Assembly (NCBI GenBank): GCA_028715785.1 | Contig: JAQURC010000008.1 | Span: 1 to 63,646 of the forward strand | Direction of reading: 5' to 3' | From: Candidatus Omnitrophota bacterium | GTDB lineage: Bacteria > Omnitrophota > Gorgyraeia > Gygaellales > Profunditerraquicolaceae | DNA length: 63,646 nucleotides | Shown here: positions 1 to 63,646 of the stretch, one piece after another | Position numbering within the stretch: the first letter of the stretch is position 1 | How the letters are laid out: the number at the start of each line of letters is the position of its first letter | Notes under the pieces: model-generated | What the model saw: only the letters and a program-made list of their open reading frames with translations | Databases searched by the model: none | What the model was told of the DNA's origin: nothing | Program-made: the position numbers and the translations under genes

Positions 1-137
1 GTAAATTCAAATATCCGGTTGATAAGTTTAACCGTTATTTTTGTACCGGCTGCGGAAGGTGCACGCGGACCTGTATGGCGGATATCAGCCTGATTGAAAC
101 TGTAAATTCCCTGCTTAGTGAAGAGGGATTGGAATAA
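1..137 (+). CDS. 3' end of sulfhydrogenase-type [NiFe] hydrogenase beta subunit (4Fe-4S protein), truncated by window edge
   Basis: Frame 3 is open from the window edge to TAA at 135-137. The tail KFKYPVDKFNRYFCTGCGRCTRTCMADISL carries a CxxCxxCxxxC ferredoxin motif. It lies directly upstream of the gamma, delta and alpha genes, matching the beta-gamma-delta-alpha order of Pyrococcus sulfhydrogenase. Confidence 0.6.
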   Translation, partial: KFKYPVDKFNRYFCTGCGRCTRTCMADISLIETVNSLLSEEGLE

Positions 138-145
138 TTGGAAAT

Positions 146-195
146 ACACCCCGCGCTTATAAGGTATTGCGCGGGTGTGCCCTTGTGGGCAAGGA
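146..195 (+). repeat. short palindromic repeat, family D, copy 1 (two hairpins plus SD)
   Basis: Sequence ACACCCCGCGCTTATAAGGTATTGCGCGGGTGTGCCCTTGTGGGCAAGGAG. It is near-identical to 36917-36970, and its first hairpin matches 30980-31012. Confidence 0.9.
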
Positions 196-201
196 GATTA
201 T

Positions 202-1068
202 ATGCTTGAACGTGAGATACTTTTGGAAAAAATGAGGACTACTCCTTATCTGCCGATGAAGGCTAAGATCCTCGAAGCGCAGATGGTTACGGATAAAGAA
301 AAATTCTTCCGTATCCAGCTGGAAAATAAAATTAATCTTGGGCATGTTCCGGGGCAATTTGTGATGGTTTCTATTTTCGGTTTTGGAGAAGCCCCGATTT
401 CGGTCTGTTCATCGCCAAGCGATAAAGGTTATTTTGAGCTTACCGTCAGAAACGTCGGTGTCTTTACCGCTAAGCTGCATAAATTGGGCAAAGGGGACCA
501 ACTAGGGATCCGCGGGCCTTTCGGCAAAGGATTTCCCGTGGATAATATGTTCGGTTACGACGTGATGATTGTCGCCGGAGGATTAGGCATCGTCCCGCTG
601 CGTTCTTTGATCAGGTATATTATGCATAACCGTAATGATTTCGGCAATGTGCAGATCCTGCTTGGCTGCAGGAGCCCCAAAGAACTGTTATTTGAAGAGG
701 AAACCAAGGAATGGATGAGAAGGGCGGAGATTAAATTTAATTGTACCGTTGACCGGGCAGATCCGGATTGGAAGGGTAATGTCGGCCTGATTACTACCTT
801 AATTCCCGGAGTAGACATTAATCCTACCCGCACCTACGGGGTTGTGGTCGGCCCGCCGATTATGTATAAGTTTGTTATCGTCAAATTGCTGGAGAAAAAA
901 ATACCCGACCACCAGATCATTGTTTCTTTGGAAAGGCGGATGCGCTGCGGTTTGGGCAAATGCGGGCACTGTCAGATTGAAGGCGTTTATGTCTGCCAGT
1001 CGGGCCCGGTATTCACTTATAATGATTTAAAAAAATTTAAAGGAGAGTGTCATGAAAAAGCAGTCTAA
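202..1068 (+). CDS. sulfhydrogenase-type hydrogenase gamma subunit (FAD/NAD(P)-binding, 2Fe-2S; PyrK/AsrB-like)
   Basis: Motifs GQFVMVS, RGPFGKGF and AGGLGIVP, plus C-terminal RCGLGKCGHCQ. I moved the start to ATG 202 (MLEREIL), which lies behind AGGAG at 192-196, instead of the track's GTG 175, which lies inside a repeat element. Confidence 0.85.
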   Translation: MLEREILLEKMRTTPYLPMKAKILEAQMVTDKEKFFRIQLENKINLGHVPGQFVMVSIFGFGEAPISVCSSPSDKGYFELTVRNVGVFTAKLHKLGKGDQLGIRGPFGKGFPVDNMFGYDVMIVAGGLGIVPLRSLIRYIMHNRNDFGNVQILLGCRSPKELLFEEETKEWMRRAEIKFNCTVDRADPDWKGNVGLITTLIPGVDINPTRTYGVVVGPPIMYKFVIVKLLEKKIPDHQIIVSLERRMRCGLGKCGHCQIEGVYVCQSGPVFTYNDLKKFKGECHEKAV

Positions 1069-1816
1069 GCCCAAGGTGGCATTTTTTGATTTTACGGATT
1101 GTGAGGGCTGCCAGCTTCAGTTTGCCAATATGGGTAATACTTTTCTTGAATTGACCGAGCTTGTTGATATCGTCAGTTTCCGGGAAGTTATGTCGGAAAG
1201 CGGCCAGGATTATGATGTTGCTATTGTCGAAGGAAGTATTACTACCGATAATGATGTTGCGCGGATTAAGAAGATCAGGGAGAAGGCAAAGATTTTAGTG
1301 GCTTTCGGTTCCTGCGCGACTATCGGCGGAGTAAACGGAATCAAGAACCGCTCATCCCTGGAGCTGGCCAAACAAAGAGTTTATGGCGATAAGGCAGGGT
1401 TGATCAATACGATTAAGACTATGCCGCTGGACGCGGTAGTGAAAGTGGATTATTATATCCTTAATTGCCCGCCTTATATCCCGGAGATTATCGCGGTCCT
1501 CAAGGCAATCCTTTTGGGTAAGCCTTATCCTCTGCCCAATTATCCTGTTTGCGTGGAATGTAAAATGAATGAAAATGTCTGCCGTTATGAAAAGGATCAG
1601 GAGTGTATGGGCCCGGTTACCCGCGCCGGATGCAACTCTTGGTGCGTTAATAACGGAAACCGCTGCTACGGCTGCCGCGGATTGGTCGACAAACCCGCAA
1701 GCGACGCGGCCAAAGATATTTTGCAAAAATACGGGCTAAAAGTCGAAGATATCCTGAATAGTTTTACTTTATATAATGATTCTATGGGGGAGAAATATGA
1801 CCAAGAGTTCAAGTAA
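1052..1816 (+). CDS. [NiFe] hydrogenase small (delta) subunit, group 3 type
   Basis: Contains FFDFTDCEGCQ and GSCATIGG, with a Cys-rich C-terminus (CVECK...CMGPVTRAGCNSWC...CYGCRG). AGGAGAG lies before the ATG. Confidence 0.85.
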   Translation: MKKQSKPKVAFFDFTDCEGCQLQFANMGNTFLELTELVDIVSFREVMSESGQDYDVAIVEGSITTDNDVARIKKIREKAKILVAFGSCATIGGVNGIKNRSSLELAKQRVYGDKAGLINTIKTMPLDAVVKVDYYILNCPPYIPEIIAVLKAILLGKPYPLPNYPVCVECKMNENVCRYEKDQECMGPVTRAGCNSWCVNNGNRCYGCRGLVDKPASDAAKDILQKYGLKVEDILNSFTLYNDSMGEKYDQEFK

Positions 1817-3146
1817 AATAGATCCGCAAAACCTGAATGTTGATGTGCATTACCTGACCAGAGTGGAAGGCCATGGTAATATTGTTGTGGACGTAAAAGA
1901 AGGCAAGCTGGCTAAATGCGAGTTCCAGGTAATTGAATCTCCGCGTTTTTTTGAGTCGATGCTTGTCGGCAGGTCGATCTGGGAAGCCCAGCATCTGACC
2001 AGCCGTATCTGCGGCATTTGCGCCTGCGGGCACACTCTGGCCAGCATTAAGGCGGCCGAGGATGCCTTGGGCGTAAAACCATCAGCTGAGGTAGTGATGC
2101 TCCGGAAGCTGCTGCTATACACCGAGATGCTGGACAGCCATATTTTGCATATCTATATTCTGGTTGCTCCGGATTTATTAGGGGTAAAAAGTATTGTTCC
2201 TTTGATCAAAACGCACCGGCCGGTAATTGAGATGGCTTTACGGATGAAGCGGATGAGTGATTATGGCGGAGAGGTGCTTGCCGGCAGGCATATCCATCCG
2301 ATAAGTTATGTTATCGGCGGGCTTACCCAGCTTCCCTCGAGGGAAGGGCTGGAAAAATTGTATAGTCTGATGTTAGAATCGCGCAAGGACGGCGAAGCGA
2401 CGGTAAAGATCATCAAGACCCTTAAATTTCCGCAATTCCAGAGGCCGACCCAGTATATGTCGCTAACCTCGGATAATGAATACGCGATGTATGACGGAGA
2501 TTTAATGGTTAACGGGGAAAAGAGCAAGGTGCGGGATTACCGTAAACTTTTTATGGAGTCCGTGGTTGATTATTCCAAGGCCAAAATTTCCAAGATCAAC
2601 GGCAAATCTTACGCCGTGGGATCCCTGTCGCGCTTTAACAATAATTTCAATAAGCTGCACAAGAAAGCAAAAGCAGTGGCAGCTGAATTAGGCCTAAAGG
2701 CCCCCTGCCATAATCCTTACCTTAATACTGCCGCCCAGCTGGTGGAATGGGTGCATTGCCTGGAAGAATCCATTACTATACTTGAGAAGATTTTAAAAGA
2801 CGGATTAAAGGAGGAGGGAGTGGTGGTTGCCTCCTGGCCAAAGAGAAGCGAAGTTGGCAAGATTAAATATAAACCCAACACCGGAGCAGGATGCGTTGAG
2901 GTGCCCCGTGGTTCTTTATTCCATGAATATACGATCGATGATTCCGCTCATATTACTGCTGCCAACTGTGTGATCCCTACCAATCAAAATATGGGGAATT
3001 TAGAGGATGACATGCGCAAACTTGTCCCGGAGTTGTTGGGTAAGAAAACTCAAGAGGAGATTACCCTTGACCTTGAGATGCTGGCCCGTTCCTATGACCC
3101 CTGCATATCCTGCGCCACGCATTTGCTGGACGTAAGCTTTGTCTAA
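1797..3146 (+). CDS. [NiFe] hydrogenase large (alpha) subunit
   Basis: Has the N-terminal RICGICACGH and C-terminal DPCISCATH Ni-Fe ligand motifs, with a short LLDVSFV tail after the His. The start is placed at ATG 1797, behind GGGGGAG. Confidence 0.95.
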   Translation: MTKSSSKIDPQNLNVDVHYLTRVEGHGNIVVDVKEGKLAKCEFQVIESPRFFESMLVGRSIWEAQHLTSRICGICACGHTLASIKAAEDALGVKPSAEVVMLRKLLLYTEMLDSHILHIYILVAPDLLGVKSIVPLIKTHRPVIEMALRMKRMSDYGGEVLAGRHIHPISYVIGGLTQLPSREGLEKLYSLMLESRKDGEATVKIIKTLKFPQFQRPTQYMSLTSDNEYAMYDGDLMVNGEKSKVRDYRKLFMESVVDYSKAKISKINGKSYAVGSLSRFNNNFNKLHKKAKAVAAELGLKAPCHNPYLNTAAQLVEWVHCLEESITILEKILKDGLKEEGVVVASWPKRSEVGKIKYKPNTGAGCVEVPRGSLFHEYTIDDSAHITAANCVIPTNQNMGNLEDDMRKLVPELLGKKTQEEITLDLEMLARSYDPCISCATHLLDVSFV

Positions 3147-3603
3147 AAAAATCGCGGTAATCGGCTTAGGCAACAGTTTAAGGAGAGATGACGGAATAGG
3201 GGTAATTATTCTGGGGTCCCTCCTTAATCATTATCGGCGCCCGGGCATAGATTATCTTGATTTTGGCATCGCCAGTTTTGATTTAATCCACCGCCTGCAG
3301 GACTACGGCATGGTTTTGCTTATCGACGGTATCAACGCAAAATTACCGGCAGGGGAACTAAAGATATTTGGTTTAGAGCAAGCCTCTTTTACAAATAAAG
3401 ATACGGCGGTTTCATCCCATGAATTAAATCTTAAGGATATTTTCCGGTTGACGCGTGATTTGGAGATTGCCACCAAAATTTATGTTGCCGGCGTCCAGGT
3501 GGCTGATGTGGGTTTCGGCGAGTCTTTAAGCGCCGCGTTACAAGAAAAGCTGCAAGAGTTGACCGAAGGAGTCGATAAATTTATCCAAGAAAGGCTGCTT
3601 TAA
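3139..3603 (+). CDS. hydrogenase maturation endopeptidase (HycI/HoxW/FrhD family)
   Basis: Begins IAVIGLGNSLRRDDGIG and is 154 aa long. Its TTG start overlaps the large subunit stop codon. Confidence 0.85.
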   Translation: MSKKIAVIGLGNSLRRDDGIGVIILGSLLNHYRRPGIDYLDFGIASFDLIHRLQDYGMVLLIDGINAKLPAGELKIFGLEQASFTNKDTAVSSHELNLKDIFRLTRDLEIATKIYVAGVQVADVGFGESLSAALQEKLQELTEGVDKFIQERLL

Positions 3604-3609
3604 TTTAAA

Positions 3610-4911
3610 ATGTGTTATGCCATACCGGGAAAAGTAGAAAAAATAGAGAATAACACGGTCACCGTGGATTATTTCGGCGAGAAAAGGAAAGCCCATAATG
3701 AGCTCTCCAGAATCGCTATCGGCGATTATATCTACGCGCAGGGCGGGTTTGTGGTCAGCAAGATTTCTCCCTCTGAGGCCCAAACCATTCTCTCTGTGTG
3801 GAAAGAAACATTTTTCCAATTGCAGGAGGTGGATTTAAAGCTTTCCCGCCTGCAGCTTAACGATAAAAATACGGATAAGAAATTATTTGGAATATTGGAT
3901 AAGGCCAGCCAGTCAAGAGAGCTCAGCCGCCAGGAGTTGCTGAGCCTGCTGGAGTTAAAAGATAAGCCTAAGATAGAGTTATTTTTTAAAACAGCAAATT
4001 TCCTGCGCCAGAAATACCATAAAAATTCCTGCTGTGTCCACGGGATAATCGAGATATCCAATTATTGTTGCCGGGGCTGCCAGTATTGCGGGATATCTTA
4101 TCATAATAAAAAGTTAAAGCGCTATCGTATGGCTAAAGATGAGATTTTACAGGCGGCCAAAGAGGCGGTTGAGGTTTATGGATTTAAATCTTTGGTTTTG
4201 CAAAGCGGAGAGGATCCCGGATACAGCATTGAGGAGTTAACGGATATCGTTAAGCAGATTAAGGAGAAATTCCCCGCGCTGATTTTTATAAGTTTTGGCG
4301 AGATCGGGGTGGAGGGTTTAGAAAAACTTTATCAGGCAGGAGCCCGCGGCCTGCTGATGCGTTTTGAAACTTCTAATCCTCAACTTTATCAGAAAGTACA
4401 TCCGGAGATGAGTTTAGAGAACCGGCTGCTGCATTTACGCAAGGCCTACGCTATGGGTTATTTAATTCTTACCGGAGGATTGATTGGATTACCCGGGCAG
4501 AGCAGTGAAGATATTTTAAACGACTTGTTTCTGGCTAAAGAATTGCGCGCGGAGATGTATAGTTTCGGCCCTTTTATCCCGCATCCGGCCACGCCTTTCT
4601 CGAATCACAAACCCGTGCCGGCAGAAGAAGTGATTAAGGTCTTGGCCCTGGCCAGAATTATGGGCGACAATAATGCCAAGATCCTGGTAACTAGCGCTCT
4701 GGAAACTTTAAGCAGGGAGGCGGCAAAAAACAGCCTGCTTGCCGGAGCAAATTCGCTGATGCTTAATGTTACTCCGTTATCCTATCGGCCGTTTTACTCT
4801 ATTTATCCGGACAGAGCGCATCAATCCGAGGATATTTCCGCGCAGATTGAATCCACAGTTTCCTTATTGCGTTCTTTAGGCCGGGCACCGACGGATCTGG
4901 AGGCAGTGTAA
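3610..4911 (+). CDS. hydE: HypC/HupF-like domain fused to [FeFe]-hydrogenase radical SAM maturase HydE
   Basis: Residues 1-75 (MCYAIPGKVEKI...GDYIYAQGGFVVSKISPSEAQ) carry the HypC signature. The rest matches HydE: ISNYCCRGCQYCGISYHNKKLKRYRM, VLQSGEDP, RFETSNP, GLPGQ, FGPFIPHP. It is a single uninterrupted ORF. Confidence 0.85.
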   Translation: MCYAIPGKVEKIENNTVTVDYFGEKRKAHNELSRIAIGDYIYAQGGFVVSKISPSEAQTILSVWKETFFQLQEVDLKLSRLQLNDKNTDKKLFGILDKASQSRELSRQELLSLLELKDKPKIELFFKTANFLRQKYHKNSCCVHGIIEISNYCCRGCQYCGISYHNKKLKRYRMAKDEILQAAKEAVEVYGFKSLVLQSGEDPGYSIEELTDIVKQIKEKFPALIFISFGEIGVEGLEKLYQAGARGLLMRFETSNPQLYQKVHPEMSLENRLLHLRKAYAMGYLILTGGLIGLPGQSSEDILNDLFLAKELRAEMYSFGPFIPHPATPFSNHKPVPAEEVIKVLALARIMGDNNAKILVTSALETLSREAAKNSLLAGANSLMLNVTPLSYRPFYSIYPDRAHQSEDISAQIESTVSLLRSLGRAPTDLEAV

Positions 4912-5001
4912 CAGTTCAGCTCTCAGAAGAGCCCCGTCGTAGGGCAGGTTTAAACCTGCCCTACAGTCCCGTCGAAGCACTTTCAAGGGCTGAACTGTTA
5001 C
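4908..5001 (+). repeat. family C palindromic element (outer 13-bp stem, inner GTAG...CTAC 26-mer), complete copy
   Basis: The outer arms GTAACAGTTCAGC and GCTGAACTGTTAC are perfect complements. The inner palindrome GTAGGGCAGGTTTAAACCTGCCCTAC lies at 4939-4964. The element overlaps the hydE stop codon. Confidence 0.9.
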
Positions 5002-5017
5002 CAGGCAGTTTAATTTT

Positions 5018-6406
5018 ATGAAATACATTAACGCAGAAAAAATAAATAATTTATTATCCAAGGCCGTAAACACTGACCAGCGCGCTCTGGATGCTATCTT
5101 GAAAAAGAGCCGGGCGCTTAAGCGGCTTACTTTGGCTGAGTCCGCGGCTTTACTGGCGGTCAATGATCCTGAATCTATTCAGAAGATATTCAGCGCGGCT
5201 AATTCAGTTAAGGAAGAGATTTATGGCAGGAGAATAGTGCTTTTTGCCCCGCTTTATATCAGCAACCTTTGCGCTAATAATTGTTTATATTGCGCGTTTA
5301 AAGCGGATAACCCGTTGATTAAGCGTAAAGCCCTGACTGTGCCTGAGATTAACCATCAGGTAGAGTGGCTCCTGGGGCGCGGCCACAAGAGGATACTGAT
5401 GGTCTGCGGAGAAGGTGCCCCGGAGGCTAAATCCAATATAGATTATTACCTCCAGGCAGTTGAGGCTATTTACGCGGCAGGAGTTGGCAAGCATAAAATA
5501 AAAAGAGTTAATGTTAATTGCGCGCCGCTTGCTGCCAGCGAATTTAAGCGGCTTAAGGAGAGCGGGATTGGAACTTATCAGGTTTTTCAGGAAACTTACC
5601 ATGAAGAAACTTACCGCCGCATGCATCCTAAAGGGCCAAAAAGCGATCCGGATAATCGGATTGACGCGGTTGACCGCGCGTTTACCGCGGGGATAGATGA
5701 TATCGGGATCGGGGTCCTTTACGGCCTATATGATTACCGCTTTGAAACTTTAGGCCTGCTTTCCCATATCGAACATATGGAAGAGAAATTTAAGGTCGGG
5801 CCGCACACTATTTCGGTGCCGCGCATTGAGCCGGCAGAAGGGGCGCAATTATCTTTTAACCCTCCCAGCAAAATTTCTGATGAGGAGTTTAAGAAGGTGG
5901 TGGCGGTTTTAAGGCTTTCGGTGCCCTATACCGGGATAATTATGTCTACGCGGGAAGACCCGCTGCTGCGCGATACGCTTCTGAGCCTGGGTGTTTCTCA
6001 GATTAGCGCCGAATCTTCTACCTCACCCGGAGGTTATTCCGCCAGCGCCGAAGAACAGGCAGGCGGCCAATTTTCTCTCGGCGACCACCGCAGTTTGGAT
6101 GAAATAGTCGGGACTTTAATTGCCCATGATTATATTCCCAGTTTTTGCGCCGCTTGTTACCGGATGAACCGGACCGGTGAAAGTTTTATGCAGCTGGCTA
6201 AGCCCGGAACGATTAAGGGCAAATGCAAGATGAATGCTTTGATTACCTTAAAGGAATATCTTGATGATTTTGCTTCCGTATCGGTCAGGGATGCCGGCTC
6301 TAAAATGATCACGCGCTATTTAAAACAACTGGATCCGCCTGAACAAGCTAAACTGAGAGAATTTTTTAACCATGTCGAAAAAGGGCTAAGGGATGAATAT
6401 GTCTGA
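5018..6406 (+). CDS. hydG: [FeFe]-hydrogenase radical SAM maturase HydG (ThiH-like tyrosine lyase)
   Basis: Has the CANNCLYC radical SAM motif and the C-terminal CAAC-x22-C (CxxCx22C) motif that separates HydG from ThiH. Confidence 0.9.
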   Translation: MKYINAEKINNLLSKAVNTDQRALDAILKKSRALKRLTLAESAALLAVNDPESIQKIFSAANSVKEEIYGRRIVLFAPLYISNLCANNCLYCAFKADNPLIKRKALTVPEINHQVEWLLGRGHKRILMVCGEGAPEAKSNIDYYLQAVEAIYAAGVGKHKIKRVNVNCAPLAASEFKRLKESGIGTYQVFQETYHEETYRRMHPKGPKSDPDNRIDAVDRAFTAGIDDIGIGVLYGLYDYRFETLGLLSHIEHMEEKFKVGPHTISVPRIEPAEGAQLSFNPPSKISDEEFKKVVAVLRLSVPYTGIIMSTREDPLLRDTLLSLGVSQISAESSTSPGGYSASAEEQAGGQFSLGDHRSLDEIVGTLIAHDYIPSFCAACYRMNRTGESFMQLAKPGTIKGKCKMNALITLKEYLDDFASVSVRDAGSKMITRYLKQLDPPEQAKLREFFNHVEKGLRDEYV

Positions 6407-7265
6407 TTTGAGTAAAGCCGGTAAAATAATAGCTAAAGAAATTATTGCGGATTATGCCGGAGTAAGGATTGTCAAGTTGACAGTCAGCGCCCCGGAGATT
6501 AGCCGCAAGGCCAAGGCAGGGCAATTCGTCGTCGTTATGGCAAGTGAAAAAGGAGAGCGGATACCGCTTACGATTGTTGAGGCAGATAGTAAAGCCCAGA
6601 CCATTACGCTTATCTTTCAGGAAGCGGGGCTGACCACCAAAATTTTAAGCATGCTTAATGCCGGAGATGATTTATACGCCTTAGCCGGCCCGCTGGGGCA
6701 TGCTAGCGAAATAAAAAATTATGGCAAGGTCATTTTAGTCGGCGGTGGAGTAGGAATTGCCGAAATTTATCCTGTGGCAACCAGCCTAAAGCAGGCAGGC
6801 CTGCCTGCCGGACAGGCAGGGAACAATATTACGGTAGTTATTGGAGCCAAGACTAAAGAATTATTAATACTGGAAAAAGAACTCAGGGATACGGCGGATA
6901 AAATTTATCTGATGACTGACGACGGCTCGCTTGGCCAGAAAGGTTTTACCACCGATGTTTTAGAGGAACTGCTTAAAAAAGATAAGTATGATTTAGTTTA
7001 CGCGGTGGGGCCAATCCCGATGATGAAGAAAGTTTCGCAGATTAGCCAGTCTTTCAATATTAAAACAATTGTTTCATTAAACGCGCTGATGGTTGATGCT
7101 ACCGGGATGTGCGGTTGCTGCCGGGTAACCGTTGCCGGAAAAGTAAAATTCAGCTGCGTCGACGGCCCGGAGTTTGAAGCCGGCCAGGTGGATTGGGAAG
7201 AGCTAGAAAAGAGAAACTTGATGTATTTGGATAAAGAGAAGCATCTTTGTAAGTTGAAGGGATGA
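6393..7265 (+). CDS. nfnA: NfnA/SudB-like ferredoxin-NADP reductase subunit (PyrK-like FAD, 2Fe-2S)
   Basis: Contains AGQFVVV, GPLG and VGGGVGIAE, with C-terminal DATGMCGCCRV. It is paired with a GltD-like gene downstream. Confidence 0.8.
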   Translation: MNMSDLSKAGKIIAKEIIADYAGVRIVKLTVSAPEISRKAKAGQFVVVMASEKGERIPLTIVEADSKAQTITLIFQEAGLTTKILSMLNAGDDLYALAGPLGHASEIKNYGKVILVGGGVGIAEIYPVATSLKQAGLPAGQAGNNITVVIGAKTKELLILEKELRDTADKIYLMTDDGSLGQKGFTTDVLEELLKKDKYDLVYAVGPIPMMKKVSQISQSFNIKTIVSLNALMVDATGMCGCCRVTVAGKVKFSCVDGPEFEAGQVDWEELEKRNLMYLDKEKHLCKLKG

Positions 7266-7276
7266 TTTTATTTTTC

Positions 7277-7312
7277 GTAGGTGACGTTTAAACGTCACCT
7301 ACGTTGTGGATA
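7277..7312 (-). repeat. variant or partial copy of the GTAG-GTTTAAAC-CTAC element (REP-1)
   Basis: GTAGGTGACGTTTAAACGTCACCTAC plus GTTGTGGATAA. It differs from the other copies by a paired C-to-G / G-to-C change that keeps the palindrome perfect. Confidence 0.8.
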
Positions 7313-7315
7313 ACT

Positions 7316-8728
7316 ATGGAAAAAAAACCTGTTAGGGCAAAAGAGTTAGCTGCCGGTAAAAGGATAAGCGGATTCGATGAAGTAGTATCCGGATATTCGC
7401 AAGAAGAGGCTTTAGCTGAGAGCCTGCGTTGTCTCCAATGTAAAAATCCCGCCTGCATTTCGGGTTGCCCGGTAAATATCAATATTAAAGAGTTTATCTT
7501 CCAGGTTACCAAAAAAGATTATGCCGGAGCTTATTTTACTATCCGTAAAACGAATAATTTTCCTTCCATCTGCGGCCGGGTTTGCCCGGCGGAATACCAA
7601 TGCCGCAAGGCCTGCGTGTTGAATAAAAGCAAATTCGCCTATTGCGGCCCCGAGGCAATCAATATCCATTTTTTGGAGAGGTTTGTCGGCGACTATGGAA
7701 TGCGCAATAACTTGCAGGCACCGGTAGAAAAAGATGCCCAATCATCGAAGGCCAAAGTAGCGGTGGTTGGCAGCGGCCCGGCCGGGTTATGCTGCGCCGG
7801 TGAATTAGCCAGAAAGGGAATAGCCGTAGTTGTTTTTGAAAGCCTGCAGAGTTGCGGCGGAGTTTTAAGGTACGGGATCCCGAACTTCCGCCTGCCGCGG
7901 GAGATCCTTGATTATGAGATTAATTATTTAGCAAAATTAGGAGTAGAATTTAAAACTAATGTTGTCGTGGGCAAGACCGTTTCTCTGGAGGAATTATTTC
8001 AGCAGGGGTTTAGCCGGGTTTTCCTGGGGCTGGGCGCCGGAGTGCCGTCATTTTTGGGTATAAAGGGGGAGAACCTCTGTAATGTTTATTCGGCCAATGA
8101 ATTTTTGACCCGGGTGAACCTGATGTCCGCCTATAAATTTCCCGAATACCACACTCCGGTAAATATCGGCCAACATGTCCTGGTCGTCGGAGGGGGCAAT
8201 ACCGCCATGGATGCGGCGCGTTGCGCTTTGCGCCTGCAAAAGATAAACGGTATAAAACCGGACGTAAAGATTATTTACCGCCGCACATTAACCGAGATGC
8301 CAGCACGCAGGCTTGAGATTAAGCATGCCGAAGAAGAAGGGATTAAATTTAGATTCCTGGTTCAGCCTAAAGAGTTTCACGCCGATAATAGAGGCTTTGT
8401 GCGGGAATTAAATTGCCTTAGTTGTGAACTTAGGGAAGCGGATGCCTCCGGCAGGAGAAAGCCTGTTGTCTTAGAAGACAGTGATTTTAGTATCCCTTGC
8501 GATCTGGCGATCATAGCTATCGGTTTGGAGGCAAACCAGGTTTTAACCAGCGCCACTCCTGAATTAAAAACCGATAAATACAAAGATATTATGATTAATC
8601 CTGCGACCATGGAGACTTCCATTAAACATGTTTTTGCCGGCGGAGATATTGCCGGCGGAGAAGGGACGGTTATTGAGGCCATGGGCATGGCCAAGAAAGC
8701 CGCAATAAGCATCCTGCAAAATCCTTGA
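7316..8728 (+). CDS. nfnB: NfnB/SudA/GltD-like NADPH-dependent oxidoreductase (glutamate synthase small-chain family)
   Basis: Contains CLQCKNPACISGCPV and CGRVCP Fe-S motifs and the VAVVGSGPAGL dinucleotide fold. The start is set at ATG 7316 (MEKKPV). Confidence 0.85.
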   Translation: MEKKPVRAKELAAGKRISGFDEVVSGYSQEEALAESLRCLQCKNPACISGCPVNINIKEFIFQVTKKDYAGAYFTIRKTNNFPSICGRVCPAEYQCRKACVLNKSKFAYCGPEAINIHFLERFVGDYGMRNNLQAPVEKDAQSSKAKVAVVGSGPAGLCCAGELARKGIAVVVFESLQSCGGVLRYGIPNFRLPREILDYEINYLAKLGVEFKTNVVVGKTVSLEELFQQGFSRVFLGLGAGVPSFLGIKGENLCNVYSANEFLTRVNLMSAYKFPEYHTPVNIGQHVLVVGGGNTAMDAARCALRLQKINGIKPDVKIIYRRTLTEMPARRLEIKHAEEEGIKFRFLVQPKEFHADNRGFVRELNCLSCELREADASGRRKPVVLEDSDFSIPCDLAIIAIGLEANQVLTSATPELKTDKYKDIMINPATMETSIKHVFAGGDIAGGEGTVIEAMGMAKKAAISILQNP

Positions 8729-8827
8729 CAAAGAAATTTCCTGTATTATTATATAACTTAAATATTACGCCTTGGTTTTGCAGAGTAGCAAAGCCTTAAA
8801 TATTAAGTAAGATAGATTCAAATGACA

Positions 8828-8867
8828 AAGACGTCTATTAAATCTAAATAGGCGTCTTATTTTTTTA
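8828..8867 (+). terminator. intrinsic terminator-like hairpin plus T-run downstream of nfnB
   Basis: AAGACGTCTATT-loop-AATAGGCGTCTT is followed by ATTTTTTT. Confidence 0.65.
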
Positions 8868-8932
8868 AACCCAGCTGCCTTATTTTTAGGCAAAATCTGA
8901 TTAGTTTTAAGATTAAAGAAAGGGGAGTTTTG

Positions 8933-10573
8933 ATGATCCAATGGCCGAAAACAAACGATGCTTTAGGTACGGTGAACAGGGGAAATCCCTGCGAGAGCGG
9001 GCTATGCACCCTTTGCCGCGTGGACTGTATGGGTAAATGCGAGACTTGGCTTTCCAGTTTAAAGGGGAGAAAACTTTTGTATCCCAGGGACTATAGTTTT
9101 ACTACCGCAGGGAGTTCTAATACTACTCACCTGGGAGTTTCTTACAATTCTTTACGTATTAACGGTTATAATTATGGGGCATACGGCCTTCCCAAGGGGC
9201 TGACGAATTCCGAAGATGATTGTATTTTCCCCAATGTGAATATCGAGGGAGAATTCGGGCAGGCAGTTAAAACCAAATTTAGAGTCCCGATAATGACCGG
9301 GGCGCTGGGCTCGACTTTTGTCGCCGCCAAATACTGGGATTCTTTTGCTACCGGGGCCGCCCTCGTAGGCGTGCCGATCGTTGTCGGTGAAAATGTGGTC
9401 GGTATCGATAAACAGGCGGAGATTAAAAACGGAAGGATCATTAAGGCTCCTGAATTGGACAGAAGGATCGATACATTCCTGCGTTATTACGACGGCTATG
9501 GGGCGATTATCGTACAGATGAATGTCGAGGATACGCGCAACGGGGTTGCCGAATACGTAATTGAAAAATACGGCGACAAGGCGGTTATCGAATTAAAGTG
9601 GGGCCAGGGCGCAAAATGTATCGGCGGAGAGATCCAGGTCACCAGCCTTGAATACGCGCAGTTCCTTAAGAAACGGGGATATGTCGTTGATCCTGACCCT
9701 ACCATACCCGAAGTGCAGGATGCTTTTAAAGCAGGCGCGATTAAATCTATCGCCCGCCACAGCCGTTTAGGCTATACCAGCCTTTCTTCGGAGAAACAGG
9801 TAGAAGAGAGTTTTATGAAAGCGGTTAAATACCTGCGCAAGATCGGTTATAAGAGGATATCGTTGAAAACCGGTTCTTACGGAATGGAAGCTTTAGCGAT
9901 GTCGATTAAGTATGCTTCCGATGCCAAGCTGGATCTGCTTACGATCGATGGATCCGGCGGCGGCACGGGGATGAGCCCTTGGAATATGATGGAGACCTGG
10001 GGCGTTCCTTCCATATTGTTACATTCCAAAGCTTATGAATACGCGGAAATCTTGCGTAAAAAAGGCAAAAAAGTTGTGGATATGGCTTTTGCCGGCGGCC
10101 TTGCCCGCGAAGACCATATATTCAAGGCCCTGGCATTAGGGGCTCCTTATACAAAATTAGTATGTATGGGCCGGGCATTAATGATTCCTGCTTATCTGGG
10201 ATCTAATATCGAAGGGGTGTTAAATCCGTCAGTCAAAGCCAAGGTAAGCGGCAGCTGGGATAAACTTCCGGCATCAGTAGCTGAACTCGGGACAAGCGCG
10301 GAAGAGCTTTTTGCCGGTTATTATGACCTCCAGAAAAAGGTCGGCAAAAATGAGATGAAAAATGTGCCGTTGGGCGCAGTCGCTTTCTGGACGCTGGCCG
10401 ATAAACTAGCAGCCGGCCTGCAGCAGTTAATGGCCGGTGCCAGGAGATTTACGCTTAAGTCAATTACGCGGGATGATATCTTCTCGGCAAACCGCCAAAC
10501 AGAGAAGGAAACAGGAATACCTTTTATTACCGATGCGGCAGATGATAAGGCTAAGAAGATTATGAGAGGGTAA
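8933..10573 (+). CDS. FMN-binding glutamate synthase family protein (GltB FMN-domain-like)
   Basis: Has the TIDGSGGGTGMSP motif typical of glutamate synthase FMN domains, plus an N-terminal Cys cluster (CTLCRVDCMGKC). AGGGGAG lies upstream. Confidence 0.8.
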   Translation: MIQWPKTNDALGTVNRGNPCESGLCTLCRVDCMGKCETWLSSLKGRKLLYPRDYSFTTAGSSNTTHLGVSYNSLRINGYNYGAYGLPKGLTNSEDDCIFPNVNIEGEFGQAVKTKFRVPIMTGALGSTFVAAKYWDSFATGAALVGVPIVVGENVVGIDKQAEIKNGRIIKAPELDRRIDTFLRYYDGYGAIIVQMNVEDTRNGVAEYVIEKYGDKAVIELKWGQGAKCIGGEIQVTSLEYAQFLKKRGYVVDPDPTIPEVQDAFKAGAIKSIARHSRLGYTSLSSEKQVEESFMKAVKYLRKIGYKRISLKTGSYGMEALAMSIKYASDAKLDLLTIDGSGGGTGMSPWNMMETWGVPSILLHSKAYEYAEILRKKGKKVVDMAFAGGLAREDHIFKALALGAPYTKLVCMGRALMIPAYLGSNIEGVLNPSVKAKVSGSWDKLPASVAELGTSAEELFAGYYDLQKKVGKNEMKNVPLGAVAFWTLADKLAAGLQQLMAGARRFTLKSITRDDIFSANRQTEKETGIPFITDAADDKAKKIMRG

Positions 10574-10591
10574 GTTAAGAAGTAAGAGAAT

Positions 10592-10680
10592 AAGGGGGAC
10601 GGTTCTATTTTTTATCCACAGAGTAGCTGACGTTTAAACGTCAGCTACAAAGTACAGAAGAATAGAACCGTCCCCTTTTT
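10592..10680 (+). repeat. REP-1 nested palindromic element, copy 1
   Basis: The outer stem is AAGGGGGACGGTTCTATT / AATAGAACCGTCCCCTT. Its loop carries TATCCACAGAGTAGCTGACGTTTAAACGTCAGCTACAAAGTACAGAA, and a T-run follows. Confidence 0.9.
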
Positions 10681-10722
10681 ATTTAGTTGCAGGAGTAGTT
10701 TTTTGGTTGTAAAATAGTTATT

Positions 10723-12642
10723 GTGGACAATGAAAAGATACTAGAAGATTTTTTTCGCAGCCTCAAAGTCGCCCTCACCAACGCTTTTTCTTATTCCAAA
10801 GACCACCCTTACTTTATTAAATCCGTTGAGAATTTTAAGGTTAAACTTGAAGATATCCTTGTTGTTTTAAACCCGCTTAAAATCGGAGTAACCAGCACCG
10901 CTATTCTGGTTGACGGGAAAAGTTTGGCCAAAAGCGGCTTCTATGATGAATTAGCCCGCCTGTTACACCAGCGTAAAATCAAAAACGTCGAAATCAGCAG
11001 CGGTGCCAGCCTCCAGGAATTGGTCCAGTTTCTTTCCGTAATCTCCCTGCCGCAAAAAGATATTTTTAAAGGCGGCGGGATCAATGCCATCCTTAAGGAT
11101 AAACAACTTGCCCATGTTACAATCGGGGAGCTGGATTACTCTGTTTTTTTGCAGGGCCAGGGCCAGGAATGCGCCGACATCTGGGGGTTTATGCTTAAAG
11201 AGGCAACCCATAGCAATGACCCGGCAAAATTAGAGGCGCTTGCCGATAATTTCGGCCCGCTGATCAAGCGCAGCAGCGAAAAAGATATCCTTGAAACCGA
11301 AGATCTCCCTTCCGATATCAATGAGTTCCTGGTTTGTTTAAGGGGAAAGAACAAGGAAAAATTCGATAAATGCTCAAAGGATCTTTTCTTATGGCTTTTG
11401 CGCAATAAAAGATCCCTTAACGAAGAAAAAATGGCAAAGCTGGGGCCCGTCTTTGATAGTTTGAACCAGGAGGATTTTAGCGCCCTTCTCTGGGAGGGCA
11501 TTTCGCAGGAAGATAATTTTGATGATTTGAGTTTACAGCTTTTTTCCAAAATCTCCGAGCAGAAAAATCCTTCTAAGATTGCCGAAGGGTTCCTGGCCAA
11601 GGTAAATGAATCGCAGTATTTAAAAAATAATCCCAAGGCGGTAAAGAGGGTCCAGAATTTATTAACCGCAGGCCATGATGACCGGGTCTCCGCCGTATAC
11701 CGCAATACGCTGGAATCTTTAGTGAAAGGGATTTCTTCTTCCGGAGGATTATTTTTTGATCAGCGGCGGCTTCGAGAAAATTACCGTTATATAGTTTTAG
11801 GCCTGCTTTCTATTGACGGAGACCGGGATAACCTGAAATTGGCGGCGGAAATTCTAGAGAAGGAGTTGGCCGGGATATTTGAGGATAATGACCTTGATTT
11901 TTTAAAGAGTTTTTTCAGCCTGTCGAGGGAAAGAAAAAATCAGGGTTCTGACGTATACGTTGATCTTGAAAAAAAGTTTTCCGCATTTATCGAAAACATT
12001 GCGTTAAATCAACCCCTGGCCCCGGGACAGGAATTTCTTCTGGAGATGGTTTCTTCTCCCGCCCATGAAGTTAGTTATTACCTGGATAAAATATTTGCTT
12101 CTGAGAAGGCCGGTGGGCAGGTTGTGAGTTTATTCCTCAGGTTGTTCCCGGAGCAAATAGATGTTTTTTACCAGCGCCTGGAGCAGAAGCTTCAGGACAT
12201 GGAGTTTCTTGCCGGTTTAATCGGCACTTTAGGCCGGCTTGGCGGGCCTAAAGTCCTGGAGGTTTTAGAATATATTTATTCTTCAGCCAATGAATTGATC
12301 AAGATTGAGGTGCTTGCGGCCATGGCTAAATTGAGAAAGGTCGATGCTGACTTTTTGACACGCCACTTAAGCGCGGATTCCTTTTTGCTTAGAAAGAGCC
12401 TGTTTTCTGTTTTGATGTTGGATGCGCAGGCAAGGGAAAAAGCATTGGACCTGTTGTTTAATATCCCCAGCTTTTTTGGGAAAAATAACGATCTGCTTAT
12501 TGAGAATATGCAGATTATTTATGATTCGAGGTCCGTTGAGGCAGCCGGCAGGATCCGCGATTTGGCCGGCAAGAAATTTTTTTGGAATAAAAAATTGCGC
12601 GATAAGGCAAAACAGATTTTAAAGGAGTGGGATGCTCTCTAA
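10723..12642 (+). CDS. hypothetical 639-aa protein; its N-terminus is paralogous to that of the downstream HD-GYP protein and its C-terminus looks HEAT-like
   Basis: Long clean ORF with a GTG start. The first ~135 aa align by eye with the N-terminus of the next ORF. I recognise no catalytic motif. Confidence 0.7.
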   Translation: MDNEKILEDFFRSLKVALTNAFSYSKDHPYFIKSVENFKVKLEDILVVLNPLKIGVTSTAILVDGKSLAKSGFYDELARLLHQRKIKNVEISSGASLQELVQFLSVISLPQKDIFKGGGINAILKDKQLAHVTIGELDYSVFLQGQGQECADIWGFMLKEATHSNDPAKLEALADNFGPLIKRSSEKDILETEDLPSDINEFLVCLRGKNKEKFDKCSKDLFLWLLRNKRSLNEEKMAKLGPVFDSLNQEDFSALLWEGISQEDNFDDLSLQLFSKISEQKNPSKIAEGFLAKVNESQYLKNNPKAVKRVQNLLTAGHDDRVSAVYRNTLESLVKGISSSGGLFFDQRRLRENYRYIVLGLLSIDGDRDNLKLAAEILEKELAGIFEDNDLDFLKSFFSLSRERKNQGSDVYVDLEKKFSAFIENIALNQPLAPGQEFLLEMVSSPAHEVSYYLDKIFASEKAGGQVVSLFLRLFPEQIDVFYQRLEQKLQDMEFLAGLIGTLGRLGGPKVLEVLEYIYSSANELIKIEVLAAMAKLRKVDADFLTRHLSADSFLLRKSLFSVLMLDAQAREKALDLLFNIPSFFGKNNDLLIENMQIIYDSRSVEAAGRIRDLAGKKFFWNKKLRDKAKQILKEWDAL

Positions 12643-13963
12643 CGTTGAGGCGGCTTTTAAAGGCTTACTTACCTGTCTTCAGGCCTATAAGATGTACGGT
12701 CTAAGGCACCCTATGTTTACCAGGTCTCTGGATAGCGCGCATGCTTCTTTTGAGGACGTCCTGGCAGAGCGCCAGGAGATGGTTATCGGAATCGTTGGAG
12801 AGGATTTGGCTTTTGAAAAGGAGATCTTTTTTGACCTGAGTAAATTTTTGCGCCCGGCGATCTTGTATTTAAAAGAAAGAAATATCGAGAGGTTTGCTTT
12901 TTTACATGGGTTAAGTAAAGATGAGCTGGGTATATTTATCGAATTTATTGCCCGGCCTAAAGAAGATTTTAAAGGGGATATCCAGGAGATGCTCAATCTT
13001 GCCGGTATCGAGCATATTAATATAGGCAAGCTTAAGGTCGCAGACGGCAAAGATAAGGCCGGTTCCGGCCCGGATCAGCGCGGCCTTTATGATTCTTCCG
13101 CGGATAAGATTAATCAGGCTTTAAGCGGAGTGCTTAATTTTGAAAAGATCGACCATCTTACGCTTAAGCTTTCCATGAGCAATATTATGGAAAGCTTAAG
13201 CACTAAGCGCCAGGAGCTGCTTAAACTGGCTACGCTAAAAAGATATGATATGGAGACTTATATCCACATGCTTAATGTCTCTATCCTTTCCATGTATTTT
13301 TCTTCGCGCCTGGGTTTTGACAAGAGCGATGTTTTAAATATCGGCGTTGCCGCTATGTTTCATGATATCGGCAAGCTGTTCATTTCGCGAAAATTATTGC
13401 ATAAACCCGATAAGCTTACGGACCAGGAGTTTGGGCGTATCCGCAGCCACACAATTATGGGCGCAGAGATAATGCTTAAATATGTAGATACCTTAGGTAT
13501 CTTGCCTGTGGTCGTCAGCTTTGAGCATCATTTAAAGTATAATTCATCCGGTTACCCCCGGATGCCCTTATTAAGAAAACAGCATCTTGCCTCTTTGATT
13601 GTTTCTATCTGCGATGTCTATGATGCCCTTTCCCAAAGGAGGGGCTATAAACAGGATTATTCTCCCGACGTGGTTTATAATATAATGAACAAAGAGAAGG
13701 GGACTTCTTTTGATCAGGAGTTGCTGGATAAATTTTTTCGATTTATGGGCCTCTGGCCGGTTGGTTCGATCGTGGCATTAAATGACGGGAGTATTGCATT
13801 AGTCAAAGATGAAAATGAATCCGATATCCGGCGGCCAAAACTTGAGATAATCTCTCCCGTTGATAAAAAACGCAGCGTGGACCTTGCTCAGGATAACAGC
13901 CTGAGCATTGAGCATTATCTCAATCCCTGGAAGGAAGGCAAGGAGTATCTGCGTTTAGTTTGA
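12632..13963 (+). CDS. HD-GYP domain protein (probable c-di-GMP phosphodiesterase)
   Basis: Contains HDIGK and HHLKYNSSGYPR motifs. It overlaps the upstream ORF by 11 nt. Confidence 0.85.
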   Translation: MLSNVEAAFKGLLTCLQAYKMYGLRHPMFTRSLDSAHASFEDVLAERQEMVIGIVGEDLAFEKEIFFDLSKFLRPAILYLKERNIERFAFLHGLSKDELGIFIEFIARPKEDFKGDIQEMLNLAGIEHINIGKLKVADGKDKAGSGPDQRGLYDSSADKINQALSGVLNFEKIDHLTLKLSMSNIMESLSTKRQELLKLATLKRYDMETYIHMLNVSILSMYFSSRLGFDKSDVLNIGVAAMFHDIGKLFISRKLLHKPDKLTDQEFGRIRSHTIMGAEIMLKYVDTLGILPVVVSFEHHLKYNSSGYPRMPLLRKQHLASLIVSICDVYDALSQRRGYKQDYSPDVVYNIMNKEKGTSFDQELLDKFFRFMGLWPVGSIVALNDGSIALVKDENESDIRRPKLEIISPVDKKRSVDLAQDNSLSIEHYLNPWKEGKEYLRLV

Positions 13964-13983
13964 TTTCCGTCTTTTGCTTCCGG

Positions 13984-14158
13984 CACAGTTGCGGGTCCTG
14001 CCGAACCTTGTCTCTCACCGCACCGCTTGCTCGCCCCAGCGTGGCGAGCTGCGCTTCGGCAAAAATTCTCGCTCTGCCAAGACATTTAGTGCGGGCAACC
14101 CTGCCCGCTCGAATTTTTGAGATGCTGTTCGAGTCCAAGGTTCGTCACCCGCTAATGG
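13984..14158 (+). repeat. family B structured repeat (~170 nt), copy 1
   Basis: It aligns by eye with the reverse complement of 62116-62285. Shared blocks include CTCGCTCTGCC, CATTTA, GGGCA..CTGCCCGCTCG and CCGCTA. Confidence 0.8.
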
Positions 14159-14167
14159 TTTAATAAA

Positions 14168-14382
14168 ATGCCTCTGGTGGTTTTCGCAGCGAATGTCGAT
14201 TTTAGCCAATGGAGCTTGAGTATTCCGGGTATCCCGGTGGAGCGAAGCGACAACACCGGGATGGCGAGGATGTTTGACTGGTATTTGCCATAGAGCAAAT
14301 ACCAGGAGTTCCGCAGCCACCGGAATACGAAAGACCATTGGCGTTAAAAAATCGACCTGAGCGAGAAAACTAACAGAGGCAT
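14168..14382 (-). repeat. family A structured repeat (~215 nt, long branched hairpin), copy 1
   Basis: Terminal arms ATGCCTCTG and CAGAGGCAT pair. The interior aligns with the reverse complement of 50485-50704 and carries compensatory stem changes. Confidence 0.9.
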
Positions 14383-14384
14383 AT

Positions 14385-14419
14385 GCAGCGCACGGCGAAA
14401 AATTTTAGCGCAGGTTGTC
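14385..14419 (+). repeat. half copy of the 30686-30852 long hairpin element
   Basis: GCAGCGCACGGCGAAAAATTTTAGCGCAGGTTGTC resembles the right arm GCACACATTTGCCGAAAAATTTC...CCGCAGGTTATC. Confidence 0.6.
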
Positions 14420-14439
14420 AGATGAGTTTTAAAAATAGT

Positions 14440-14468
14440 TTGACATTCTTAGACGTTTTTGTTATAGT
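14440..14468 (+). promoter_or_regulatory. sigma70-like promoter upstream of pyrG
   Basis: TTGACA, a 17-nt spacer, then TATAGT. Confidence 0.6.
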
Positions 14469-14478
14469 TAATAAAACA

Positions 14479-14518
14479 AAGGCGTTTAGGGGCCGAAATA
14501 GTCGGCACTAAACGCCTT
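14479..14518 (+). promoter_or_regulatory. pyrG 5' leader hairpin
   Basis: AAGGCGTTTAG / CTAAACGCCTT form an 11-bp perfect stem enclosing GCCGA/TCGGC. The hairpin ends 13 nt before the ATG. Confidence 0.6.
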
Positions 14519-14531
14519 CTTCACGTAAATT

Positions 14532-16166
14532 ATGGCTAAATTCATCTTTATAACCGGCGGTGTGATCTCAAGCTTAGGCAAAGGCATAGCTTCTGCTTCT
14601 ATCGGTAAGATCCTGGAATCCCGCGGCCTCAAAGTCACATTAATGAAGCTGGATCCTTATATCAATGTCGATCCGGGGACGATGAATCCCTATCAGCACG
14701 GAGAGGTTTATGTTACTGATGATGGCGCAGAAACCGATTTAGACCTGGGCCATTATGAGAGATTCACAAAAGCGGTGATGACCAAGTTTAATAATGCTAC
14801 TACCGGCCAGGTTTATAATACGGTAATTTCACGTGAGCGCCGGGGGGATTATTTAGGTAAAACCATCCAGGTTATCCCCCATATTACAGGTGAAATAAAG
14901 GACAGGATCAAAAAAGTTGCCCAAGTCAGCCAGGCAGATATTGTTTTGATCGAGGTCGGCGGGACCGTCGGGGATATTGAAAGCCTCCCTTTTTTAGAAG
15001 CAGCGCGGCAGTTTGAATTAGATGCCGGAGAAAAAAATGTCCTCTATATCCACCTTACTTTGGTTCCTTACATAAAGGTCGCCGATGAAATCAAGACTAA
15101 GCCTACCCAGCATAGCGTGCAGACTTTACGCCAAATCGGCATCCAGCCGGATATTTTAATCTGCCGCACGGAAAAAACACTTTCCGATGATGTCAAAGAA
15201 AAAATATCCTTATTCTGCAATGTGAGGAAGGAAGCGGTGATTGAGTCTTTAGACGTGGAATCGATTTATCAGGTCCCGTTGGTTTTTAAGGGCCAGATCC
15301 TTGATGAAATAATCTTAAGCCATTTTGGCCTGATCTCCAAGCCGTCCGATTTAAAGGATTGGGAGAAGAATGTAGTCGAGCGCCTGTTTTCCCCCAAGAG
15401 GACGGTTCAGGTGGCCGTGGTGGGTAAATATATCGGTTTACAGGACGCCTATAAATCTATCTACGAAGCAATTATCCACGGCGGTATCAATAACCAGGTG
15501 AAGGTAGAGATCAAAAAGGTTGATTCTGAAGATATTGAGAAGCATGGGGCCCAAAAGCTGCTGGATGGAGTGGATGCAATTTTAGTTCCCGGAGGGTTTG
15601 GGTGCAGGGGAATTGAAGGCAAGATTAAAGCCATTGGTTTTGCGCGAAAAAATAAAATTCCTTTCTTAGGGATCTGCCTGGGGATGCAGTGCGCGGTAAT
15701 GGATTTTGCGCGCGCTATCTGCGGGTTAAAAGATGCCAATTCCACCGAATTCAAACCCAAGGCCAAGAATCCCGTAATTAATCTTTTAAGCGAGCAAAAA
15801 AATATTAAAGATATGGGCGGCACGATGCGCCTGGGCGCCTATCCCTGTAAAATAAAAAAGAATACTTTAGCCGCCAGGGTTTATCAGAAAAGCCTTATTT
15901 TTGAGCGGCATCGCCACAGGTATGAATTTAATAACAAATTCCGTAAAAGATTAGAATGCAGAGGAGTGGTTTTTTCCGGAATTTATCAGAAGAAAAATTT
16001 GGTTGAGATCGTGGAATTGAAAAACCATCCGTATTTTATTGCCGTGCAATTTCACCCCGAATTTAAATCCAAACCCGATGCGGCGCACCCGTTGTTCAGG
16101 GAGTTTATCCGCGCTGCGATAGAGAAAAATAAATATGCAGGCACTTCTTGTCTTAGAGGACGGTAA
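14532..16166 (+). CDS. pyrG: CTP synthase
   Basis: Begins [18 protein letters not shown] and has GICLGMQ in the glutaminase domain. Confidence 0.95.
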
Positions 16167-17220
16167 AATATTCAAAGGCCGCTCTTTTGGCGCAAGCGGC
16201 CAAGCCCTGGGAGAAGTTGTTTTTAACACCAGCATGGCCGGATACCAGGAGATTATTACCGATCCTTCATATAAGGGCCAGATTGTAGCCATGACCTATC
16301 CTTTGATCGGCAATTACGGGATTAATAAGGAAGACGCAGAAAGCCGCAAGCCTTTTTTAGAAGGTTTTGTGGTTAAAGAGTGCAGCAAACTGGCCAGCAA
16401 CTGGAGAAAAGACCGGGATCTGGGGGATTATTTAAAAGAAAATAATATTTTGGCAATCGAAGGAATCGATACGCGGGCGCTGACTTTGCATATAAGGGAA
16501 AAGGGCGCAATGAAGGCAATCTTATCTACGCAGGATCTAGACGAGCTGAGCCTGGTGGATAAAGCAAGAAAAAGCCGCGGTTTGGTGGGTTTGGATTTAG
16601 TTAAAGAAGTCGCCATCCCCAAGAAATATGTTTATTCGCAGTCTAAAGAGAACAAATACAAGGTCGTAGTTTTAGATTGCGGGGTTAAGTTCAATACCTT
16701 AAAAGAATTAAAGCATCTTCAATGCAATGTCACGGTCGTGCCTGCCTGGACAACTTATCAGGAAATCCTTGAAGAAAATCCCGACGGGGTTTTGCTGTCT
16801 AACGGCCCCGGAGACCCGGCCGCAGTCGGTTACGTGATTAAGGCCGTGGCCAATCTCATCGGCAAAGTTCCGCTTTTTGGGATCTGCCTGGGGCATCAGG
16901 TGCTTGGGCTTGCCTTGGGCGGCTCAACCTATAAACTCAAATTTGGCCATCACGGAGCAAACCATCCGGTAAAAGACTTAAGGACAGGCAGGGTTTCGAT
17001 AACCTGCCAGAATCACGGGTTCTGCGTGGATATCGATTCGCTGAATAAAAAAGATATTGAGCTGACTCATGTGAATTTAAATGACGGCACCTCAGAGGGC
17101 TTGGCCCATAAAAAGCTGCCTTTATTTTCCGTGCAGTTTCATCCTGAAGCATCTCCCGGGCCGCACGATGCGGGGTATTTGTTTGGGAAATTTATCGAGA
17201 TGATACGAGAGTCGAAATAG
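16135..17220 (+). CDS. carA: carbamoyl-phosphate synthase small subunit
   Basis: Begins [11 protein letters not shown] and has the GICLGHQ glutaminase motif. Confidence 0.95.
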
Positions 17221-17221
17221 C

Positions 17222-17350
17222 TGTGTAATGTGTAAAGTGTAATGCGTAATGCGAGTGTAAAGTAACTATGTGTAATGGAAAAACAAAGATTTTTGCATTA
17301 CACAATTGACCATTACACCAACATCACACGTTACACATTAAACATTACAC
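17222..17350. repeat. heptamer-built hairpin (TGTAATG arm / CATTACA arm), copy 1, between carA and carB
   Basis: The left arm is a run of TGTAATG/TGTAAAG/CGTAATG units and the right arm a run of CATTACA units, around an AAACAAAGATTTTT loop. Confidence 0.85.
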
Positions 17351-17359
17351 AAAAGACAT

Positions 17360-19021
17360 ATGCCTAAACGCAAAGATATTAAAAAAATACTGATTATTGG
17401 TTCTGGCCCGATCGTTATCGGCCAGGCCTGTGAATTTGATTATTCCGGCACCCAGGCCTGCAAGGTTTTAAAGCAGGAAGGGTATAAGATAATCCTGGTT
17501 AACTCCAACCCGGCCACAATCATGACGGATCCGGAGGTTGCCGATAAGACCTATATTGAGCCGATTACCGCAGAGATGGTCGAAGATATTATTGCCAAAG
17601 AAAGGCCGGACGCGCTCTTACCTACATTGGGAGGGCAGACTGCTTTGAATACGACCGTGGAGCTGGCGGAAAAAGGCGTGTTAAAAAAATATAAGGTTGA
17701 GACTATCGGGGCAAATATAAAATCGATCAAAAAAGGCGAGGACCGCAAGTTATTCAAGGCGGCGATGAAAAAAATCGGATTAGATTTACCCGGGAGCGGC
17801 CAGGCTTATAATCTAAAGCAAGCCGTAGCTATCGCAGAAAAGATCGGTTTTCCTCTGATTATCCGCCCCAGTTTTACTCTTGGCGGTTCAGGGGGGTCGA
17901 TCGCTTATGATATGGAAGAATTTAAAGTTTTGGCTAAGCGCGGCCTGGAATCCAGTATGATCAGCGAGATTCTGGTTGAAGAATCCGTGATCGGCTGGAA
18001 GGAATTCGAATTGGAGGTTATGCGCGACTTAAAGGATAATGTCGTGGTTATCTGCACCATTGAAAATTTTGACCCTATGGGCGTGCATACCGGAGACAGT
18101 ATTACGGTTGCTCCGATCCAGACGTTGACGGACAGGGAATATCAGGCAATGCGCGATGCTTCTATTGCCTGTATCCGTGAGATCGGCGTGGAAACCGGCG
18201 GCTCCAATATCCAGTTCGCCATTAATCCTGATACCGGCAGAATGGTGATCATCGAGATGAATCCGCGGGTTTCGCGCAGTTCGGCTTTATCTTCCAAAGC
18301 CACCGGGTTTCCTATCGCTAAAATCGCCGCTAAACTTGCCGTAGGTTATACTTTGGATGAAATCCCGAATGATATTACGCGTTCTACCCCGGCTTGTTTT
18401 GAGCCGGCTATCGATTATTGCGTGGTCAAGATACCGCGTTTTACTTTTGAAAAGTTTGCCCTGGCGGATAATACGCTGGGGGTATCAATGAAATCGGTAG
18501 GCGAGGCCATGGCTATCGGCCGCACATTTAAAGAGGCCCTGCAGAAGGGCTTGCGTTCTTTAGAGATCAAGAAGTTTGGTTTAGAGAGTATTATTTTCGA
18601 TAATTTGGGGGATATAAAGATAGATGATGCGATCTTGGAGAAGATTTATCAAAAATTAAAGCAGCCGAATGCGGAGAGGATCTTTTATATCGGCGATGCC
18701 TTCCGCGCCAAATTGGATATGGAAACAATCCATAATTTAACCAAAATTGACCGCTGGTTTTTGAATAACATCAAAGAGATCGTTGATTGCGAGAAAGAGC
18801 TGGTTGAGAATAAAAATAATCTAACCCATGAATTACTGAAGCGCGCCAAGGAGTATGGTTTTAGCGACAGGCAATTAGCTAAAATTTTATCTTTAGAAGA
18901 GCCGAATGTTTACAACCTGAGAAAATCCATGGGTATAACCGCGGAATTTAAGCTGGTGGATACATGCGCCGCAGAATTTAAGGCCTACACCCCGTATTTT
19001 TATTCGACTTACGATAAATAA
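17360..19021 (+). CDS. carB: carbamoyl-phosphate synthase large subunit, N-terminal half only (split carB)
   Basis: Has [24 protein letters not shown] and one ATP-grasp unit plus the oligomerisation region. It ends with a clean stop at 553 aa, whereas full-length CarB is about 1070 aa. Confidence 0.9.
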
Positions 19022-19056
19022 AGTTTATCTATTTTATAAATGAGCTGACCTAAGAT

Positions 19057-20583
19057 ATGGTTAAAAAGACAGGTTTTGATAACCAGAAGTACCTTAAAGA
19101 CCAGACTGCTGCTATTGTTGAAAGGGTCAAGAAATTTGACAACAAGCTCTACCTTGAGTTTGGGGGCAAGCTTTGTTTTGATTTTCACGCCGCCCGCGTC
19201 CTGCCCGGTTATGACCCTAATGTAAAGATAAGATTGTTGCAGTGTTTAAAAGATAAGATCGATATCGTATTGTCTATATATGCGGCGGATATTGAAAAGG
19301 GAAGGGTGCGCGGGGATTTTGGAATTACCTATGACGCGGCGACCTTTAAATTAATCGATGATTTAAGGAAATGGGGCTTGGATATTTTAGCGGTTGTAAT
19401 TACGCGTTTTGCCAACCAGCCTTCGGCAGTGATATTCAAGAATAAATTGGAGCGCCGCGGGGTCAAAGTCTATCTGCATTATCCTATCCAGGGTTATCCT
19501 GCCGATGTAGACGCGATTGTCAGTGAAAATGGCTTTGGAAAGAACGATTATATCCAGACTAAAAATCCTATTGTCGTAGTTACCGCTCCCGGGCCCAACA
19601 GCGGCAAGCTCTCGACCTGTCTTTCCCAGTTATTCCATGAGCATAAGCGCGGGATAAATGCCGGTTACGCGAAATTTGAAACATTCCCTATCTGGAACCT
19701 GCCGTTGAAACATCCTGTGAATATCGCATATGAGGCGGCTACCGCCGATATACAGGATTTTAACCTGGTAGACCCGTTCCATCTGAATAAATATAACAAA
19801 ACCGCAATCAATTATAACCGCGATGTGGAAAGTTTCCCGATCCTCAAGCTTATTTTAAGCAAGATCTATGCGCAGAATTATAATTTTCCCACGTATAATT
19901 CTCCTACTGATATGGGGGTTAATTGCGCGGGTTTGGGGATAGTTGACGATAAGGCAGTGCAGGATGCGGCTAAGCAGGAACTTATCCGCAGGTATTTCAG
20001 GTATAACAGCGAATACGTTTTAGGCATTGAAAAAAAAGAAACCGTAGACAGGGTAGTTTTGCTTATGGAGGAGATGGGGGTCAAGGTTACTGACCGGCTG
20101 GTTGTAGAAAAAGCAAGGGAAGCGGCGGAGCAGGCAGAAAAGGCGGAAAAGGGCCATGAAGGCATATATTGCGCGGCAGCGATCCAGTTAAATGACGGAC
20201 AGATTATTACCGGGAAAAATTCCAAGCTTCTGCATGCCGCATCAAGCCTGGTTATAAATGCGGTTAAGGTCCTTGCGCATATACCCGATGAAATACTTCT
20301 TTTAAGTCCGCATATTATCAATCAAATCGCTGAATTAAAAGAAGAGATCTTGAAAGCGGATTCAGAAAGTTTGGATCTGGAAGAATGTTTAATTGCTTTA
20401 TCCATAAGCGCGGCTACTAATCATACCGCAGAGCTGGCAATGAAAAAACTTAGCGAATTAAGGGGATGCCAGATGCATATGACGCATATTCCTACACCGG
20501 GAGATGAAGTGGGCCTAAAGCGGCTGGGAGTAAATCTCACCACTGATGGAAAATTCTCTTCGCGCAATCTTTTTATAACCTAA
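19057..20583 (+). CDS. DUF1846/UPF0371 family protein
   Basis: About 500 aa, beginning FDNQKYLKDQTAAI.., typical of UPF0371. This family call is from memory only. Confidence 0.65.
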   Translation: MVKKTGFDNQKYLKDQTAAIVERVKKFDNKLYLEFGGKLCFDFHAARVLPGYDPNVKIRLLQCLKDKIDIVLSIYAADIEKGRVRGDFGITYDAATFKLIDDLRKWGLDILAVVITRFANQPSAVIFKNKLERRGVKVYLHYPIQGYPADVDAIVSENGFGKNDYIQTKNPIVVVTAPGPNSGKLSTCLSQLFHEHKRGINAGYAKFETFPIWNLPLKHPVNIAYEAATADIQDFNLVDPFHLNKYNKTAINYNRDVESFPILKLILSKIYAQNYNFPTYNSPTDMGVNCAGLGIVDDKAVQDAAKQELIRRYFRYNSEYVLGIEKKETVDRVVLLMEEMGVKVTDRLVVEKAREAAEQAEKAEKGHEGIYCAAAIQLNDGQIITGKNSKLLHAASSLVINAVKVLAHIPDEILLLSPHIINQIAELKEEILKADSESLDLEECLIALSISAATNHTAELAMKKLSELRGCQMHMTHIPTPGDEVGLKRLGVNLTTDGKFSSRNLFIT

Positions 20584-20597
20584 AATCAGCGTTACTT

Positions 20598-21992
20598 ATG
20601 TCAATTAAGATAAAATTTCTGGGAGGCGTAAAGACTGTTACCGGGTCCAGCCATCTGATTTGCGCCGGTAAGACCGAAGTCCTTCTTGACGCCGGCCTTT
20701 TTCAGGGCCATCGCGATGCCTTCTATGAGGTCAATACGACTTTCCATTATAACCCGCGCACGATTAAGGCCATGGTTTTATCCCACGCCCATATTGACCA
20801 TTGTGGCAACATCCCCAATTTGATCAAGCAGGGGCTGCGCTGCAAGATTTATACTACTTCGGCAACCCGGGATCTGGCTGACCTTATGCTCATTGATTCC
20901 GGAAAGATCCAGGAAGAAGATGTGCGCTACGTGAACAAAATCAACCAGCGTATAAATATGCCTTTACGTAAACCGCTGTATACGGCAAAGGAGGCGTCCC
21001 GGGCCACTAAAATTTTCCGCCCCATTGCTTATAACCAGAAGTTTTGCATTGCCAGGGATGTTTGCGCCACCATCCTGGATGCAGGGCATATTTTAGGTTC
21101 AGGGACCGTTGTCCTGGATATCAAAGACGGGCAGAGTTCTTTGCGCCTGGGTTATGCGGTGGATTTGGGAAGAAAAAATCTTCCTCTTCTGGGGGATCCG
21201 GTAATTCCCAAGGGGCTTGATTATCTGATTATGGAGTCCACTTATGGCGGCCGCCTGCACCGGCCAATCGAAGAGGCGCAGTCAAAATTAAGAGAAGCGA
21301 TCTCGCGCGCGGTAAGGCGCGGAGGAAAGGTGCTTATTCCTTCCTTTACCCTGGAGCGCACGCAGGAGGTAATTTATTTCCTGAATGAATTACTTAAGGA
21401 TAAGCTCATACCTTCGGTGCCTATTTATGTGGACAGCCCGCTGGCTACCAGTATTACCGATCTTTTTGAGTACCATATCGATTTTTTAAATGATAAGACC
21501 AAACGGGCATTTGATAAGGGGGATAACCCGTTTGAATTATTGAACTTGCGTTTTATCCGCGACCAAAAAGAATCCAAGGCCTTAAATATCGATAAGCGGC
21601 CGATGATTATTATTGCCGGAAGCGGCATGTGCGAATCCGGAAGGATACTGCATCATCTGCAGAATAATATCGAGGACACGCGGAATATGGTTTTGGTTGT
21701 CGGATACATGGCGGCCGATACCTTAGGCAGGAGGATAGTTGAGAAAAATCCTTTTGTGAAAATATTCGGCGTAGAGTATGAACTTAACGCGGAGGTAGTG
21801 GTGATCAACGCTTTTTCCGGGCACGCCGACCAGACGGAATTATTGGATTTTGTCTCCGGATGCCTTCCGCTTAAGCGTATTTTTCTGGTGCACGGAGAAG
21901 TTGAACAATCCCAGGCCCTTGCCGGTATATTGACACAAAGGGGGCTGGATGTGCGTATCCCGGAAAAGGACGAAGAAGTATTGCTTAATTAA
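20598..21992 (+). CDS. MBL-fold beta-CASP ribonuclease (CPSF/RNase J-like)
   Basis: Contains LSHAHIDHCG, has beta-CASP length, and carries a C-terminal GHAD motif. Confidence 0.8.
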   Translation: MSIKIKFLGGVKTVTGSSHLICAGKTEVLLDAGLFQGHRDAFYEVNTTFHYNPRTIKAMVLSHAHIDHCGNIPNLIKQGLRCKIYTTSATRDLADLMLIDSGKIQEEDVRYVNKINQRINMPLRKPLYTAKEASRATKIFRPIAYNQKFCIARDVCATILDAGHILGSGTVVLDIKDGQSSLRLGYAVDLGRKNLPLLGDPVIPKGLDYLIMESTYGGRLHRPIEEAQSKLREAISRAVRRGGKVLIPSFTLERTQEVIYFLNELLKDKLIPSVPIYVDSPLATSITDLFEYHIDFLNDKTKRAFDKGDNPFELLNLRFIRDQKESKALNIDKRPMIIIAGSGMCESGRILHHLQNNIEDTRNMVLVVGYMAADTLGRRIVEKNPFVKIFGVEYELNAEVVVINAFSGHADQTELLDFVSGCLPLKRIFLVHGEVEQSQALAGILTQRGLDVRIPEKDEEVLLN

Positions 21993-22098
21993 TATTTTTG
22001 TGGTAACATTATTTCTTGCCTATTTTGTTGGCAAGGAAACTCCTGTCCGCATACGCTCACAGGGATTTTACTGAAAAAAATTTAACGGAGGAATTAAA

Positions 22099-22347
22099 AT
22101 GATCGGTGGTTTTTCTACTCCCAAAAAAGATAAAGCGCTTAAATCCAGCGGCGGAAAGCTGGTTAAGACCGGAGAGATCCTGGTGCGCGGCGTGGATACC
22201 TATAAAGCCGGCGTAAATGTCCGCGGGCCGGGCACTTTGTTTGCCCTTTGTCCGGGCAAGGTTTATTTTACCCGCAAGAAGACCAGCCATGGCCAGCTGC
22301 GCACATTTGTCAATGTTGCCCCGCTTGCCAAGACAGCCAAGAAATAA
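22099..22347 (+). CDS. rpmA: ribosomal protein L27-like, with a divergent N-terminus
   Basis: The core GEILVRGVDTYKAGVNVRGPGTLFALCPGKVYF aligns with the L27 pattern ILVxQRGTxxxxGxNVGxGxDxTLFAxxxGxVxF. GGAGG lies 8 nt upstream of the ATG. Confidence 0.7.
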   Translation: MIGGFSTPKKDKALKSSGGKLVKTGEILVRGVDTYKAGVNVRGPGTLFALCPGKVYFTRKKTSHGQLRTFVNVAPLAKTAKK

Positions 22348-22349
22348 AA

Positions 22350-23438
22350 ATGGCTGATACTATAGCCAAAAGTTATTCTCACCATAAGTACGCTTTAAGT
22401 ATCATTGACACAGTTTATAGCATAACCCTGCTCCTGATTTTCTTGGGATCAGGGTTTTCTTTATCTCTTGAGGCATTCCTTAAAAGTATCAATCTGCCCG
22501 GTTACCTGCTGCCTGGGGCATTTCTTCTGATCAGTTCGCTATTATATTATGTATTGAATCTGCCGCTTAATTTCTATACTGGTTTTATTCTGGAGCATAA
22601 ATTCAACCTGACTAAGCAGAAGGCAGGGGCCTGGTGGATAGATCAATTAAAATCCGCGGTATTGGGGTATATAATTCTTTTGATACTGGTTGTTTCTTTT
22701 TATTGGGTCTTGGGCAAGTTTATCCACTGGTGGCTGGTAATCTCGGTTTTTTGGATATTTTTTAGCGTGGTTTTAGCCAGGTTAACCCCGATCTTAATTA
22801 TCCCGTTATTTTTTAAATATAAGAAACTTGATGATGAGCTTCTGCGCCAAAGGATCTTTAATTTAGCCGCGAAAATGCGGGTTAAGTTATTGGATGTTTT
22901 TGAAATCGATTTTAGTAAAAAAACGCTCAAGGCCAACGCGGCATTTACCGGGATGGGTAAGACCAGGCGCGTGCTTTTGGCAGATACCTTAAGAGACAAA
23001 TACAGCCATGATGAGATCGAAGTGATTTTGGCGCATGAGTTTGCCCATTACCGGCTGGGCCATATTATAAAGTTGATCATTGTGAATTCACTGGCAACGT
23101 TAGGGTTATTTTACCTGGTTTTTAGGACCAGCATACCTGCTTTAGCGGTATTTAAATTGCATTCTCTTGCGCAGTTGGCCGGCCTGCCGCTGGTCTTTCT
23201 CTATTTTATATTATTTGGGATTATTACGCAGCCCCTGGAAGCCTTTATCAGCCGGCGATTTGAGAGAGAAGCCGATAATTTAGCGCTTAAAGCAACCGGC
23301 GCAAAAGAGGCATTTATTTCGTTGATGGAGAAGCTGGCTAACCAAAATCTTGCCGATAGGAATCCGCATCCGCTGATTAAGTTTTTCTTTTTTACCCACC
23401 CGCCGATTGACGAACGGATAAAATTAGCTGAGAAATAA
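22350..23438 (+). CDS. M48 family (Ste24/HtpX-like) membrane zinc metallopeptidase
   Basis: Contains the HEFAH zinc motif and several hydrophobic segments. The start is set at ATG 22350 (MADTIAK), just after the L27 stop. Confidence 0.8.
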   Translation: MADTIAKSYSHHKYALSIIDTVYSITLLLIFLGSGFSLSLEAFLKSINLPGYLLPGAFLLISSLLYYVLNLPLNFYTGFILEHKFNLTKQKAGAWWIDQLKSAVLGYIILLILVVSFYWVLGKFIHWWLVISVFWIFFSVVLARLTPILIIPLFFKYKKLDDELLRQRIFNLAAKMRVKLLDVFEIDFSKKTLKANAAFTGMGKTRRVLLADTLRDKYSHDEIEVILAHEFAHYRLGHIIKLIIVNSLATLGLFYLVFRTSIPALAVFKLHSLAQLAGLPLVFLYFILFGIITQPLEAFISRRFEREADNLALKATGAKEAFISLMEKLANQNLADRNPHPLIKFFFFTHPPIDERIKLAEK

Positions 23439-23520
23439 AGGGGACGCTCTATTTTTTATCCACAGAGCAGCTGACGTTTAAACGTCAGCTACAAAGTACA
23501 GAAAAATAGGAATAGTCCCT
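23437..23520 (+). repeat. REP-1 element, copy 2 (degenerate outer stem), between the convergent M48 peptidase and lpxB genes
   Basis: It has the same inner sequence, with GCAG in place of GTAG. The right end overlaps the lpxB stop codon by 2 nt. Confidence 0.85.
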
Positions 23521-24709
23521 AGTTTTTCTGCAGGAATTCAAGGATTAGCTTGGCTGCGCGCCCTGCCGCGCCAGGTTGACCCAGGGAATCTTTTACTGCT
23601 TTTAGATCCTGGCTCATGCGGTTGGCAGAGAGAGGATCTTGTAGAAGTTCGATCATTGATTTGGAAATTATTTTAGGCCGGGCGCCAAACTGGATAAACT
23701 CCGGAACGATTTTTCTTCCCGCCACGATATTGACCATGCCGATATAGGGGATTTTTATTTGCGGCCGGTAAAGCAGGTAGTTTAAGATATTAGTTTTGTA
23801 TACGATTACAAAAGGCTTCTGCATAATTGCCGCTTCCAAGGTGGCGGTCCCGGAGCAGACGATGCTTGCCTGGGCGATATTCAGGCAATCGTAAGTCAAG
23901 CCGTCAATAATTTTGAAGTCCAAATTGAATTTTTTACATTCATCCCAATATAGCTGTTGATCTAAATTCGGGGCTTTAGCGATAATAAATTGCGCCTGCG
24001 GGATTGCCTTATTGATCAGGGCTGCCGCCTTAAGCATTAAAGGCAGGATTATTTTTATTTCTTGTTTCCGTGATCCGGGGAGCAGGGCAATAATTTTTTT
24101 GGACGGGTCAATCCGGAAATTATTTGCAAATTCCTGTTTTTCTAGAGCAGGTTTTACCAGGTCTATTAATGGATGTCCAACGCAGGCTGCCTGGATTCCC
24201 CGCTGTTTGTAAAACTCTTCTTCAAATTTAAAAAGCACAACCATCATCGAGATAAATTTTTTTATGCAATTTATCCTGCTTTCCCTTGAGGCCCAAAGCT
24301 GCGGGCTGACATAATAAATAACCGGTATGCGTTTATTGATGGTTCGACCTTGCTCACCATCAATCCTGAGCGTAGTCGAAGGATTGACCGCTTTGGCCAG
24401 GCGCAGGTTAAAACCGGAAAAATCGACCAGGATTACGGCATCCGGTTTATCGGCATCGATTTTGCTTAAAATTATTTTTTTTAACTCAAAGAATTTCGGC
24501 AGTTTCTTTAAGACATCGAATAACCCCATGACCGCAAGCCCTTGGATATCGTAGAAAATTTCGCATCCGGCTTTGGCTAAACGCGCTCCTCCTGCGCCGG
24601 ATATTTTTATATCCGGTTCAAGATTTTTAATTGCGCCGACCAGGTTTGCGGCCAAAAGGTCGCCGGAAGGCTCGCCGCAAACAATAAATATTTTTTTTAT
24701 CTGTGCCAT
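23519..24709 (-). CDS. lpxB: lipid-A-disaccharide synthase
   Basis: Contains IFIVCGEPSGD and YYVSPQLWASR, and aligns along its full length with the LpxB architecture. Confidence 0.9.
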   Translation of the reverse strand: MAQIKKIFIVCGEPSGDLLAANLVGAIKNLEPDIKISGAGGARLAKAGCEIFYDIQGLAVMGLFDVLKKLPKFFELKKIILSKIDADKPDAVILVDFSGFNLRLAKAVNPSTTLRIDGEQGRTINKRIPVIYYVSPQLWASRESRINCIKKFISMMVVLFKFEEEFYKQRGIQAACVGHPLIDLVKPALEKQEFANNFRIDPSKKIIALLPGSRKQEIKIILPLMLKAAALINKAIPQAQFIIAKAPNLDQQLYWDECKKFNLDFKIIDGLTYDCLNIAQASIVCSGTATLEAAIMQKPFVIVYKTNILNYLLYRPQIKIPYIGMVNIVAGRKIVPEFIQFGARPKIISKSMIELLQDPLSANRMSQDLKAVKDSLGQPGAAGRAAKLILEFLQKN

Positions 24710-25614
24710 ATTTGTTTTTGGATTTTTAACGCAACGGCCAAGGCCTGCCGGGCTACCGGGCCGGAAACCAGGGGGGTAGTTCCGTTGGTAACGCAGGCAA
24801 TAAAGGATTCCAATTCTTTTTGCAGAGGCTGTTCTTTTTCTATGGGCAGGTTTTCTTTGGTTATTTGTAAACCGATTTTCCTGTAAACCGAGGCTTGCGC
24901 GTTTTTATAATCCAGGGAGATATAGGTATCTTCCTGGAAGATGCGTATTTTACGCATCGAGTCGTCGGATACCCGGGATGCGGTAAGGTTGGCAACGCAG
25001 CCATTTTTAAAAGTCAGGCGGGCGTTGGCAATGTCTTCAAATCTGGTCAGCACGTTTATCCCCACGGAATCAATTCTCTTTAGCGCAGAATCTACCAGCC
25101 CCAGGACGATATCGATATCATGGATCATAATGTCCAGCACCGCTCCTACGTCAAGTGAACGGTTAGGAAAGTTTGAAAGGCGGTGGCATTCGATAAATTT
25201 CGGCAGCTTGATGATTTTAAGGGTGGCGGCAAACGCCGAGTTGAACCTTTCAATGTGGCCGACCTGGAGGATAAGTTTATTCCTGTCGGCAATCTTAATG
25301 AGATCATCGGCTTCTTTGAGGGTCAGGGTAAAAGGTTTTTCCACCAGCGCATGAATTCCCGCCCTAAGGAAGTCGGTTGTAATTTTATGGTGCAATAGGG
25401 TGGGAACGGCAACGCTTACCGCATCCACCTTGCCAAAAAGCTCTTTATAGTCGTTATACCCTGCTACTCCTAAATTAGCGCTTGCCCGGCTTAGGGCTTC
25501 CGGATTGGTGTCGCATACTCCCACTAACTGGCAATTTGGGCTTTCCTTATATATTTTGGCGTGGATACTGCCTAAATGTCCTACTCCGATTACCGCTACC
25601 TTGAGTTTGCTCAT
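24697..25614 (-). CDS. Gfo/Idh/MocA family oxidoreductase, co-oriented with lpxB and overlapping it
   Basis: Has the VAVIGVGHLGSIH Rossmann start. The start is set at the MSKLKV ATG (25614). It overlaps the lpxB start by 13 nt. Confidence 0.8.
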   Translation of the reverse strand: MSKLKVAVIGVGHLGSIHAKIYKESPNCQLVGVCDTNPEALSRASANLGVAGYNDYKELFGKVDAVSVAVPTLLHHKITTDFLRAGIHALVEKPFTLTLKEADDLIKIADRNKLILQVGHIERFNSAFAATLKIIKLPKFIECHRLSNFPNRSLDVGAVLDIMIHDIDIVLGLVDSALKRIDSVGINVLTRFEDIANARLTFKNGCVANLTASRVSDDSMRKIRIFQEDTYISLDYKNAQASVYRKIGLQITKENLPIEKEQPLQKELESFIACVTNGTTPLVSGPVARQALAVALKIQKQIWHR

Positions 25615-25662
25615 ATTTAAAATCATAGCAGAGCCAGGGACTACTTGCAACTGATTTTTAAA

Positions 25663-25730
25663 GTAACAGTTCAGCTCTCAGAAGAACCCCGTCGTAGGGC
25701 AGGTTTAAACCTGCCCTGCTCAAGACTAAA
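25663..25730 (+). repeat. family C element, right-truncated copy
   Basis: GTAACAGTTCAGCTCTCAGAAGAACCCCGTCGTAGGGCAGGTTTAAACCTGCCCTGC matches 4908-4964 with 2 differences. The right arm is missing. Confidence 0.85.
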
Positions 25731-25797
25731 TAATGAACCTTGCGCCATCTGCTGCAAATAGCTATCAACGTGTCGCAACCTATCTTCACTAGCAAAT

Positions 25798-25882
25798 AAA
25801 GGGGACGGTTCTATTTTTCTGTACTTTGTAGCTGACGTTTAAACGTCAGCTACTCTGTGGATAAAAAATAGAACTGTCCCCT
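25798..25882 (-). repeat. REP-1 element, copy 3 (inverted orientation)
   Basis: AAAGGGGACGGTTCTATTTTTCTGTACTTTGTAGCTGACGTTTAAACGTCAGCTACTCTGTGGATAAAAAATAGAACTGTCCCCT is the reverse complement of the copy 1/4 arrangement. Confidence 0.9.
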
Positions 25883-25915
25883 GATTTTCGCCCTATTTTT
25901 ATCTAATAAAAAGGT

Positions 25916-25943
25916 TTGCCAGGCTTGGATTATGTGCTAAAAT
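25916..25943 (+). promoter_or_regulatory. candidate promoter for msbA
   Basis: TTGCCA, a 16-nt spacer (with TGTGC just upstream of the -10), then TAAAAT. Confidence 0.4.
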
Positions 25944-25964
25944 ACCTTTCTTAAAGGAAAGGAA

Positions 25965-27758
25965 ATGATGAAAGATTATCTGAAATTGTTCAGGTTTGTT
26001 TGGCCTTATAAGTGGCTTTTCCTGATCGCCACAATTTGCATGGGGTTCTCCGCGATTTTTGACGGGGTGTCTTTGGCAATGATGGTCCCTCTGGCAGATA
26101 AGGTCTTGACGAATAAAAGGATTATTGTCCCCACCAAACTGCCGGATATACTGTCCGGTTTCGTCGACAAAATAAATAATACCCCTCCGGAGATCTTGCT
26201 CAACTATATGGCGGTAGCGGTCCTGCTGCTCTTTTTACTAAAAGGGGTTTTTGGCTTTTTCCAGAGTTATTTTATGTCGGATATCGGCCAACGCGTGGTC
26301 AGGGACATCAAAAGCCGGCTTTATGCCAAGATCCAATCTTTATCCCTGAACTATTTTACGCATAAGCGCGGCGGGGAGCTGATGTCACGGATTACTAACG
26401 ACGTCAAAATTGTGGAGAATGCCGTATCCTACGGTTCGACCGACCTGATTTACCAGAGCCTGCAAGTAGTCATTTTTGCGGTAGTTATTTTCTTTATCTA
26501 TTTTAAGATGGCGTTTTTGGCCTTTGTATTTTTACCGTTGATAAGCTTGCCGATTATTAAAGTCGGCAGGGCCTTAAGAAAACTTTCCAAGCGTTCCCAG
26601 GAGAAGATCGCCGATACCAACTCCCTTCTTTATGAGACGATTATGGGCGCCAGGATCGTTAAAGCTTTCAATATGGAAGAGTATGAGGTTAATAAATTCA
26701 ATAAGGTAAACGCGGATTATTATAAGATCTCCATGAAGTCGATCAAACGCACGCTCCTGCTTAACCCTTCCACGGAATTCCTGGGAGTGATTGCCGGAGT
26801 CCTGGTTTTTTTCTGGGGCGGCCGGGAGGTTATCGCCGGCAGGTTGTCTTTTGGTGTTTTCGGGCTTTTTCTGGGTTCTTTATTATCTTTGATCCGTCCT
26901 TTTAAAAAAATAAGCCAGGTTAATGCCTTGAACCAGCAGGCCATGGCCGCCAGCGAGCGTATTCATGAGGTACTGGATACAGAAGCAAGCGTAAAAGAGG
27001 CCGTTAAGCCGAAGGTTTTACCGGCTTTTAAGAAAAATATCAGGTTTAAGGATATCCGGTTTAGTTACGCCGATACGCAAATTTTAAAAGGGGTTAACTT
27101 GGAAGTAGAATACGGGCAGATGCTGGCGATTGTCGGGCCCAGCGGTTCGGGAAAAAGCACCCTGGTAGATTTAATTCCGCGTTTTTACGATCCTCAAAAC
27201 GGGGCGGTATTTATTGACGGAGTGGACCTGCGGGAGTTTAGCCTAAAATCATTGCGCGCGCAGATCGGGATAGTTAATCAGGAGACTATGCTTTTTAATG
27301 ATACGATCCGTGCCAATATTGCTTATGGCCGGCCGGATGCTTCTTTAAAAGAAATCGAGGAGGCGGCCTCGAAAGCCCACGCCCATGATTTTATACTTAA
27401 TTGCCCGCAAGGCTATGAAACGGTTATCGGGGATAGAGGAGTAAAAATTTCAGGAGGAGAGCGCCAGCGTATTGCCATAGCGCGCGCCCTTTTGAAGAAT
27501 GCCCCGATATTAATCCTGGATGAGGCTACTTCGCAATTGGATTCTGCCTCCGAGCGCATTGTCCAGGAGGCTTTGGACCGGCTGGTCAGCGGCAGGACGG
27601 TATTTATGATCGCGCACCGGCTTTCTACGGTAAGGAACGCCGACAGGATTATAGTTTTGGATAAGGGGATGATCGTTGAACAGGGCACGCATAGCCAGCT
27701 GCTGGAAAAGAACGGTTTGTATAAGCGGTTGTATACGGCTCAAGAGCTGCAAAAATAG
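25965..27758 (+). CDS. msbA: ABC transporter permease/ATPase, MsbA-like lipid A exporter
   Basis: Has six N-terminal TM segments, the Walker A motif GPSGSGKST, the signature ISGGERQR and LILDEATS. Confidence 0.85.
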   Translation: MMKDYLKLFRFVWPYKWLFLIATICMGFSAIFDGVSLAMMVPLADKVLTNKRIIVPTKLPDILSGFVDKINNTPPEILLNYMAVAVLLLFLLKGVFGFFQSYFMSDIGQRVVRDIKSRLYAKIQSLSLNYFTHKRGGELMSRITNDVKIVENAVSYGSTDLIYQSLQVVIFAVVIFFIYFKMAFLAFVFLPLISLPIIKVGRALRKLSKRSQEKIADTNSLLYETIMGARIVKAFNMEEYEVNKFNKVNADYYKISMKSIKRTLLLNPSTEFLGVIAGVLVFFWGGREVIAGRLSFGVFGLFLGSLLSLIRPFKKISQVNALNQQAMAASERIHEVLDTEASVKEAVKPKVLPAFKKNIRFKDIRFSYADTQILKGVNLEVEYGQMLAIVGPSGSGKSTLVDLIPRFYDPQNGAVFIDGVDLREFSLKSLRAQIGIVNQETMLFNDTIRANIAYGRPDASLKEIEEAASKAHAHDFILNCPQGYETVIGDRGVKISGGERQRIAIARALLKNAPILILDEATSQLDSASERIVQEALDRLVSGRTVFMIAHRLSTVRNADRIIVLDKGMIVEQGTHSQLLEKNGLYKRLYTAQELQK

Positions 27759-27786
27759 TTGCAAATAGGCAAAATTTTGCTATAAT
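27759..27786 (+). promoter_or_regulatory. sigma70-like promoter upstream of rpsB
   Basis: TTGCAA, a 16-nt spacer, then TATAAT. Confidence 0.6.
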
Positions 27787-27867
27787 TACCCGATTAACTT
27801 CCTGCCGTTAAAAGGCAAGAAATATATATTAACCGATAAAAGAGAATAAAGAAGGGGGAAAAGAAAC

Positions 27868-28761
27868 GTGCCATCAGAATTAATCAAGCAACTTTTGGAA
27901 GCAGGCGTGCATTTTGGCCACCAGACTAAACGCTGGAATCCCAAAATGAAGAAGTTTATTTTTGGTTCAAGGAGCGGCATTTACATTATCGACCTGGAAA
28001 AGACCGAAGAGTGCATTAACGCTGCCCGGGATTTTTTAATGGAGATAGCTTCTAAGGGTGAATTCGTGCTTTTTGTGGGTACTAAAAAGCAGGCCCAGGA
28101 TGTAATCAAACAGGAGGCCATCCGCAGCGGGATGTATTACGTTACCGACCGCTGGCCGGGGGGGATGCTTACTAATTTCGCTACTATTAAAAAGAGCATC
28201 AACCGTTTAAAAGATATCGAAAAGATGCGCCTGGACGGAACATTCGAGAAGCTGACCAAAAAAGAGGTCGCGCTTTTGGAAAAAGAACTGGCCAAGCTTA
28301 ATAAAAATTTCGCCGGGATTGTCCCCATGGAGCGCATGCCCAGGGCGGTTTTTGTCGTCGATACCAAAAAAGAGCAAACCGCGGTGCTTGAGGCGCGCAG
28401 ATTAGGAATTCCGGTGATCGGACTGATCGATACTAACTCCAATCCCGCCCTGGTAGATTATCCTATTCCCGGTAATGATGATGCCACTAAATCCATCCGC
28501 ACGGTAACTGCGATTATCGCGGATACGATTATCGAAGGAAGAAAGAAATTTTTATCTTACCTTACCCAGGAAGGGGTTAAGGTAGAAGATGTCAAGCAGG
28601 ATATCTCCGCGGAGGTGCTTCCGGAAGAAGAGCTTAAGATCAAGGAAATCGAAGAGATCGTTGAGGAGAGCCAGCCGCTTATCGATGAAACGGCTGCGGC
28701 AAAAAAGGCCCACCTTAAACCGGCGGCGGATATAAAGCCGAAACTAAGAAAAAAGGGGTAA
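27868..28761 (+). CDS. rpsB: 30S ribosomal protein S2
   Basis: Contains GVHFGHQTKRWNPKM. It has a GTG start behind GGGGGA. Confidence 0.95.
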   Translation: MPSELIKQLLEAGVHFGHQTKRWNPKMKKFIFGSRSGIYIIDLEKTEECINAARDFLMEIASKGEFVLFVGTKKQAQDVIKQEAIRSGMYYVTDRWPGGMLTNFATIKKSINRLKDIEKMRLDGTFEKLTKKEVALLEKELAKLNKNFAGIVPMERMPRAVFVVDTKKEQTAVLEARRLGIPVIGLIDTNSNPALVDYPIPGNDDATKSIRTVTAIIADTIIEGRKKFLSYLTQEGVKVEDVKQDISAEVLPEEELKIKEIEEIVEESQPLIDETAAAKKAHLKPAADIKPKLRKKG

Positions 28762-28768
28762 TTTTAAA

Positions 28769-29293
28769 ATGAAAAGTTCAGTTGACGCGATTAAAGAATT
28801 AAGGGACCTGACCTGCTCAAGCGTTGCTCATTGCAAAAAAGCCTTAGAGGAGGCCAAGGGCGACATCAAGCAGGCAATTATATTATTACGTAAGCAGGGT
28901 TTAGAGGTCGCGGCCAAGAAACAGGGCCGGGCCGCCAAAGAAGGCAGGATTGATTGCTATATCCATCATGGCAATAAAATCGGGGTCTTGTTGGAGGTCA
29001 ACTGTGAATCGGATTTTGTCGCCCGCAACGATGAGTTCATTAAATTCACCAAGGATCTGGCGATGCAGATTGCCGCCACCAGCCCGGAGTATATCAAGAA
29101 AGAAGATGTGCCGGAAGATCTCCTGAAGCATGAAAAAAATAAAGAAGATTACTATAAAAATAATTGTTTGTTAGAGCAGGTTTTTGTGAAAGACCCGGGT
29201 TTAACGATCAAAGATTATCTGGGTAACATCGTAGCAAAGATCGGCGAAAATGTCGTTATCCGCAGGTTCGTCCGCTACAAGATTGGCGAATAA
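28769..29293 (+). CDS. tsf: elongation factor Ts (short form)
   Basis: Has an N-terminal UBA-like ELRDLT..CKKALEEAKGDIKQAI region and follows rpsB. Confidence 0.9.
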   Translation: MKSSVDAIKELRDLTCSSVAHCKKALEEAKGDIKQAIILLRKQGLEVAAKKQGRAAKEGRIDCYIHHGNKIGVLLEVNCESDFVARNDEFIKFTKDLAMQIAATSPEYIKKEDVPEDLLKHEKNKEDYYKNNCLLEQVFVKDPGLTIKDYLGNIVAKIGENVVIRRFVRYKIGE

Positions 29294-29298
29294 AATAA

Positions 29299-30021
29299 AT
29301 GGTCAAACCGGTTTACAAAAGAATCGTCATTAAGATAAGCGGCGAGGCCCTGGCCGGGAAAGATACCCATGGTATAGACCCGCAGGTGCTTCTTTCTATT
29401 TCGCGCCAAATTAAAGAGATCAGGGCTTTGGCGGTGGATGTTGCTGTTGTCCTGGGCGCGGGAAATATCCTGCGCGGCCAGGAAAATACCGCTTGCCGCG
29501 GCCTGGATATGGACCGTTCCGTCGCGGATTATATGGGGATGCTGGCTACGGTAATCAACGGGCTTTCTTTGCAGGATGCGCTGGAGAAAACAGGCGTGCC
29601 GACCAGAGTGATGACGGCTATTGAGATGCAAAAGATAGCCGAGCCCTACATTAGAAGAAGGGCGATACGGCATTTAGAAAAGGGCAGGGTGGTTATTTTT
29701 GTCGCCGGCACCGGTAATCCTTATTTTACCACCGATACGGCCGCAGCCCTTCGGGCCATGGAGATTAACGCCTGCGCGATTTTAAAAGCCACCAAGGTCG
29801 ACGGAGTTTATTCCGCCGATCCCCTGAAAGTAAAAGACGCCAAAAAATTCAGCCGGTTAAAATATATCGATGTGCTTAAAAAGGGATTAAAGGTGATGGA
29901 TGCCACGGCAGTCAGCTTGTGCATGGACAATAAATTGCCCATCGTGGTTTTTAACCTTAACCGCCTGGGGAATATCAGGCGCGTAGTTTTAGGTGAGAAT
30001 ATCGGGACAGTCGTTAGATAA
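29299..30021 (+). CDS. pyrH: UMP kinase
   Basis: Contains [13 protein letters not shown] and [10 protein letters not shown]. Confidence 0.95.
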
Positions 30022-30036
30022 TCGGAGGTAAGTTGG

Positions 30037-30597
30037 ATGTCTATCAAAGAAACATTATTTAATACTGAAGATAAAATGAAGAAGGCTTTTGATTCGATGA
30101 ACCGCCAATTCCATGAGGTCAGGACCGGCAGGGCCTCCCCGAGTTTAGTCGAAGGCCTGCATATCGATTATTACGGGACGCCGACCATGTTAAAGCAGCT
30201 GGCAGCAATATCTGCCCCGGACGCGCATTTGATCGTTATCCAGCCCTGGGATGTTTCCGCGATTGTGGAGATTGAGAAGGCGATTATAAAATCTAACCTG
30301 GGAGTCAGCCCTTCCAACGACGGAAAGATTATCAGGATTGCCGTTCCGCAGCTGTCTAAAGAGAGGCGCCAGGAGATGGCCAAGTTGGCCCATAAAATGG
30401 CCGAAGACGGCCGGGTATCCCTGCGCACTATCAGAAGGGATGCCAAAGAAGCCGTGGAGAAGATGGAAAAAGATAAAATTATCTCCGAAGACGAGAAGTT
30501 CCGCGGAGTCGATGAATTACAGAAAATCGTCGATAAATATATCGCTAAGATCGACGAAATTTTAAAGGTTAAAGAAAAAGAAATTTTGGAATTTTAG
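30037..30597 (+). CDS. frr: ribosome recycling factor
   Basis: 186 aa, contains RTGRASPSLVE, and fits the tsf-pyrH-frr synteny. Confidence 0.95.
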   Translation: MSIKETLFNTEDKMKKAFDSMNRQFHEVRTGRASPSLVEGLHIDYYGTPTMLKQLAAISAPDAHLIVIQPWDVSAIVEIEKAIIKSNLGVSPSNDGKIIRIAVPQLSKERRQEMAKLAHKMAEDGRVSLRTIRRDAKEAVEKMEKDKIISEDEKFRGVDELQKIVDKYIAKIDEILKVKEKEILEF

Positions 30598-30602
30598 GTT
30601 TT

Positions 30603-30675
30603 GGGCCTCTAGCTCATCCGGTAGAGCACCACACTTTTAATGTGGTTGTGCCGCGTTCGAGTCGCGGGAGGCTCA
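30603..30675 (+). tRNA. tRNA-Lys (anticodon UUU)
   Basis: Hand-folded cloverleaf. Acceptor GGGCCTC/GAGGCTC; anticodon stem CCACA/TGTGG with loop CTTTTAA; T arm CCGCG-TTCGAGT-CGCGG. CCA is not encoded. Confidence 0.9.
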
Positions 30676-30685
30676 TGAATAATTT

Positions 30686-30852
30686 GATAACCTGCGGTAT
30701 TGTTCGCGTGCGAAATTTTTCGCCGTGTGCTGCGGTTTACGACTCACTCTCGGACTGACTTACGCTGTAAGAATGTCCTCCGTTCGTCGTAATTCCTTGC
30801 ACACATTTGCCGAAAAATTTCTAATGCACGCTCCACAATACCGCAGGTTATC
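30686..30852. repeat. 167-nt long imperfect hairpin element between tRNA-Lys and tRNA-Leu
   Basis: It has 18-bp perfect terminal arms GATAACCTGCGGTATTGT and ACAATACCGCAGGTTATC. Inner pairs are GCGAAATTTTTCGCC/GCCGAAAAATTTC, TTACGAC/GTCGTAA, GGAC/GTCC and CTTAC/GTAAG. Confidence 0.85.
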
Positions 30853-30886
30853 GAAGCTATTTGTAGGTGGGAAGAGGAAAATATCC

Positions 30887-30968
30887 GGGCGGATGGCGAA
30901 ATTGGCAGACGCGATAGCCTTAGGAGCTATTGGGGCAACCCTTGGAGGTTCAAATCCTCTTCCGCCCA
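30887..30968 (+). tRNA. tRNA-Leu (anticodon UAG)
   Basis: Acceptor GGGCGGA/TCCGCCC; anticodon stem ATAGC/GCTAT with loop CTTAGGA; long variable arm; T loop TTCAAAT. Confidence 0.9.
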
Positions 30969-30979
30969 AGAAACTTGCA

Positions 30980-31012
30980 GCACCCCGCGCTTATAAGGTA
31001 TTGCGCGGGTGC
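30980..31012 (+). repeat. family D repeat, copy 2 (first hairpin only), between tRNA-Leu and tRNA-Gly
   Basis: GCACCCCGCGCTTATAAGGTATTGCGCGGGTGC is identical to the copy 1 hairpin. Confidence 0.9.
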
Positions 31013-31022
31013 GCGTTCGTAC

Positions 31023-31096
<74 letters not shown>

Positions 31097-31135
31097 TTGA
31101 TTTGTCCCGAATTTATTATTTGAAAGGAGAAACAA

Positions 31136-31606
31136 ATGCAGATAATGGATTTTCTTTCCAAAAAAGCAATTCTCACCGATATAAAATCTACCAGGAAGGA
31201 AGATGTGATCAATGAGCTGGTCGATCTTTTGATCGAATCCGGCGATGTCGAGAAACGTAACCGCAGTAAGCTGGTGGATTCCCTTATGTCCAGGGAGGCC
31301 CTTGGTTCTACTGCTATCGGCCAAGGCATAGCCATACCGCACGCAAAATGCGACTGTGTGGATAAATTAGTTGCGGCTTTCGGCCTTTCCAAGAGAGGCG
31401 TGGATTTCGATTCTTTAGACGGGGAATTAGCGTATATTTTCTTTTTACTTGTTGCCCCGCAGGATTCCGCCGGCCCGCACCTTAAGGCTTTAGCCAGGAT
31501 ATCGCGCCTGTTAAAGGATAAGTATTTTCGTGATACCCTGCGCACCTGCATGGATGATAAATCCGTAATCAAGATTATCACGCAGGAAGACGAAAAAAAG
31601 ATTTGA
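31136..31606 (+). CDS. ptsN: PTS EIIA-Ntr type protein (PtsN-like)
   Basis: Contains the GIAIPHAK phospho-His motif and is 156 aa long. Confidence 0.85.
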   Translation: MQIMDFLSKKAILTDIKSTRKEDVINELVDLLIESGDVEKRNRSKLVDSLMSREALGSTAIGQGIAIPHAKCDCVDKLVAAFGLSKRGVDFDSLDGELAYIFFLLVAPQDSAGPHLKALARISRLLKDKYFRDTLRTCMDDKSVIKIITQEDEKKI

Positions 31607-31691
31607 TCCGCAAGGGTCAATCTTTCCTGTGCCTATTAAGGAAGGGCCTGGTCCTGTATTAAACATATATCAAAACAGGTAATTTAAAAAA

Positions 31692-32933
31692 ATGAAATCT
31701 ATCGTAACCGGCGGCTTAAAATGGTTTTATCCTGGTATAGGCATTAAGCGTTGGGTCGGTTTAAGCACTTTTGGAGTGGCGCTTTTGATCCTGGGAACCG
31801 CTAACCTGCGCAGCGAAGAGTTCTGGCTGATTCAGTTTCTGGATGCCCTGATCGTAGTTTCGGGAATTATAATTTTAATCCTGGGCATCAAAAGGATGAT
31901 GCGCTCTTTTATCGCGGTATTTGCCCCGTCCTCAAGGGGCACAGAGCTGATTGATATTTTGTATCAGAAAAAGCAATTAAGCCGCGGCCCGCGTATCGTT
32001 GCCGTAGGCGGCGGCACGGGGCTGTCGGTCCTTCTAAGCGGGTTAAAAAATTATTCTTCGAATATCTCAGCCGTAGTTACAGTAGCCGATAATGGGGGTT
32101 CAAGCGGACGCTTGCGGCAGCAGTTCGATGTCTTGCCTCCCGGGGATATTCGTAACTGCCTGGTCGCCCTTGCCGATGCCCCGGCGCTGATGCGGGACCT
32201 TTTCCAGTTCCGTTTTGACGGGAATTCGGAATTTTCCGGGCATTCTTTCGGCAACCTCTTTCTTACGGTAATGACCCGCCTGACCGGTGATTTTGAAAAG
32301 GCGATTAAGGAGACCAGCAAGGTCCTGGCTTTGCGCGGCCAGGTTATTCCTTCTACGCTTGAGGATGTTACGTTGGTGGCCCATTTTAATGACGGTTCAA
32401 CGGTTATAGGAGAAGACCAGATTCCCAGGGCCAGGAAGGCGATTGATACGGTTAACCTTACTCCTGAACAGCCGCCTGCCACGCAGGATGCCTTAAAGGC
32501 AATAAGGGAAGCGCAGGTTATTATTTTAGGCCCGGGTTCTTTATATACGAGTATAATTCCCAATCTTTTGATTAAGGAAATAACCAAGGAAATTGCCGAG
32601 TCTGAGGCATTAAAGGTTTATGTTTGCAATGTGATGACTCAGTCTGGGGAGACCGATGGTTACAGTGTTTCCGATCATATTAAGGCTCTGGTAAAGCATA
32701 GCCATGCCCATATCCTGGATTATTGCCTGGTGAATAACGGAGAGGTGCCGCAGGAGATTCTGGGGCGGTATTCCAAAGATAAATCGGTCCTTGTGACCAA
32801 TGACCGCAGGAAGGCGGAGGGGCTTGGCTACCGGGTGGTAGAGGAAGATTTTAGCATGGTTGTGGACGGGGTAATCCGGCATGACCCGGAAAAGTTGGCA
32901 AAAATTATTTTGAGTTTCATTGACGAGATCTAG
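31692..32933 (+). CDS. YvcK/CofD-like (UPF0052) protein with an N-terminal two-helix membrane anchor
   Basis: Contains IVAVGGGTGLSVLLSGLK, the YvcK core. The first ~70 aa are hydrophobic (VGLSTFGVALLILG, ALIVVSGIIILILG). Confidence 0.8.
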   Translation: MKSIVTGGLKWFYPGIGIKRWVGLSTFGVALLILGTANLRSEEFWLIQFLDALIVVSGIIILILGIKRMMRSFIAVFAPSSRGTELIDILYQKKQLSRGPRIVAVGGGTGLSVLLSGLKNYSSNISAVVTVADNGGSSGRLRQQFDVLPPGDIRNCLVALADAPALMRDLFQFRFDGNSEFSGHSFGNLFLTVMTRLTGDFEKAIKETSKVLALRGQVIPSTLEDVTLVAHFNDGSTVIGEDQIPRARKAIDTVNLTPEQPPATQDALKAIREAQVIILGPGSLYTSIIPNLLIKEITKEIAESEALKVYVCNVMTQSGETDGYSVSDHIKALVKHSHAHILDYCLVNNGEVPQEILGRYSKDKSVLVTNDRRKAEGLGYRVVEEDFSMVVDGVIRHDPEKLAKIILSFIDEI

Positions 32934-32935
32934 GC

Positions 32936-33205
32936 ATGGCTTTAATTAAAAAAGAACTGGTCGTAAAGAATAAACAAGGGCTGCATGCCCGGCCGGCTGC
33001 CATATTCGTGCAGGTAGCCAATAAATTTGACGCGCGCATTACCGTGCGCCATGATGCCGAAGAGGTCAACGGTAAATCCATAATGGGTATTCTCATGCTT
33101 GGAGCGGAAAAGGGCAGCTTGATTATCATTGAAGCAGACGGTTACGATGCGGAAAAAGCATTGGAAGAATTAGAGAAGATAGTGACTAACGAGGAAGAGC
33201 TATGA
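32936..33205 (+). CDS. ptsH: phosphocarrier protein HPr
   Basis: Contains GLHARPAA (His15 region) and NGKSIMGIL (Ser46 region). Confidence 0.9.
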   Translation: MALIKKELVVKNKQGLHARPAAIFVQVANKFDARITVRHDAEEVNGKSIMGILMLGAEKGSLIIIEADGYDAEKALEELEKIVTNEEEL

Positions 33206-34932
33206 TCCAATTAAAAGGAATAGCTGCTGCCAGCGGCATAAGTATCGGGCCGGTTTATAAAATCGGAAGCGAGGAGTTTGTCGTCGTGCGCCAGGCAATC
33301 AAGTGGGAGGATATCCCCGCGCAGATCCAGCTTTTCGAAGAAGCGCTGATCAAGACCCGCCGCGAAATTATCGAACTGCAAAAGAGGATCAGCTCGGATA
33401 TGGGCCAGGAGGAGGCCCAGATCTTTGATGCCCACCTTTTGGTCCTGGAAGACCGCATGCTTATTGAAGAGGTCATCTCCCGCCTGAAGAAGGAACAGCT
33501 TAATGTTGCCTATGTTTTTTCGGAAGTTTTAAAAAAATATATCGGTGTCTTCTTAAAGATCGAAGATGAATACCTTAAGGAGCGCACCGCCGATATCAAT
33601 GATGTCGGCAGGAGGATATTAAGGAACCTTTTGGGTAAAGAGAGGAAGGGGCTGGAAGATATCAAAGAAAAAGCGATCATTGTCGCCCATGACCTTTCTC
33701 CTTCGGATACCGCGGCAATGCATACTAAAAATGTCGCTGCTTTTGTCACCGATATCGGAGGAAAAACTTCGCATACGGCGATTATGGCCAAATCTCTTGA
33801 AATACCGGCGGTAGTCGGTTTGGAAACTATTACCGCCAAGGTCAATCCGGGAGATATCCTTATTGTTGATGGCATTATGGGGATAGTGATCATTGATCCG
33901 GACGAAGAGACGCTTAGGATCTATCATCAGAAACTTGAAAAATTAAAAGGTATTGCCGAAAGGTTCCTATCGGTTAAAGACCTGCCGGCAGTTACCACCG
34001 ATGGCCGGGTAGTGATGATCAGCGCAAATATTGAATTTCCCGATGAGGTCTCTTCGGTTAAACTGCATGGCAGCGAGGGTATCGGCCTTTACCGCACAGA
34101 GTTTTTTTACATGAATCGCAAGGATTCCCCCAGTGAAGAAGAGCATTATCAGGCTTATAAATATGTTGCCCAGGCGATGGAACCGCATTCGGTAGTGATC
34201 CGCACCCTGGATATCGGAGGAGATAAATTTTTATCCCAATTTAAAATTCCGTATGAGATGCAGCCATTTTTAGGATGGAGGGCGATTAGGTTTTGCCTGG
34301 CGCGCCCGGATATATTTAAATTGCAGTTACGCGCTATCCTTAGGGCCTCGGTGCATGGCAATCTCAAGCTGATGTATCCGATGATTTCCGGCATAGATGA
34401 ACTGCGGCAAGCCAATCACCTGCTCGATGAAGCCAAAAAGGAGTTAAAAAAGAAGGGCCTGGCTTTTAACGACCAAATCCGGGTAGGGGTAATGATCGAG
34501 GTCCCTTCAGCGGCAATGACCGCCGATATTTTAGCCAAAGAAACGGATTTTTTCAGTATCGGCACCAACGATTTAATCCAGTATTCTTTGGCGGTTGACC
34601 GGGCCAATGAAAAAGTCGCCTATCTTTATGAGCCGGCGCACCCGGCAATTTTAAGGTTGGTCAAAAATATTATTGATGCCGCCCATAGCGCCAAAATTAA
34701 AGTAGCCATGTGCGGAGAGATGGCCGGGGACCCCTCTTTGGCGCTCATTCTTTTGGGGCTGGGTTTAGACGAGTTTAGTATGCCGCCGCAGATTATCCCG
34801 GAACTAAAATATATCATCCGCGCCGTTGGATTTAAAGCGGCGCAGGAATTTGCCAATGAGGCGATGAAACTTTCAACCGGCGTCCAGGTGGAGGAGTTTG
34901 CTCAAAATAAACTGGCGGAGATTTTAAAATGA
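33202..34932 (+). CDS. ptsI: phosphoenolpyruvate-protein phosphotransferase (PTS Enzyme I)
   Basis: Contains GGKTSHTAIMA and FFSIGTNDLIQY, and is 576 aa long. Confidence 0.95.
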   Translation: MIQLKGIAAASGISIGPVYKIGSEEFVVVRQAIKWEDIPAQIQLFEEALIKTRREIIELQKRISSDMGQEEAQIFDAHLLVLEDRMLIEEVISRLKKEQLNVAYVFSEVLKKYIGVFLKIEDEYLKERTADINDVGRRILRNLLGKERKGLEDIKEKAIIVAHDLSPSDTAAMHTKNVAAFVTDIGGKTSHTAIMAKSLEIPAVVGLETITAKVNPGDILIVDGIMGIVIIDPDEETLRIYHQKLEKLKGIAERFLSVKDLPAVTTDGRVVMISANIEFPDEVSSVKLHGSEGIGLYRTEFFYMNRKDSPSEEEHYQAYKYVAQAMEPHSVVIRTLDIGGDKFLSQFKIPYEMQPFLGWRAIRFCLARPDIFKLQLRAILRASVHGNLKLMYPMISGIDELRQANHLLDEAKKELKKKGLAFNDQIRVGVMIEVPSAAMTADILAKETDFFSIGTNDLIQYSLAVDRANEKVAYLYEPAHPAILRLVKNIIDAAHSAKIKVAMCGEMAGDPSLALILLGLGLDEFSMPPQIIPELKYIIRAVGFKAAQEFANEAMKLSTGVQVEEFAQNKLAEILK

Positions 34933-34987
34933 GCACCTTAAAGTTCCGGTCTGGCGAAATCCCCCGAAGCTTGGCGCAGGGGGATAA

Positions 34988-35731
34988 ATGAAGGCCTTGA
35001 TCTTAGCCGCCGGATACGCAACCCGGCTTTATCCTTTGACTAAAGAATACCCGAAGCCTTTGCTGGAGGTAAAAGGCAGGCCGATTATAAATTATATCGT
35101 TGACAAATTAAAAGCAATTGCCGGTATCGATGAAATTTATATCGTAACTAACAGTAAATTTATCCTCAATTTTAGCGGGTGGGTAAAATCAATTAAATCA
35201 CCCAAGAAAATTACGCTGATAGACGACCTGACTAAGAATAATCGGGACAGGCTGGGAGCTGTCGGAGATATAAATTTTGTGATCAAAAAACAGAAGGTCA
35301 GGGAGGATCTTTTGGTAATCGGCGGTGATAATTTGTTCAGCGGTTCTTTGAAAGGATTTTTGGATTTTTCCATAAAAAGAAGGCCGGCTGTAAGCCTGGG
35401 TTTATATGGGCTAAAGCGGAGCGAGGATGCCAGCCGTTACGGGGTGGTTAAGCTGGATAACCAAAAGAAAGTAATTAGTTTTGAAGAAAAACCCGAAAAA
35501 CCGCAGAGCTCCCTGGTGGCGATGTGCTTGTATTATATGCCCAAAGATCATTTAAGTCTGGTTAAGCAGTATATCCAAAATAAAAAAGCCAATCGGGCCG
35601 ATGCCACCGGCAGTTATATCGCCTGGCTTAAAGATGAAGCGGATGTCTATGGATATGTATTTGGCGGTTCCTGGTTTGATGTCGGTGATTATAAGTATCT
35701 AAACGCGGCAAAAAAAGGTTTTGCCCAATAA
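34988..35731 (+). CDS. sugar-phosphate nucleotidyltransferase (NTP-transferase family)
   Basis: Begins [26 protein letters not shown]. Confidence 0.8.
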
Positions 35732-35744
35732 TTTAGGAGGGAAA

Positions 35745-36914
35745 ATGTCAGCGTCGAAGTTTTATTTTACTTCAGAGTCGGTAACCGAAGGCCATCCGGA
35801 TAAGTTATGCGATCAGATCTCAGACGGGGTCCTGGATGCCTGTTTAAAAGATGATCCTTATTCGCGGGTCGCCTGCGAAACTTACGTAACCATGGGGCTT
35901 TTAATCGTAGGGGGCGAGATTACCACGCGCGGTTTTATACATGTGCATGAGATAAGCAGGAAGATAATCGAAGAAATAGGTTATAACCATCCTAAATACG
36001 GTTTTGATTTCCATACCTGCGCCATCCTTAATGCCATCCATTCCCAATCACCGGATATATCGCAGGGGGTCGATGTCGGCGGGGCAGGAGACCAGGGGAT
36101 CATGTTTGGTTATGCCTGTAATGAGACCGAGGAATTAATGCCGCTGGCTTTGATGTTAGCGCAGAAGCTGGCGATGCGCCTGACCGAGGTGCGTAAGAAT
36201 AATATTCTAAAATATCTTGGCCCGGACGGCAAGACCCAGGTTACCGTCGAGTATGATAACGGCAAGCCCGTGCGGGTCGATTCGGTAGTCCTGGCTTCCC
36301 AGCATACCGAGGCTATCCTGGACAGAAGCGGCAAGCGCATTACTGAAAAAGCGCGCCAGGAGATCATCCGCCAGGTTGCCGGCCCGGTACTTCGCGGCTG
36401 GGTGGATAAAAAGACTAAATATTATGTCAATCAGACGGGTAAATTCGTCGTCGGCGGGCCGCAATCCGATACGGGCATGACCGGAAGAAAAATAATCGTG
36501 GATACTTACGGCGGGGCAGTCGCCCATGGCGGCGGGGCATTTTCCGGCAAGGATCCCACTAAAGTTGACCGTTCCGCAGCGTATATGTGCCGTTATATCG
36601 CTAAAAATATCGTGGCAGCCGGTCTGGCGGATAAGTGCCTTATTCAGCTTTCTTATGTGATCGGACACGCCGATCCTCTGTCGGTTATGGTCAAGACCGA
36701 AGGAACATCGGTTATTCCGGAGGAGGCTTTGGTCAAACTGGTAAGGCAGAATTTCCAGCTCAGGCCCAAAGGAATTATTGATGCATTGAGATTGCGCCGG
36801 CCTATATATAGGAAGACCGCCAGCTACGGGCATTTCGGCAGGCCGGAGCCGGAATTCCTGTGGGAGAAAACGGATAAGGCGCAAATTTTGAAGAAGCAAG
36901 CCAGCTGTTTATAA
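35745..36914 (+). CDS. metK: S-adenosylmethionine synthase
   Basis: Contains [12 protein letters not shown] and [16 protein letters not shown]. The start is at ATG 35745, behind AGGAGG. Confidence 0.95.
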
Positions 36915-36916
36915 TG

Positions 36917-36970
36917 ACACCCCGCGCTTATAAGGAATTGCGCGGGTGTGCCCCTGTGGGCAAGAGAGGA
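36917..36970 (+). repeat. family D repeat, copy 3, between metK and ahcY
   Basis: Sequence ACACCCCGCGCTTATAAGGAATTGCGCGGGTGTGCCCCTGTGGGCAAGAGAGGA. It ends in the ahcY Shine-Dalgarno. Confidence 0.9.
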
Positions 36971-36976
36971 TAAGTA

Positions 36977-38233
36977 ATGAAATACGATATTAAAGATATA
37001 AAGTTAGCTAGAAAAGGCGCTTTAAGGATTGAGTGGGCCTCTAAAAATATGCCGGTACTCGGTTTAATTAAACAGAGGTTTTTAAAGGAGAAGCCTTTAA
37101 AGGGGTTAAAGATTGCCTGCTGCCTGCATGTTACTACGGAGACCGCGGTATTGGCGGATGTTTTAAAATCCGGCGGAGCAGAGACGTATCTGTGCGCATC
37201 CAACCCTCTTTCGACCCAGGATGATGTGGCGGCTTCTTTGGTGAGAGATTTAAAGGTGGCTGTTTTTGCCATTAAGGGCGAAGACACTAAAACTTATTAT
37301 CTGCATATGAAATCCGCCCTCGCGGCCAAGCCGGATATTACCATGGATGACGGCGCGGATTTGGTGAGTACTATCCACCAGCGTTCGGTGAGTGAACATG
37401 CTAATATTATTGGCGGCACGGAAGAAACCACTACCGGAGTAATTCGTTTACGGGCTTTGGCGCAAGAAGGTAAATTGCGTTATCCGATAATTGCGGTTAA
37501 CGACGCGCAAACCAAGCATCTTTTTGATAACCGTTACGGCACAGGGCAGTCTACTCTTGACGGGGTTATCCGCTCGACAAATAAATTAATTGCCGGGGCT
37601 AATTTTGTAGTCTGCGGTTACGGCTGGTGCGGCAAAGGCACGGCGATGCGCGCAAAAGGCATGGGAGCCAAAGTAATCGTTATTGAAGTCGATCCCCTGC
37701 GGGCGCTGGAGGCCACGATGGACGGTTTTGAAGTTATGCCGATCCGCCAGGCAGCCAAAACAGGGGATATTTTTGTTACGGTTACCGGGGACATCAATGT
37801 TATCCGCAAAGAGCACTTTGGCCTGATGAAAGACGGGGCAATTGTCGCTAACTCCGGTCATTTTAATGTTGAGATTGATATCCCGGGTTTAGAGGCAATC
37901 GCAAAATCTAAACGGGCAACTCGCGATTTTGTGGATGAATATACCTTAAAAAATAATCGTAAAATTTATCTTTTAGGAGAGGGCCGTTTGATTAATTTAG
38001 CCGCCGCTGAAGGCCATCCGGCCAGCGTGATGGACATGTCTTTTGCCAATCAGGCTCTTTCTGCCGAATATATGGCCAAGAATTACCGTTTGTTAAAAAA
38101 ACAGGTCTATACTGTTCCGGAAGATATCGATAAGAATATCGCCAGGCTCAAGCTTCAGTCGATGGGGATTGCGATCGATACCCTGACTGCACAGCAGAAA
38201 AAATACCTGGCCAGCTGGGAGATGGGCACTTGA
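36977..38233 (+). CDS. ahcY: adenosylhomocysteinase
   Basis: Contains MPVLGLIK and the [11 protein letters not shown] site, is 418 aa long, and follows metK. Confidence 0.95.
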
Positions 38234-38238
38234 TAATT

Positions 38239-38298
38239 CGTGTAATGTGTAAAGAAAAAGATTTTTTACATTACACATTACACGTTTAACGTTACACG
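38239..38298. repeat. heptamer-built hairpin, shorter copy 2, between ahcY and pfkA
   Basis: CGTGTAATGTGTAAAGAAAAAGATTTTTTACATTACACATTACACG... uses the same units and a similar loop. Confidence 0.85.
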
Positions 38299-38336
38299 GA
38301 ATATTGGGCCATATTAGAAGTGTATAAGAGGGAATA

Positions 38337-39296
38337 ATGAAGAGAATTGCTGTGTTAACGACAGGCGGCGATGCCCCGGGGATGAATCCGGCAATCCGCT
38401 CCGTGGTGCGCTATGGGATCAATCAAAAACTGGAGGTAATGGGCGTTTTCCGCGGATGGTGGGGTTTGATTAATGAAGAGTTAAAAATTTTAAACCAGCG
38501 TTCTGTTTCCGGGATTATCGGCCAGGGCGGGACGGTTTTAAAAACCGCCCGCTGTTCGGAATTCAGGACCGAAGAGGGGCAGAAGCGGGCGTATGAAACA
38601 GTTAAGAAAAATAATATTGACGGCCTGGTCGCTATCGGCGGCAACGGTTCTTTTTCCGCCGCCCATGAATTTTATAAGAAATATAATGTTCCTTGTGTCG
38701 GCATAGCCGCTTCCATCGATAACGACATTAACGGCATAGATTATACTATCGGCACGGATACGGCGATCAATACCGCCCTGGATGCTATTGATAAGATCCG
38801 CGATACCGCCACCAGCATGGAGCGGATCTTTGTTGTCGAGGTAATGGGAAGGGAATCGGGTTTTATCGCCCTGACCGTCGCCCTTGCCGGGGGATGCGAG
38901 GATGTGATTATTCCGGAGAAGGAATTAGACCTTAAGGCGGTTTGCCATGACATAGTGCATGGTAATCTGATCGGAAAAATGAGCTGGATTATCGTGCTTG
39001 CCGAAGGGGCAGGTAAGGCCGATGACCTTGCCAGGCAAATTACCGATATGACCGGGTTAGAAACCCGCACAGTAGTTTTGGGCCATGTGCAAAGAGGGGG
39101 CCGGCCGACAGCTTTTAGCCGGGATATGGCTTTAAACCTTGGCAAGGCGGCGGTTGATTGCCTGCTTGCGGGTAAAACAGATATCGCATTAGGGATGAAC
39201 GCCGGAAGGATCGTAGAAGTTAATTTTGAGGTTGCTATAAGGAAAAAAGAATTAAAGGTGGATAATTTTTACAATTTAATTAAAGTTTTGACTTGA
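38337..39296 (+). CDS. pfkA: ATP-dependent 6-phosphofructokinase
   Basis: Contains TTGGDAPGMN and GIAASIDNDI. Confidence 0.9.
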   Translation: MKRIAVLTTGGDAPGMNPAIRSVVRYGINQKLEVMGVFRGWWGLINEELKILNQRSVSGIIGQGGTVLKTARCSEFRTEEGQKRAYETVKKNNIDGLVAIGGNGSFSAAHEFYKKYNVPCVGIAASIDNDINGIDYTIGTDTAINTALDAIDKIRDTATSMERIFVVEVMGRESGFIALTVALAGGCEDVIIPEKELDLKAVCHDIVHGNLIGKMSWIIVLAEGAGKADDLARQITDMTGLETRTVVLGHVQRGGRPTAFSRDMALNLGKAAVDCLLAGKTDIALGMNAGRIVEVNFEVAIRKKELKVDNFYNLIKVLT

Positions 39297-39313
39297 TAAG
39301 GAGATGAATCAAA

Positions 39314-40639
39314 ATGGGAAGAAAGCCGCTTGAAATTGACAAAATTGTAATGGATTTAATTTTAACCGAGGATGTAACCCTAAAAAAGAAATTAGCCAAG
39401 AAAATCCTGGATATCGCCTATAAAAAAGGGATTTATCCTTCCAGTATCCATGAGCTTTATATTGCCCGCGGCAGGGGCGAATTTAGCGGCTTTACCGTGC
39501 CGGCGATGAACCTGCGCAGTATGACTTATGATTTGGCCCGGGCAATATTCAGGACGGCTAAAAAGAATAATTCCGGCGCATTTATTTTTGAGATTGCCAA
39601 ATCCGAAATGGGTTATACGGCCCAGGCCCCGGTTGAATATACTTCGGTTGTGTTGGCTGCGGCAATAAAGGAGGATTATCGCGGGCCGGTATTTATCCAG
39701 GCAGACCATTGCCAGGTCAATGCCAAGAAATTCCAGGATAATCCGGATAAGGAACTGGAGGCGCTGCAGAGCATGATCGCCGACAGCATTGACGGGGGTT
39801 TCTACAATATCGATATTGATTCCTCGACGCTGGTGGATTTATCCAAAAAGGAGATCAAGAAACAGCAGAAGGATAATTATGAGGCCTGCGCGAAATTAAC
39901 GCAGTTTATCCGCCGCATCGAACCAAAAGGTATCACGGTTTCGGTGGGCGGGGAGATCGGCGAGGTAGGGCATCAGAATTCAACCGCCGAAGACCTGCGC
40001 GCGTTTATGGAAGGCTATAAAGAAAGGCTGCGTAAAGGCCTGGTCGGTATAAGTAAAATATCTGTTCAGACCGGGACCTCCCACGGCGGAGTGGTTAAGG
40101 CCGACGGCTCTATCGCCGAGGTTAAACTGGATTTCGCTACCTTAAATACTCTTTCCGGTATCGCTCAAAAAGAATTCGGCCTGGGCGGAGCAGTGCAGCA
40201 CGGCGCTTCCACTCTACCGGAAGAGATGTTCCATAAATTCCCGGAGAATAACACCTTGGAAGTGCATTTGGCAACCGGATTCCAGAATATGATGTTTGAC
40301 AGCAAATATTTTCCCGCGGATTTAAAGAATAAAATTTATGAGTGGCTAAAGGTTAACGCTGCCAGCGAAAGGAAAGAAGGAGAAACCGAGGAGCAGTTTT
40401 TTTATAAAGCGCGTAAAAAAGCGTTAGGTCCGTTTAAGAAAGAGATTATGTCTTTAGCGCAGGATTTACGCGATAAAATCGCCGCGGAGATCGAATCCAA
40501 GTTTGATTTCCTTTTTAAACAGCTTGGCGCGGTAAACAACCGCGCGCTGGTGGATAAATATGTTAGCTTAAAGCGGGTAATTACGCGTAAACATAAGGCG
40601 GCTCCCGGAGTAGTCCACGACGGAGAGGGCGCCGACTAA
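39314..40639 (+). CDS. class II fructose/ketose-bisphosphate aldolase family protein (long form)
   Basis: Contains FIQADHC, TGTSHGG and VQHGAST, which resemble the class II aldolase metal and phosphate sites. It follows pfkA. Confidence 0.7.
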   Translation: MGRKPLEIDKIVMDLILTEDVTLKKKLAKKILDIAYKKGIYPSSIHELYIARGRGEFSGFTVPAMNLRSMTYDLARAIFRTAKKNNSGAFIFEIAKSEMGYTAQAPVEYTSVVLAAAIKEDYRGPVFIQADHCQVNAKKFQDNPDKELEALQSMIADSIDGGFYNIDIDSSTLVDLSKKEIKKQQKDNYEACAKLTQFIRRIEPKGITVSVGGEIGEVGHQNSTAEDLRAFMEGYKERLRKGLVGISKISVQTGTSHGGVVKADGSIAEVKLDFATLNTLSGIAQKEFGLGGAVQHGASTLPEEMFHKFPENNTLEVHLATGFQNMMFDSKYFPADLKNKIYEWLKVNAASERKEGETEEQFFYKARKKALGPFKKEIMSLAQDLRDKIAAEIESKFDFLFKQLGAVNNRALVDKYVSLKRVITRKHKAAPGVVHDGEGAD

Positions 40640-40645
40640 AAACTT

Positions 40646-40680
40646 GGGGACGGTTCTCTTTTTAAGAGAGAACCGTCCCC
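40646..40680. repeat. simple GGGGACGGTTCTC hairpin (the REP-1 outer stem without the insert)
   Basis: GGGGACGGTTCTCTTTTTAAGAGAGAACCGTCCCC is a perfect 14-bp stem after the fba stop. There is no T-run, so its terminator function is uncertain. Confidence 0.8.
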
Positions 40681-40710
40681 ATGATTCAAATTATAACAGG
40701 GAGATAATAT

Positions 40711-42363
40711 ATGCGTTCAGACCAGATCAAAAAAGGTTTAGACAGGGTGCCGCACAGAGCGCTTTTGCATGCTACCGGCTTGTCTAAAAAAGATTTGGGC
40801 CGTCCGTTTATCGGCGTAGCTTCATCATTTACCGATCTTATCCCCGGACATATCGGGATGCGCGATTTGGAAAGGTTTATTGAGCGCGGCGTCTGTTATG
40901 GCGGGGGCGTGCCGTTTTTATTCGGCGTGCCCGGTATTTGCGACGGGATCGCGATGGGGCATCTGGGAATGTGTTATCCCCTGGCTTTACGCGAGATCGT
41001 TGCCGATACTATCGAAACCGTCTGCAACGCGCATCAGTTAGACGGGATCATCTGTTTGACTAACTGTGATAAAATTACTCCGGGTATGCTCATGGGCATA
41101 CGGCGCCTGAATATTCCGGCGATTATCGTTACTGCCGGCCCGATGCTTTCGGGCAGATTCAATAAAAGAAAATTAGCTTTTGTGCATGATACATTTGAAG
41201 GGATGGCCAGGGCAAAAAAAGGGGATATCTGCGCGCAGGAGCTTTCGTGTTTAGAAATGGAGGCCTGTCCGGGCCAAGGTTCATGCCAGGGTTTATATAC
41301 TGCCAATACCATGGCCTGTTTGACTGAAACCATGGGCATGTCCATTCCCGGCTGCGGGACAGCCCTGGCAGGAACGGCCAAGAAACGCAGGATTGCCCAG
41401 GCCAGCGGTGAACGGATTGTGGAACTGGTAAAGAAAAATATCAAGCCAAGCGATATTATTACCAGGGAATCTTTAGAAAATGCTATTGTGGTGGATATGG
41501 CTTTGGGCGGCTCAAGTAACACGGTCCTGCACCTAATGAGCATTGCCCATGAAGCTGGTATTGATTTGGATTTAAAGACATTTGATAAAATCAGCAAGGG
41601 TGTGCCGCATATCACTAACATTGAACCGGCAGGCGAGCATTTTATGGAGGACCTGGAATATGCCGGCGGGATCCCGGCGGTATTAAAAAGATTGAAATCT
41701 AAATTGAATAATACTTTGAATGTAAGCGGCCAGAAAACATTTGCGATCGCCGACAGCGCGGATATTTTTGATGAGGAGGTGATCCGTCCTTTTTCGCGCG
41801 CCTACCATAAGCAGGGCGGGATTGCGGTTTTATACGGAAATATCGCTCCCAATGGGGCAGTGGTAAAGCAGTCCGGGGTGAGTGTAAAAATGATGAAATT
41901 TACCGGCAGGGCTTGCGTATTTAACCGCGAAGAAGAGGCGATGCAGGCGATCATGAATAATAAAATCAAAAAAGGCGATTGCATTGTTATCCGTTATGAA
42001 GGGCCCGCCGGAGGCCCGGGAATGCGGGAGATGCTGGCTCCTACGGCGGCGATTGTCGGTTTAGGTTTGAGCGATTCCGTGGCCTTAATTACCGACGGCC
42101 GTTTTTCAGGCGGGACCAAAGGCCCCTGCATTGGCCATATTTCGCCGGAGGCTTCGGCCGGCGGCCCGATCGCGATTATTCGAGACGGTGATACAATAAA
42201 TATCGATATTCCAAACCGCAAAATCGAAGTTAAATTAAGCAAAACGGAAATAGAAAAAAGATTTAAGGGCTGGGAACCGGTTGAGCCAAAAATTAAGACC
42301 GGATACCTTTCCCGTTATTCAAGGATGGTCAGCTCTGCGGATAAAGGAGCGGTTTTAAAATAA
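40711..42363 (+). CDS. ilvD: dihydroxy-acid dehydratase
   Basis: Contains [20 protein letters not shown]-like ([12 protein letters not shown]) and PGMREM. Confidence 0.95.
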
Positions 42364-42364
42364 T

Positions 42365-44038
42365 ATGAAGATGAACGGTTCACAAATACTGTTAGAGTGC
42401 TTAAAACGTGAAGGGGTGGAGGTGGTTTTCGGCTATCCCGGAGGACAGATACTTCCTACTTTTGACGCTCTCTATGGTTACGAAGGGTTTAAATTTATAC
42501 TCACCCGCCACGAACAGGGAGCAGCGCACGCTGCAGACGGCTATGCCCGGGCAACGGGCAAGGTTGGAGTTTGCTTGGCGACCAGCGGCCCGGGAGCAAC
42601 CAACCTGGTTACCGGAATTGCCAATGCGTTTATGGATTCCATCCCGATGGTCGCCATTACCGGCCAGGTCCCTACCGGATTAATCGGCAATGATGCCTTC
42701 CAGGAAGCCGACATTACCGGCATCACCCGCCCGATTACTAAACACAATTATTTGGTTAAAGACATCAAGGATTTAGCTCGTATTGTAAGGGAGGCTTTTT
42801 ATATTGCCTCAAGCGGACGCCCCGGCCCTGTGCTTATCGATTTACCTAAAGATGTGCAGGTTGCCCAAACAGAATTTATCTGGCCGCAGGAGATAAAACT
42901 TAGAAGTTATAATCCTAACTATTCCGGTCATCCCGGGCAGATCAAGCGCGCGGCAAAGCTGATCATGGAGGCAAAGCGCCCGATAATTTATGCCGGCGGA
43001 GGAATTATTACTTCAGGGGCGTCATTTGAATTATTGGAATTAGCGGAAAAGACAGGCTGTCCGGTGACCTGGACATTGATGGGTATAGGAGGGTTTCCTT
43101 CTAAACATAAGCAATCCTTGGGTATGCTCGGTATGCATGGCACCGCCTACGCCAATCATAGTATTATGGAGTCGGATCTGATCATCGCCCTGGGCGCGCG
43201 TTTTGATGACCGGGTAACCGGAAGGCTGGACCTATTTGCTCCCGATGCTAAAGTAATCCATATTGATATCGATCCTTCATCGATCAGCAAGAATGTGCAC
43301 GTTGATATCCCTATCGTCGGGGATGCCCGGCAGGTAATTACCGAGCTTTCCAGCGAAATAAAACAGGTTCTTTCCATAGAGGATTGGCTTAAACACGTTG
43401 ATTCTTTAAAGAAAAAATATCCGATGCGGTATAAAGATAAAGATAAGATCCTGCCCCAATACGTCATTCAGCAGATCGATGAAGTTACGCGCGGGGATGC
43501 GATTATTTGCACCGAAGTCGGACAGCATCAGATGTGGGCGGCGCAGTGGTTTAATTATACCAAACCGCGTACATTTATTTCCTCGGGAGGCTTGGGGACC
43601 ATGGGTTTTGGATTTCCGGCATCGATCGGGGCAAAGCTGGGGCGCCCGGAGAAAACTGTTTTTAATGTCGCCGGAGACGGCTCGATACAGATGAATATCC
43701 AAGAGCTGGGGACTTGCGTCGCCAATAAAATCAATGTTAAGGTCGCTATTTTAAATAATGGGTACCTGGGCATGGTGCGCCAGTGGCAGGAACTTTTTTA
43801 TAAACGCCGCTATTCTTATACTCCGATCACTAGCCCGGATTTTGTGAAACTGGCGGAGAGTTACGGGGCAGCCGGGATCCGGGTTACCAAAAAGGAAGAA
43901 GTAAGGCCCGCTCTTGAACGGGCGATCAAAACCGACAATACTGTTTTTATCGATTTTCATGTTGAAGAAGAAGAGAATGTCTATCCGATGGTGCCGGCAG
44001 GAGAGGCGATCAATAATATTATCGGAGGCCTGGCGTAA
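42365..44038 (+). CDS. ilvB: acetolactate synthase large subunit
   Basis: Has the TPP enzyme layout, with [12 protein letters not shown] and [12 protein letters not shown]. Confidence 0.95.
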
Positions 44039-44508
44039 TGAAGCATACGATTTCGGTATTAGTTGAAAATAAATTTGGCGTATTGGCGCGCATAGCCGGG
44101 CTTTTTAGCGCCAGGGGATATAATATCGCCTCTTTGGCGGTCAGCGAAACCCTGGACCCGTCGGTATCTTATATGACTATTGTGGTTGAGGCGCGCGACG
44201 AGAAAGTTTTAGAGCAGATCAATAAACAGTTGAATAAGTTAATCGACGTGATTACGGTTACGGATTTTACTAAAAAGGAGCATATTGACCGCGAACTGGT
44301 TTTGGCAAAGATAAATTATACCCCTAAGGATAAAGCTAAGCTGGAGGGAGTTTTTGATAAGTTTGTAGGTAAAATCGTCCGCCATAAAGCCGATACTGCG
44401 ATTATCGAGGCAGTGGGGGATGAGCATCAGATAAAGGCGCTTTTGGAAGAGTTGGATAAATTCGGGATCAAGGAATTGGTCAGGACGGGAAAATTGGCAA
44501 TTGAGTAA
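44038..44508 (+). CDS. ilvN: acetolactate synthase small (regulatory) subunit
   Basis: Has the ACT-domain start HTISVLVENKFGVLARIAGLFS. Confidence 0.9.
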   Translation: MKHTISVLVENKFGVLARIAGLFSARGYNIASLAVSETLDPSVSYMTIVVEARDEKVLEQINKQLNKLIDVITVTDFTKKEHIDRELVLAKINYTPKDKAKLEGVFDKFVGKIVRHKADTAIIEAVGDEHQIKALLEELDKFGIKELVRTGKLAIE

Positions 44509-44541
44509 TTAAAAAAAGAGAAAAGAGAGGAGTATTGAGCA

Positions 44542-45534
44542 ATGGCAAAGATTTATTATGACAAAGACGCGGACTTGAATTTATTAAAGGATAAAACCAT
44601 AGCGATTATCGGTTATGGCATACAGGGCCGCGGCCAATCCTTATGTTTACGCGATTCAGGGGTCAGGGTGGTGGTTTCTGAAATGGAAGGCACCCCTAAT
44701 TTTGAACAGGCAAAGAAAGACGGGTTTACTCCGGTTAGCGCTTCCGAAGCGGCAAAAGCCGCCGACATTATCCAGATCCTTACCCAGGACCATGTGCAGG
44801 CCAAAGTTTATCAGGAAGCAATCAAACCGAATTTAAAAAAAGGCAAGGCGCTTTGTTTTTCCCATGGTTTTAATATCCGTTTTAAACAAATCAAGCCTCC
44901 GAAGAATGTCGACGTATTTATGGTCGCGCCCAAAGGCCCCGGGGCCTTGGTGAGAAAAATGTATGAGGAGGGCAAAGGGGTGCCGTCACTAATCGCGATC
45001 TATCAGGATGCCAGCGGCCAGGCAAAAAATTTAGCATTGGCTTATGCCAAAGCCATTAAGGCCACAACCGCCGGCGTAATTGAGACGACTTTTGATGAAG
45101 AAACCGAGACCGACCTTTTTGGCGAGCAGGCAGTGCTTTGCGGCGGAGTCAGCGAGCTGATTAAAGCCGGTTTTGATACTTTGATCGACGCCGGTTATCA
45201 GCCGGAGATCGCTTATTTTGAGGTTTTACACGAGCTAAAGTTGATCACCGACCTTATCCAGGAGCGCGGTATTTCGGGGATGCGCCGGGGGGTCTCTAAT
45301 ACCGCCTGTTACGGCGATTTGACCCGCGGGCCCAGGATCATCACGCAAAAAACGCGCAAGGAGATGCAAAAAATCCTTAAAGAAATTAAATCCGGTAAAT
45401 TCGCCAGGGAATGGATCAAGGAAAATGAGACCGGGCGCAAGAATTTTGACAGTTTGATCAAAGCCGGTGATGAGCATTTAATCGAAAAAGTGGGGAAGCA
45501 ATTAAGGGAAATGATGCCGTGGATGAAAAAATAA
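44542..45534 (+). CDS. ilvC: ketol-acid reductoisomerase
   Basis: Contains [13 protein letters not shown] and is 330 aa long (class I). Confidence 0.95.
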
Positions 45535-47027
45535 TAATTTTTGATACAACTTTAAGGGACGGGGAGCAGGCGCCGGGGGCTTCTTTGAACCATAAGGAAA
45601 AGCTGGAGGTGGCCTGGGCGCTTGAGAACCTGGGAGTTGACGTTATTGAAGCGGGATTTCCTGTTTCTTCCAAGGGCGATTTTGCCGCGGTAGAGGCGGT
45701 AGCCAGAAGCATTAAGCTTCCGGTTATCTGCGGCCTTGCCCGGGCAATCAAAAAAGATATCGATGCGGCGGTAGAAGCAACTAAACCCGCCCGCCGGAGG
45801 CGGATCCATGTATTTTTAGCCACATCAAAAATACATATGCAATATAAGTTGAAAAAAGCCGAGGATGAAATTATCCGGCTGGCCGTAGAGTCGGTAAGTT
45901 ATGCCAAAAAATTTTGTCCCGATATCGAATTTTCTCCGGAGGATGCCTCGCGCACGGAAAAGGATTTTCTTTTTCAGGTGGTGGAAGCGGTAATCAAAGC
46001 CGGGGCGACTACCGTGAATATCCCGGATACGGTAGGTTATAGCGAGCCTGAAGAATACGGCAGGCTGATCCAGGCAATCAAGAATAATGTTCCCAATATC
46101 GATAAGGCGGTAATCTCGGTGCATTGCCATAATGATTTAGGCTTGGCAGTTGCCAATTCTTTGTCGGCGGTCAAGAACGGCGCCCGTCAGGTAGAATGCA
46201 CGGTTAACGGTATCGGAGAGCGCGCCGGAAACGCTTCGCTTGAAGAAATAGTGATGAGCGTCGATACGCGCAAAGACATCTATTCCGGCTTAAAAACCGG
46301 TATAAATAAAAAGAATATTTATAAGGCCAGCCGCCTGGTAAGCAAACTTACCGGTTTCCTCGTTGCTCCGAATAAAGCTATCGTCGGAGGCAACGCCTTC
46401 AGGCATGAATCCGGCATCCATCAGGACGGCGTGCTTAAGGAGCGTTCTACTTATGAGATCATCCGCGGGGAAGACGTGGGTTTTGTCGTTGAGGGAATGG
46501 TTTTGGGCAAGCATTCCGGCAGGCATGCTTTTAATGAAAGGTTGCTAAAATTAGGTTTCCATTTAAACAAGGAGCAGGTGGATGAGGCCTTTGGCCGCTT
46601 TAAAGATTTGTCCGACAAGAAAAAAGATATTTTTGATGAGGACCTCCGGGCGATTGTCGAAGATGAAATCCGGGTAGCCAAGCCTGCCTGGAAGCTGGAT
46701 AGTTTTGAAATTAACTCCGGCACTAAGATTAAACCTTGCGCTCGGGTTGTCTTGATTAAAGGCGGTAAAGAAATATCCGGAGTTTCTTCCGGTGACGGCC
46801 CGGTGGATGCCTGCTTTAAGGCCATTGATAAGATCACCGGCTATAAAGCAAAATTAGAAGATTTTCGCCTGGAGGCACTTACCTCCGGCAAGGATGCCTT
46901 GGGCCAGGTGACCCTTAGGTTAAAAGCCAAAGATTCTATTATCAGCGGGCGCGGCTTTAGCACGGATATTATCGAAGCGGCGGTCAAGGCATACATTGAT
47001 GCCGCCAACAAATTAGAAAACAAATGA
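45519..47027 (+). CDS. leuA: 2-isopropylmalate synthase
   Basis: Contains [10 protein letters not shown] and HCHNDLGLA, with a C-terminal LeuA dimerisation/regulatory domain. Confidence 0.9.
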
Positions 47028-47866
47028 CCTTAAAACCGAAAGTTTACGGTTTAGTAGGTTTTCCCGTAAAACACAGCCTTTCTCCCCGTATGCACAATGC
47101 CGCGTTTTCTAAATTAAAAATAAACGCCAAATATAAGTTATTTGAATTAAAGCCCGAAGAATTAGGCCATTTCTTAAGCAATCTAAAGAAAAAAAATATC
47201 CGGGGTTTTAATGTTACTCACCCTTATAAAGAAGAGATCCTTGGTTTTTTAGACAGCAGGTCTTCGGGCGTAAAAGAGATTGGCGCGGCTAATACCGTAG
47301 TGGTGGATAGAAACAATAAGCTAAAAGGCTTTAACACCGATTCTCTTGGTTTTGCCGCGCACCTTAAAGAGTTAAAGGTTAAGCCCAGGAAGGCAGCGGT
47401 AATCGGGGCGGGGGGAGCCTCCAAAGCGGTTTGTTTTGCCTTAGCCAGGATGAAAATCGAGGAGCTCTGTATTTATGATATCGACAAGTTCAAGAGTTTG
47501 AGCCTTTTTAAAAAATTAAATTCTGCTTTTCCGGCAGCTAAATTCAACGTTGCCACGCGTATCGAAGATTTGGAAATAGCAAACAAAGACCTTTTAATTA
47601 ATGCTTCTCCGGTAGGGATGCGTCCGGCTGATCCCTGCTTGGTTGGCTATCAAGATTTGCACCAAGGTCTATTTGTTTATGACCTGATCTATAGCCCCCT
47701 TGAAACCAAATTAATTTCTTTGGCTAAAGAGCTTAATTTAAATTTTTCCAACGGTTTAGGCATGCTTTTATACCAGGGTGTTTTTGCTTTCCAGTATTTC
47801 AGCGGCAAAAAGGCCCCCGTTAAAACGATGCAAGAGGCGCTTTTGAAAGGAGTAAAGAAATTATGA
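47024..47866 (+). CDS. aroE: shikimate dehydrogenase
   Basis: Contains GFPVKHSLSPRMHN and GAGGASKA. Confidence 0.85.
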   Translation: MTLKPKVYGLVGFPVKHSLSPRMHNAAFSKLKINAKYKLFELKPEELGHFLSNLKKKNIRGFNVTHPYKEEILGFLDSRSSGVKEIGAANTVVVDRNNKLKGFNTDSLGFAAHLKELKVKPRKAAVIGAGGASKAVCFALARMKIEELCIYDIDKFKSLSLFKKLNSAFPAAKFNVATRIEDLEIANKDLLINASPVGMRPADPCLVGYQDLHQGLFVYDLIYSPLETKLISLAKELNLNFSNGLGMLLYQGVFAFQYFSGKKAPVKTMQEALLKGVKKL

Positions 47867-48675
47867 TTGCCAGAATAATCGTTTTTATTTTTGGTTCTAT
47901 CGTCGGAAGTTTTTTGAACGTTTGTATCTATCGCATGCCGAAAAGCGAATCCGTGGTTTGGCCGCGTTCGCATTGCCCGAAATGCCGCAAGAGGATACCC
48001 GGTTATGATAATATCCCTTTTGTAAGCTTTATATTGCTTGGAGGAAGGTGCCGTTTCTGCAAAGAGAAGATTTCCTGGCGCTATCCCCTGGTTGAATTGT
48101 TAACCGCTTTTCTGATGGTGGCGCTGTTTAACCGTTTTGGCTTAAGTTATAATTTCTTTTTGTTTATGGTCATGCTCTGGGGTTTGATTATTGCCACTTT
48201 CGTGGATATTCCCCACCGGATCATTCCCGATGAAGTATCGGTAGGGGGCATGATTATCGGTTTTATCATGGTTTCCATAACCGGTTTTACCTTTGGGCCG
48301 CTTAATTTTTCTTTTATCCCCATGTTGCGTTCCTTCTTAGGCATAATCCTGGGTGGAGGAATTATCTATCTGACCGGCGCTATTTTTGACCTGGTTTATT
48401 TTAAACTGTTTAAGCGCCCGGCCATCGGCGGAGAAACCGAATCGATGGGCGGCGGGGATGTAAAACTCCTGGCGATGATCGGCTCGTTTATGGGCTGGAA
48501 AATGGCTTTGCTTACATTTTTTTTAGCCCCGTTTTTAGGGATAGTTTTTGGTATCGTAACGCTGGTTACCAAAAAAGACCATACTATACCGTACGGCCCG
48601 TTTCTTTCGGCAGCGGCTTTGTTGTCTTTATTTTGGGGAAACAGGATAATCCAGCTAATCCTGCCGGTAAGATAA
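47863..48675 (+). CDS. pilD: prepilin peptidase (A24 family)
   Basis: Has a CPKC...CRFC zinc knuckle, the GGGDVKL aspartyl motif and multiple TM segments. Confidence 0.85.
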   Translation: MIARIIVFIFGSIVGSFLNVCIYRMPKSESVVWPRSHCPKCRKRIPGYDNIPFVSFILLGGRCRFCKEKISWRYPLVELLTAFLMVALFNRFGLSYNFFLFMVMLWGLIIATFVDIPHRIIPDEVSVGGMIIGFIMVSITGFTFGPLNFSFIPMLRSFLGIILGGGIIYLTGAIFDLVYFKLFKRPAIGGETESMGGGDVKLLAMIGSFMGWKMALLTFFLAPFLGIVFGIVTLVTKKDHTIPYGPFLSAAALLSLFWGNRIIQLILPVR

Positions 48676-48682
48676 TTTAAAT

Positions 48683-50488
48683 ATGCCTGAATTAAACCTT
48701 TCCGATTATCTCTCTAAGAGCATATCCAAAGATAGTTGGAAGAATGCCGGTTTTAAAAAGCGCGCCGGAGTTTTGATCCCGTTATTCAGCGTGTATTCGA
48801 AAGATAGTTTTGGTATCGGGGACCTGAATGACTTAAAGCTTGTTGTCGATTGGGCAAAGTTGACCTCTAATTCAATTGTCCAGTTGCTGCCGATGAACGA
48901 AGTCGGAGCGTTGTTTTGCCCTTATGATGCCTTGAGTTCTTTCGCGCTTGAGCCCGCCTATATTTCTCTAAAAGATTTCCGTAAATTAAAAGATAAAAAA
49001 TTTAATCAAGTTTCAGACGACCCCGGCCATATTGATTACGCGGTAAAGGAAGAAAAGTTGCGGCTGCTCTGGGATGTTTATTTGGCGCAGGACTTAAGCC
49101 AGGCGTTGGATTTTGAAGAATTCCAGCGCAAAAATTTTTACTGGTTGGCGGATTTTGCGCTTTTTAAAGTGCTCAAAGAGCATCATCAGGGCAAGCCCTG
49201 GTATGAGTGGGAGCAGGGTTTTAAATACCGCCAGCCGGAGGCGTTAGAAGAATTCCGGCAGGATAATATCGAGAAAATAACTTTTCAGATGTGGCTGCAA
49301 TGGATCCTTTTTAAGCAGTTTAAATCCTCCAGCGCCTATGCCGCCGGGAATAATATTCTTATCAAAGGCGATTTACCGGTTTTGGTTTCCCGGGACAGCG
49401 CGGATGTCTGGAGCCATTTGGAATTTTTCAAGCTGGATTTTGCCGCAGGCGCGCCTGCGGATATGTATGCTGCCCGGGGCCAGCGCTGGGGGATGCCTAC
49501 TTATAATTGGGAAAATATCGCCAAAGACGGTTACCGTTATATCAAAGAAAAATTAAAATACGCCGCAGAGTTCTATAATATCCTGCGCATTGACCATGTC
49601 GTCGGGCTTTTCCGTATCTGGAGCATTCCTTATCATGCCCCCGAGGCCAATCAGGGGTTAAACGGCGTTTTTGATCCGCTTGATGAGCATCTTTGGAACC
49701 AGCATGGCCGCAAGATTCTAAGTATTTTAATTGAAAATACCAGGATGCTGCTTTGCGCGGAGGATTTAGGCGTAATTCCCAAATGCTGCACGGATACGTT
49801 GCTGGAATTCGGAATACCCGGAAATGATGTGCAGCGCTGGGTAAAAGATTGGAATATCCGTCATGATTTTCTCCTGCCGCAGGAGTACCGGCAGCTGGCA
49901 GTGGCGATGCTTTCGACGCATGATACCACTAATTGGAAGGCCTGGTGGCAGTATGAGGCAGGCACGGTTGATGAGGCTTTGTTTAGGCGCAAGTGCAATG
50001 ACCACAAAATTGATTTTACCAAAGTCAGCTTGAAACTTTTTGATCCGGGCCTTTCCCTGCATGGGCGCCTGCGCTGGAAGAAAGAGATTTATACTATAGA
50101 TAAACTGCTTTGGGAGCTGGGTAAACATAAGGAAGAGGTAAAGGATCTTATCGATCTTTACGAAAATACCTATGGAGAGAAAGAAAAACTTTGGAAGATA
50201 CTGGGCTGTTCCGGCGCGATGACCGAGGCTGCCAGCGACGACCTGTTGGCTAAAATAATCCAGTTTATCTTAAACTCCCGGGCAATTTTCTGTATTAATT
50301 CAATACGTGATTATTTGAGTTTAGCCGGAATATTTAAAGGCGATCCCTATCAGTATCGGGTAAATGTTCCGGGGACAATCAGCCCGAAAAACTGGTCGCT
50401 TAGGCTTCCGCTTAGCCTTGAGGAGTTGCTGGCTCATCCGCTGAATAAACAGATCCGCAAGATGATTTCTGATTCCGGGAGAATTTAA
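48683..50488 (+). CDS. malQ: 4-alpha-glucanotransferase (GH77 amylomaltase)
   Basis: Contains RAGVLIPLFSV...FGIGD, RIDHVVGLFRIW and AEDLG. Confidence 0.85.
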   Translation: MPELNLSDYLSKSISKDSWKNAGFKKRAGVLIPLFSVYSKDSFGIGDLNDLKLVVDWAKLTSNSIVQLLPMNEVGALFCPYDALSSFALEPAYISLKDFRKLKDKKFNQVSDDPGHIDYAVKEEKLRLLWDVYLAQDLSQALDFEEFQRKNFYWLADFALFKVLKEHHQGKPWYEWEQGFKYRQPEALEEFRQDNIEKITFQMWLQWILFKQFKSSSAYAAGNNILIKGDLPVLVSRDSADVWSHLEFFKLDFAAGAPADMYAARGQRWGMPTYNWENIAKDGYRYIKEKLKYAAEFYNILRIDHVVGLFRIWSIPYHAPEANQGLNGVFDPLDEHLWNQHGRKILSILIENTRMLLCAEDLGVIPKCCTDTLLEFGIPGNDVQRWVKDWNIRHDFLLPQEYRQLAVAMLSTHDTTNWKAWWQYEAGTVDEALFRRKCNDHKIDFTKVSLKLFDPGLSLHGRLRWKKEIYTIDKLLWELGKHKEEVKDLIDLYENTYGEKEKLWKILGCSGAMTEAASDDLLAKIIQFILNSRAIFCINSIRDYLSLAGIFKGDPYQYRVNVPGTISPKNWSLRLPLSLEELLAHPLNKQIRKMISDSGRI

Positions 50489-50704
50489 CAAATACGTAAT
50501 TTTTCTCGCTCAAGCCGATTTTTTAACGCCAATGATCTTTCGCATTTCGGTGGCTGCAGAACTCGCGGTTTTTGTTTTAACAAAAACCGCTCAAACAGCT
50601 TCGCCATCTCCGTTTTGTCGCTAGCGCTCCACGGAGATTCCCTCAATGCTCAAGCTCCATTGGCTAAAATCGGCATTCGCTGCGAAAAACTACGTATTTG
50701 TTAA
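50485..50704 (+). repeat. family A structured repeat, copy 2
   Basis: Terminal arms TTAACAAATACGTA and TACGTATTTGTTAA pair. Internal hairpins are GCGGTTTTTGT..ACAAAAACCGC and ATCTCCGT..ACGGAGAT. The left arm overlaps the malQ stop codon. Confidence 0.9.
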
Positions 50705-50719
50705 CTACTAAGAAAATAC

Positions 50720-51610
50720 ATGGGAACATTGCAAGGGGTAAAATATTATATTTCTAAAAGCATGGGCAAGGCGATCATGGATTACCAGATGATTGCTGAG
50801 GGCGATAAAATCGCGGTTGCTGTTTCCGGCGGCAAGGACAGCCTGACCCTGCTTAAGTTCCTAAAGGACAGGCAGAAATTCGTGCCGGTTAAATATGAAC
50901 TCTTGGCGGTCCACGTGGATATGGGGTATCCCTGCCATCACCCGAAAATCCTCGGCGAATATTTCAAAAAGATCGGGGTAGAATATCATATCGAGAAAAT
51001 AGATATATTAAAGGGCAAGAGCCGCAAGGATATATCCTGCGGCGTAGAGCATAGGAAGGATTCTTTTCCGCCACAGGAAGGGGGTGCGGGGGAGATTGTC
51101 TCCCGCGATCGGGGGGTGCTCAGCGAACGGAGTGAGCGCCGAAGGGGGGCTTGCCCCCCTAGCGGAAGAAATTTGGCAGTTACTCTTGATCCGCGAAGCC
51201 AAATTTCTTGTTTCTGGTGCTCCTGGAACCGGCGCAAGGCGCTTTTTGAGGTGACCAAACGTTTTGCCTGCACCAAGCTTGCTTTGGGCCACCATAAGGA
51301 TGATATTATCGAGACTACCCTGATGAATATGTTTTTTAACGGCGAGATCTCGTCAATGAACCCCAGGCAGGAGCTTTTTAAGGGGGCAATAACCATTATT
51401 CGTCCGCTGGCTTATGTGGATGAGGATCTAATCGTAAAGTCGGCCAAGGAGCTGGAGTTTCCGCATCATAAATGCACTTGTCCGAATTCCGTTACTTCCA
51501 AACGTACCAGGATCACCGAAATGATCAAAGAGTTGAAAAAGGATTGCCCGGATATAAAGACCAATATTTTTAGAAGCATAAAGAGGATAAGGCCGGAGTA
51601 TTTACTTTAA
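50720..51610 (+). CDS. ttcA: TtcA-like PP-loop tRNA 2-thiolation ATPase carrying a ~57-aa in-frame insertion inside its CxxC motif
   Basis: Contains the VAVSGGKDS PP-loop, LALGHHKDD and a third Cys region HHKCTCPN. The expected C-x-x-C is read as ISC[57 aa]...ISCFWC. Confidence 0.75.
   Translation: MGTLQGVKYYISKSMGKAIMDYQMIAEGDKIAVAVSGGKDSLTLLKFLKDRQKFVPVKYELLAVHVDMGYPCHHPKILGEYFKKIGVEYHIEKIDILKGKSRKDISCGVEHRKDSFPPQEGGAGEIVSRDRGVLSERSERRRGACPPSGRNLAVTLDPRSQISCFWCSWNRRKALFEVTKRFACTKLALGHHKDDIIETTLMNMFFNGEISSMNPRQELFKGAITIIRPLAYVDEDLIVKSAKELEFPHHKCTCPNSVTSKRTRITEMIKELKKDCPDIKTNIFRSIKRIRPEYLL
51041..51211 (+). repeat. structured GC-rich element inserted in frame in ttcA
   Basis: Hairpins GCGGGGGAGAttgTCTCCCGC, GGTGCTCA..TGAGCGCC, GGGGGGCttGCCCCCC and AAATTTGGC..GCCAAATTT. 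It is flanked by ATATCCTGC and ATTTCTTGT, both of which encode Ile-Ser-Cys. Confidence 0.8.
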
Positions 51611-51642
51611 GAATAGTATTTCCGGTGCTATACTGATAAATT

Positions 51643-52572
51643 ATGGAATGGTTTGCGGTTTTATTATTTTTGGTTATTGGTGTTTTGGTCATCGGGATAG
51701 TCCTTAAGATATCCTCCCAGGTCAATGAGCGCCTGAATCAGATGAACCATTCCCTGCAGGAGGCCAATAAGATTATCGGGGCAAATTTGGGCAGCGCGAC
51801 TTCGGCTTTCGGCAACGTAAGGGAACAGCTGGGAAAATTAGAGGAGACCAATAAGCAGATTATCGCTATCAGCCGTGATATTTCCAGCCTCCAGGAACTC
51901 CTGCGCGCCCCCAAATTCCGCGGCGCCATGGGGGAGAGTTTCCTGGAGAATTTACTTGCCCAGGTTTTACCCAAAGAACATTACCAGTCCCAATACCGTT
52001 TTAAAAATTCCGACACAGTTGACGCGGTTATCCGGCTTGGAGAGCGGTTAGTTCCGGTTGACGCTAAATTCAGCCTGGAGAATTTCCAGAAGATGATCGA
52101 GGCTATCGATGAACCGGCCAAAGAATCATTCCGTAAAAAATTCATCCAGGACATCAAAAACCGGATCAACGAAATCGCGGCAAAATATATTTTGCCCGAT
52201 GAAAATACTTATGATTTTGCCTTAATGTATATCCCGGCTGAAAACGTTTACTATGAAGTAATCATTAAAGAAGATATATTCGCTTACAGTATGTCCAAAA
52301 AGGTTATCCCGGTTTCTCCCAACACATTTTACGCCTATCTACAGGTAATCTGTTTAGGTTTACGCGGCTTAAAAGTTGAAGAGAACGCCAAGTTGATCCT
52401 AAAAAGCTTAAGCTCTCTTTCCATTGAAACGGATAAATTCAAAGAAGATTTCAATACTTTGGGCAGCCATCTGGTCAATGCCAATACTAAGTATAGCGAC
52501 GCGCAGAAGCGCCTGGAGAAGATATCCGAACGCCTGGTCAATATCCAGGACACCAAGCAGATTGAACATTAA
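51643..52572 (+). CDS. rmuC: DNA recombination protein RmuC (short form with N-terminal TM helix)
   Basis: Contains VDAVIRLGERLVPVDAKF and LMYIPAENVYYE, typical of the RmuC nuclease core. Confidence 0.8.
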   Translation: MEWFAVLLFLVIGVLVIGIVLKISSQVNERLNQMNHSLQEANKIIGANLGSATSAFGNVREQLGKLEETNKQIIAISRDISSLQELLRAPKFRGAMGESFLENLLAQVLPKEHYQSQYRFKNSDTVDAVIRLGERLVPVDAKFSLENFQKMIEAIDEPAKESFRKKFIQDIKNRINEIAAKYILPDENTYDFALMYIPAENVYYEVIIKEDIFAYSMSKKVIPVSPNTFYAYLQVICLGLRGLKVEENAKLILKSLSSLSIETDKFKEDFNTLGSHLVNANTKYSDAQKRLEKISERLVNIQDTKQIEH

Positions 52573-52585
52573 ATAAATTTAACCG

Positions 52586-52810
52586 ATGATCTTTAATATC
52601 CGCGTTTGCCCCCGGGCCAGCCGCAATCATATTGAACAAAAAGGCAGTGTTTTAAAGGTTCATCTGACCAGGCCTGCTTGTGACGGCCAGGCTAATGGCC
52701 AGCTGATTGATTTGCTGAGCGAGTATTTTAAAATAAAGAAATACCAGCTCAGGATTAAAAGCGGCAAAAAATCGCGCGATAAACTGGTGGAGATAGATGC
52801 CTCCTTATAA
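52586..52810 (+). CDS. DUF167 (YggU) family protein
   Basis: 74 aa, matching the pattern V.PRASRN.I......LKV.L..P..DG.AN..L...L. It lies upstream of a YfiH-like gene, as in many bacteria. Confidence 0.7.
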   Translation: MIFNIRVCPRASRNHIEQKGSVLKVHLTRPACDGQANGQLIDLLSEYFKIKKYQLRIKSGKKSRDKLVEIDASL

Positions 52811-53528
52811 CCCATTACAAAAATTCGGGTTAAATTCGGTAACCGCGGCTTTTAGCAGAAAGCAGGACGGGAATATGTCTTTATGCTATGGGGATGTCCC
52901 CGGTTCCCCGGAGAACCGTAAAAAATTTCTTGCTGCCATAGGCATCGATTACCGTGATTTGATCTGCGCTAAACAGGTGCACGGTAAAAATATTGAATAT
53001 GTAACCGAAGAAAATAAAGGCAGAGGGGCTTTGGATTACGATAGTTCTTTTACCGATACGGATGGTTTTGTTACCGACAAAAAGGGCCTGCCTATTGCGA
53101 TATTAACCGCGGACTGCCTGTCGGTTTTTATCTATGATCCGCTGCGCCCTGCGGTTGCGATCTTGCACGCGGGTTGGCGCGGCACCGAAAAGAATATCTG
53201 CGCCGAAGGTATCCGGGTGATGCGGGAGAGGTTTGGCAGCCGGCCGCAAAGTTTGCTTGCCGGGTTTGGCCCGTCGATCCGTTCCTGCTGTTTTGAAGTA
53301 GAGAAGGACTTTAAAAGTAATTTTCCCTTTGGGCTGATTGAGCGAAGCGGCCGTATTTTTATGGATATTGCTTTAATCAACCGGAGGCAATTAGCCGGCT
53401 GCGGGGTTAAAGAAGAAAATATTTTTGATCCCAAAGTTTGTACTTTCTCCGATAATGATAATTACTTTTCTTTTCGTAAAGAGGCCAAAAACGCCGGACG
53501 TTTGATTTCAGTAATTATGCTCAAATGA
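52797..53528 (+). CDS. pgeF: YfiH/PgeF family (DUF152) purine nucleoside phosphorylase / peptidoglycan editing factor
   Basis: Contains LTADCLSV, HAGWRG and CCFEV. Confidence 0.85.
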   Translation: MPPYNPLQKFGLNSVTAAFSRKQDGNMSLCYGDVPGSPENRKKFLAAIGIDYRDLICAKQVHGKNIEYVTEENKGRGALDYDSSFTDTDGFVTDKKGLPIAILTADCLSVFIYDPLRPAVAILHAGWRGTEKNICAEGIRVMRERFGSRPQSLLAGFGPSIRSCCFEVEKDFKSNFPFGLIERSGRIFMDIALINRRQLAGCGVKEENIFDPKVCTFSDNDNYFSFRKEAKNAGRLISVIMLK

Positions 53529-53764
53529 TAACCAGATACGCGCTGGAGTTTATTTTACACGCCAAGGACAGCTCGCCGAAAATTATCAAAAACGCGTTGG
53601 CGGAGTTTGGCCATGATCTGGTAGTCAGCGAAGCCGCGGAGCAGAAGGAGAGTTGTAATTATAAGGTTAATATGGTTACCGAAGACCCGGCTTTGGTTTT
53701 TGACCTTTGTTCGCAGTTAGGCAGGATCAGGTCAGTGAAAGTGAATGAGGGTATGGTAGGATAA
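53525..53764 (+). CDS. hypothetical small protein (79 aa)
   Basis: The ORF is start-overlapped with pgeF and followed by a strong hairpin. No motif recognised. Confidence 0.5.
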   Translation: MITRYALEFILHAKDSSPKIIKNALAEFGHDLVVSEAAEQKESCNYKVNMVTEDPALVFDLCSQLGRIRSVKVNEGMVG

Positions 53765-53815
53765 AGGGGACGGTTCTCTTTTAAAAAATAAATAAAAAGA
53801 GAACCGTCCCCTTTA
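53763..53815 (+). terminator. GGGGACGGTTCTC hairpin with trailing T-rich tract (probable intrinsic terminator)
   Basis: AAAGGGGACGGTTCTCTTTT ... AAAAGAGAACCGTCCCCTTTATTT lies immediately after the 79-aa ORF. Confidence 0.65.
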
Positions 53816-53819
53816 TTTA

Positions 53820-53828
53820 TGATATAAT
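53820..53828 (+). promoter_or_regulatory. extended -10 element (TGATATAAT) 6 nt upstream of the cutA ATG
   Basis: TGnTATAAT ends at 53828 and the ATG is at 53835. No SD lies between them. Confidence 0.4.
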
Positions 53829-53834
53829 CATTTT

Positions 53835-54146
53835 ATGTACATTGTTATTTTGGTTACCGCAAGCAATAAAAAAGAAGGCCAACTTATTGCCGCTGCCCTG
53901 GTTAAGGCAAAGTTAGCCGCCTGTGTCAATATTATCGATAAAGTCGATTCCCTGTTTTTTTGGGAATCCAAAATAGACCGGGCTAAAGAATCCCTGCTGG
54001 TTATTAAATCCAAGAAAGAAAAATTACCCCGGATCATTAAATTAGTCAAGTCTATGCATAGCTATAAGGTACCGGAGATTATCGCCCTTCCGGTAATTTC
54101 CGGCGATAAGCCGTATTTAAGGTGGATCGATGCATCCCTTAGGTAG
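53835..54146 (+). CDS. cutA: divalent-cation tolerance protein CutA
   Basis: 103 aa, containing AACVNII and YKVPEIIALP. Confidence 0.85.
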   Translation: MYIVILVTASNKKEGQLIAAALVKAKLAACVNIIDKVDSLFFWESKIDRAKESLLVIKSKKEKLPRIIKLVKSMHSYKVPEIIALPVISGDKPYLRWIDASLR

Positions 54147-54798
54147 CCCGTTTGGTTTTTTCATTGCTTTTTTTGGCGGGTTTTTGGCCAGCCTTACGCC
54201 CTGCGTCTATCCGCTTATCCCGATCAGCGCCGGATACATCGTCGGTAATGCGCAAAATTCAAGGATCAAAGGGTTCCTCTTAAGCTTATCTTACGTTAGC
54301 GGCATTGCCATTACTTATTCCTTTCTGGGGGTCCTGGCGGTATTAACCGGCAGTATTTTCGGCAAGCTTAGCTCCAGCCCCGTCGTCAATCTTATTTCAG
54401 GGGTGATCATATTTATCTTCGGGCTGGCAATGTTCGATCTATTCAATTGCAATTTAGTTTCCGGTTTAAAGCTCCCGGCCATCAGGAAAGGCAGCTATCT
54501 GTCGGCCTTATTGTTCGGTCTTGTTTCAGGGTTAATGATCTCACCCTGCCTGACGCCGATCTTGGCTTCGATTTTGGCGTATTTATCCAATACCAAAAAC
54601 GTATTTTACGGGGCTTTTTTATTATTTTGTTTTTCTTACGGGATGGGTTTGATTTTTATTTTTATCGGCACTTTCGGGCCTGCCCTTACCGGTTTGCCTA
54701 AACCCGGAAAATGGATGGTTGCCATAAAGAAAATTTGCGCATCAGTGATTGTTTTATCGGGAGTATATTTTATTTTTACGGCAATAAGGAGGTTCTAG
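54130..54798 (+). CDS. ccdA: cytochrome c biogenesis / thiol-disulfide transporter CcdA (DsbD TM domain)
   Basis: Has six TM segments, with the conserved LTPCVYPLIP and ISPCLTPIL Cys-Pro motifs. Confidence 0.85.
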   Translation: MHPLGSPFGFFIAFFGGFLASLTPCVYPLIPISAGYIVGNAQNSRIKGFLLSLSYVSGIAITYSFLGVLAVLTGSIFGKLSSSPVVNLISGVIIFIFGLAMFDLFNCNLVSGLKLPAIRKGSYLSALLFGLVSGLMISPCLTPILASILAYLSNTKNVFYGAFLLFCFSYGMGLIFIFIGTFGPALTGLPKPGKWMVAIKKICASVIVLSGVYFIFTAIRRF

Positions 54799-55274
54799 TG
54801 GGATTTTTCAAAAAGAGCAGGATATTAGCGGGGTTTATTTTAATTTTCTTGGTTTTAGGCTTTTCCAATAAAGCCTCCGCCGCAGATATTATATTGAGTG
54901 ATTTAAACGGAAAAGCGGTGAATCTTTCCAATTATAACGGAAAGCCGACAATCTTATTTTTTTGGACCACCTGGTGCAGGTTTTGCCGTAACGAGATAAA
55001 GACGTTAAACCAGATGTATCCGCAAATGAAAAAAGAGGGGATAAATGTTTTTGCGGTCAATATCGGAGAATCAAGTTATACGGTGCAGAGGTTTTTTATG
55101 AGTTACGCGCTTGCTTTCCGGGTGCTTTTAGATAAAGACGGGCTGGCCGCGGACAAATATAATGTTATCGGGGTGCCCACATATATATTTATGGATAAAA
55201 CCGGGCGCGTAATTTCGGATGCGCACGCCTTACCGTTGGGTTATAAAAAGTTATTGCTGGGGAATAATGGCTAA
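54798..55274 (+). CDS. TlpA/ResA-like thioredoxin-fold thiol-disulfide oxidoreductase (signal-anchored)
   Basis: Contains the WTTWCRFC active site and an N-terminal hydrophobic segment. The GTG 54798 start lies behind AGGAGG and is in frame with the track ORF. Confidence 0.8.
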   Translation: MGFFKKSRILAGFILIFLVLGFSNKASAADIILSDLNGKAVNLSNYNGKPTILFFWTTWCRFCRNEIKTLNQMYPQMKKEGINVFAVNIGESSYTVQRFFMSYALAFRVLLDKDGLAADKYNVIGVPTYIFMDKTGRVISDAHALPLGYKKLLLGNNG

Positions 55275-55656
55275 ATTTTACGATCTAGTTGAGGAGATCT
55301 GTAACCAGGACGCAAGGTATAAGCCGGATGCCTATGAGTTTGTGCTGCGGGGCCTGAATTTCACGCAAAAGAAGCTGAAGAGAAAAAGCCATGTTTCCGG
55401 GGCCGAACTTGCCTGCGGCCTGCGTGATTACGCGATTAACCAATACGGGGCCCTGGCAAGCAGTGTTTTGGCGTATTGGGGGATCAAGCAGACGCAGGAT
55501 TTCGGCGATATTGTTTTTAACATGATCGAGAAAAAACTCCTGGCTAAGGCGCAAGGTGATTCCCCGGCTGATTTTAAGGCAGTTTATGATTTTAAGTCCG
55601 CTTTTGCCAATGTCTTGGCCGACAGCGTGATGGAAGGACTTAAAGGCAAGAAATGA
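55267..55656 (+). CDS. conserved hypothetical protein
   Basis: ATG 55267 lies behind GGGGA. The ORF is about 130 aa (MAKFYDLVEEICNQDARYKPDAYEFVLRGL). No confident family assignment. Confidence 0.55.
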   Translation: MAKFYDLVEEICNQDARYKPDAYEFVLRGLNFTQKKLKRKSHVSGAELACGLRDYAINQYGALASSVLAYWGIKQTQDFGDIVFNMIEKKLLAKAQGDSPADFKAVYDFKSAFANVLADSVMEGLKGKK

Positions 55657-56117
55657 TCAGTAAAGCCATAAAGGCCCTCATTGAATCCAGGGGATTTATC
55701 AGCACAGCCTCCTGTGATTTAGATGCCCGGCCCAACGCGGCCCCTAAATTTTTATTAAAGGTAGAGGCCAGCCATATTTACCTGGTAGATTATGTTATCG
55801 GCCAGACTTTTCGCAACCTTGCGGCCAATCCGCGCGTTTCGCTTTCTTTTCTGGATAATAATACCCTTATGGGTTATCAGATTAACGGCACAGTGGAGAT
55901 CATCGATAGCGGGCCGGAGTATGAGGCGGCGCTCAGTGATTTAGAACGTAAAGAAATAGATTTATCCGCGACCAGGATTATCGACGGAGTGATGAAGGGG
56001 CAGTCCCACAATGCTTATGAACTGGCTGCTTCCGAGCAGTTTGTGATTTTAAAAGTAAAAGTAGAAGAGATCGTCCAGATACATCCTACAGGCACCTTAA
56101 GGCGGGAAAAGGTATGA
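55653..56117 (+). CDS. pyridoxamine 5'-phosphate oxidase-like (split barrel flavin-binding) family protein
   Basis: 154 aa, with a pattern consistent with PNPOx-like proteins (ARPNAAPKF, NPRVSLSF). Confidence 0.6.
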   Translation: MISKAIKALIESRGFISTASCDLDARPNAAPKFLLKVEASHIYLVDYVIGQTFRNLAANPRVSLSFLDNNTLMGYQINGTVEIIDSGPEYEAALSDLERKEIDLSATRIIDGVMKGQSHNAYELAASEQFVILKVKVEEIVQIHPTGTLRREKV

Positions 56118-57145
56118 CCAAGATCAAAGGTTTGGCAACAGGTATCGGCAGCCTTCCTTTGCTTGAGCCTGAAGGCGCGGTAGATTTAATCTTACGTTAC
56201 GTTCCCGGCGCCCCTTTCTGGCCGCAATTGCCCAAGATTGATGCGCGTGAGGGGATGATCGCGCAATTTAGCCAGAACCTGCCCGGGCTTAAAATGGAGG
56301 CTAAAGGGTTAAGTTTTACCGCTGGCGACATAGAAAAAGAGCTGGAATTGTTCTATGAAAAAGTTATTTCCCAAGACCTGGAGTATTTTAAGATCAGCCC
56401 GGATTATGCCCGGGGCTTGCACGCATTTTATCGGCGGCTTAGCGGTCTGGACCTGGCCGGCATCGAATTTATCAAATGCCAGGTTACCGGCCCTTTTACC
56501 TTTTGTTCCGGAATAACCGGTTTAGACGGTAAAACTATTTTGCATGATGAAGTGTTGATGCAGGCGATGGTTAAGGGGTTGGGTATGAAGGCGCTTTGGC
56601 AGCTGGATTTATTCAAAAAATTCGGCAAAAAAATGATTATGTTTTTTGATGAGCCGTTTCTTAGCGCCGTAGGTTCTGCCTATACTCCGGTTGACCGCAG
56701 CGATGTAATTGACGTATTTTCAGAGCTTACGGACAGTTTAAAAGACAAGGGTTGCCTGATCGGTATCCACTGCTGCGGAAATACCGATTGGTCCATGCTT
56801 ACGGATACCAAAAATGTCGATATCATTAATTTTGATGCTTTTGAATTTCAGGAGAGGTTTGTGCTTTACGCGGATAACCTCAACAGTTTCTTAAAGAGAG
56901 GCGGGATTATCTGCTGGGGGATTGTTCCCACCCAGGGCTATAGCAGCCAAGGGCCGGAGATGCTGGCGCAAAAGATAAAATCCGGTTTAGATATATTAGT
57001 TAAGAAGAGGGTTGACCGTAACCTTTTGTTAGAAAGGCTGATGGTCAGCCCGGCCTGCGGTTTAGGCACCTTGGATGTCTCTAAGGCAGAAGGAATTTTA
57101 AGCCTGCTTGAACAAACCAGCGCTTTTATCCGCAAAAACTTCTAA
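56114..57145 (+). CDS. cobalamin-independent methionine synthase-like / URO-D-like TIM-barrel protein
   Basis: 343 aa. Contains GSLP and IHCCGNTDW and ends with a PACGLG motif, as in the MetE C-terminal family. Confidence 0.55.
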   Translation: MTKIKGLATGIGSLPLLEPEGAVDLILRYVPGAPFWPQLPKIDAREGMIAQFSQNLPGLKMEAKGLSFTAGDIEKELELFYEKVISQDLEYFKISPDYARGLHAFYRRLSGLDLAGIEFIKCQVTGPFTFCSGITGLDGKTILHDEVLMQAMVKGLGMKALWQLDLFKKFGKKMIMFFDEPFLSAVGSAYTPVDRSDVIDVFSELTDSLKDKGCLIGIHCCGNTDWSMLTDTKNVDIINFDAFEFQERFVLYADNLNSFLKRGGIICWGIVPTQGYSSQGPEMLAQKIKSGLDILVKKRVDRNLLLERLMVSPACGLGTLDVSKAEGILSLLEQTSAFIRKNF

Positions 57146-57156
57146 AAATAAACTAT

Positions 57157-57184
57157 TTGACAAAATAGGCATAAGTTATATAAT
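57157..57184 (+). promoter_or_regulatory. sigma70-like promoter upstream of porGDAB
   Basis: TTGACA, a 16-nt spacer, then TATAAT. Confidence 0.6.
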
Positions 57185-57234
57185 CAAGAAAATCGTTTTT
57201 GGCGATTTCAGAGCGGTATATAAGAAAGAATAAT

Positions 57235-57807
57235 ATGAAAGAGATCAGAATTCACGCCCGCGCCGGCCAGGGCGCGATTACTACAGCGGCATTGTTAGGG
57301 TTTAGCTATTTTAACGAAGGCAAATACCCTTATGCCTTTCCCAACTTCGGAGCAGCCAGGATGGGAGCGCCGATGAACGCCTTTGTGCGCGTAGATACCG
57401 ATCCGGTGCGCTTGCGCAGCCAGATTTATGAGCCTGACTACGTAATCATCGTTGACCCCACGCTGATGCGCGGTTATAACTGTTTTTCCGGATTAAAGGA
57501 TGACGGGGTGGCGATTATCAACGGTAAGGAGGACATGGAGCTGCCCAAATTAAAAGCCAAACAAAGAGTTTTTGTGGTCCCGGCTAATGAAATTGCCTTA
57601 AAAAATATCGGCCGTCCGTTAGGCAACACCGCCTTAATCGGGGCATTCGCGGCGGCTACCGGAGAATTGAAACTGGATAATATTATCGCGGTAGTCAAAA
57701 ATCGCTTTAAGGGTAAGGCCCAGGAAGGCAATATTCAGGCAGTTAAAGAAGGTTTTGAATTTGTTAAAAATAAACTAAAAGCCGGCCTGTCCGGCAGGCA
57801 GGGATAA
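57235..57807 (+). CDS. porC: 2-oxoacid (pyruvate-type):ferredoxin oxidoreductase gamma subunit
   Basis: Begins IRIHARAGQGAITTA. The start is set at ATG 57235. Confidence 0.85.
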   Translation: MKEIRIHARAGQGAITTAALLGFSYFNEGKYPYAFPNFGAARMGAPMNAFVRVDTDPVRLRSQIYEPDYVIIVDPTLMRGYNCFSGLKDDGVAIINGKEDMELPKLKAKQRVFVVPANEIALKNIGRPLGNTALIGAFAAATGELKLDNIIAVVKNRFKGKAQEGNIQAVKEGFEFVKNKLKAGLSGRQG

Positions 57808-57808
57808 A

Positions 57809-58081
57809 ATGTTTGGGCCATTGACCGTAAATCCGGCAAAAAGTAAAGGCAGTAAGACCGGCAGCTGGAGAACCCTGCTGCGGCCGCATTATTTGCATAA
57901 GAACTGTATTGCCTGCAGGATGTGTTTGATGATCTGTCCGGAGGGTTGTGTCCGCGGAAAAGAAAAGAACACTTTTTCGGTGGATTACACTTATTGCAAG
58001 GGCTGCGGGTTATGCGCGGATATCTGCCCGAAAAAAGATATTGAGATGGTTCCCGAAGAATCAAAAGAAGAGGGCAAATGA
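57809..58081 (+). CDS. porD: 2-oxoacid:ferredoxin oxidoreductase delta subunit (2x4Fe-4S)
   Basis: Contains CIACRMCLMICP and CKGCGLCADICP. Confidence 0.85.
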   Translation: MFGPLTVNPAKSKGSKTGSWRTLLRPHYLHKNCIACRMCLMICPEGCVRGKEKNTFSVDYTYCKGCGLCADICPKKDIEMVPEESKEEGK

Positions 58082-59265
58082 AAGAATTCGTAGAAGGATC
58101 ACACGCGATAGCGGAAATTATCAAGGCCACCCAGCCGGGTGTAATCTCGGCTTATCCGATCACGCCTCAGACGCATATTGTCGAAGACCTCGCGCAGATG
58201 GTGGCTAACAAAGAACTTAATTCACAGTTTGTCAACGTGGAAAGCGAGCATTCCGCAGCCAGCGTAGTTTTAGGGGGTTCGGCAGCCGGAGTGCGTGTTT
58301 ATACCGCGACCAGTTCCCAGGGGTTATTCTACATGCAGGAGGTGGTTTTTAATATTGCCGGAATGCGCCTGCCGGTGGTTATGACCTGCGCCAACCGCGC
58401 GATCAGCGCTCCGATCAATATTTGGAATGACCAGCAGGATTCCATATCTTTGCGTGATGCCGGATGGTTCCAGGTTTACGCCGAGGATAATCAGGAGGCA
58501 GTTGATTTCCACCTGATTGCTTACCGCCTGGCCGAAGATAAACGGGTGATGCTTCCGGTGATGGTCTGTATGGATGGTTTTATCCTGACCCACGGGATGG
58601 AAACAGTGGATATTCCCGAACAGGAGAAAGTGAATAAATTTTTACCGGCGTATAAGCCTTTGTATAAATTAGACACGGCTGAGCCGATTTCCATGGGGCT
58701 TTTGGCGGATCCGGATTATTATATGGAGACGCGTTTTGCCATCCAGGAAACGATGAAAGAATCAATCGGGTATTTATCCGGAATAAGCAAAGAGTTTAAT
58801 GCGGTTTTTGGCCGGGATTATAAAGATTTACTGGTTGAAGAATACCAGACCAAGGATGCAGAAAAAGTGATTGTGGCCATGGGTTCGGTTTGCGGCACAA
58901 TCAAGGAAGTGGTTGATGAACAGCGCGCCAAAGGCAAAAAAGTCGGGCTCTTACGGATTATCACCTACCGGCCTTTTCCTTATGCAAGAGTTTATGAAGC
59001 TTTAAAGAATGTGCCTAAAGTCGCGGTTTTAGATAAAGCCGTTTCTTTGGGGGCTTACGCGCCGATTGCCGTAGAGATAAAAGCCGCCTTCTATGGCAAG
59101 AAAAAAGGCCCCAAAGTTGCCAGCAGTTTTGTCGCCGGCCTTGGCGGAAGAGACATAACCTTGGAATCTATCCATGAAGTATTTAGAAGGCTTACGGTCA
59201 AGGAAGTTAATTCTGATTTCATCGATTTAAAACCAGAGTTACTCAAGGAAGAATATGGAGAATAG
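58078..59265 (+). CDS. porA: 2-oxoacid:ferredoxin oxidoreductase alpha subunit
   Basis: Contains YPITPQT and SEHSA, and is 395 aa long. Confidence 0.9.
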   Translation: MKEFVEGSHAIAEIIKATQPGVISAYPITPQTHIVEDLAQMVANKELNSQFVNVESEHSAASVVLGGSAAGVRVYTATSSQGLFYMQEVVFNIAGMRLPVVMTCANRAISAPINIWNDQQDSISLRDAGWFQVYAEDNQEAVDFHLIAYRLAEDKRVMLPVMVCMDGFILTHGMETVDIPEQEKVNKFLPAYKPLYKLDTAEPISMGLLADPDYYMETRFAIQETMKESIGYLSGISKEFNAVFGRDYKDLLVEEYQTKDAEKVIVAMGSVCGTIKEVVDEQRAKGKKVGLLRIITYRPFPYARVYEALKNVPKVAVLDKAVSLGAYAPIAVEIKAAFYGKKKGPKVASSFVAGLGGRDITLESIHEVFRRLTVKEVNSDFIDLKPELLKEEYGE

Positions 59266-60133
59266 CCCTTTATTTAAATCCGGACATACCGCTTGCGCCG
59301 GCTGCGGCCAGGCGATTGCCGCGCGCCTGGTTATTGAAGCGGCGGGAGCAAATACTATCGTCGTCAATAATACCGGCTGCCTGGAAGTTTTTTCAACCAA
59401 ATACCCGGATACTGCCTGGGGGGTCCCCTGGATCCATTCCCTGTTTGAAAATTCCGCCGCGGTGGCATCCGGGGTTGAGGCGGCGCTGATCTATTTAGGA
59501 AAGAAGAACGCGACTAATGTTATTGCCCAGGGCGGTGACGGCTCAACCGGGGATATCGGCCTGCAGGCCTTAAGCGGCATGCTTGAGCGCGGCCATGATA
59601 TTTTGTATGTGTGTTATGATAACGAAGCCTACATGAATACCGGGGTGCAGAGAAGCGGGCTGACTCCTTTTGATACCAATACCACGACCAGCCCTGCGGG
59701 GGCGCAATCTTCGGGAAACATCCGGCCCAAAAAACCGGTGCCTGAAATTTGCCTGGCGCATGGAATCCCTTATGTGGCCACGGCCTCGGTTGGTTTTCCG
59801 CAGGATTTATCGCGTAAAGTAAAAAAGGCAATTTCGATAAAAGGCCCAAAGTATATCCAGATACACGCGTCCTGCCCTTTGGGTTGGCGCCATGAATCAA
59901 ACCAGATGCTGCCGGTGGCGAAATTAGCGGTAGAAACCGGGCTTTATCCTCTATTTGAATATGAAAACGGCGTATTAGCCGGACGTAAACAAATTATTCC
60001 TAAGCCGGTTGAGGAATATTTAAAGACTCAAGGCAGGTTTAAACATCTCCTCAATAATCCTGAAGAGATCAAAAAAATTCAGGAGATTGCGGATAATAAT
60101 ATAAAGAAGTACAATTTGAAGTTAGAATCTTAA
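59255..60133 (+). CDS. porB: 2-oxoacid:ferredoxin oxidoreductase beta subunit (TPP-binding)
   Basis: Contains CAGCGQ and GGDGSTGDIG. Confidence 0.9.
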   Translation: MENSPLFKSGHTACAGCGQAIAARLVIEAAGANTIVVNNTGCLEVFSTKYPDTAWGVPWIHSLFENSAAVASGVEAALIYLGKKNATNVIAQGGDGSTGDIGLQALSGMLERGHDILYVCYDNEAYMNTGVQRSGLTPFDTNTTTSPAGAQSSGNIRPKKPVPEICLAHGIPYVATASVGFPQDLSRKVKKAISIKGPKYIQIHASCPLGWRHESNQMLPVAKLAVETGLYPLFEYENGVLAGRKQIIPKPVEEYLKTQGRFKHLLNNPEEIKKIQEIADNNIKKYNLKLES

Positions 60134-60148
60134 CAGGGGAGGGCGGAT

Positions 60149-60628
60149 ATGGGAAAACAAGCAAGGGCAATTGTCGATTTAAGCTTAAAAGACCTGGTTA
60201 AGGATTTGAATAAAGCGTATTGCGATGAGTGGCTGGCATTTTATCTTTACTGGTACATGGCCCAGATCGTTTCCGGCCGCGCCTATGAAGATATCCAGGA
60301 GATGTTAGAGAAAATAGCCAAGGATGAATTGGAGCATGCCGGTGAATTGGCGGATTTAATTATCAAACTGGGCGATGTTCCGCCGGCCAATCCGATGGAC
60401 CTGGAAAAAGGGGCCAACTCTCCTTATTTAATGCCTCCGAAGAATACCGCCGATATCAACCGGATTATCCGCATTGTAACTGAAGCAGAGGCAGGGGCAA
60501 TTGAGGTTTATAATAAGATTGCCAAGAAGACGCTCGGCAAAGACAATGTTACTTATCAGCTGGTCACTCATATATTGAGCGAAGAAGTAACGCACGAAGA
60601 GATGTTTGAAAATCTTTTGGAGAGATAA
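60149..60628 (+). CDS. ferritin-like (Dps-like/bacterioferritin-like) di-iron protein
   Basis: A four-helix ferritin pattern with DELEHA and EEVTHEE carboxylate/His pairs. Confidence 0.7.
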   Translation: MGKQARAIVDLSLKDLVKDLNKAYCDEWLAFYLYWYMAQIVSGRAYEDIQEMLEKIAKDELEHAGELADLIIKLGDVPPANPMDLEKGANSPYLMPPKNTADINRIIRIVTEAEAGAIEVYNKIAKKTLGKDNVTYQLVTHILSEEVTHEEMFENLLER

Positions 60629-60645
60629 TAAAAGGGAGAACGAAT

Positions 60646-60828
60646 ATGTCAAAGGTTACGGTTGATGCTTCTACTTGCGTAGGATGCGGTTTATGCGAGC
60701 AGTCATGCCCGGATGTTTTTGAAGTGCAGGGTGACGGGATTGCCCATGTCAAGGCGCAGACTTGCGCAAGCTGCAATTTACAGGAAGTAGCCGATTCCTG
60801 TCCGGTTAACGCGATAAAAGTAAGCTAA
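60646..60828 (+). CDS. small 4Fe-4S ferredoxin
   Basis: 60 aa, with CVGCGLCEQSCP ... CASC ... CPVNAI. Confidence 0.85.
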   Translation: MSKVTVDASTCVGCGLCEQSCPDVFEVQGDGIAHVKAQTCASCNLQEVADSCPVNAIKVS

Positions 60829-60838
60829 AAGAAAACAT

Positions 60839-60922
60839 AAGGGGACGGTTCTATTTTTTATCCACAGAGTAGCTGACGTTTAAACGTCAGCTACAAAGTA
60901 CAGAAAAATATAACCGTCCCCT
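60839..60922 (+). repeat. REP-1 element, copy 4, between the convergent ferredoxin and SurA-like genes
   Basis: It is near-identical to copy 1 and is followed by GTTTTTT. It probably also acts as a bidirectional terminator. Confidence 0.9.
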
Positions 60923-60927
60923 GTTTT

Positions 60928-62049
60928 TTATTGCGCCTTTTTAATCAACTCTTCAGTAAACTTACCAAAAACTTCGTTTTTATTTTCCGAGATTAATTTT
61001 TGGCTAAATTCCTGTTTTTCCTTAGCGAATTTAGCTTCATCGATAGGCTTGATTGCATCCAGCTTGATAATATAATAGCCTTTTTCGTTAGAAAGTATAC
61101 TGCTTAGCTCTTTATCTTTTAGCTTTTTGGCGGTATTCCAGAAAATTTCCGCAGCGCCTAAGTTTTCAACCTGGCCGCTGGATTTGAAGAAGGCGGTTTG
61201 TCCGGTTTTTAATCCGCTGGATTTGGCCGCTCGAACAAATTCCTCATTTTTTAATATTTCTGCGCATTCCTTTATTTTATCCTCCGCCATTTTTTTAGTT
61301 TTTTCTTTAATCAAGGCGTTTTTAACCTTGTCCTTAATCTCGGTTAAATCCGGGATACGCGCCGGTTTATCTTTAACAGGAGGTTCTTTAAACATAGCTT
61401 TATTCTTGCCAAAGAAAGAAGCGATTTCTTCATCGGTGGGCTTGATTTTTGCGGCAAAATCGGAAAATAAACTGGCAATATAATGAATATTTAATTCCTG
61501 GTTGGCTTGCGTGTATTTTTGGCGGATCTGCTCATCGCTTAGCCGCACATCTTTAGTTACCTGCTCGTAAAGTTTAGCCAGGGTCAAACTCTGGCGCATC
61601 TGTTCCTCAAAAATGCGCGGCTGCAGCCTGAAGACATAGCGCAGGGTTTGGACATAGGCTTTATTATTAAAGCCGTTTTTGTCCTGAAAATAAGCGGCGC
61701 TCTGGATTGTGTTGATAACTTCTTTGTCGCTTATGTTGATTTTACGCCTTTTTGCTTCATGCAAAAGGATCAACCTTTGCCAGGCTTGCGCCTCTAAGTT
61801 TAAGTATTTCTCAATCTCCGGGAGTTTATCCCCGAATTGCATAGTGGCCGATGTCCTTACGGCTGAAAGGGATTCTTTAAACTCAAGATTTGAGACATTA
61901 TGGCCGAATATCCTCCCGACAGCGGCAGTTTCTTCCTTACTGCGGAATGCCCCCCCGAATCCCCAGAGAGCAAAGGCAGGGATGATGATTATGGCTAAAC
62001 CAATCCAGACTTTTTTCGCGGTTTTCTTATTGCGTAAAATTTTTAACAT
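60928..62049 (-). CDS. SurA N-terminal domain / PpiD-like periplasmic chaperone (signal-anchored)
   Basis: Has an N-terminal TM segment (VWIGLAIIIIPAFALWGF) and a lysine-rich helical body typical of PpiD/SurA-N proteins. No clear PPIase motif is visible. Confidence 0.65.
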   Translation of the reverse strand: MLKILRNKKTAKKVWIGLAIIIIPAFALWGFGGAFRSKEETAAVGRIFGHNVSNLEFKESLSAVRTSATMQFGDKLPEIEKYLNLEAQAWQRLILLHEAKRRKINISDKEVINTIQSAAYFQDKNGFNNKAYVQTLRYVFRLQPRIFEEQMRQSLTLAKLYEQVTKDVRLSDEQIRQKYTQANQELNIHYIASLFSDFAAKIKPTDEEIASFFGKNKAMFKEPPVKDKPARIPDLTEIKDKVKNALIKEKTKKMAEDKIKECAEILKNEEFVRAAKSSGLKTGQTAFFKSSGQVENLGAAEIFWNTAKKLKDKELSSILSNEKGYYIIKLDAIKPIDEAKFAKEKQEFSQKLISENKNEVFGKFTEELIKKAQ

Positions 62050-62115
62050 TTTAACCTCCGGCTATATTCATTAATTATAAAACAAAATAGGATGATTGCA
62101 AGAAACAATATAATA

Positions 62116-62285
62116 TTCTAGCGGATGGCTTGGCTTGATTTCGAGCAGGGCGTTTGCAGGCCGAGCGGGCACGGCTGCCCACAATAAATGCTCCGGCAGA
62201 GCGAGGCCGAAACCCGAGCGCAGTTTGCCGCGCAGGGGCAAACAAGCGTCCCTGCGAGAAAACAAGGCAAGGCAGACGCGCAGAG
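62116..62285 (-). repeat. family B structured repeat, copy 2
   Basis: See copy 1. Internal hairpins are GGGCAcggcTGCCC and GTTTGCCgcgcaggGGCAAAC. Confidence 0.8.
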
Positions 62286-62295
62286 TTATTTTTAT

Positions 62296-62324
62296 TTGCT
62301 AAAATGGCAGGATTTTGGTATAAT
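62296..62324 (+). promoter_or_regulatory. sigma70-like promoter upstream of purB
   Basis: TTGCTA, a 17-nt spacer ending in TGG, then TATAAT. Confidence 0.55.
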
Positions 62325-62356
62325 TAATTTCCTAAAGAGCAAAGGAGAGCCCCGTA

Positions 62357-63646
62357 ATGATTGAGCGTTACAGCCTGGCGAAAATGAAGGGTATCTGGCA
62401 GGAGGAGTTTAAGTTTAAGACTATGCTTGCCATCGAGATACTCGCGCTTGAGGCTTACGCTGCCAAAAAAATCGTCCCGCGACAAGCGGTAAAACGCGTC
62501 AAACAAAAAGCCAGATTTAACCTGTCCGAAATCCGGAAAATCGAAGAGAAGACACAACATGATGTTGTGGCGTTTGTTTCCAACGTAGCCCAATATATAG
62601 GCAAAGACGCCCAATACCTGCATATGGGCCTGACCTCTTCCGATATCTTGGATACTACCCTAGGCGTGCAGATAAAAAACGCCTCCGACATCTTAATCGA
62701 AGATTTAGAAAAATTACTCAAAGTTTTAGCCGAAAAAGCTATAGCCTATAAAGATATGGCTTGTATTGGTCGCACGCATGGGGTGCATGCCGAGCCGACG
62801 ACCTTTGGTTTAAAGCTGGCGCTCTGGTTTGATGAAACCCGGCGGAATTTAGCCCGGTTAAAATCCGCCAGAGAAGGAGCTTGTTTAGGAAAATTATCCG
62901 GAGCAGTCGGCACATATTCGAATATCGAGCCTTATGTTGAAGCTTATGTCTGCAAGAAGCTGGGCCTTAGGCCGGTGAATATTGCCACCCAGGTAATACA
63001 ACGGGATGTATACGCACAATATATGGCGGTGCTGGCGGTAATCGGCGCGTCATTAGAAAAATTCGCTACTGAAATCAGGCATTTGCAGAAAACCGAAGTT
63101 TTAGAAGTTGAAGAGCCGTTTGGCAAAGGGCAGAAGGGATCCAGCGCCATGCCGCATAAGCGCAATCCGGTAATCTGTGAGCGTATCTGTGGTTTAGCCC
63201 GCCTGTTGCGCGCCAACGCCCAAGTTGCCTTAGAAAATGTGGCGCTTTGGCATGAACGCGATATCAGCCATTCTTCGGTTGAGCGGGTAATTTTTCCGGA
63301 TTCCACTTTAGCCTTGGATTATATGCTGAATAAATTTATCGAAGTAGTTTCCGGGATGAAAGTTTATCCGGAGAATATGCTGGCTAACCTTGCTAAAACC
63401 CGCGGCCTGATTTTTTCACAGCGGGCCCTGATTGCTTTAATGAATAAAGGGCTGGAGAGAACCAAGGCCTATGATTTAGTGCAGCAGGCAGCCATGCAAA
63501 CCTGGAAGGGCTCCGGTAATTTTAAGGATAATCTTTTAGCTTTGCCGCAAGCAGCCAAATATTTAAGCGCCAAAGAGCTGGATAAGCTGTTTGATTTGGA
63601 TTTTTACTTGCGCAACGTTAATAAAATCTTTGTGAAGGTCGGATTA
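62357..63646 (+). CDS. purB: adenylosuccinate lyase, 3' end beyond the window (not in the supplied ORF track because it has no stop)
   Basis: My own translation from ATG 62357, behind AAAGGAGAG, gives MIERYSLAKMKGIWQEE..., TSSDILDT and the signature GSSAMPHKRNP. The frame stays open to the window end. Confidence 0.9.
   Translation, partial: MIERYSLAKMKGIWQEEFKFKTMLAIEILALEAYAAKKIVPRQAVKRVKQKARFNLSEIRKIEEKTQHDVVAFVSNVAQYIGKDAQYLHMGLTSSDILDTTLGVQIKNASDILIEDLEKLLKVLAEKAIAYKDMACIGRTHGVHAEPTTFGLKLALWFDETRRNLARLKSAREGACLGKLSGAVGTYSNIEPYVEAYVCKKLGLRPVNIATQVIQRDVYAQYMAVLAVIGASLEKFATEIRHLQKTEVLEVEEPFGKGQKGSSAMPHKRNPVICERICGLARLLRANAQVALENVALWHERDISHSSVERVIFPDSTLALDYMLNKFIEVVSGMKVYPENMLANLAKTRGLIFSQRALIALMNKGLERTKAYDLVQQAAMQTWKGSGNFKDNLLALPQAAKYLSAKELDKLFDLDFYLRNVNKIFVKVGL

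Follow-up and report, generated by a model that had tools for sequence, protein, structure and literature searches.

A HypC–HydE fusion and HydG beside [NiFe] hydrogenase genes: a putative radical-SAM maturation module

In the textbook view, [NiFe] and [FeFe] hydrogenases each have a maturation machinery unrelated to that of the other, HypA–F for the former and HydE, HydF and HydG for the latter. The window analyzed here, a 63,646-nucleotide stretch of a Candidatus Omnitrophota contig (GenBank JAQURC010000008.1, positions 1 to 63,646), places a HypC domain fused to a HydE-type enzyme, and then a HydG, directly behind the genes of a [NiFe] hydrogenase. Which hydrogenase, then, does this pair serve? 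A first-pass annotation, made from sequence alone, had offered two answers: either a HypC-type carrier receives Fe-CO/CN chemistry derived from HydG and HydE and serves a [NiFe] enzyme with it, or a HypC fold has been recruited into H-cluster assembly. No prior description of a HypC–HydE fusion, or of HydG in [NiFe] maturation, was found in the literature searched. A 2025 review of the field treats six Hyp proteins as required, regards the origin of the CO ligand under anoxic conditions as unresolved and says nothing of HydG or radical-SAM enzymes (PMC12134894).

The fusion gene (3610–4911, forward strand, as are all genes given below) is a single unbroken open reading frame with an ATG start, encoding 433 amino acids. 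Its HypC-like domain (3610–3846; residues 1–79) is supported by the Pfam model PF01455 (HupF_HypC; residues 1–64, 53.0 bits against a cutoff of 28.5), by sequence matches to the solved HypC structures 2z1c, 3d3r and 3vyr and by an AF2 model, while the NCBIfam model TIGR00074 scores 43.4 on it, below the cutoff of 48. The N-terminus, MCYAIPGK, retains the Met-Cys start of the HypC/HybG/HupF signature, and Gln44 occupies the place of HypC His51, a residue needed in Escherichia coli HypC for iron/cofactor binding on HypCD (PMC12134894). A short linker (3847–3891; about residues 80–94) leads into the HydE-type radical-SAM domain (3892–4911; residues 95–433). The open reading frame also matches PF04055 (Radical_SAM), and its top NCBIfam match is TIGR03956 (HydE) over residues 96–414, at 252.7 bits slightly under NCBI's trusted cutoff of 254.6. 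The best solved relative of this domain is T. maritima HydE (241 bits over residues 95–427, ~45% identity), with PylB reaching only 87. Its CX3CX2C motif is formed by C153/C157/C160, and the C-terminal auxiliary-cluster cysteines are absent. The AF2 model of the fusion is predicted with confidence as a single body (mean pLDDT 90.1, pTM 0.90), in which the HypC domain would adopt an OB-fold with a long helix (strands at residues 7–52, helix at 54–79, pLDDT ~78–93) and the linker is the sole lower-confidence stretch (a pLDDT block of 64 at residues 81–90).

The gene that follows (5018–6406) encodes HydG, the tyrosine lyase that makes CO and CN; it scores 496.5 bits on TIGR03955 (cutoff 312) and 444 bits to T. 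italicus HydG (PDB 4wcx) over residues 3–461, with ~55% identity over the full length. Its CANNCLYC, C-terminal CAAC-x22-C and GPHTISVPR stretches all align with those of 4wcx; the histidine of the last of these is a ligand of the extra Fe in HydG. Upstream of the fusion lie the C-terminal end of a hydrogenase beta subunit (3–107, ~35 codons, Fer4_22/AsrA-like; truncated by the window start and 91% identical by tblastn to residues 302–336 of the beta subunit in a related locus, L001), a gamma subunit with FAD/NAD-binding and [2Fe-2S] regions (175–1068; PF00970, PF00175, PF10418), a delta (small) subunit (1052–1816; PF01058, 88.8 bits), the large (alpha) subunit (1776–3146; PF00374) and a HycI/HybD-type large-subunit C-terminal endopeptidase (3139–3603; PF01750; TIGR00072, 97.6 bits against a cutoff of 47.45). 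The best NCBIfam matches are cytochrome-c3 hydrogenase gamma and sulfhydrogenase gamma subunits for gamma, sulfhydrogenase delta for delta, and the sulfhydrogenase ShyA and HydA models for alpha. The equivalog cutoffs of these models are missed by the subunits in the window because the models are tuned to Thermococcales enzymes. The alpha subunit carries RICGICACGH (L1), DPCISCATH (L5) and a C-terminal extension of seven residues. The hallmarks of group 3b (sulfhydrogenase-type) enzymes are therefore present, namely the beta-gamma-delta-alpha set, L1 RxCGxCxxxH, L5 DPCxxCxxH, the extension and a dedicated protease; the assignment rests on the subunit set, motifs and NCBIfam best matches, with no formal HydDB classification behind it.

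Searches of the window with seed proteins (blastp, phmmer, tblastn) detected no HydF, [FeFe] hydrogenase, HypA, HypB, HypD, HypE or HypF. Inspection of the translations identified CarA and CarB (carbamoyl-phosphate synthase), CarA being 76% identical to a PF00988-annotated gene in locus L091. What the first-pass annotation had read in the sequence is confirmed: the continuous HypC–HydE reading frame with its Met-Cys start, the complete HydG with both cluster motifs, the two large-subunit motifs, and the lack of HydF, an H-cluster hydrogenase and hypABDEF in the window. Its beta-gamma-delta-alpha genes and endopeptidase are also in place, with beta reduced to its last codons. Its "full HydE-type" enzyme holds in sequence features with the caveat of the TIGR03956 score, and its HypC signature holds with the amendment that Gln stands at the functionally important His51 position.

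The fusion is widespread and strongly conserved. Of the 120 best database clusters, 119 have the same architecture at the same length, as do all 80 of the best loci from species-representative genomes. In total it recurs in more than 119 protein clusters (~20 representatives at 50% clustering), and lengths of 431–437 amino acids are seen in hundreds of assemblies that different projects produced independently. Roughly ten phyla are spanned. The 80 species-representative loci belong to Omnitrophota, Margulisiibacteriota/Saganbacteria, Atribacterota, Brevinematales, Scalindua and other Planctomycetota, Riflebacteria, Elusimicrobia, Kiritimatiellia and Verrucomicrobia; one Pseudomonadota MAG also carries the fusion. 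Met1, Cys2, Pro6 and Gly7 are invariant in 82/82 fusions, and the HypC domain is always N-terminal, as a free N-terminal cysteine would require. The His51 position holds Gln in 81 of the 82 and Thr in the remaining one, with Tyr, Thr or Ala in divergent short-linker fusions. The radical-SAM CX3CX2C is kept in 80/82, and W64, E66, F68, F69, L71, Q72, D75 and S79 are invariant at the junction among 67 sequences. The fused HydE domains form one near-exclusive clade: 100 fused sequences descend from its common ancestor, together with just 6 of the 124 non-fused ones, and several of these six are fragments. On TIGR03956, the Omnitrophota branch scores at or under the HydE cutoff and the triple fusions described below score 348–371. 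"RFET" versus "RHET" was considered as a marker of the fused clade and dropped, as the motif occurs in standalone HydEs too.

The gene neighborhoods show what the fusion associates with. Our set comprises 84 fusion loci (1.38 Mb, ~10 kb on each side of the fusion) and gives no whole-genome view. A [NiFe] large subunit is encoded in 61 of the 84 (43 group 3b and 18 group 4) and, among the 40 loci that extend 8 kb or more to each side, in 35. Both CxxC motifs are kept in these large subunits, including 40/40 full-length 3b sequences. The fusion occupies the hypC slot, with HycI immediately upstream in 25 loci and HypA in 19. HydG is found in 37/84 loci, as 35 separate genes and two HypC–HydE–HydG triple fusions (P0122 and P0129) that lie inside [NiFe] operons; cross-matches to the HydE domain are excluded from this count. 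Among the 46 loci that extend 5 kb or more to each side, just 22 have HydG inside the locus, so some genomes may lack HydG or keep it elsewhere. HypD, HypE and HypF gave no match in the 1.38 Mb around the 84 fusions (phmmer E ≤ 1, tblastn E < 1e-3, ~10 kb per side), and E. coli HypA and HypB seeds, as a positive control, do detect homologues in the same sequence. HypB is present in two loci only (L068 and L089). The latter reads HycI-HypA-HypB-[HypC-HydE]-HydG, an order in which the fusion and HydG take the place of hypCDEF in a hyp operon. No HydF adjoins the fusion in any of the 84 loci (tblastn with a real HydF seed), and a regular-expression screen for HydF-like GTPases was also empty.

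[FeFe] hydrogenase genes are found in just 5/84 loci and are absent from the other 79, as is HydF. In the two loci with sequence past the [FeFe] gene (L017 and L091), that gene has its own HydG, standalone HydE and HydF, and HypC–HydE comes after the [NiFe] protease, apart from the [FeFe] set. In a third locus (L008), HydG and the first part of a standalone HydE are visible up to the point where the sequence ends; no second HydE is visible in the retrieved stretches of L001, L013 and L034, and L001 lies on the same contig as L091. The window is colinear with L001/L091 and lacks their ~16-kb [FeFe]/HydE/HydF island, with HydG retained. A HydE–HydG fusion without HypC (P0145) has an [FeFe]-type hydrogenase on one side and HydF on the other. 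The first-pass annotation had held that the link to [NiFe] maturation would reduce to coincidence if the fusion co-varied with hydA rather than with [NiFe] genes, and had suggested tabulating the neighbors of the architecture. The tabulation over 84 loci shows a dominant [NiFe] context (61/84 against 5/84 loci with [FeFe] genes). The comparative evidence supports the first of its two answers, the chemistry of which is unproven, and speaks against the second.

On balance, we favor the reading that HypC–HydE and HydG constitute a radical-SAM maturation module dedicated to group 3b and 4 [NiFe] hydrogenases, to which we give a probability of about 0.6. The data above show an architecture that is conserved, tightly and specifically associated with [NiFe] genes, and separate from the HydE/HydF set of the [FeFe] system; the chemistry is inferred at each of its steps, as is the idea that HypDEF can be dispensed with. 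In the proposed mechanism, HydG would cleave tyrosine and assemble an Fe-carbonyl-cyanide unit on its own C-terminal cluster, and the HydE domain would take up and process this unit, as in H-cluster synthesis. The tethered HypC domain would then replace the HydF scaffold, and its N-terminal Cys2, whose thiolate and free amine may mimic the cysteinate ligand of the HydG synthon, would capture the Fe(CO)x(CN)y fragment. The HypC domain would hand the Fe fragment to the apo-large subunit, which would receive nickel from HypA, with or without HypB, before a HycI-type protease trims its C-terminus. The module would most likely stand in for HypC-HypD-HypE-HypF, an inference from loci that show only ~10 kb per side. 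Several points weigh against this reading. HydG is known to produce Fe(CO)2(CN), whereas [NiFe] sites carry Fe(CO)(CN)2, a difference in ligand stoichiometry left unexplained. The canonical HydE reaction yields a sulfide-bearing Fe and an Fe(I) dimer precursor, neither of which has an obvious role in a [NiFe] site. The HypC domain, having no His51, may not bind iron canonically. No experimental data exist for any member of the fusion family.

A bolder form of the proposal, against which we lean slightly, is a full alternative pathway in which HypD, HypE and HypF are absent and both CO and CN come from tyrosine via HydG, the HydE paralogue and the fused HypC. If true, [NiFe] and [FeFe] maturation would share radical-SAM chemistry, the anoxic CO source would be defined, and the module could represent an ancestral or intermediate state between the two maturation systems.

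The strongest rival, which remains possible, is that HydG and HypC–HydE only supplement the Hyp pathway, providing a canonical HypCD/HypEF machinery encoded elsewhere in the genome with no more than the CO ligand or an intermediate of the Fe-CO type. This would be a lineage-specific answer to the unresolved anoxic CO source, for which multiple routes are considered likely (PMC12134894). HypB is also nearly always missing from the loci, so local absence is no proof of genomic absence, and the CarA/CarB genes in the window mean that a CN precursor exists. Against this rival, the hypC-hypD adjacency of the E. coli hypABCDE order is found beside the fusion in 0/84 loci, and L089 has HydG at the position expected for hypD. 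His51, part of the HypCD iron site, is lost from the fused domain, and HydG makes CN as well as CO.

Very unlikely, in our judgment, is a mere coincidence of neighborhood, in which an H-cluster maturase of the ordinary kind, its HypC-fold carrier having been recruited to [FeFe] assembly, simply tends to lie near [NiFe] genes. In its favor, the HydE domain is clearly HydE-type, and the residues that we take to be the T. maritima HydE substrate site (R159, T268/T269, M224, M291) are, in the alignment with the fusion, either kept or exchanged conservatively. Five loci do contain an [FeFe] hydrogenase, and L001, L013 and L034 show no second HydE in the retrieved stretches. However, the other 79 have no [FeFe] genes, the [FeFe] clusters of L017 and L091 have their own standalone HydE and HydF, HydF never adjoins the fusion, and the window retains HydG minus the [FeFe]/HydE/HydF island. 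The association also spans two unrelated [NiFe] groups, 3b and 4. Published surveys report only [NiFe] hydrogenases in Saganbacteria MAGs (PMC6349859) and a single hydrogenase, of group 3b, in several Omnitrophota genera (PMC8542988), with no [FeFe] hydrogenase in Saganbacteria or 3b-type Omnitrophota MAGs; the supplements of these surveys contain no hyp or hyd gene tables. The remaining possibility, raised by the first-pass annotation, that a hidden stop or frameshift at the junction falsely joins separate hypC and hydE genes has nothing in its favor and is excluded by the continuous reading frame, the recurrence at one length across independent assemblies, the conserved junction and the confident AF2 model.

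The favored [NiFe]-dedicated module resembles several known systems without matching any of them. With HypC/HybG/HupF it shares the N-terminal Met-Cys-x-x-[IV]-Pro-Gly, the OB-fold with a helix, the slot after protease, HypA or HypB and, presumably, delivery of the Fe-CO/CN unit to the large subunit. It differs in the covalent attachment of HypC to a radical-SAM enzyme, the lack of nearby hypD/E/F and the exchange of His51 for Gln; its predicted ligand source is tyrosine through HydG, whereas the HypC/HypDEF route uses carbamoyl phosphate. With the HydG-HydE-HydF pathway it has in common a full-score HydG with both cluster motifs, the HydE radical-SAM motif and an adjacent or fused HydG, but it has neither HydF nor HydA, carries a HypC carrier at HydF's step, belongs to its own HydE clade and has a [NiFe] client. 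Green algae possess a HydEF fusion. This fusion and the HydE–HydG protein P0145 likewise join consecutive maturases, a logic that the triple fusions extend, yet both stay inside the [FeFe] system, whereas HypC–HydE crosses between the two systems. HypX is also a lineage-restricted accessory route to a diatomic ligand with chemistry apart from the core Hyp set; it uses formyl-THF/formyl-CoA under oxic conditions alongside HypCDEF, in contrast to the radical-SAM tyrosine cleavage predicted for the module in strict anaerobes. In other HydE lineages, the Se_S_carrier domain (PF11823) is fused to HydE as a small N-terminal domain with a conserved cysteine and a different carrier fold, which suggests that a carrier joined to HydE is a recurring design.

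If the favored reading is true, the two maturation systems are mechanistically linked in nature and tyrosine can supply [NiFe] ligands. A two- or three-gene cassette could then ease heterologous production of [NiFe] hydrogenases. The use of hydE and hydG as automatic [FeFe] markers would also mislead for Omnitrophota, Margulisiibacteriota, Atribacterota, anammox bacteria and others. Caldatribacterium, a fusion-bearing genus, is now in pure culture (PMC13408713), making the idea directly testable.

Smaller features of the window complete the picture of the operon. The real start of the gamma subunit is probably the ATG at 202, as the GTG at 175 falls within a REP-like repeat (146–193). An NfnA/NfnB-like oxidoreductase pair (6393–8728; NF004862, 352.9 bits; TIGR01316, 509.6 bits), either a sulfide dehydrogenase or NADPH-dependent GltD-type, follows HydG. 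Its start overlaps the HydG stop, it is probably co-transcribed, and the same order is found in four other loci (L010–L012 and L016). A promoter and terminator scan of the window returned counts at chance level; only a terminator-like hairpin (8828–8858, forward strand; 12-bp stem and T-run) was notable, and as the top candidate for the operon end it is, at such counts, only suggestive. The gap between the fusion and HydG is filled by an unstranded REP-like nested palindrome (4908–5005; core GTTTAAAC; repeat families D2 and D7), and in 18 loci the position directly 3' of the fusion is taken instead by a gene for a Rex-like regulator.

The HypC-HydE fusion is encoded at 3610-4911, where the first-pass annotation had claimed a single open reading frame; this held, with 433 codons read without interruption, as did its ORF list, all members of which were present as described. 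Residues 1-64 match the HupF/HypC family in Pfam (PF01455, 53 bits against a cutoff of 28.5), and the part beyond is a radical-SAM/BATS enzyme. HydE (TIGR03956) was the top NCBIfam match of the fusion by a wide margin (252.7 bits, cutoff 254.6), with PylB as the runner-up (145 bits). Searching solved structures returned T. maritima HydE for residues 95-427 (241 bits) and three HypC structures for residues 1-67 (E ~1e-6). The HydG of the window (5018-6406) is canonical; it reaches a full TIGR03955 score (496.5 bits vs 312) and can be aligned over its whole length to T. italicus HydG (PDB 4wcx), with both CAAC-x22-C and the GPHTISVPR stretch in the alignment. The window opens upstream of the fusion with the last ~35 codons of a beta subunit (3-107); the gamma, delta and alpha genes come next, encoding a [NiFe] hydrogenase of group-3b type that has both CxxC motifs, and a HycI-type protease gene completes the upstream part. 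The NfnAB-like oxidoreductase pair (6393-8728) overlaps the stop codon of HydG and is therefore probably co-transcribed with the hydrogenase and the maturases; a good hairpin follows it at 8828-8858. No match to seeds from E. coli HypA-F, from a HydF or from an [FeFe] hydrogenase was found anywhere in the whole window. An NfnAB-like pair (sulfide dehydrogenase or NADPH-dependent GltD-type) also directly follows HydG in five other fusion-bearing loci (L010-L012, L016, and L091).

The fusion is neither an artefact nor rare. Of the 120 database clusters that matched best (62-93% identity, 431-451 aa), 119 had the PF01455 plus PF04055 architecture, the sole exception being a partial sequence. When 1.84 billion representatives were searched exhaustively, ~20 more clusters at 35-60% identity aligned from residue 1. 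Scanning one genome per species yielded 80 loci, with the fusion full-length save for a few truncated at contig ends. Locus titles include Omnitrophota, Margulisiibacteriota/Saganbacteria/WOR-1, Atribacterota (Caldatribacterium and an Atrimonadaceae isolate with a complete chromosome), Brevinematales, Scalindua and other Planctomycetota, Riflebacteria, Elusimicrobia, Kiritimatiellia, Verrucomicrobia, and others; these names were given by submitters and could be wrong in places, though the wide spread across taxa is clear. Complete or near-complete genomes with the fusion include CP184673.1, OY969425.1, JBAZUE010000001.1 (922 kb), GCA_964611625.1, and the isolates Caldatribacterium saccharofermentans and C. 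inferamans. At the HypC-HydE junction, W64, E66, F68, F69, L71, Q72, D75, and S79 are invariant (n = 67 sequences). AlphaFold2 predicted a single confident body (pLDDT 90.1, pTM 0.90), with OB-fold strands at residues 7-52 and a helix at 54-79 that a short, weaker linker joins to the HydE barrel.

The hydrogenase genes around the fusion are mainly of the [NiFe] type. We predicted the ORFs of the window and of 83 non-redundant loci (1.38 Mb in all), labeled them from seed proteins of the window, the E. coli hyp region and related loci, and assigned recurrent unlabeled neighbors by Pfam. Large subunits of group 3b occurred in 43 of the 84 loci and those of membrane-bound group 4 (Complex1_49kDa+NiFeSe, with Mrp/Mbh modules) in 18, so that 61 loci carried a [NiFe] large subunit of any group, as did 35 of the 40 loci that extend ≥8 kb on each side. 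Both nickel-iron cysteine motifs were kept in all full-length large subunits (40/40 of group 3b and 17/17 of group 4). Directly upstream of the fusion was a protease (25 of 84 loci) or HypA (19), and directly downstream a Rex-like regulator (18) or HydG (15). A separate HydG gene was found in 35 of the 84 loci, in addition to two triple fusions, and HydG was present in 22 of the 46 loci that extend ≥5 kb on each side. [FeFe] hydrogenases occurred in only five loci, each time alongside a 3b enzyme, and HypB in one, with a second case in L089 outside that count. HypD, HypE, and HypF were detected in none of the 84 loci (phmmer E<=1, tblastn E<1e-3), a result confined to the surroundings of the fusion and not extending to whole genomes. 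The seed search was sensitive, as the small HypA was recovered at least 19 times in this set with the E. coli seed.

Two further features of these loci were observed. Ten of the 17 group-4 large subunits stop exactly at DPCxxCxx[HR], without a C-terminal extension (L047, L058, L059, L061, L073, L080, L082, L084, and L087); these loci lack the HycI protease, and the HypC-HydE fusion is still present. In a Candidatus Scalindua sp., a 52-codon HypC-like ORF (L079:8411-8569) precedes the fusion by 1.4 kb and matches PF01455 over its N-terminal 33 residues only (27.5 bits, slightly below the cutoff); it is conceivably a remnant of a standalone hypC.

Several natural controls separate the fusion from [FeFe] maturation genes. 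Two representative HypC-HydE-HydG triple fusions (906 and 881 aa) both lie inside 3b-type [NiFe] operons, one with HypA nearby. A HydE-HydG fusion of 803 aa that lacks HypC is flanked by an [FeFe]-type sensory hydrogenase and HydF. In genomes with both enzymes (L017, L091), the [FeFe] genes are followed by a TM1266-like gene, HydG, a standalone HydE (356-358 aa) and HydF, and HypC-HydE is placed after the [NiFe] protease. The window is colinear on both sides with the 312-kb contig of L001/L091, from a close relative, with identities of 71-91% from gamma to the fusion, 76% for HydG, 65% for NfnA, 69% for NfnB, and 59-76% for the next genes. A ~16-kb stretch of that contig is missing from the window, where only HydG remains between the fusion and NfnA (4911-6393); the stretch contains Rex, a kinase, a TM1266-like regulator, a standalone HydE, HydF, and two [FeFe] hydrogenase sets, which include response regulators and partners resembling NuoE/NuoF. 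The stretch is also present in L008, L013, L017, and L034, and absent from L009-L012 and L016. In a neighbor-joining tree of 224 HydE domains (100 fused, 124 non-fused), just 6 of the 124 non-fused domains fell below the common ancestor of all fused ones, and fragments or mis-started fusions account for at least four of these six. The standalone HydE of L017, which is linked to [FeFe] genes, entered the tree as non-fused and lies outside the six. Published MAG surveys are in accord with the [NiFe] link, as [NiFe] enzymes of groups 3b and 4 were the only hydrogenases reported for Saganbacteria (PMC6349859), and Omnitrophota of Ace Lake were reported with a single hydrogenase per MAG, of group 3b in three genera (PMC8542988).

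The HypC domain keeps Met1, Cys2, Pro6, and Gly7 of its family in 82/82 fusions and is N-terminal in every one of them, matching the need for a free N-terminal cysteine. In contrast to the family, 81 of the 82 have Gln, inside a YAQGG motif, where E. coli HypC has His51; in a branch of short-linker fusions the residue is Tyr, Thr or Ala. Iron binding has been linked to C2 and H51 of HypC and to C41 of HypD, and exchanging them abolishes activity (PMC12134894). The strictly conserved replacement of His51 is compatible with a HypC that no longer works on HypD. The HydE domain keeps the radical-SAM motif; the dispensable C-terminal cluster cysteines are missing. In the structure-search alignment, it also keeps, identical or conservatively replaced, the residues lining the substrate site of T. 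maritima HydE (R159, T268/T269, M224, and M291). Among standalone-type HydE proteins, four representatives (P0187, P0199, P0218, and P0266) begin with PF11823, a "putative Se/S carrier", so named in Pfam, and thus show a second, unrelated kind of small domain with a Cys joined to HydE; three others (P0149, P0198, and P0185) have yet another, unrecognized N-terminal extension of ~100 aa. The presence of PF11823, at the N-terminus of other HydE lineages, supports the notion of a HydE-fused carrier as a general design.

We favor, at a probability of roughly 0.6, the reading that HydG and HypC-HydE mature group 3b/4 [NiFe] hydrogenases. In H-cluster synthesis, the product of HydG is [Fe(Cys)(CO)2(CN)], which HydE binds and activates via adenosyl-radical attack on the cysteine sulfur before its own product goes to HydF. 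The transfer of intermediates among these maturases is an acknowledged open question (PMC8855341). Canonical HypC holds Fe(CN)2CO through the thiolate and amine of its N-terminal cysteine and delivers it to the large subunit. Here, unlike in the H-cluster pathway, there is no HydF, and HydE is joined to a HypC carrier instead. In the simplest reading, the HydG product would pass to the HydE domain, then to Cys2 of the HypC domain, and from there to the [NiFe] large subunit, after which nickel insertion by HypA and protease cleavage would follow. However, the ligands do not match, as the HydG synthon has two CO and one CN and the [NiFe] site one CO and two CN, and what the C-S chemistry of HydE contributes to a [NiFe] site is unexplained.

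The main rival is that the module merely supplements a canonical HypCDEF encoded elsewhere, for example, as an anoxic source of CO. In its favor, the absence of HypDEF covers fusion neighborhoods only and does not exclude HypCDEF elsewhere in the genome; we hold this rival to be less likely than the favored reading, without excluding it. A divergent fusion (38% identity) has the gene order HycI-HypA-HypB-[HypC-HydE]-HydG, and in gene order this locus is a hyp operon with HypC-HydE and HydG replacing hypCDEF. Both a mere coincidence of neighborhood and an artefactual fusion are disfavored by the natural controls and comparisons described here.

Maturation of [NiFe] enzymes by [FeFe]-type radical-SAM maturases, as we infer it, appears to be new. 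Neither a HypC-HydE protein nor a role of HydG/HydE in [NiFe] maturation was described in the literature searched; most subscription journals were outside the search, and a prior report is possible. A 2025 review of the [NiFe] field mentions neither HydG nor radical-SAM enzymes (PMC12134894), and databases name the fusion proteins "HydE" or "HypC family chaperone". Experiments are feasible, since a genus with the fusion, Caldatribacterium (L025, L036), is available as an isolate and produces H2 (PMC13408713).

Some HydGs depart from the canonical form. Twelve of 34 full-length fusion-associated HydGs, chiefly in group-4 [NiFe] contexts and none in the window, lack the canonical C-terminal CX2CX22C (L018, L019, L022, L028, L033, L041, L042, L049, L054, L055, L069, and L075). 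Their motif, SFCTAGYRCGRTGxCIMELLxxGxEGKFCKLNA, has four cysteines (C-X5-C-X5-C-X13-C) and Gly at the second canonical Cys. Protein cysteine could replace the free-cysteine bridge to the extra iron, a suggestion inferred from sequence alone; to our knowledge, this variant has not been described. A Rex-like redox-sensing regulator (Put_DNA-bind_N + CoA_binding) is encoded at L001:11410-12045 and in 25 other loci (e.g., L011, L012, L016, L019, and L041), directly after the fusion and often between it and HydG. As it adjoins the fusion, NADH/NAD-responsive control of the maturation genes may be tentatively inferred. The window has no such gene and carries a palindromic repeat at its position. Two families of REP/MITE-like palindromic intergenic repeats occur in the window, the first with a GTTTAAAC core (4908-5005, 7274-7313, 10595-10683, 23439-23527, 25663-25888, and 60841-60929), one copy filling the space between the fusion and HydG and another that between NfnA and NfnB, and the second at 146-193, 30980-31027, and 36917-36964. 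Because the copy at 146-193 overlaps the listed GTG start of the gamma subunit, this gene probably begins at ATG 202 instead.

Follow-up and report, generated by a model that had tools for sequence, protein, structure and literature searches.

Among the bacterial repeats that form hairpins, the REPs (about 35 nt) and the REPINs (about 100 nt) are simple G+C-rich hairpins; their copies number in the tens to hundreds, and they are associated with a RAYT gene that itself lies between REPs. The enterobacterial repetitive intergenic consensus (ERIC/IRU), about 127 bp in length, also forms a simple hairpin. It is said to be an imperfect palindrome over the whole element and to be conserved across genera, with variants reportedly carrying internal insertions or deletions at fixed sites. 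ERIC elements are extragenic, lie near the 3' ends of genes in either orientation and have been proposed to act at the RNA level; an influence on mRNA decay has been reported for them and for comparable repeats located at the 3' ends of genes, and ERIC-type elements possess terminal inverted repeats (TIRs) and a TA duplication (PMC3184786). The Bacillus cereus group harbors bcr1, a dispersed chromosomal repeat of the 150-250 nt class with a length of about 155 bp (Delihas 2011, PMC3184786). bcr1 is reported to be transcribed, compensatory changes maintain its branched, 'cruciform-like' RNA with two stem-loops, and its genomic distribution is not conserved between relatives (PMC3184786).

The window analyzed here, a DNA stretch of 63,646 nt from a Candidatus Omnitrophota bacterium, contains two copies of an element (family A) that a first-pass annotation had described as two segments of ~215 nt, each the reverse complement of the other. 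Both segments were present as stated: pairwise alignment revealed 85% identity over ~220 nt with paired differences, the identical blocks that had been quoted were confirmed, and a repeat search of the window recovered the copies as inverted pairs. Three conserved blocks occurred exactly twice each in the window versus 0-0.1 times in shuffles. The location of the element was right but not its ends, as it is slightly longer according to covariance model R1.

14164-14386, + strand: family A copy A, full element by covariance model R1; the folded (sense) strand is +
50484-50705, - strand: family A copy B by covariance model R1; the folded strand is -
14440-14468, + strand: promoter-like site TTGACA-17-TATAGT for pyrG, downstream of copy A and outside the element

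With this model, copy A scored 237.4 bits on the + strand versus 42.9 on the - strand (nhmmer match 14165-14383), and copy B 235.0 bits on the - strand versus 31.7 on the + strand. The RNA fold of copy A reached -109.4 kcal/mol (z-score -12.4) on the + strand and -100.0 kcal/mol on the opposite strand; the single-sequence fold of the - strand of copy B gave a z-score of -10.1. The flanking genes are all on the + strand, and the folded strand is sense in copy A and antisense in copy B, in agreement with the opposite orientations claimed. All stem pairs in which the copies had been said to differ by paired changes were correct, including those of P3, P6, P7 and P9, and the swap of the terminal stem (ATGCCTCTG/CAGAGGCAT versus AACAAATACGTA/TACGTATTTGTT, both complementary) was verified. 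Copy B occupies the spacer between a GH77 gene, whose stop codon (50486-50488) lies inside the terminal stem, and ttcA (start 50720), as assigned by ORFs and Pfam. The start of copy A is overlapped by a weak promoter match (TCGTCA-16-TAAAAT). As a separate observation, ttcA carries a 57-aa insertion without counterpart in the other DNA compared.

The wider homology search that had been proposed led to at least 230 copies of family A in uncultivated Omnitrophota. An exact 19-mer used for the genome scan, which lies within 14205-14228 (5' strands of P4-P6), was found in 108 stretches; these come from 58 species-representative assemblies, almost exclusively of Candidatus Omnitrophota. An independent three-way-junction pattern detected at least 120 metagenome contigs with 84 unique full copies, 62 of which retain the 19-mer. 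Phage, plasmid and IMG/VR viral collections yielded no family A match. The element is about 215-250 nt long, with individual copies ranging from 205 to 254 nt, and there are one to six copies per assembly.

The folded strand forms a near-continuous rod of ~60 bp (P1-P6), in which small bulges and conserved sheared G·A tandems form interruptions; a perfect three-way junction (P7; P8 to P9) caps the rod. In copy A the following parts were assigned:

14168-14176, + strand: 5' strand of P1, AUGCCUCUG, partner 14374-14382
14178-14203, + strand: 5' strands of P1b/P2/P3, UGG-UUUUCGC-AGCGAAUG-UCGAUUUU, partner 14348-14372, with two tandem G·A/A·G sites
14205-14228, + strand: 5' strands of P4 (GCCAAUG), P5 (CUU) and P6 (GU-AUUCCGG), with a tandem G·A at 14218-14219
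14232-14261, + strand: P7, a hairpin of the three-way junction, UCCCGGU...ACCGGGA with the tip GAGCGAAGCGACAA, 7/7 pairs compensatory
14262-14319, + strand: P8, UGGC[GA]GG / CC[GCA]GCCA, enclosing P9 and the junction UGUUUGA...GGAGUU with a tandem G·A
14278-14305, + strand: P9 hairpin, 11/11 pairs compensatory
14320-14342, + strand: 3' strands of P6/P5/P4, CCGGAAUAC-GAAAG-AC-CAUUGGC
14348-14372, + strand: 3' strands of P3/P2/P1b, AAAAUCGA-CCUGAGCGAG-AAAA-CUA
14374-14382, + strand: 3' strand of P1, CAGAGGCAU, partner 14168-14176

Throughout the family, P1 corresponds to AAUGnnnCUG/CAGnnnCAUU with compensatory changes in 10/10 pairs; the nnn positions covary, and the termini are wholly replaced in copy B, L016, L024 and others. 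The G·A sites of P1b/P2/P3 are kept in 40-60 of 62 copies, while some copies have Watson-Crick pairs in place of G·A tandems. P4 and P5 covary among copies without the exact 19-mer, and the tip of P7 is often a GNRA loop in other copies. P8 was overlooked by RNAalifold and defined by hand, showing compensatory changes in seven of its eight pairs.

The claim that selection acts on the structure rather than on the sequence is strongly supported. Compensatory changes were detected in 37/57 pairs of the RNAalifold structure and in 55/75 pairs of the curated structure (62 copies). In the latter, 89.8% of the pair cells are paired, compared to 37-46% in slid controls, and the covariation value of 0.332 lies beyond all controls (0.06-0.08 in slid controls; reached by none of 500 shuffles). 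With 60-180 further copies added, pairing was far beyond chance. Copies at the same locus in different species revealed 245 changed pairs, of which 100 were double compensatory and 41 wobble. In seven of eight such same-locus comparisons, family A is better conserved than the comparable 3' flank (for example 92.2 vs 84.2%, 88.9 vs 82.1% and 79.7 vs 66.2% identity), and the copies are 78-92% identical where adjacent coding DNA reaches 66-85% (7/8 pairs). The exception is L012/L070, whose flanks are better conserved than the element. Same-locus copies are generally conserved to a degree equal to or above that of neighboring protein-coding DNA, and the fold of family A is held by purifying selection across many species. 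The conservation of the retrieval blocks is partly by construction because copies were retrieved by exact patterns. Moreover, hairpin modules, P9 among them, turn up in mosaic arrangements in the copies, so that gene conversion or hairpin-templated repair could yield part of the compensatory signal without selection at the RNA level.

The data clearly single out one strand of family A as the folded one. In 175 of 180 copies, the minimum free energy of the sense strand is below that of its complement (mean -105.4 vs -92.3 kcal/mol), and with DNA parameters the sense strand is more stable in 178 of 180. Each of five tandem G·A sites is retained in 34-62 of 62 copies. There are 126 G·U versus 77 A·C (~122 versus 46 after removal of three mis-registered columns), and 59 GNRA tetraloops are found on the sense strand versus two on the antisense strand. 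Loops of the GNRA type and sheared G·A tandems are characteristic of RNA. By generic standards for structured RNAs, the family shows both covariation beyond controls and strand-specific features (G·U, GNRA, non-canonical motifs). The opposite strand likewise folds well (mean ~-92 kcal/mol), the rod being a long inverted repeat as in palindromic repeats acting at the DNA level. No -10-like hexamer was positionally enriched at a fixed distance upstream of A or of the neighboring module U described below, the sole recurrent upstream hexamer being the 5' UAAAAU of family A itself, and no canonical terminator follows the element. A promoter in the 3' end of U (TCGAAA...GCTAAn) was considered but is unsupported, since the U-A spacer ranges from 10 to 55 nt.

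Of 174 copies, 120 have the folded strand antisense to the surrounding genes and 41 have it sense, a ratio of ~3:1. GC skew and gene orientation are correlated with r = 0.92, which makes replication-strand bias and gene-direction bias inseparable here. Family A lies directly at stop codons (about -18 to +20 nt) and often spans the entire spacer from stop to next start, as copy B does, so that a separate promoter would hardly fit in. Certain genes precede it repeatedly (amidohydrolase 11 times, SPFH 9+2, RuvB 6), both orientations are found at one and the same gene end, and a short run of U comes after the terminal stem in either orientation. Probably, family A sits in a few permissive A/T-rich spots at gene ends, often beside two other repeats, U and V; the window contains two copies of U and a V-like fragment.

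13992-14155 (nhmmer match on the + strand, better-folding strand -): module U, a second conserved repeat, 10 nt upstream of copy A
62119-62279 (nhmmer match on the - strand): stand-alone module U, 70 nt upstream of a - strand gene
14391-14411, + strand: inverted V-like fragment (third repeat type), CACGGCGAAAAATTTTAGCGC, just 3' of copy A

The reverse strand of U is more stable in 58 of 59 copies, and 48 of 65 scored U copies adjoin A in the same order and orientation as in the window. Sequences similar to the V-like fragment occur 3' of A at several other loci, and L113 has a full V after the GH77 stop. The 3' end of U and the 5' end of A exactly bound a hypervariable one-gene slot, which holds variable single ORFan genes.

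The first-pass annotation had offered two options, an RNA family or a MITE- or REP-like mobile element. The RNA option is supported by the G·A, G·U and GNRA features and by the stability of the sense strand; mobility is supported only in part. The orthologous GH77-ttcA spacer is empty in L109 (19 nt) and L115 (16 nt), one MAG contains two 100% identical copies whose flanks are unrelated and which both follow a diverged U at a distance of 12-13 nt, some copies are truncated or have internal deletions, and the copy number varies. By contrast, the defining properties of the models named were not recovered, as target-site duplications, TIRs, an IS200/IS605-type motif and a recurrent transposase or RAYT were absent. 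In 113 copies with canonical ends, direct flanking 2-, 3- and 4-mers occurred nine times, once and once, respectively, and inspection of the ends copy by copy likewise revealed no target-site duplication. Inverted 2-, 3- and 4-mers were found 29, 13 and 9 times in the same copies, which implies that the flanks merely extend the stem; the A/T-rich palindromic flank context (TA/TTAA) is indistinguishable from such an extension. Neither flank has a conserved target motif beyond A/T richness, and no TIR is conserved beyond AAUG...CAUU. None of 234 nhmmer matches contained an ORF between the arms. No transposase-like protein was detected among the 30 most recurrent neighboring clusters, 20 of which were inspected and are all housekeeping.

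The statement that the element matches no known RNA class was supported by Rfam 15, which at the gathering threshold detected only three tRNAs in the whole window. E-value scans of 14100-14450 and 13800-14540 gave only chance matches (≤18 bits), eight other family A loci had no consistent match, and a limited full-text literature search found no paper linking Omnitrophota to such an RNA motif. Several described classes were compared individually. A classical (DDE) MITE would agree with the insertion polymorphism and the dispersed copies but not with the absence of target-site duplications, parent-IS TIRs and transposase. IS200/IS605 PATEs and REPINs do not fit either, since there is no target motif and one branched fold of 220 nt instead of two end hairpins; no Y1- or RAYT-like gene is among the recurrent neighbors, as would be expected for a PATE or a REP/RAYT system. 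The consensus ends AAAUGAAUCUGG...CAGAUUCAUUU are, by inspection, devoid of the R-box cores of integron attC sites, and the copies are single, dispersed and 205-254 nt long. Retron msr-msd loci have an adjacent reverse transcriptase and a1/a2 closing repeats with a branching G; family A has a closing stem but no reverse-transcriptase-like neighbor gene. Type I toxin-antitoxin repeats comprise a conserved small hydrophobic ORF plus an antisense RNA, whereas the 5' AUG frames of family A differ by inspection in length and phase between copies. In addition, the region from the AUG to the 19-mer carries indels of lengths not divisible by three, and the triplet following the AUG covaries with the 3' end. 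6S RNA is a rod with a large central bubble, usually present in one or two copies. Family A has no large bubble; tandem G·A pairs close its largest loops, a three-way junction forms its apex, up to six copies occur per assembly, and the Rfam 6S models gave no match. The G·A junction could not be fitted to a canonical K-turn by hand, and omega and bridge RNA readings were rejected or left as resemblance only.

Judged from its sequence, family A has roughly an even chance of being a previously undescribed family of structured-RNA repeats, nearly all of them in Candidatus Omnitrophota. A structured non-coding RNA would be its most likely product because the rod and three-way junction of one strand have been kept intact by evolution. 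The selected molecule would be an RNA read from the folded strand, with its ends clamped by P1 and with the G·A motifs and the junction serving as a platform for protein binding or tertiary structure; such an RNA would amount to a stable structured non-coding module. Its DNA copies may behave as a low-copy dispersed repeat that is duplicated, lost, inverted, truncated and homogenized between copies. This reading has to cope with the lack of an enriched upstream -10-like hexamer and of a canonical terminator, with the little spacer room for a promoter, with a folded strand that is mostly antisense to genes (120/174 vs 41 sense), with an opposite strand that folds well too, and with the mosaic hairpins, by which gene conversion or templated repair may mimic compensation, as well as the L012/L070 exception. 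Alternatively, the folded single strand of the DNA may be the substrate or site of a putative enzyme, either a transposase of the HUH type or a tyrosine recombinase, in analogy to the REPIN/RAYT system, IS200/IS605 ends, integron attC and the CTX-phage attP hairpin, a possibility that we regard as rather unlikely. The structure would then be conserved because the enzyme would read shape, and the orientation bias would arise because copies with the active strand on the often single-stranded template would be excised and lost. The orthologous site that may be occupied or empty, the identical copies in different surroundings, the derivatives with truncations or internal deletions and the missing fixed promoter agree with this reading, as do the greater stability of the sense strand with DNA parameters (178/180) and the one-gene slot exactly between the 3' end of U and the 5' end of A. 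So does the 3:1 preference of the folded strand for the orientation opposite to the genes, and thus probably to replication, which resembles the orientation of chromosomal attC bottom strands; GC skew, however, is inseparable from gene orientation (r = 0.92). The DNA-level reading conflicts with the absence of a target-site duplication, of a target motif at either end, of attC R/L cores (GTTRRRY/RYYYAAC) in the consensus inspected, and of a recombinase or transposase among the 30 most recurrent neighbor clusters (20 inspected, housekeeping). Also, GNRA loops and tandem sheared G·A are typical of RNA, and many copies occupy the same locus across species with coding-like conservation. A further reading, in which A, U and V are folded single-strand recombination sites of an unrecognized integron-like gene-capture system, seems very doubtful. 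The 3' end of U and the 5' end of A would delimit a swap slot and solitary A copies would be scars or landing pads; single accessory genes would be swapped into the slot, always antisense to the folded strand, and the system would be functionally integron-like but use different sites and a different enzyme.

Other than as an independent RNA, family A could act in cis within the transcripts of neighboring genes, with which it would be co-transcribed, as a REP/ERIC-type bidirectional terminator, insulator or mRNA processing or stabilizing hairpin. Its position at stop codons (about -18 to +20 nt), the short U run after the terminal stem in both orientations, the recurrence after the same genes (amidohydrolase 11, SPFH 9+2, RuvB 6) and the reported modulation of mRNA decay by ERIC-like 3'-end repeats (PMC3184786) point in this direction. 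However, in about three quarters of the copies the mRNA would carry the less structured complement without the conserved G·A, G·U and GNRA features, and a branched 220-nt fold with a conserved three-way junction far exceeds the needs of a terminator. In addition, a strong terminator at copy B would silence ttcA, since the copy lies 15 nt before its start within a conserved gene order. A role in cis is decidedly unlikely. The probability is slimmest for a passively decaying MITE, already disfavored, in which compensation would stem from a few structured masters plus quasi-palindrome templated mutation without selection on resident copies. In its favor, family A is a dispersed inverted-repeat element with truncated copies, hairpin variants are shared mosaically among the copies, and both strands fold. 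On the other hand, neither a target-site duplication nor a parent IS was found, non-Watson-Crick G·A tandems and bulges are kept and not 'corrected', same-locus identity is 78-92% vs 66-85% in adjacent coding DNA (7/8 pairs), and 89.8% of the pair cells are still paired in 62 diverged copies.

Omnitrophota are a widespread uncultivated phylum of ultra-small, probably host-dependent bacteria, and to our knowledge almost nothing is known about their RNA biology. Family A provides a 220-nt fold with exceptional comparative support and no Rfam match, and the alignment and covariance model from this analysis are directly usable for annotation. If it is an RNA, it would represent a new class of large non-coding RNA, and a protein partner would be expected from its junction and G·A-rich rod; if the folded DNA acts, a new structure-reading system of mobility or recombination would be at hand. 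Under either reading, conserved structured elements are present in the intergenic regions of candidate-phylum MAGs, where they form mosaics (A, U, V) that mark hotspots of gene turnover.

Several known systems share individual properties with family A. Like attC sites, it has one folded strand that is conserved in structure, with extrahelical or bulged bases and a variable terminal structure, it lies at the stop of the preceding ORF and shortly before the next one with the bottom strand as the folded strand, and it adjoins a slot with variable single ORFan genes; chromosomal attC bottom strands have the same orientation bias. It differs from them by the lack of RYYYAAC/GTTRRRY cores, its length (220 nt vs 57-141 nt for attC), its dispersal among housekeeping genes and not in arrays, the absence of a visible integrase and the highly conserved internal sequence. 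HEARO, the omega RNA of IscB, is similar as an intergenic RNA of 200-350 nt that covaries strongly and is present in several to many copies per genome, in many cases with no protein gene next to it. Guide RNAs of the HEARO kind depend on variable loops or on a variable 5' or 3' end that is free, whereas in family A the ends pair together and every variable segment is double-stranded with compensatory changes; moreover, there is neither an Rfam match nor an IscB/TnpB-like neighbor. With REP/BIME/REPIN elements, family A has in common that it is extragenic, hairpin-forming, strand-specific and long-lived, lacks a target-site duplication and forms mosaics with other motifs, here U and V. Yet it is 220 nt long and branched, occurs in one to six copies and has no RAYT-like gene among its recurrent neighbors.

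ERIC elements are simple hairpins with TIRs and a TA duplication, neither of which is found in family A, and family A is distinguished by its conserved three-way junction and its strong strand asymmetry. bcr1 is flanked by 5-bp direct repeats, which family A lacks. Compared to bcr1, family A is larger, with a G·A-rich rod of 60 bp plus a three-way junction, has no sequence similarity, and occurs in many species of a phylum-level group, with many copies at the same locus. What both have in common is that they are dispersed repeats in which compensatory changes keep a branched structure. By analogy, family A would appear to resemble the 'structured repeat RNAs' (bcr1, ERIC) rather than a classical MITE defined by TIRs and a target-site duplication.

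The branched repeat family A (~215-250 nt) is present twice in the window. The first-pass annotation had reported an inverted pair of structured segments in these places, and a repeat search of the window listed both as inverted pairs I4 and I7; all five stem pairings that the annotation had proposed were correct. Pairwise alignment of 14140-14410 with the reverse complement of 50460-50730 revealed 85% identity with a sharp loss of similarity at either end. Each conserved block is found exactly twice in the window, whereas shuffled sequence contains virtually none. A third copy was not detected by a covariance-model scan of the window. The copies and their spacers are:

14164-14386, plus strand: family A, copy A (covariance model, 237 bits)
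50484-50705, minus strand: family A, copy B (covariance model, 235 bits)
568-nt spacer with copy A: between an HD-domain gene (12632-13963) and pyrG (14532-16166), both on the plus strand
231-nt spacer filled by copy B: between a GH77 4-alpha-glucanotransferase gene and a ttcA-like gene

A good promoter match for pyrG lies downstream of copy A, at 14440-14468. The terminal stem of copy B contains the GH77 stop codon (50486-50488), and the ttcA-like gene starts at 50720. The G+C content of the window is ~46% and its GC skew is positive throughout.

The ttcA-like gene itself (50720-51610) carries a 171-nt in-frame insertion (57 aa) at ~51040-51210, which includes the G+C-rich hairpins GGGGGAGATTGTCTCCC and GGGGGGCTTGCCCCCC and interrupts the conserved motif ...DISC|FWCSW... 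The closest aligned homologue (P0004) lacks these 57 residues, and almost all of the other 119 homologues listed have 239 aa, a length into which the insertion would not fit. No second instance was found in all DNA examined (the window and the collected loci). It could be an in-frame repeat insertion (RPE type) or a small intervening sequence; an artefact of assembly is a third possibility.

In a species-representative genome collection, the 19-mer TTAGCCAATGGAGCTTGAG was matched exactly in 108 stretches. The 58 assemblies concerned, with one to six copies per assembly, are almost all labelled Candidatus Omnitrophota. A second search pattern, comprising the three-way junction sequence only, matched at least 120 metagenome contigs. 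Since 62 of the 84 unique full-length copies among the junction-pattern matches listed contain the exact 19-mer, this block is truly conserved and not merely selected by the search. Family A had no match in IMG/VR, phage and plasmid collections, scans of the window and eight other loci against Rfam 15 gave no family for the element even with permissive thresholds, and a limited literature search found no published account of anything like it. Family A is new. Unrelated to it, an Omnitrophota contig (L053:7431-7510) showed a c-di-GMP-I-UAU riboswitch aptamer match of 60.5 bits, compared to a gathering score of 65.9.

RNAalifold analysis of an alignment of 62 copies (A2) recovered most helices, and 37 of 57 pairs showed compensatory changes. 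Helix P8 was absent from this output and was defined by hand from variants as 5' N-GGC-[GA]-NN with NN-[GCA]-GCC-N; some copies have a fully Watson-Crick P8, e.g. GGCAAAAC/GUUUUGCC. The curated structure comprises nine helices with 75 pairs. The element is closed by the terminal stem P1, and P1b to P6 stack into an almost unbroken rod. Beyond it comes a three-way junction in which neither the P7-P8 nor the P8-P6 step has unpaired bases; from it extend the P7 hairpin, whose tip is variable, and P8, which continues into the P9 hairpin. Scored on A2, the structure is 89.8% paired, compared to 37-46% with partners slid by one to three columns; 55 of the 75 pairs vary on both sides, covariation scores 0.332 versus 0.06-0.08, and none of 500 shuffles attained any of these measures. 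P4 and P5 are invariant in A2 because the search word lies within them; in copies retrieved by other routes they covary (GGCAAUGG/CCAUUGCC, GCCAAAG/CUUUGGC, GCCAAGG/CCUUGGC, CUC/GAG). What look like internal loops in the rod are five sites of tandem G·A/A·G pairs, kept in 34 to 62 of the 62 copies. As some copies have Watson-Crick pairs instead (CC/GG at one site in copy A of the window, UUUGG/CCAAAG in others), these positions lie inside the helix. About 30% of the copies bear an additional hairpin at a single fixed site (GGCG^AAAAUCG), where one copy has a 95-nt insertion.

The sense (folded) strand, plus at copy A and minus at copy B, was the more stable one in 175 of the 180 unique copies under RNA parameters (mean -105.4 versus -92.3 kcal/mol) and in 178 of 180 under DNA parameters. 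On the reverse strands the covariance model gave merely 43 (copy A) and 32 bits (copy B). G·U exceeded A·C by 126 to 77, or by ~122 to 46 in a re-tally without three mis-registered columns. On the opposite strand the G·A tandems would read as C·U mismatches, and GNRA tetraloops (GAGA, GAAA, GUAA, GGAA, GCAA) account for 59 predicted hairpin loops on the sense strand and for two on the complement. Because these strand features are of RNA type, RNA is favoured over folded DNA, and we infer that it is the selected molecule.

The ends of family A usually abut a stop codon (~-18 to +20 nt). Relative to the surrounding genes, the folded strand was antisense in 120 and sense in 41 of 174 copies; by subtraction, ~97 versus 22 of the copies without an adjacent U module are so oriented. 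GC skew and gene direction go together so completely (r = 0.92) that a replication-based and a transcription-based cause are inseparable here. A -10-like hexamer was not enriched at a fixed distance upstream of the element, which is the main weakness of reading it as an independent RNA gene.

Many copies occupy the same gene end across several species, lying after an amidohydrolase gene (11 times), SPFH (nine), RuvB (six), PurM (five) or QueA (four). Fifteen same-locus comparisons yielded 245 differing pair positions, among them 100 pair-keeping double changes and 41 wobble-compatible ones. In seven of eight pairs with a comparable 3' flank, family A was better conserved than the adjacent coding DNA (e.g. 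92.2 versus 84.2%, 88.9 versus 82.1%, 79.7 versus 66.2%); in the remaining pair the relation was reversed. Thus, resident copies are not decaying neutrally, though exchange between copies may add to the signal; hairpin variants reappear among copies in mosaic combinations.

The element also behaves as a repeat. The loci collected from other genomes and metagenomes (L001-L235) include a 5' fragment of 65 nt (L010); L035 and L080 carry 'rod-only' internal deletions, and some copies are paired in tandem or head to head. Both orientations occur after QueA and after SPFH, in different species. Two copies of one MAG (L028:377-601 and L090:1393-1617) share 222 nt at 100% identity, beginning with AAAAUG and stopping at CAUUU, within unrelated flanks. 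The copy B junction differs between relatives that share the gene order A24 peptidase, GH77, TtcA, RmuC:

L109: GH77-ttcA spacer of 19 nt, without the element
L115: 16 nt upstream of ttcA, without the element (short contig, upstream neighbour not identified)
L113: V plus U instead, with V at 1985-2170 after the GH77 stop codon
L114 (another Omnitrophota MAG): a different palindromic element at 3875-4000, GAAACAGTTTCC...GGAAACTGTTTC, repeated

With unrelated repeat types in this spacer (L114), the junction evidently gathers different repeat families by lineage. According to the main rival reading, which we regard as rather unlikely, family A is a folded-DNA substrate of a putative recombinase or transposase. 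Several results speak against a classical transposon. The termini are without sequence conservation, and neither a target-site duplication nor a target motif was found at the ends. None of 234 nhmmer hits was an ORF-bearing version, and there was no transposase-like protein among the 30 most recurrent neighbouring proteins, all 20 inspected being housekeeping proteins.

Two further repeat modules, U and V, accompany family A:

13992-14155 and 62119-62279: module U, beside copy A and solitary, respectively
14391-14411 and 30819-30834: fragments of V, the latter possibly spanning ~30682-30856 between two tRNA genes

U is a conserved structured repeat of ~165 nt (GCGGGUCCUG...CACCCGCUAA) with 59 unique full copies in L001-L235 and no Rfam match. 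It folds better on the reverse strand in 58 of these 59 copies, and 17 of 18 pairs of its consensus are compensatory. In 46 of 114 genome-scan copies, including copy A, U lies 10-55 nt upstream of A in fixed order and orientation; among all loci collected, 48 of 65 scored U copies adjoin A. U is also found by itself, as at 62119-62279. V, a closed rod with the sequence TTTTGCGGTTTCGCTTCCGCGTGCTGAAA...TTCTAATGCACGCTCC...AGCGAAACCGCAAAA, is present whole or fragmentary before or after A in many loci. Six loci (L004:2768-4072, L025:1728-2821, L098:2736-3659, L081:296-1527, L083, L051) harbor a lone accessory or ORFan gene between the 3' end of U and the 5' end of A, antisense to both in five. Among their products are a nucleotidyltransferase and a Schlafen/AlbA_2 protein, along with several that lack a Pfam match. 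In the orthologous loci L004 and L025, which have different genes in this interval, homology ends near the 3' end of U on one side and right at base 1 of A on the other. This suggests a gene-turnover hotspot bounded by the modules, on which an integron-like role, at present speculative, is based.

The window contains other repeats as well:

10595-10683, 23439-23527, 25800-25888, 60841-60929 (partial at 40664 and 53782; related core at 4936 and 7274): ~90-nt family GGGGACGGTTCTATTTTT...GTAGCTGACGTTTAAACGTCAGCTAC...AGAACCGTCCCC, a palindrome centred on GTTTAAAC, in both orientations
146-193, 30980-31027, 36917-36964: three copies of the 48-nt repeat ACACCCCGCGCTTATAAGGTATTGCGCGGGTGTGCC..., one of which lies between a pair of tRNA genes and immediately precedes the one at 31023

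The finding of the first-pass annotation is real and considerably stronger than could be known at that stage. That family A is a structure-constrained RNA carried by a low-copy dispersed repeat has, in our estimation, an even chance of being correct. As a MITE, an IS200/IS605-type element, an attC site, a retron RNA, 6S RNA or a type I TA locus, the element failed the defining tests. It resembles REP/BIME mosaics and is like attC sites in geometry only; in functional terms, bcr1 and ERIC, both structured repeat RNAs, come closest to it (PMC3184786).

Follow-up and report, generated by a model that had tools for sequence, protein, structure and literature searches.

Results

An extra segment of 57 codons lies ahead of an intact cluster motif

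How did 57 extra codons come to lie beside the iron-sulfur ligands of a tRNA thiolase, and are they still part of the protein? The question is raised by a ttcA-like gene of a Candidatus Omnitrophota bacterium, located in a stretch of 63,646 nt (contig JAQURC010000008.1) that we refer to as the window. An original prediction from the letters of this DNA placed a structured element within the CxxC motif, where it would separate the two cysteines. The features of the locus, all on the + strand, are the following.

50720..51610, +: ttcA-like PP-loop tRNA thiolase gene that hosts the insert (ORF list; 296 aa)
51032..51040, +: left Ile-Ser-Cys codons ATATCCTGC, one copy of a 9-nt imperfect direct repeat
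51041..51211, +: insertion of 171 nt = 57 codons (57-column protein gap; DNA comparison with empty sites L002 and L003)
51041..51077, +: 5' flank of the insert with a small hairpin (GGCG...CGCC around GGAAG/TTTCC)
51078..51167, +: repeat core, a divergent Clostridiales-2-like RNA motif (nhmmer, Rfam RF02937, pair counts over 15 copies)
51086-51106, +: core hairpin P2
51115-51140, +: core hairpin P3, with an invariant U.G pair
51144-51159, +: core hairpin P4, GGGGGG-CUUG-CCCCCC
51166..51209, +: 3' hairpin, AAGAAATTTGGC / GCCAAATTTCTT, 12 bp, specific to the ttcA copies
51203..51220, +: right Ile-Ser-Cys codons ATTTCTTGT (51203-51211), then TTC TGG TGC; encodes an intact C-F-W-C

The host gene carries the SGGKDS motif at residues 36-41, which is invariant in an alignment of the window protein with 12 homologues, and a gap exactly 57 columns wide in the same alignment bears out the predicted in-frame extra segment. 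The Pfam model PF01171 matches the gene product on either side of the insert, as two separate stretches. The match to NF007972, the TtcA model of NCBIfam, is divided in the same way and scores 211.6 bits, which is under its cutoff of 272 bits because the insert splits the match. Most homologues, judged by the best 120 of the ~7,500 scored in Omnitrophota, are 239 aa long, compared with 296 aa in the window, and several of these 239-aa proteins carry the source name TtcA, including insert-free ones with 95% identity.

The window ORF reads KD-ISC, then 54 aa, then ISC-FWCSWNRRKALF. Since the second ISC is directly followed by FWC, C164-F-W-C167 forms an intact, contiguous CxxC directly 3' of the insert, and it matches ISCFWCSWNRRKA of every 239-aa homologue column for column. 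The insert is therefore immediately N-terminal to the motif and not within it, with the tripeptide ISC present twice, and the two [4Fe-4S] ligands are not pulled 57 residues apart as had been proposed; with a contiguous CxxC, the dilemma derived from that split, namely, a loop tolerated at the cluster, an inactive enzyme, or removal of the element from RNA, is much weaker. The CxxC region aligns with PCSFCGVIRRK of the [4Fe-4S] thiolase 6SCY, and the region of a third cluster cysteine, K-C-T-C254-P-N, aligns with the same region of that protein. The window protein thus has the three cysteines of TtcA, a contiguous CxxC and a downstream Cys, which in Escherichia coli are C122, C125, and C222 (PMC4081106). 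The gene is under purifying selection, with a dN/dS of 0.04 against its closest empty-site relative (L002), compared with 0.06-0.08 between insert-free genes.

Alignment with orthologues also made the insert boundaries visible, with an ambiguity of 9 nt, such that 51032-51202 is an equally possible placement. The bracketing codons were read correctly by the original prediction: ATATCCTGC and ATTTCTTGT both encode Ile-Ser-Cys and are mismatched at the three third positions only. Across the flanks, identity to the closest empty-site relative is 93-97%, and only the left Ile-Ser-Cys codons deviate, differing from the corresponding ATCTCTTGT at 3 of 9 positions, compared with 1 difference in the surrounding 78 nt. 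The reading frame across the insert is open, without stops and over a multiple of three, as had been stated, and the insert brings in two extra cysteines, C107 and C148.

All four hairpins named in the prediction (P2, P3 with its U.G pair, P4, and the 3' hairpin) are present, and the right-hand Ile-Ser codons sit in the 3' arm of the last. The reported GC richness holds against the window average (59% versus 46%), but it does not single out the insert, as the window has eight further 120-nt stretches with as high a GC content. Its folding energy departs from expectation to a modest degree only (z = -2.15 for the + strand, z = -3.2 for the - strand), and support for the structure therefore comes from homologous copies elsewhere rather than from folding energy alone.

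The insert core belongs to a dispersed repeat family

The repeat family is defined here from loci L005-L019. A model of 14 copies, from which the window copy was left out, finds 51078-51167 in an nhmmer search with 79.5 bits (E = 1e-23), and a full-length repeat model matches the window with 100.7 bits over positions 42-155, leaving positions 1-41 and 156-185 unmatched. By an exact 25-base pattern, the core occurs at 12 sites in Omnitrophota, with at most three per genome, and at one in Clostridium, which agrees with the idea of a discrete structured foreign element that has copies elsewhere. Translated copies of the repeat also occur in the unrelated ORFs P0122 and P0124. A word-indexed protein search with the insert peptide gave no candidates, and the phmmer matches P0121 and P0123 are unrelated Cys-Pro-Pro repeat proteins that hold no repeat copies.

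An intact repeat is ~185 nt long and bordered by TA (right side, 14/14 copies; left side, 10/13), and its terminal inverted repeats of 20-29 nt, which match at, for example, 24/29 and 23/27 positions, are the outer arms of the end hairpins P1 and P5. Between them lies a hairpin-rich core of 90 nt that is nearly invariant among copies. Over 15 copies, 96% of the structure cells are paired, compared with 42-56% in slid controls, and six pairs show compensatory changes; for P4, RNAalifold offers a long-range pairing of the G run with the C run instead of the local hairpin, and the invariant columns fit both. The canonical copies lie in short intergenic same-strand spacers in the orientation of the neighbouring genes, and only 3 of 42 frame-by-copy combinations are open. 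The genes downstream are mutually unrelated (LpxI, HypD, RNase PH, a glycosyltransferase, a TPR protein, and SIMPL), for which reason we rejected a riboswitch or cis-regulator reading of the family. A phage or plasmid origin was likewise rejected, as viral contigs, phages, and plasmids gave no match. In its behaviour, the repeat resembles a miniature inverted-repeat transposable element (MITE). Its TA duplication and mobility we infer, since neither an empty site nor a transposase was identified; in the DNA compared, there was no orthologous spacer for a canonical copy.

The core is a diverged relative of Clostridiales-2 (RF02937), an orphan Rfam motif from comparative genomics. In a local search, RF02937 matches 51072-51149 with 38.5 bits (E = 6e-8) over model positions 1-82 of 82, and the blocks AGGGGGUGC, GGGUGCUCAG, and CGAAGGG are found together with two hairpins in the window copy. 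This score and those of the other Omnitrophota copies (39.6-44.8) fall below the gathering score of 58.6, whereas the Clostridium aminobutyricum copy (L018), which has the same exact 25-base pattern, passes it with 59.5 bits. Some features set the Omnitrophota copies apart from the Rfam motif: their second hairpin is built differently (GUGCUCA/UGAGCGC), and the RF02937 alignment of the window copy has two noncanonical pairs in this hairpin; they form part of a longer unit that has TA flanks and inverted-repeat ends; and the window copy is within coding sequence. An orphan motif is hereby tied to a multicopy TA-flanked inverted-repeat unit in another phylum, and this provides a lead on what Clostridiales-2 may be, namely, the cargo or the core of a mobile repeat.

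The window copy itself has lost the ends of the family. Its 5' flank (51041..51077) has no homology to the canonical terminal inverted repeat, and the full-length repeat HMM does not align there; the beginning of this flank (GGCrTAG..GATTCT) is common only to the window and to the ttcA insert described below. The best inverted match between its ends is 7 nt, compared with 20-29 nt in canonical copies, and it is flanked by ..CCTGC and TTCTGG rather than by TA on both sides. The TA flanks of the repeat family are at odds with the 9-nt Ile-Ser-Cys duplication.

A second lineage carries a related insert at the same site

A distantly related ttcA gene of Omnitrophota (L001; 72% aa identity), from an independent assembly of another sample, has 75 nt (25 aa) inserted at the identical position. 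This insert keeps the frame open, with no stops, within an intact gene and represents a deletion derivative that has lost most of the core; wherever the two inserts differ in length, the difference is a multiple of three. Among the best 120 of ~7,500-7,700 homologues in each search, the closest relatives of both carriers are insert-free, the nearest to the window being 95% identical, and there were no further carriers among the best 120 homologues of the second gene. Exact gapped patterns for the ttcA-type 3' hairpin had no match in genome contigs, and their sole match in metagenome contigs (L004) is an unrelated AT-rich palindrome.

The two inserts are identical in the stems of the 3' hairpin (12/12 nt) and in the 24 nt that precede it (24/24), while the hairpin loop differs by a 7-nt gap and 3 to 4 substitutions; the shared 3' part as a whole has 3 synonymous changes and 1 nonsynonymous change. 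The host genes, by comparison, are only 43% identical at fourfold-degenerate sites, with a dS of 2.6 that is near saturation, which points to either selection on the nucleic acid or recent transfer. Folding of the shorter insert is not unusual (z = -0.9), and its minimum-energy fold omits the conserved hairpin, so energy alone gives that hairpin no support. Import of the window insert on a long recombination tract was rejected, as its flanks are no closer to the second gene than is the rest of the gene. Recurrence at the same site at 72% identity, with insert-free nearest relatives, is unexpected from one random insertion.

Discussion

Insertion into ttcA is directly observed, and we consider it fairly probable that the insert is a decayed, immobile copy of the repeat, placed in frame and translated as a disordered loop of an enzyme that probably works. 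According to this model, one copy of the repeat would have inserted into ttcA at the Ile-Ser-Cys codons just ahead of the cluster-binding CxxC, and would then have lost both termini and all in-frame stops while being retained as an open in-frame segment. Transposition is the presumptive mode of entry, and we can only infer it because the window copy is without terminal inverted repeats and TA flanks. The mRNA would simply be translated, giving a basic, disordered loop of 57 residues rich in Arg, Ser, Gly, and Pro, and the hairpins would be the nucleic acid structure of the repeat itself and not a device that serves ttcA. The loop would be placed in the linker that joins a beta-strand to the helix starting with the CxxC, a linker whose length varies across the enzyme family (24 residues in the solved thiolase 6SCY versus 12 in insert-free TtcA).

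Translation as an extra floppy loop is the most likely fate of the insert, given the dN/dS of 0.04, length differences in threes, and an AlphaFold2 model in which residues 100-163 have a pLDDT of 25-32 and no secondary structure while the CxxC starts helix 158-181; this model, built from 13 sequences, is poor overall, with a mean pLDDT of 56. TtcA probably still works, as its CxxC and its third cysteine are untouched. Because the insert adjoins an iron-sulfur ligand, this case can inform how much insertion such sites tolerate, and it replaces the more dramatic reading in which the ligands themselves were split.

In-frame insertion of a repeat within a gene is uncommon but has precedents. Of the 728 palindromic elements of Rickettsia felis, 85 lie within ORFs (PMC1166351). 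The original prediction had drawn this analogy, and it is the best fit for a repeat inserted in a gene and translated: both families are short, multicopy, hairpin-forming repeats that are found between genes and, for some copies, in frame within ORFs, where they add peptide, and the ttcA copy is a member of such a family that is open in the frame of a host gene under purifying selection. The two have no known sequence relationship and come from different phyla, and in contrast to the Rickettsia elements, copies within genes are rare in the Omnitrophota data (two ttcA genes, one site), the family has a core with cross-phylum conservation and a match to an Rfam RNA motif, and the ttcA copy is without family termini and has a 9-nt flanking duplication that is identical at the amino acid level only. 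The uncultivated phylum Omnitrophota and a new repeat family would thereby join a short list of selfish hairpin repeats found in frame within conserved enzymes.

TA-duplicating MITEs that are cotranscribed with their neighbours include the Correia elements of Neisseria and the IS630-type MITEs. The canonical Omnitrophota copies resemble them in being noncoding, at ~185 nt, in having inverted repeats that abut TA on both sides, and in their short same-strand spacers. They differ in a strong sense-strand bias and in the invariant U.G pair, which suggests a constraint on a single strand (RNA), and the window copy differs further in having neither inverted repeats nor TA.

A passive translated loop explains neither selection on the nucleic acid nor recent transfer, and it does not account for the duplicated Ile-Ser-Cys codons or for the recurrence at one site in two distant lineages. 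The alternative that survives best, although we regard it as unlikely, is a site-specific, homing-like mini-element that brings its own Ile-Ser-Cys codons and has moved between distant Omnitrophota. With these codons in the 3' hairpin, the cluster motif would be rebuilt upon insertion; the right-hand codons, ATTTCTTGy, are shared by the two inserts and paired in the hairpin, while the left-hand ones are host-like. The target would be a highly conserved catalytic motif of the type that homing elements classically use, the insertion point is identical in two genes of 72% identity whose nearest relatives are insert-free, and the shared parts of the element are identical at a dS near saturation. 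Against such an element, the best 120 of ~7,500-7,700 homologues in each search include just the two carriers, and genome and metagenome contigs contain no other copy of the ttcA-type ends. The insert showed no associated endonuclease or recombinase and no intron or intein features, the shorter copy persists despite having lost most of the core, and the flanks carry no signal of co-conversion. The same patchiness could arise if the segment between the 9-nt direct repeats, which surround a palindrome, were repeatedly and precisely lost. Were the recurrence nevertheless to reflect targeted insertion, it would constitute a new type of protein-free homing element, a claim for which the present data fall short.

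A broader version, which we think rather unlikely, is that the insert is a functional nucleic acid element retained within coding sequence rather than a passive fossil, being either a homing-type mini-element that targets the Ile-Ser-Cys/CxxC site with replacement codons of its own or a Clostridiales-2-class RNA and hairpin acting in, or released by processing from, the ttcA mRNA, with its bases translated as well. The identical stems with a diverged loop, the recurrence at one site, and the invariance of the core across phyla are compatible with it and are left unexplained by a neutral loop.

That ttcA has been inactivated or nearly so, either as a recent pseudogene or as a gene for an impaired enzyme that this lineage can do without, seems quite improbable to us. 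E. coli ttcA is nonessential, and viable mutants have been used in complementation (PMC4081106), the insert lies next to the first cluster cysteine and brings in C107 and C148, which could misligate iron, and the NCBIfam score is under its cutoff owing to the split match. The ORF is nonetheless intact across 296 codons, the dN/dS gives no sign of relaxed selection, a second lineage keeps an in-frame derivative in an intact gene, and the indels between the two inserts come in threes.

Very improbable, in our view, is that the segment is kept out of the protein, whether by excision from the mRNA or by a ribosome hop from the left to the right Ile-Ser-Cys codons. Programmed translational bypassing is known from T4 gene 60 and from the mitochondrial "byp" GC clusters of Magnusiomyces, and the ttcA insert resembles these elements in being GC-rich, hairpin-forming, located in coding sequence, and bracketed by matching codons. 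Take-off and landing codons would match (ISC/ISC), one tRNA-Cys reads both TGC and TGT, and the 3' hairpin has conserved stems but a diverged loop. In contrast to bypass gaps, nothing here signals a hop, as the gap has no stop codon or frame shift that would force one, and both the 171-nt and the 75-nt versions are fully translatable; an open, in-frame segment would be needless if it were removed or bypassed. The longest known bypass gap is ~50-55 nt, which 171 nt exceeds more than threefold. Removal at the RNA level and ribosomal bypass are both unsupported, no ribozyme or intron family matches, and elsewhere the core is an ordinary intergenic repeat. A permissive Rfam search of 50950-51300 for a self-splicing intron or known ribozyme returned RF02937 and chance-level microRNA and small RNA (sRNA) matches only. 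We also rejected an intein: the insert encodes 57 aa (25 aa in the second carrier) rather than the at least about 130 aa needed, has no intein motifs, ends in ..RSQ-ISC without His-Asn, gave no intein or Hint domain in a Pfam scan, and has DNA homologous to a noncoding repeat.

Hardly credible, finally, are an ordinary lineage-specific loop without repeat origin, for which the naturally variable linker of PP-loop thiolases might speak, and an assembly chimera, for which the confinement of the 171-nt form to one contig might speak: the insert DNA is homologous (E = 1e-23) to noncoding intergenic repeats of other genomes, and a related insert occupies the same site in an independent assembly from another sample.

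The insert lies immediately before the cluster-binding motif of TtcA

Features of the window at ttcA
50720..51610, + strand: ttcA, ORF for a PP-loop protein of 296 aa (Pfam PF01171; NCBIfam TtcA equivalog NF007972)
51041-51211, within ttcA: insert of 171 nt (57 codons)
51072-51149, + strand: match to RF02937 (Clostridiales-2 RNA), 38.5 bits, E = 6e-8, full 82-position model

PF01171 and NF007972 each match window TtcA in two stretches, and the NF007972 score (211.6 bits) falls under the 272-bit cutoff because the match is broken by the insert. Alignment with relatives, a comparison suggested in the original prediction, drew on a search of 5.8 billion proteins in which ~7,500 homologues were scored; these are nearly all from Candidatus Omnitrophota and nearly all 239 aa long (296 minus 57), without the insert. 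The closest among the matches listed is 95% identical to the window protein, and the alignment is interrupted once, by a gap exactly 57 columns wide that separates ...SRKD from ISCFWCSWNRRKA. At the DNA level, two relatives have the empty site GAT ATC TCy TGT TTC TGG, and the window has GAT ATA TCC TGC [162 nt] ATT TCT TGT TTC TGG. The prediction is thus correct in its coordinates, in the uninterrupted reading frame across the insert, and in the two Ile-Ser-Cys triplets, whose only differences are at wobble positions.

The insert had also been placed between the two cysteines of the CxxC motif, and this was wrong. Past the insert, window TtcA reads I-S-C164-F-W-C167-S-W-N-R-R-K without interruption, aligning residue for residue with every insert-free homologue and with PCSFCGVIRRK of the solved [4Fe-4S] thiolase structure 6SCY. 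Since the duplicated part is the ISC tripeptide, the insert is immediately N-terminal to CxxC. The cluster ligands of E. coli TtcA are C122, C125, and C222 (PMC4081106), and their counterparts in the window protein are all intact.

The four hairpins originally named are present, at 51086-51106, 51115-51140, 51144-51159, and 51166-51209. The insert is GC-rich as claimed (59% versus 46%), but eight other window stretches are equally so, and the z-scores of its folding energy are -2.15 (+ strand) and -3.2 (- strand); both signals are modest.

The middle of the insert is a copy of a dispersed repeat

A search for copies elsewhere had been suggested. None besides the insert was found in the 63.6-kb window by blastn or nhmmer, but other genomes do hold copies of its core, so that the segment is not an ordinary loop without repeat copies. 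A permissive Rfam search of the insert region gave one significant match, to RF02937, with a score below the gathering score of 58.6. Filter-free phmmer with the insert peptide recovered P0122 and P0124, small unrelated ORFs that both include GVLSE(R/Q)SERRRGACP(P/H)SG, and their DNA (L005 and L006) carries the same 90-nt sequence in an intergenic or 5' position. A 25-base core pattern, applied to one genome per species, found 13 sites, 12 in Omnitrophota (up to three per genome) and one in Clostridium aminobutyricum. The Clostridium copy scores 59.5 bits against Clostridiales-2, above threshold, and other Omnitrophota copies score 40-45 bits. A core HMM built without the window copy matches the window at 51078-51167 (79.5 bits, E = 1e-23). 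Together, the Rfam match, the copies elsewhere and the independent HMM show that a genuine copy of a dispersed repeat makes up the middle of the insert; the core of this repeat is a divergent relative of Clostridiales-2.

The canonical Omnitrophota unit is multi-copy and ~185 nt long (L007-L019; for example, L014:5222-5405, L017:4212-4395, and L007:3053-3233), and its 90-nt core hardly varies from species to species.

Parts of the canonical repeat, in order
1: TA
2: variable hairpin P1
3: AGUAAAGGGGG
4: P2 (GyGGGGGAGAccGUCCCCCrC)
5: GGGGGG, then P3 (GUGCUCA...UGAGCGC, invariant U.G pair)
6: CGAAGG, then P4 (GGGGGG-CUUG-CCCCCC)
7: UAGCGGAAG
8: P5, long variable hairpin
9: TA

The outer arms of P1 and P5 are inverted repeats of 20-29 nt (e.g., 24/29 and 23/27 matches), and TA adjoins the right end in 14 of 14 copies and the left end in 10 of 13. 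Over 15 copies, 96% of cells are paired in the proposed structure, against 42-56% with slid partners, and six pairs show compensatory changes. Copies lie in sense orientation in short spacers between same-strand ORFs. The genes downstream are mutually unrelated; a dedicated riboswitch is thereby ruled out, and a mobile or REP-like repeat fits. Neither an empty site nor a transposase was found for canonical copies in the DNA compared; we infer a putative MITE-like element that would duplicate TA. To our knowledge, this unit has not previously been described as a mobile repeat. As a useful by-product, the analysis finds an orphan RNA motif at the core of this MITE-like repeat of Omnitrophota.

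Several copies have features of their own. At L009:640-680 and L010:4725-4773 (-), a full copy is joined directly, at its 5' end, to the 3' end of a different copy (..GTTGACGGAGCAGTAG), which indicates a tandem or nested arrangement. Extra hairpin-forming insertions occur within P4 at L016:3340-3400, accompanied by a duplicated GGGGCTTGCCCC, and at L012:1775-1815; the repeat may in turn attract insertions. TAGCGGAAG, the 3' end of the core, comes straight after a 10-N scaffold gap at L005:825-843 and probably belongs to a second copy broken by the gap. At L006:2949-3518, the called ORF P0124 runs through a canonical copy and then a signal-peptide-like segment (LGSIFLLCFSFALSFAGEA); either this is a second in-frame case or the start codon is miscalled. 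The solitary copy in C. aminobutyricum DSM 2634 (L018:205-288, -) has the exact 25-base pattern, is flanked by a terminator-like hairpin on one side and a promoter-like site (TTGACC...TATAAT) on the other, and is near-identical in its core to Omnitrophota copies across phyla.

The ttcA copy is atypical and has a counterpart in a second gene

The full-length repeat model aligns to the window only at positions 42-155 of 185; the ttcA copy is without both inverted-repeat termini and without TA flanks. The 37 nt at its 5' side and last ~20 nt at its 3' side are unmatched in the repeat family, and these end sequences were found nowhere else in genome or metagenome collections. Canonical copies have stops in nearly every frame (open in 3/42 frame-by-copy combinations); the window copy has no stop in the frame of ttcA.

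One other over-length homologue was found among the matches listed: P0011 (264 aa, 72% identical), which originates from another sample (Logan SRR22387952, locus L001) and into which 25 codons are inserted at precisely the same site. This insert begins GGCaTAGGC GATTCT, against GGCGTAGAGC...GATTCT in the window, ends CCCCCCTAGCGGAAGAAATTTGGC...GATCCGaGAAaCCAAATTTCTTGc, and keeps part of the canonical core (CCCCCCTAGCGGAAG); it thus derives from a window-like insert by in-frame deletion of 96 nt. Around the loop of the 3' hairpin the carriers are identical, over 24 nt on its 5' side and 12 nt on its 3' side; within the loop they differ by 3 to 4 substitutions and a 7-nt gap. Their host genes share 72% nucleotide identity (43% at fourfold-degenerate sites; dS ~2.6). 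The nearest relatives of the carriers (95% and 85% identity) are without the insert, and a search seeded with P0011 found no further carrier among the best 120 of ~7,700 homologues.

The insert is probably translated

Several lines of sequence evidence suggest translation. Both inserts are stop-free multiples of three, as is their net length difference (96 nt), and their shared 3' part differs by three synonymous changes (GCA/GCG, CGA/AGA, TGT/TGC) and one nonsynonymous (AGC/AAC). Window ttcA shows no sign of relaxed constraint, as its dN/dS against the closest relative (0.04 at dS 0.56) matches that found among insert-free genes (0.06-0.08). The peptide is basic, with 9 Arg and a pI of ~9, and has a high content of Gly, Ser, and Pro. 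AlphaFold2 gives residues 100-163 a pLDDT of 25-32 and no secondary structure, in a model that is poor overall (mean pLDDT 56), and places them between strand 88-93 and helix 158-181, which begins with CxxC. The corresponding linker is naturally variable in length, with 24 residues in 6SCY as opposed to 12 in insert-free TtcA.

Removal at the RNA level had been raised originally; the evidence favors translation, and no intron or ribozyme model in Rfam matches the insert region. Neither RNA excision nor ribosomal hopping is required, and either would render the in-frame constraint unnecessary. As an intein, an intron or ribozyme, or a bypass element, the insert fails the tests for each.

Rickettsia palindromic elements, the precedent originally cited, are closest in behavior, invading coding and noncoding regions (85 of 728 within ORFs in R. 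felis; PMC1166351), although the insert is not a member of that family; Clostridiales-2 is related to its core, but at a score below the curated threshold. We rate the insert as a probable in-frame translated repeat insertion, of a kind already known. It seems improbable that ttcA hosts a functional or site-specific element; if it did, the case would be considerably more interesting.

Origin of the duplicated codons and neighboring features

The 9-nt Ile-Ser-Cys duplication is at odds with the TA flanks of the repeat family. The right-hand codons (ATTTCTTGy) are common to both carriers and part of the 3' hairpin stem. In the left-hand codons, 3 of 9 positions are changed relative to the closest empty-site relative, and the region is otherwise 93-97% identical. 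The duplication may be a longer target duplication, later diverged, or a codon copy brought by the element, or selection may have favored whichever events restore the motif. For the same site to be occupied in two distant lineages, the insertion would have to be targeted, or transferred laterally, or else old and precisely lost many times. Precise excision is known to occur through slippage between direct repeats that flank a palindrome. Identical stems with a diverged loop hint at selection on the nucleic acid, for which the folding energy of the short L001 insert lends no independent support.

Gene order around ttcA is conserved between window 48683-53528 and insert-free L003:1566-6029 (GH77 glucanotransferase, ttcA, rmuC, PF1765-like gene, Cu-oxidase_4 family gene), and in L001 a SAM_HAT (PF01887) gene lies upstream instead. 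Two antisense ORFs of 95 and 136 aa spanning the insert (51008-51396, -) were listed mechanically, with no support as genes. Elsewhere in the window, a cluster of three tRNAs lies at 30603-31096 (+), with Rfam tRNA matches at 30603-30675, 30887-30968, and 31023-31096.
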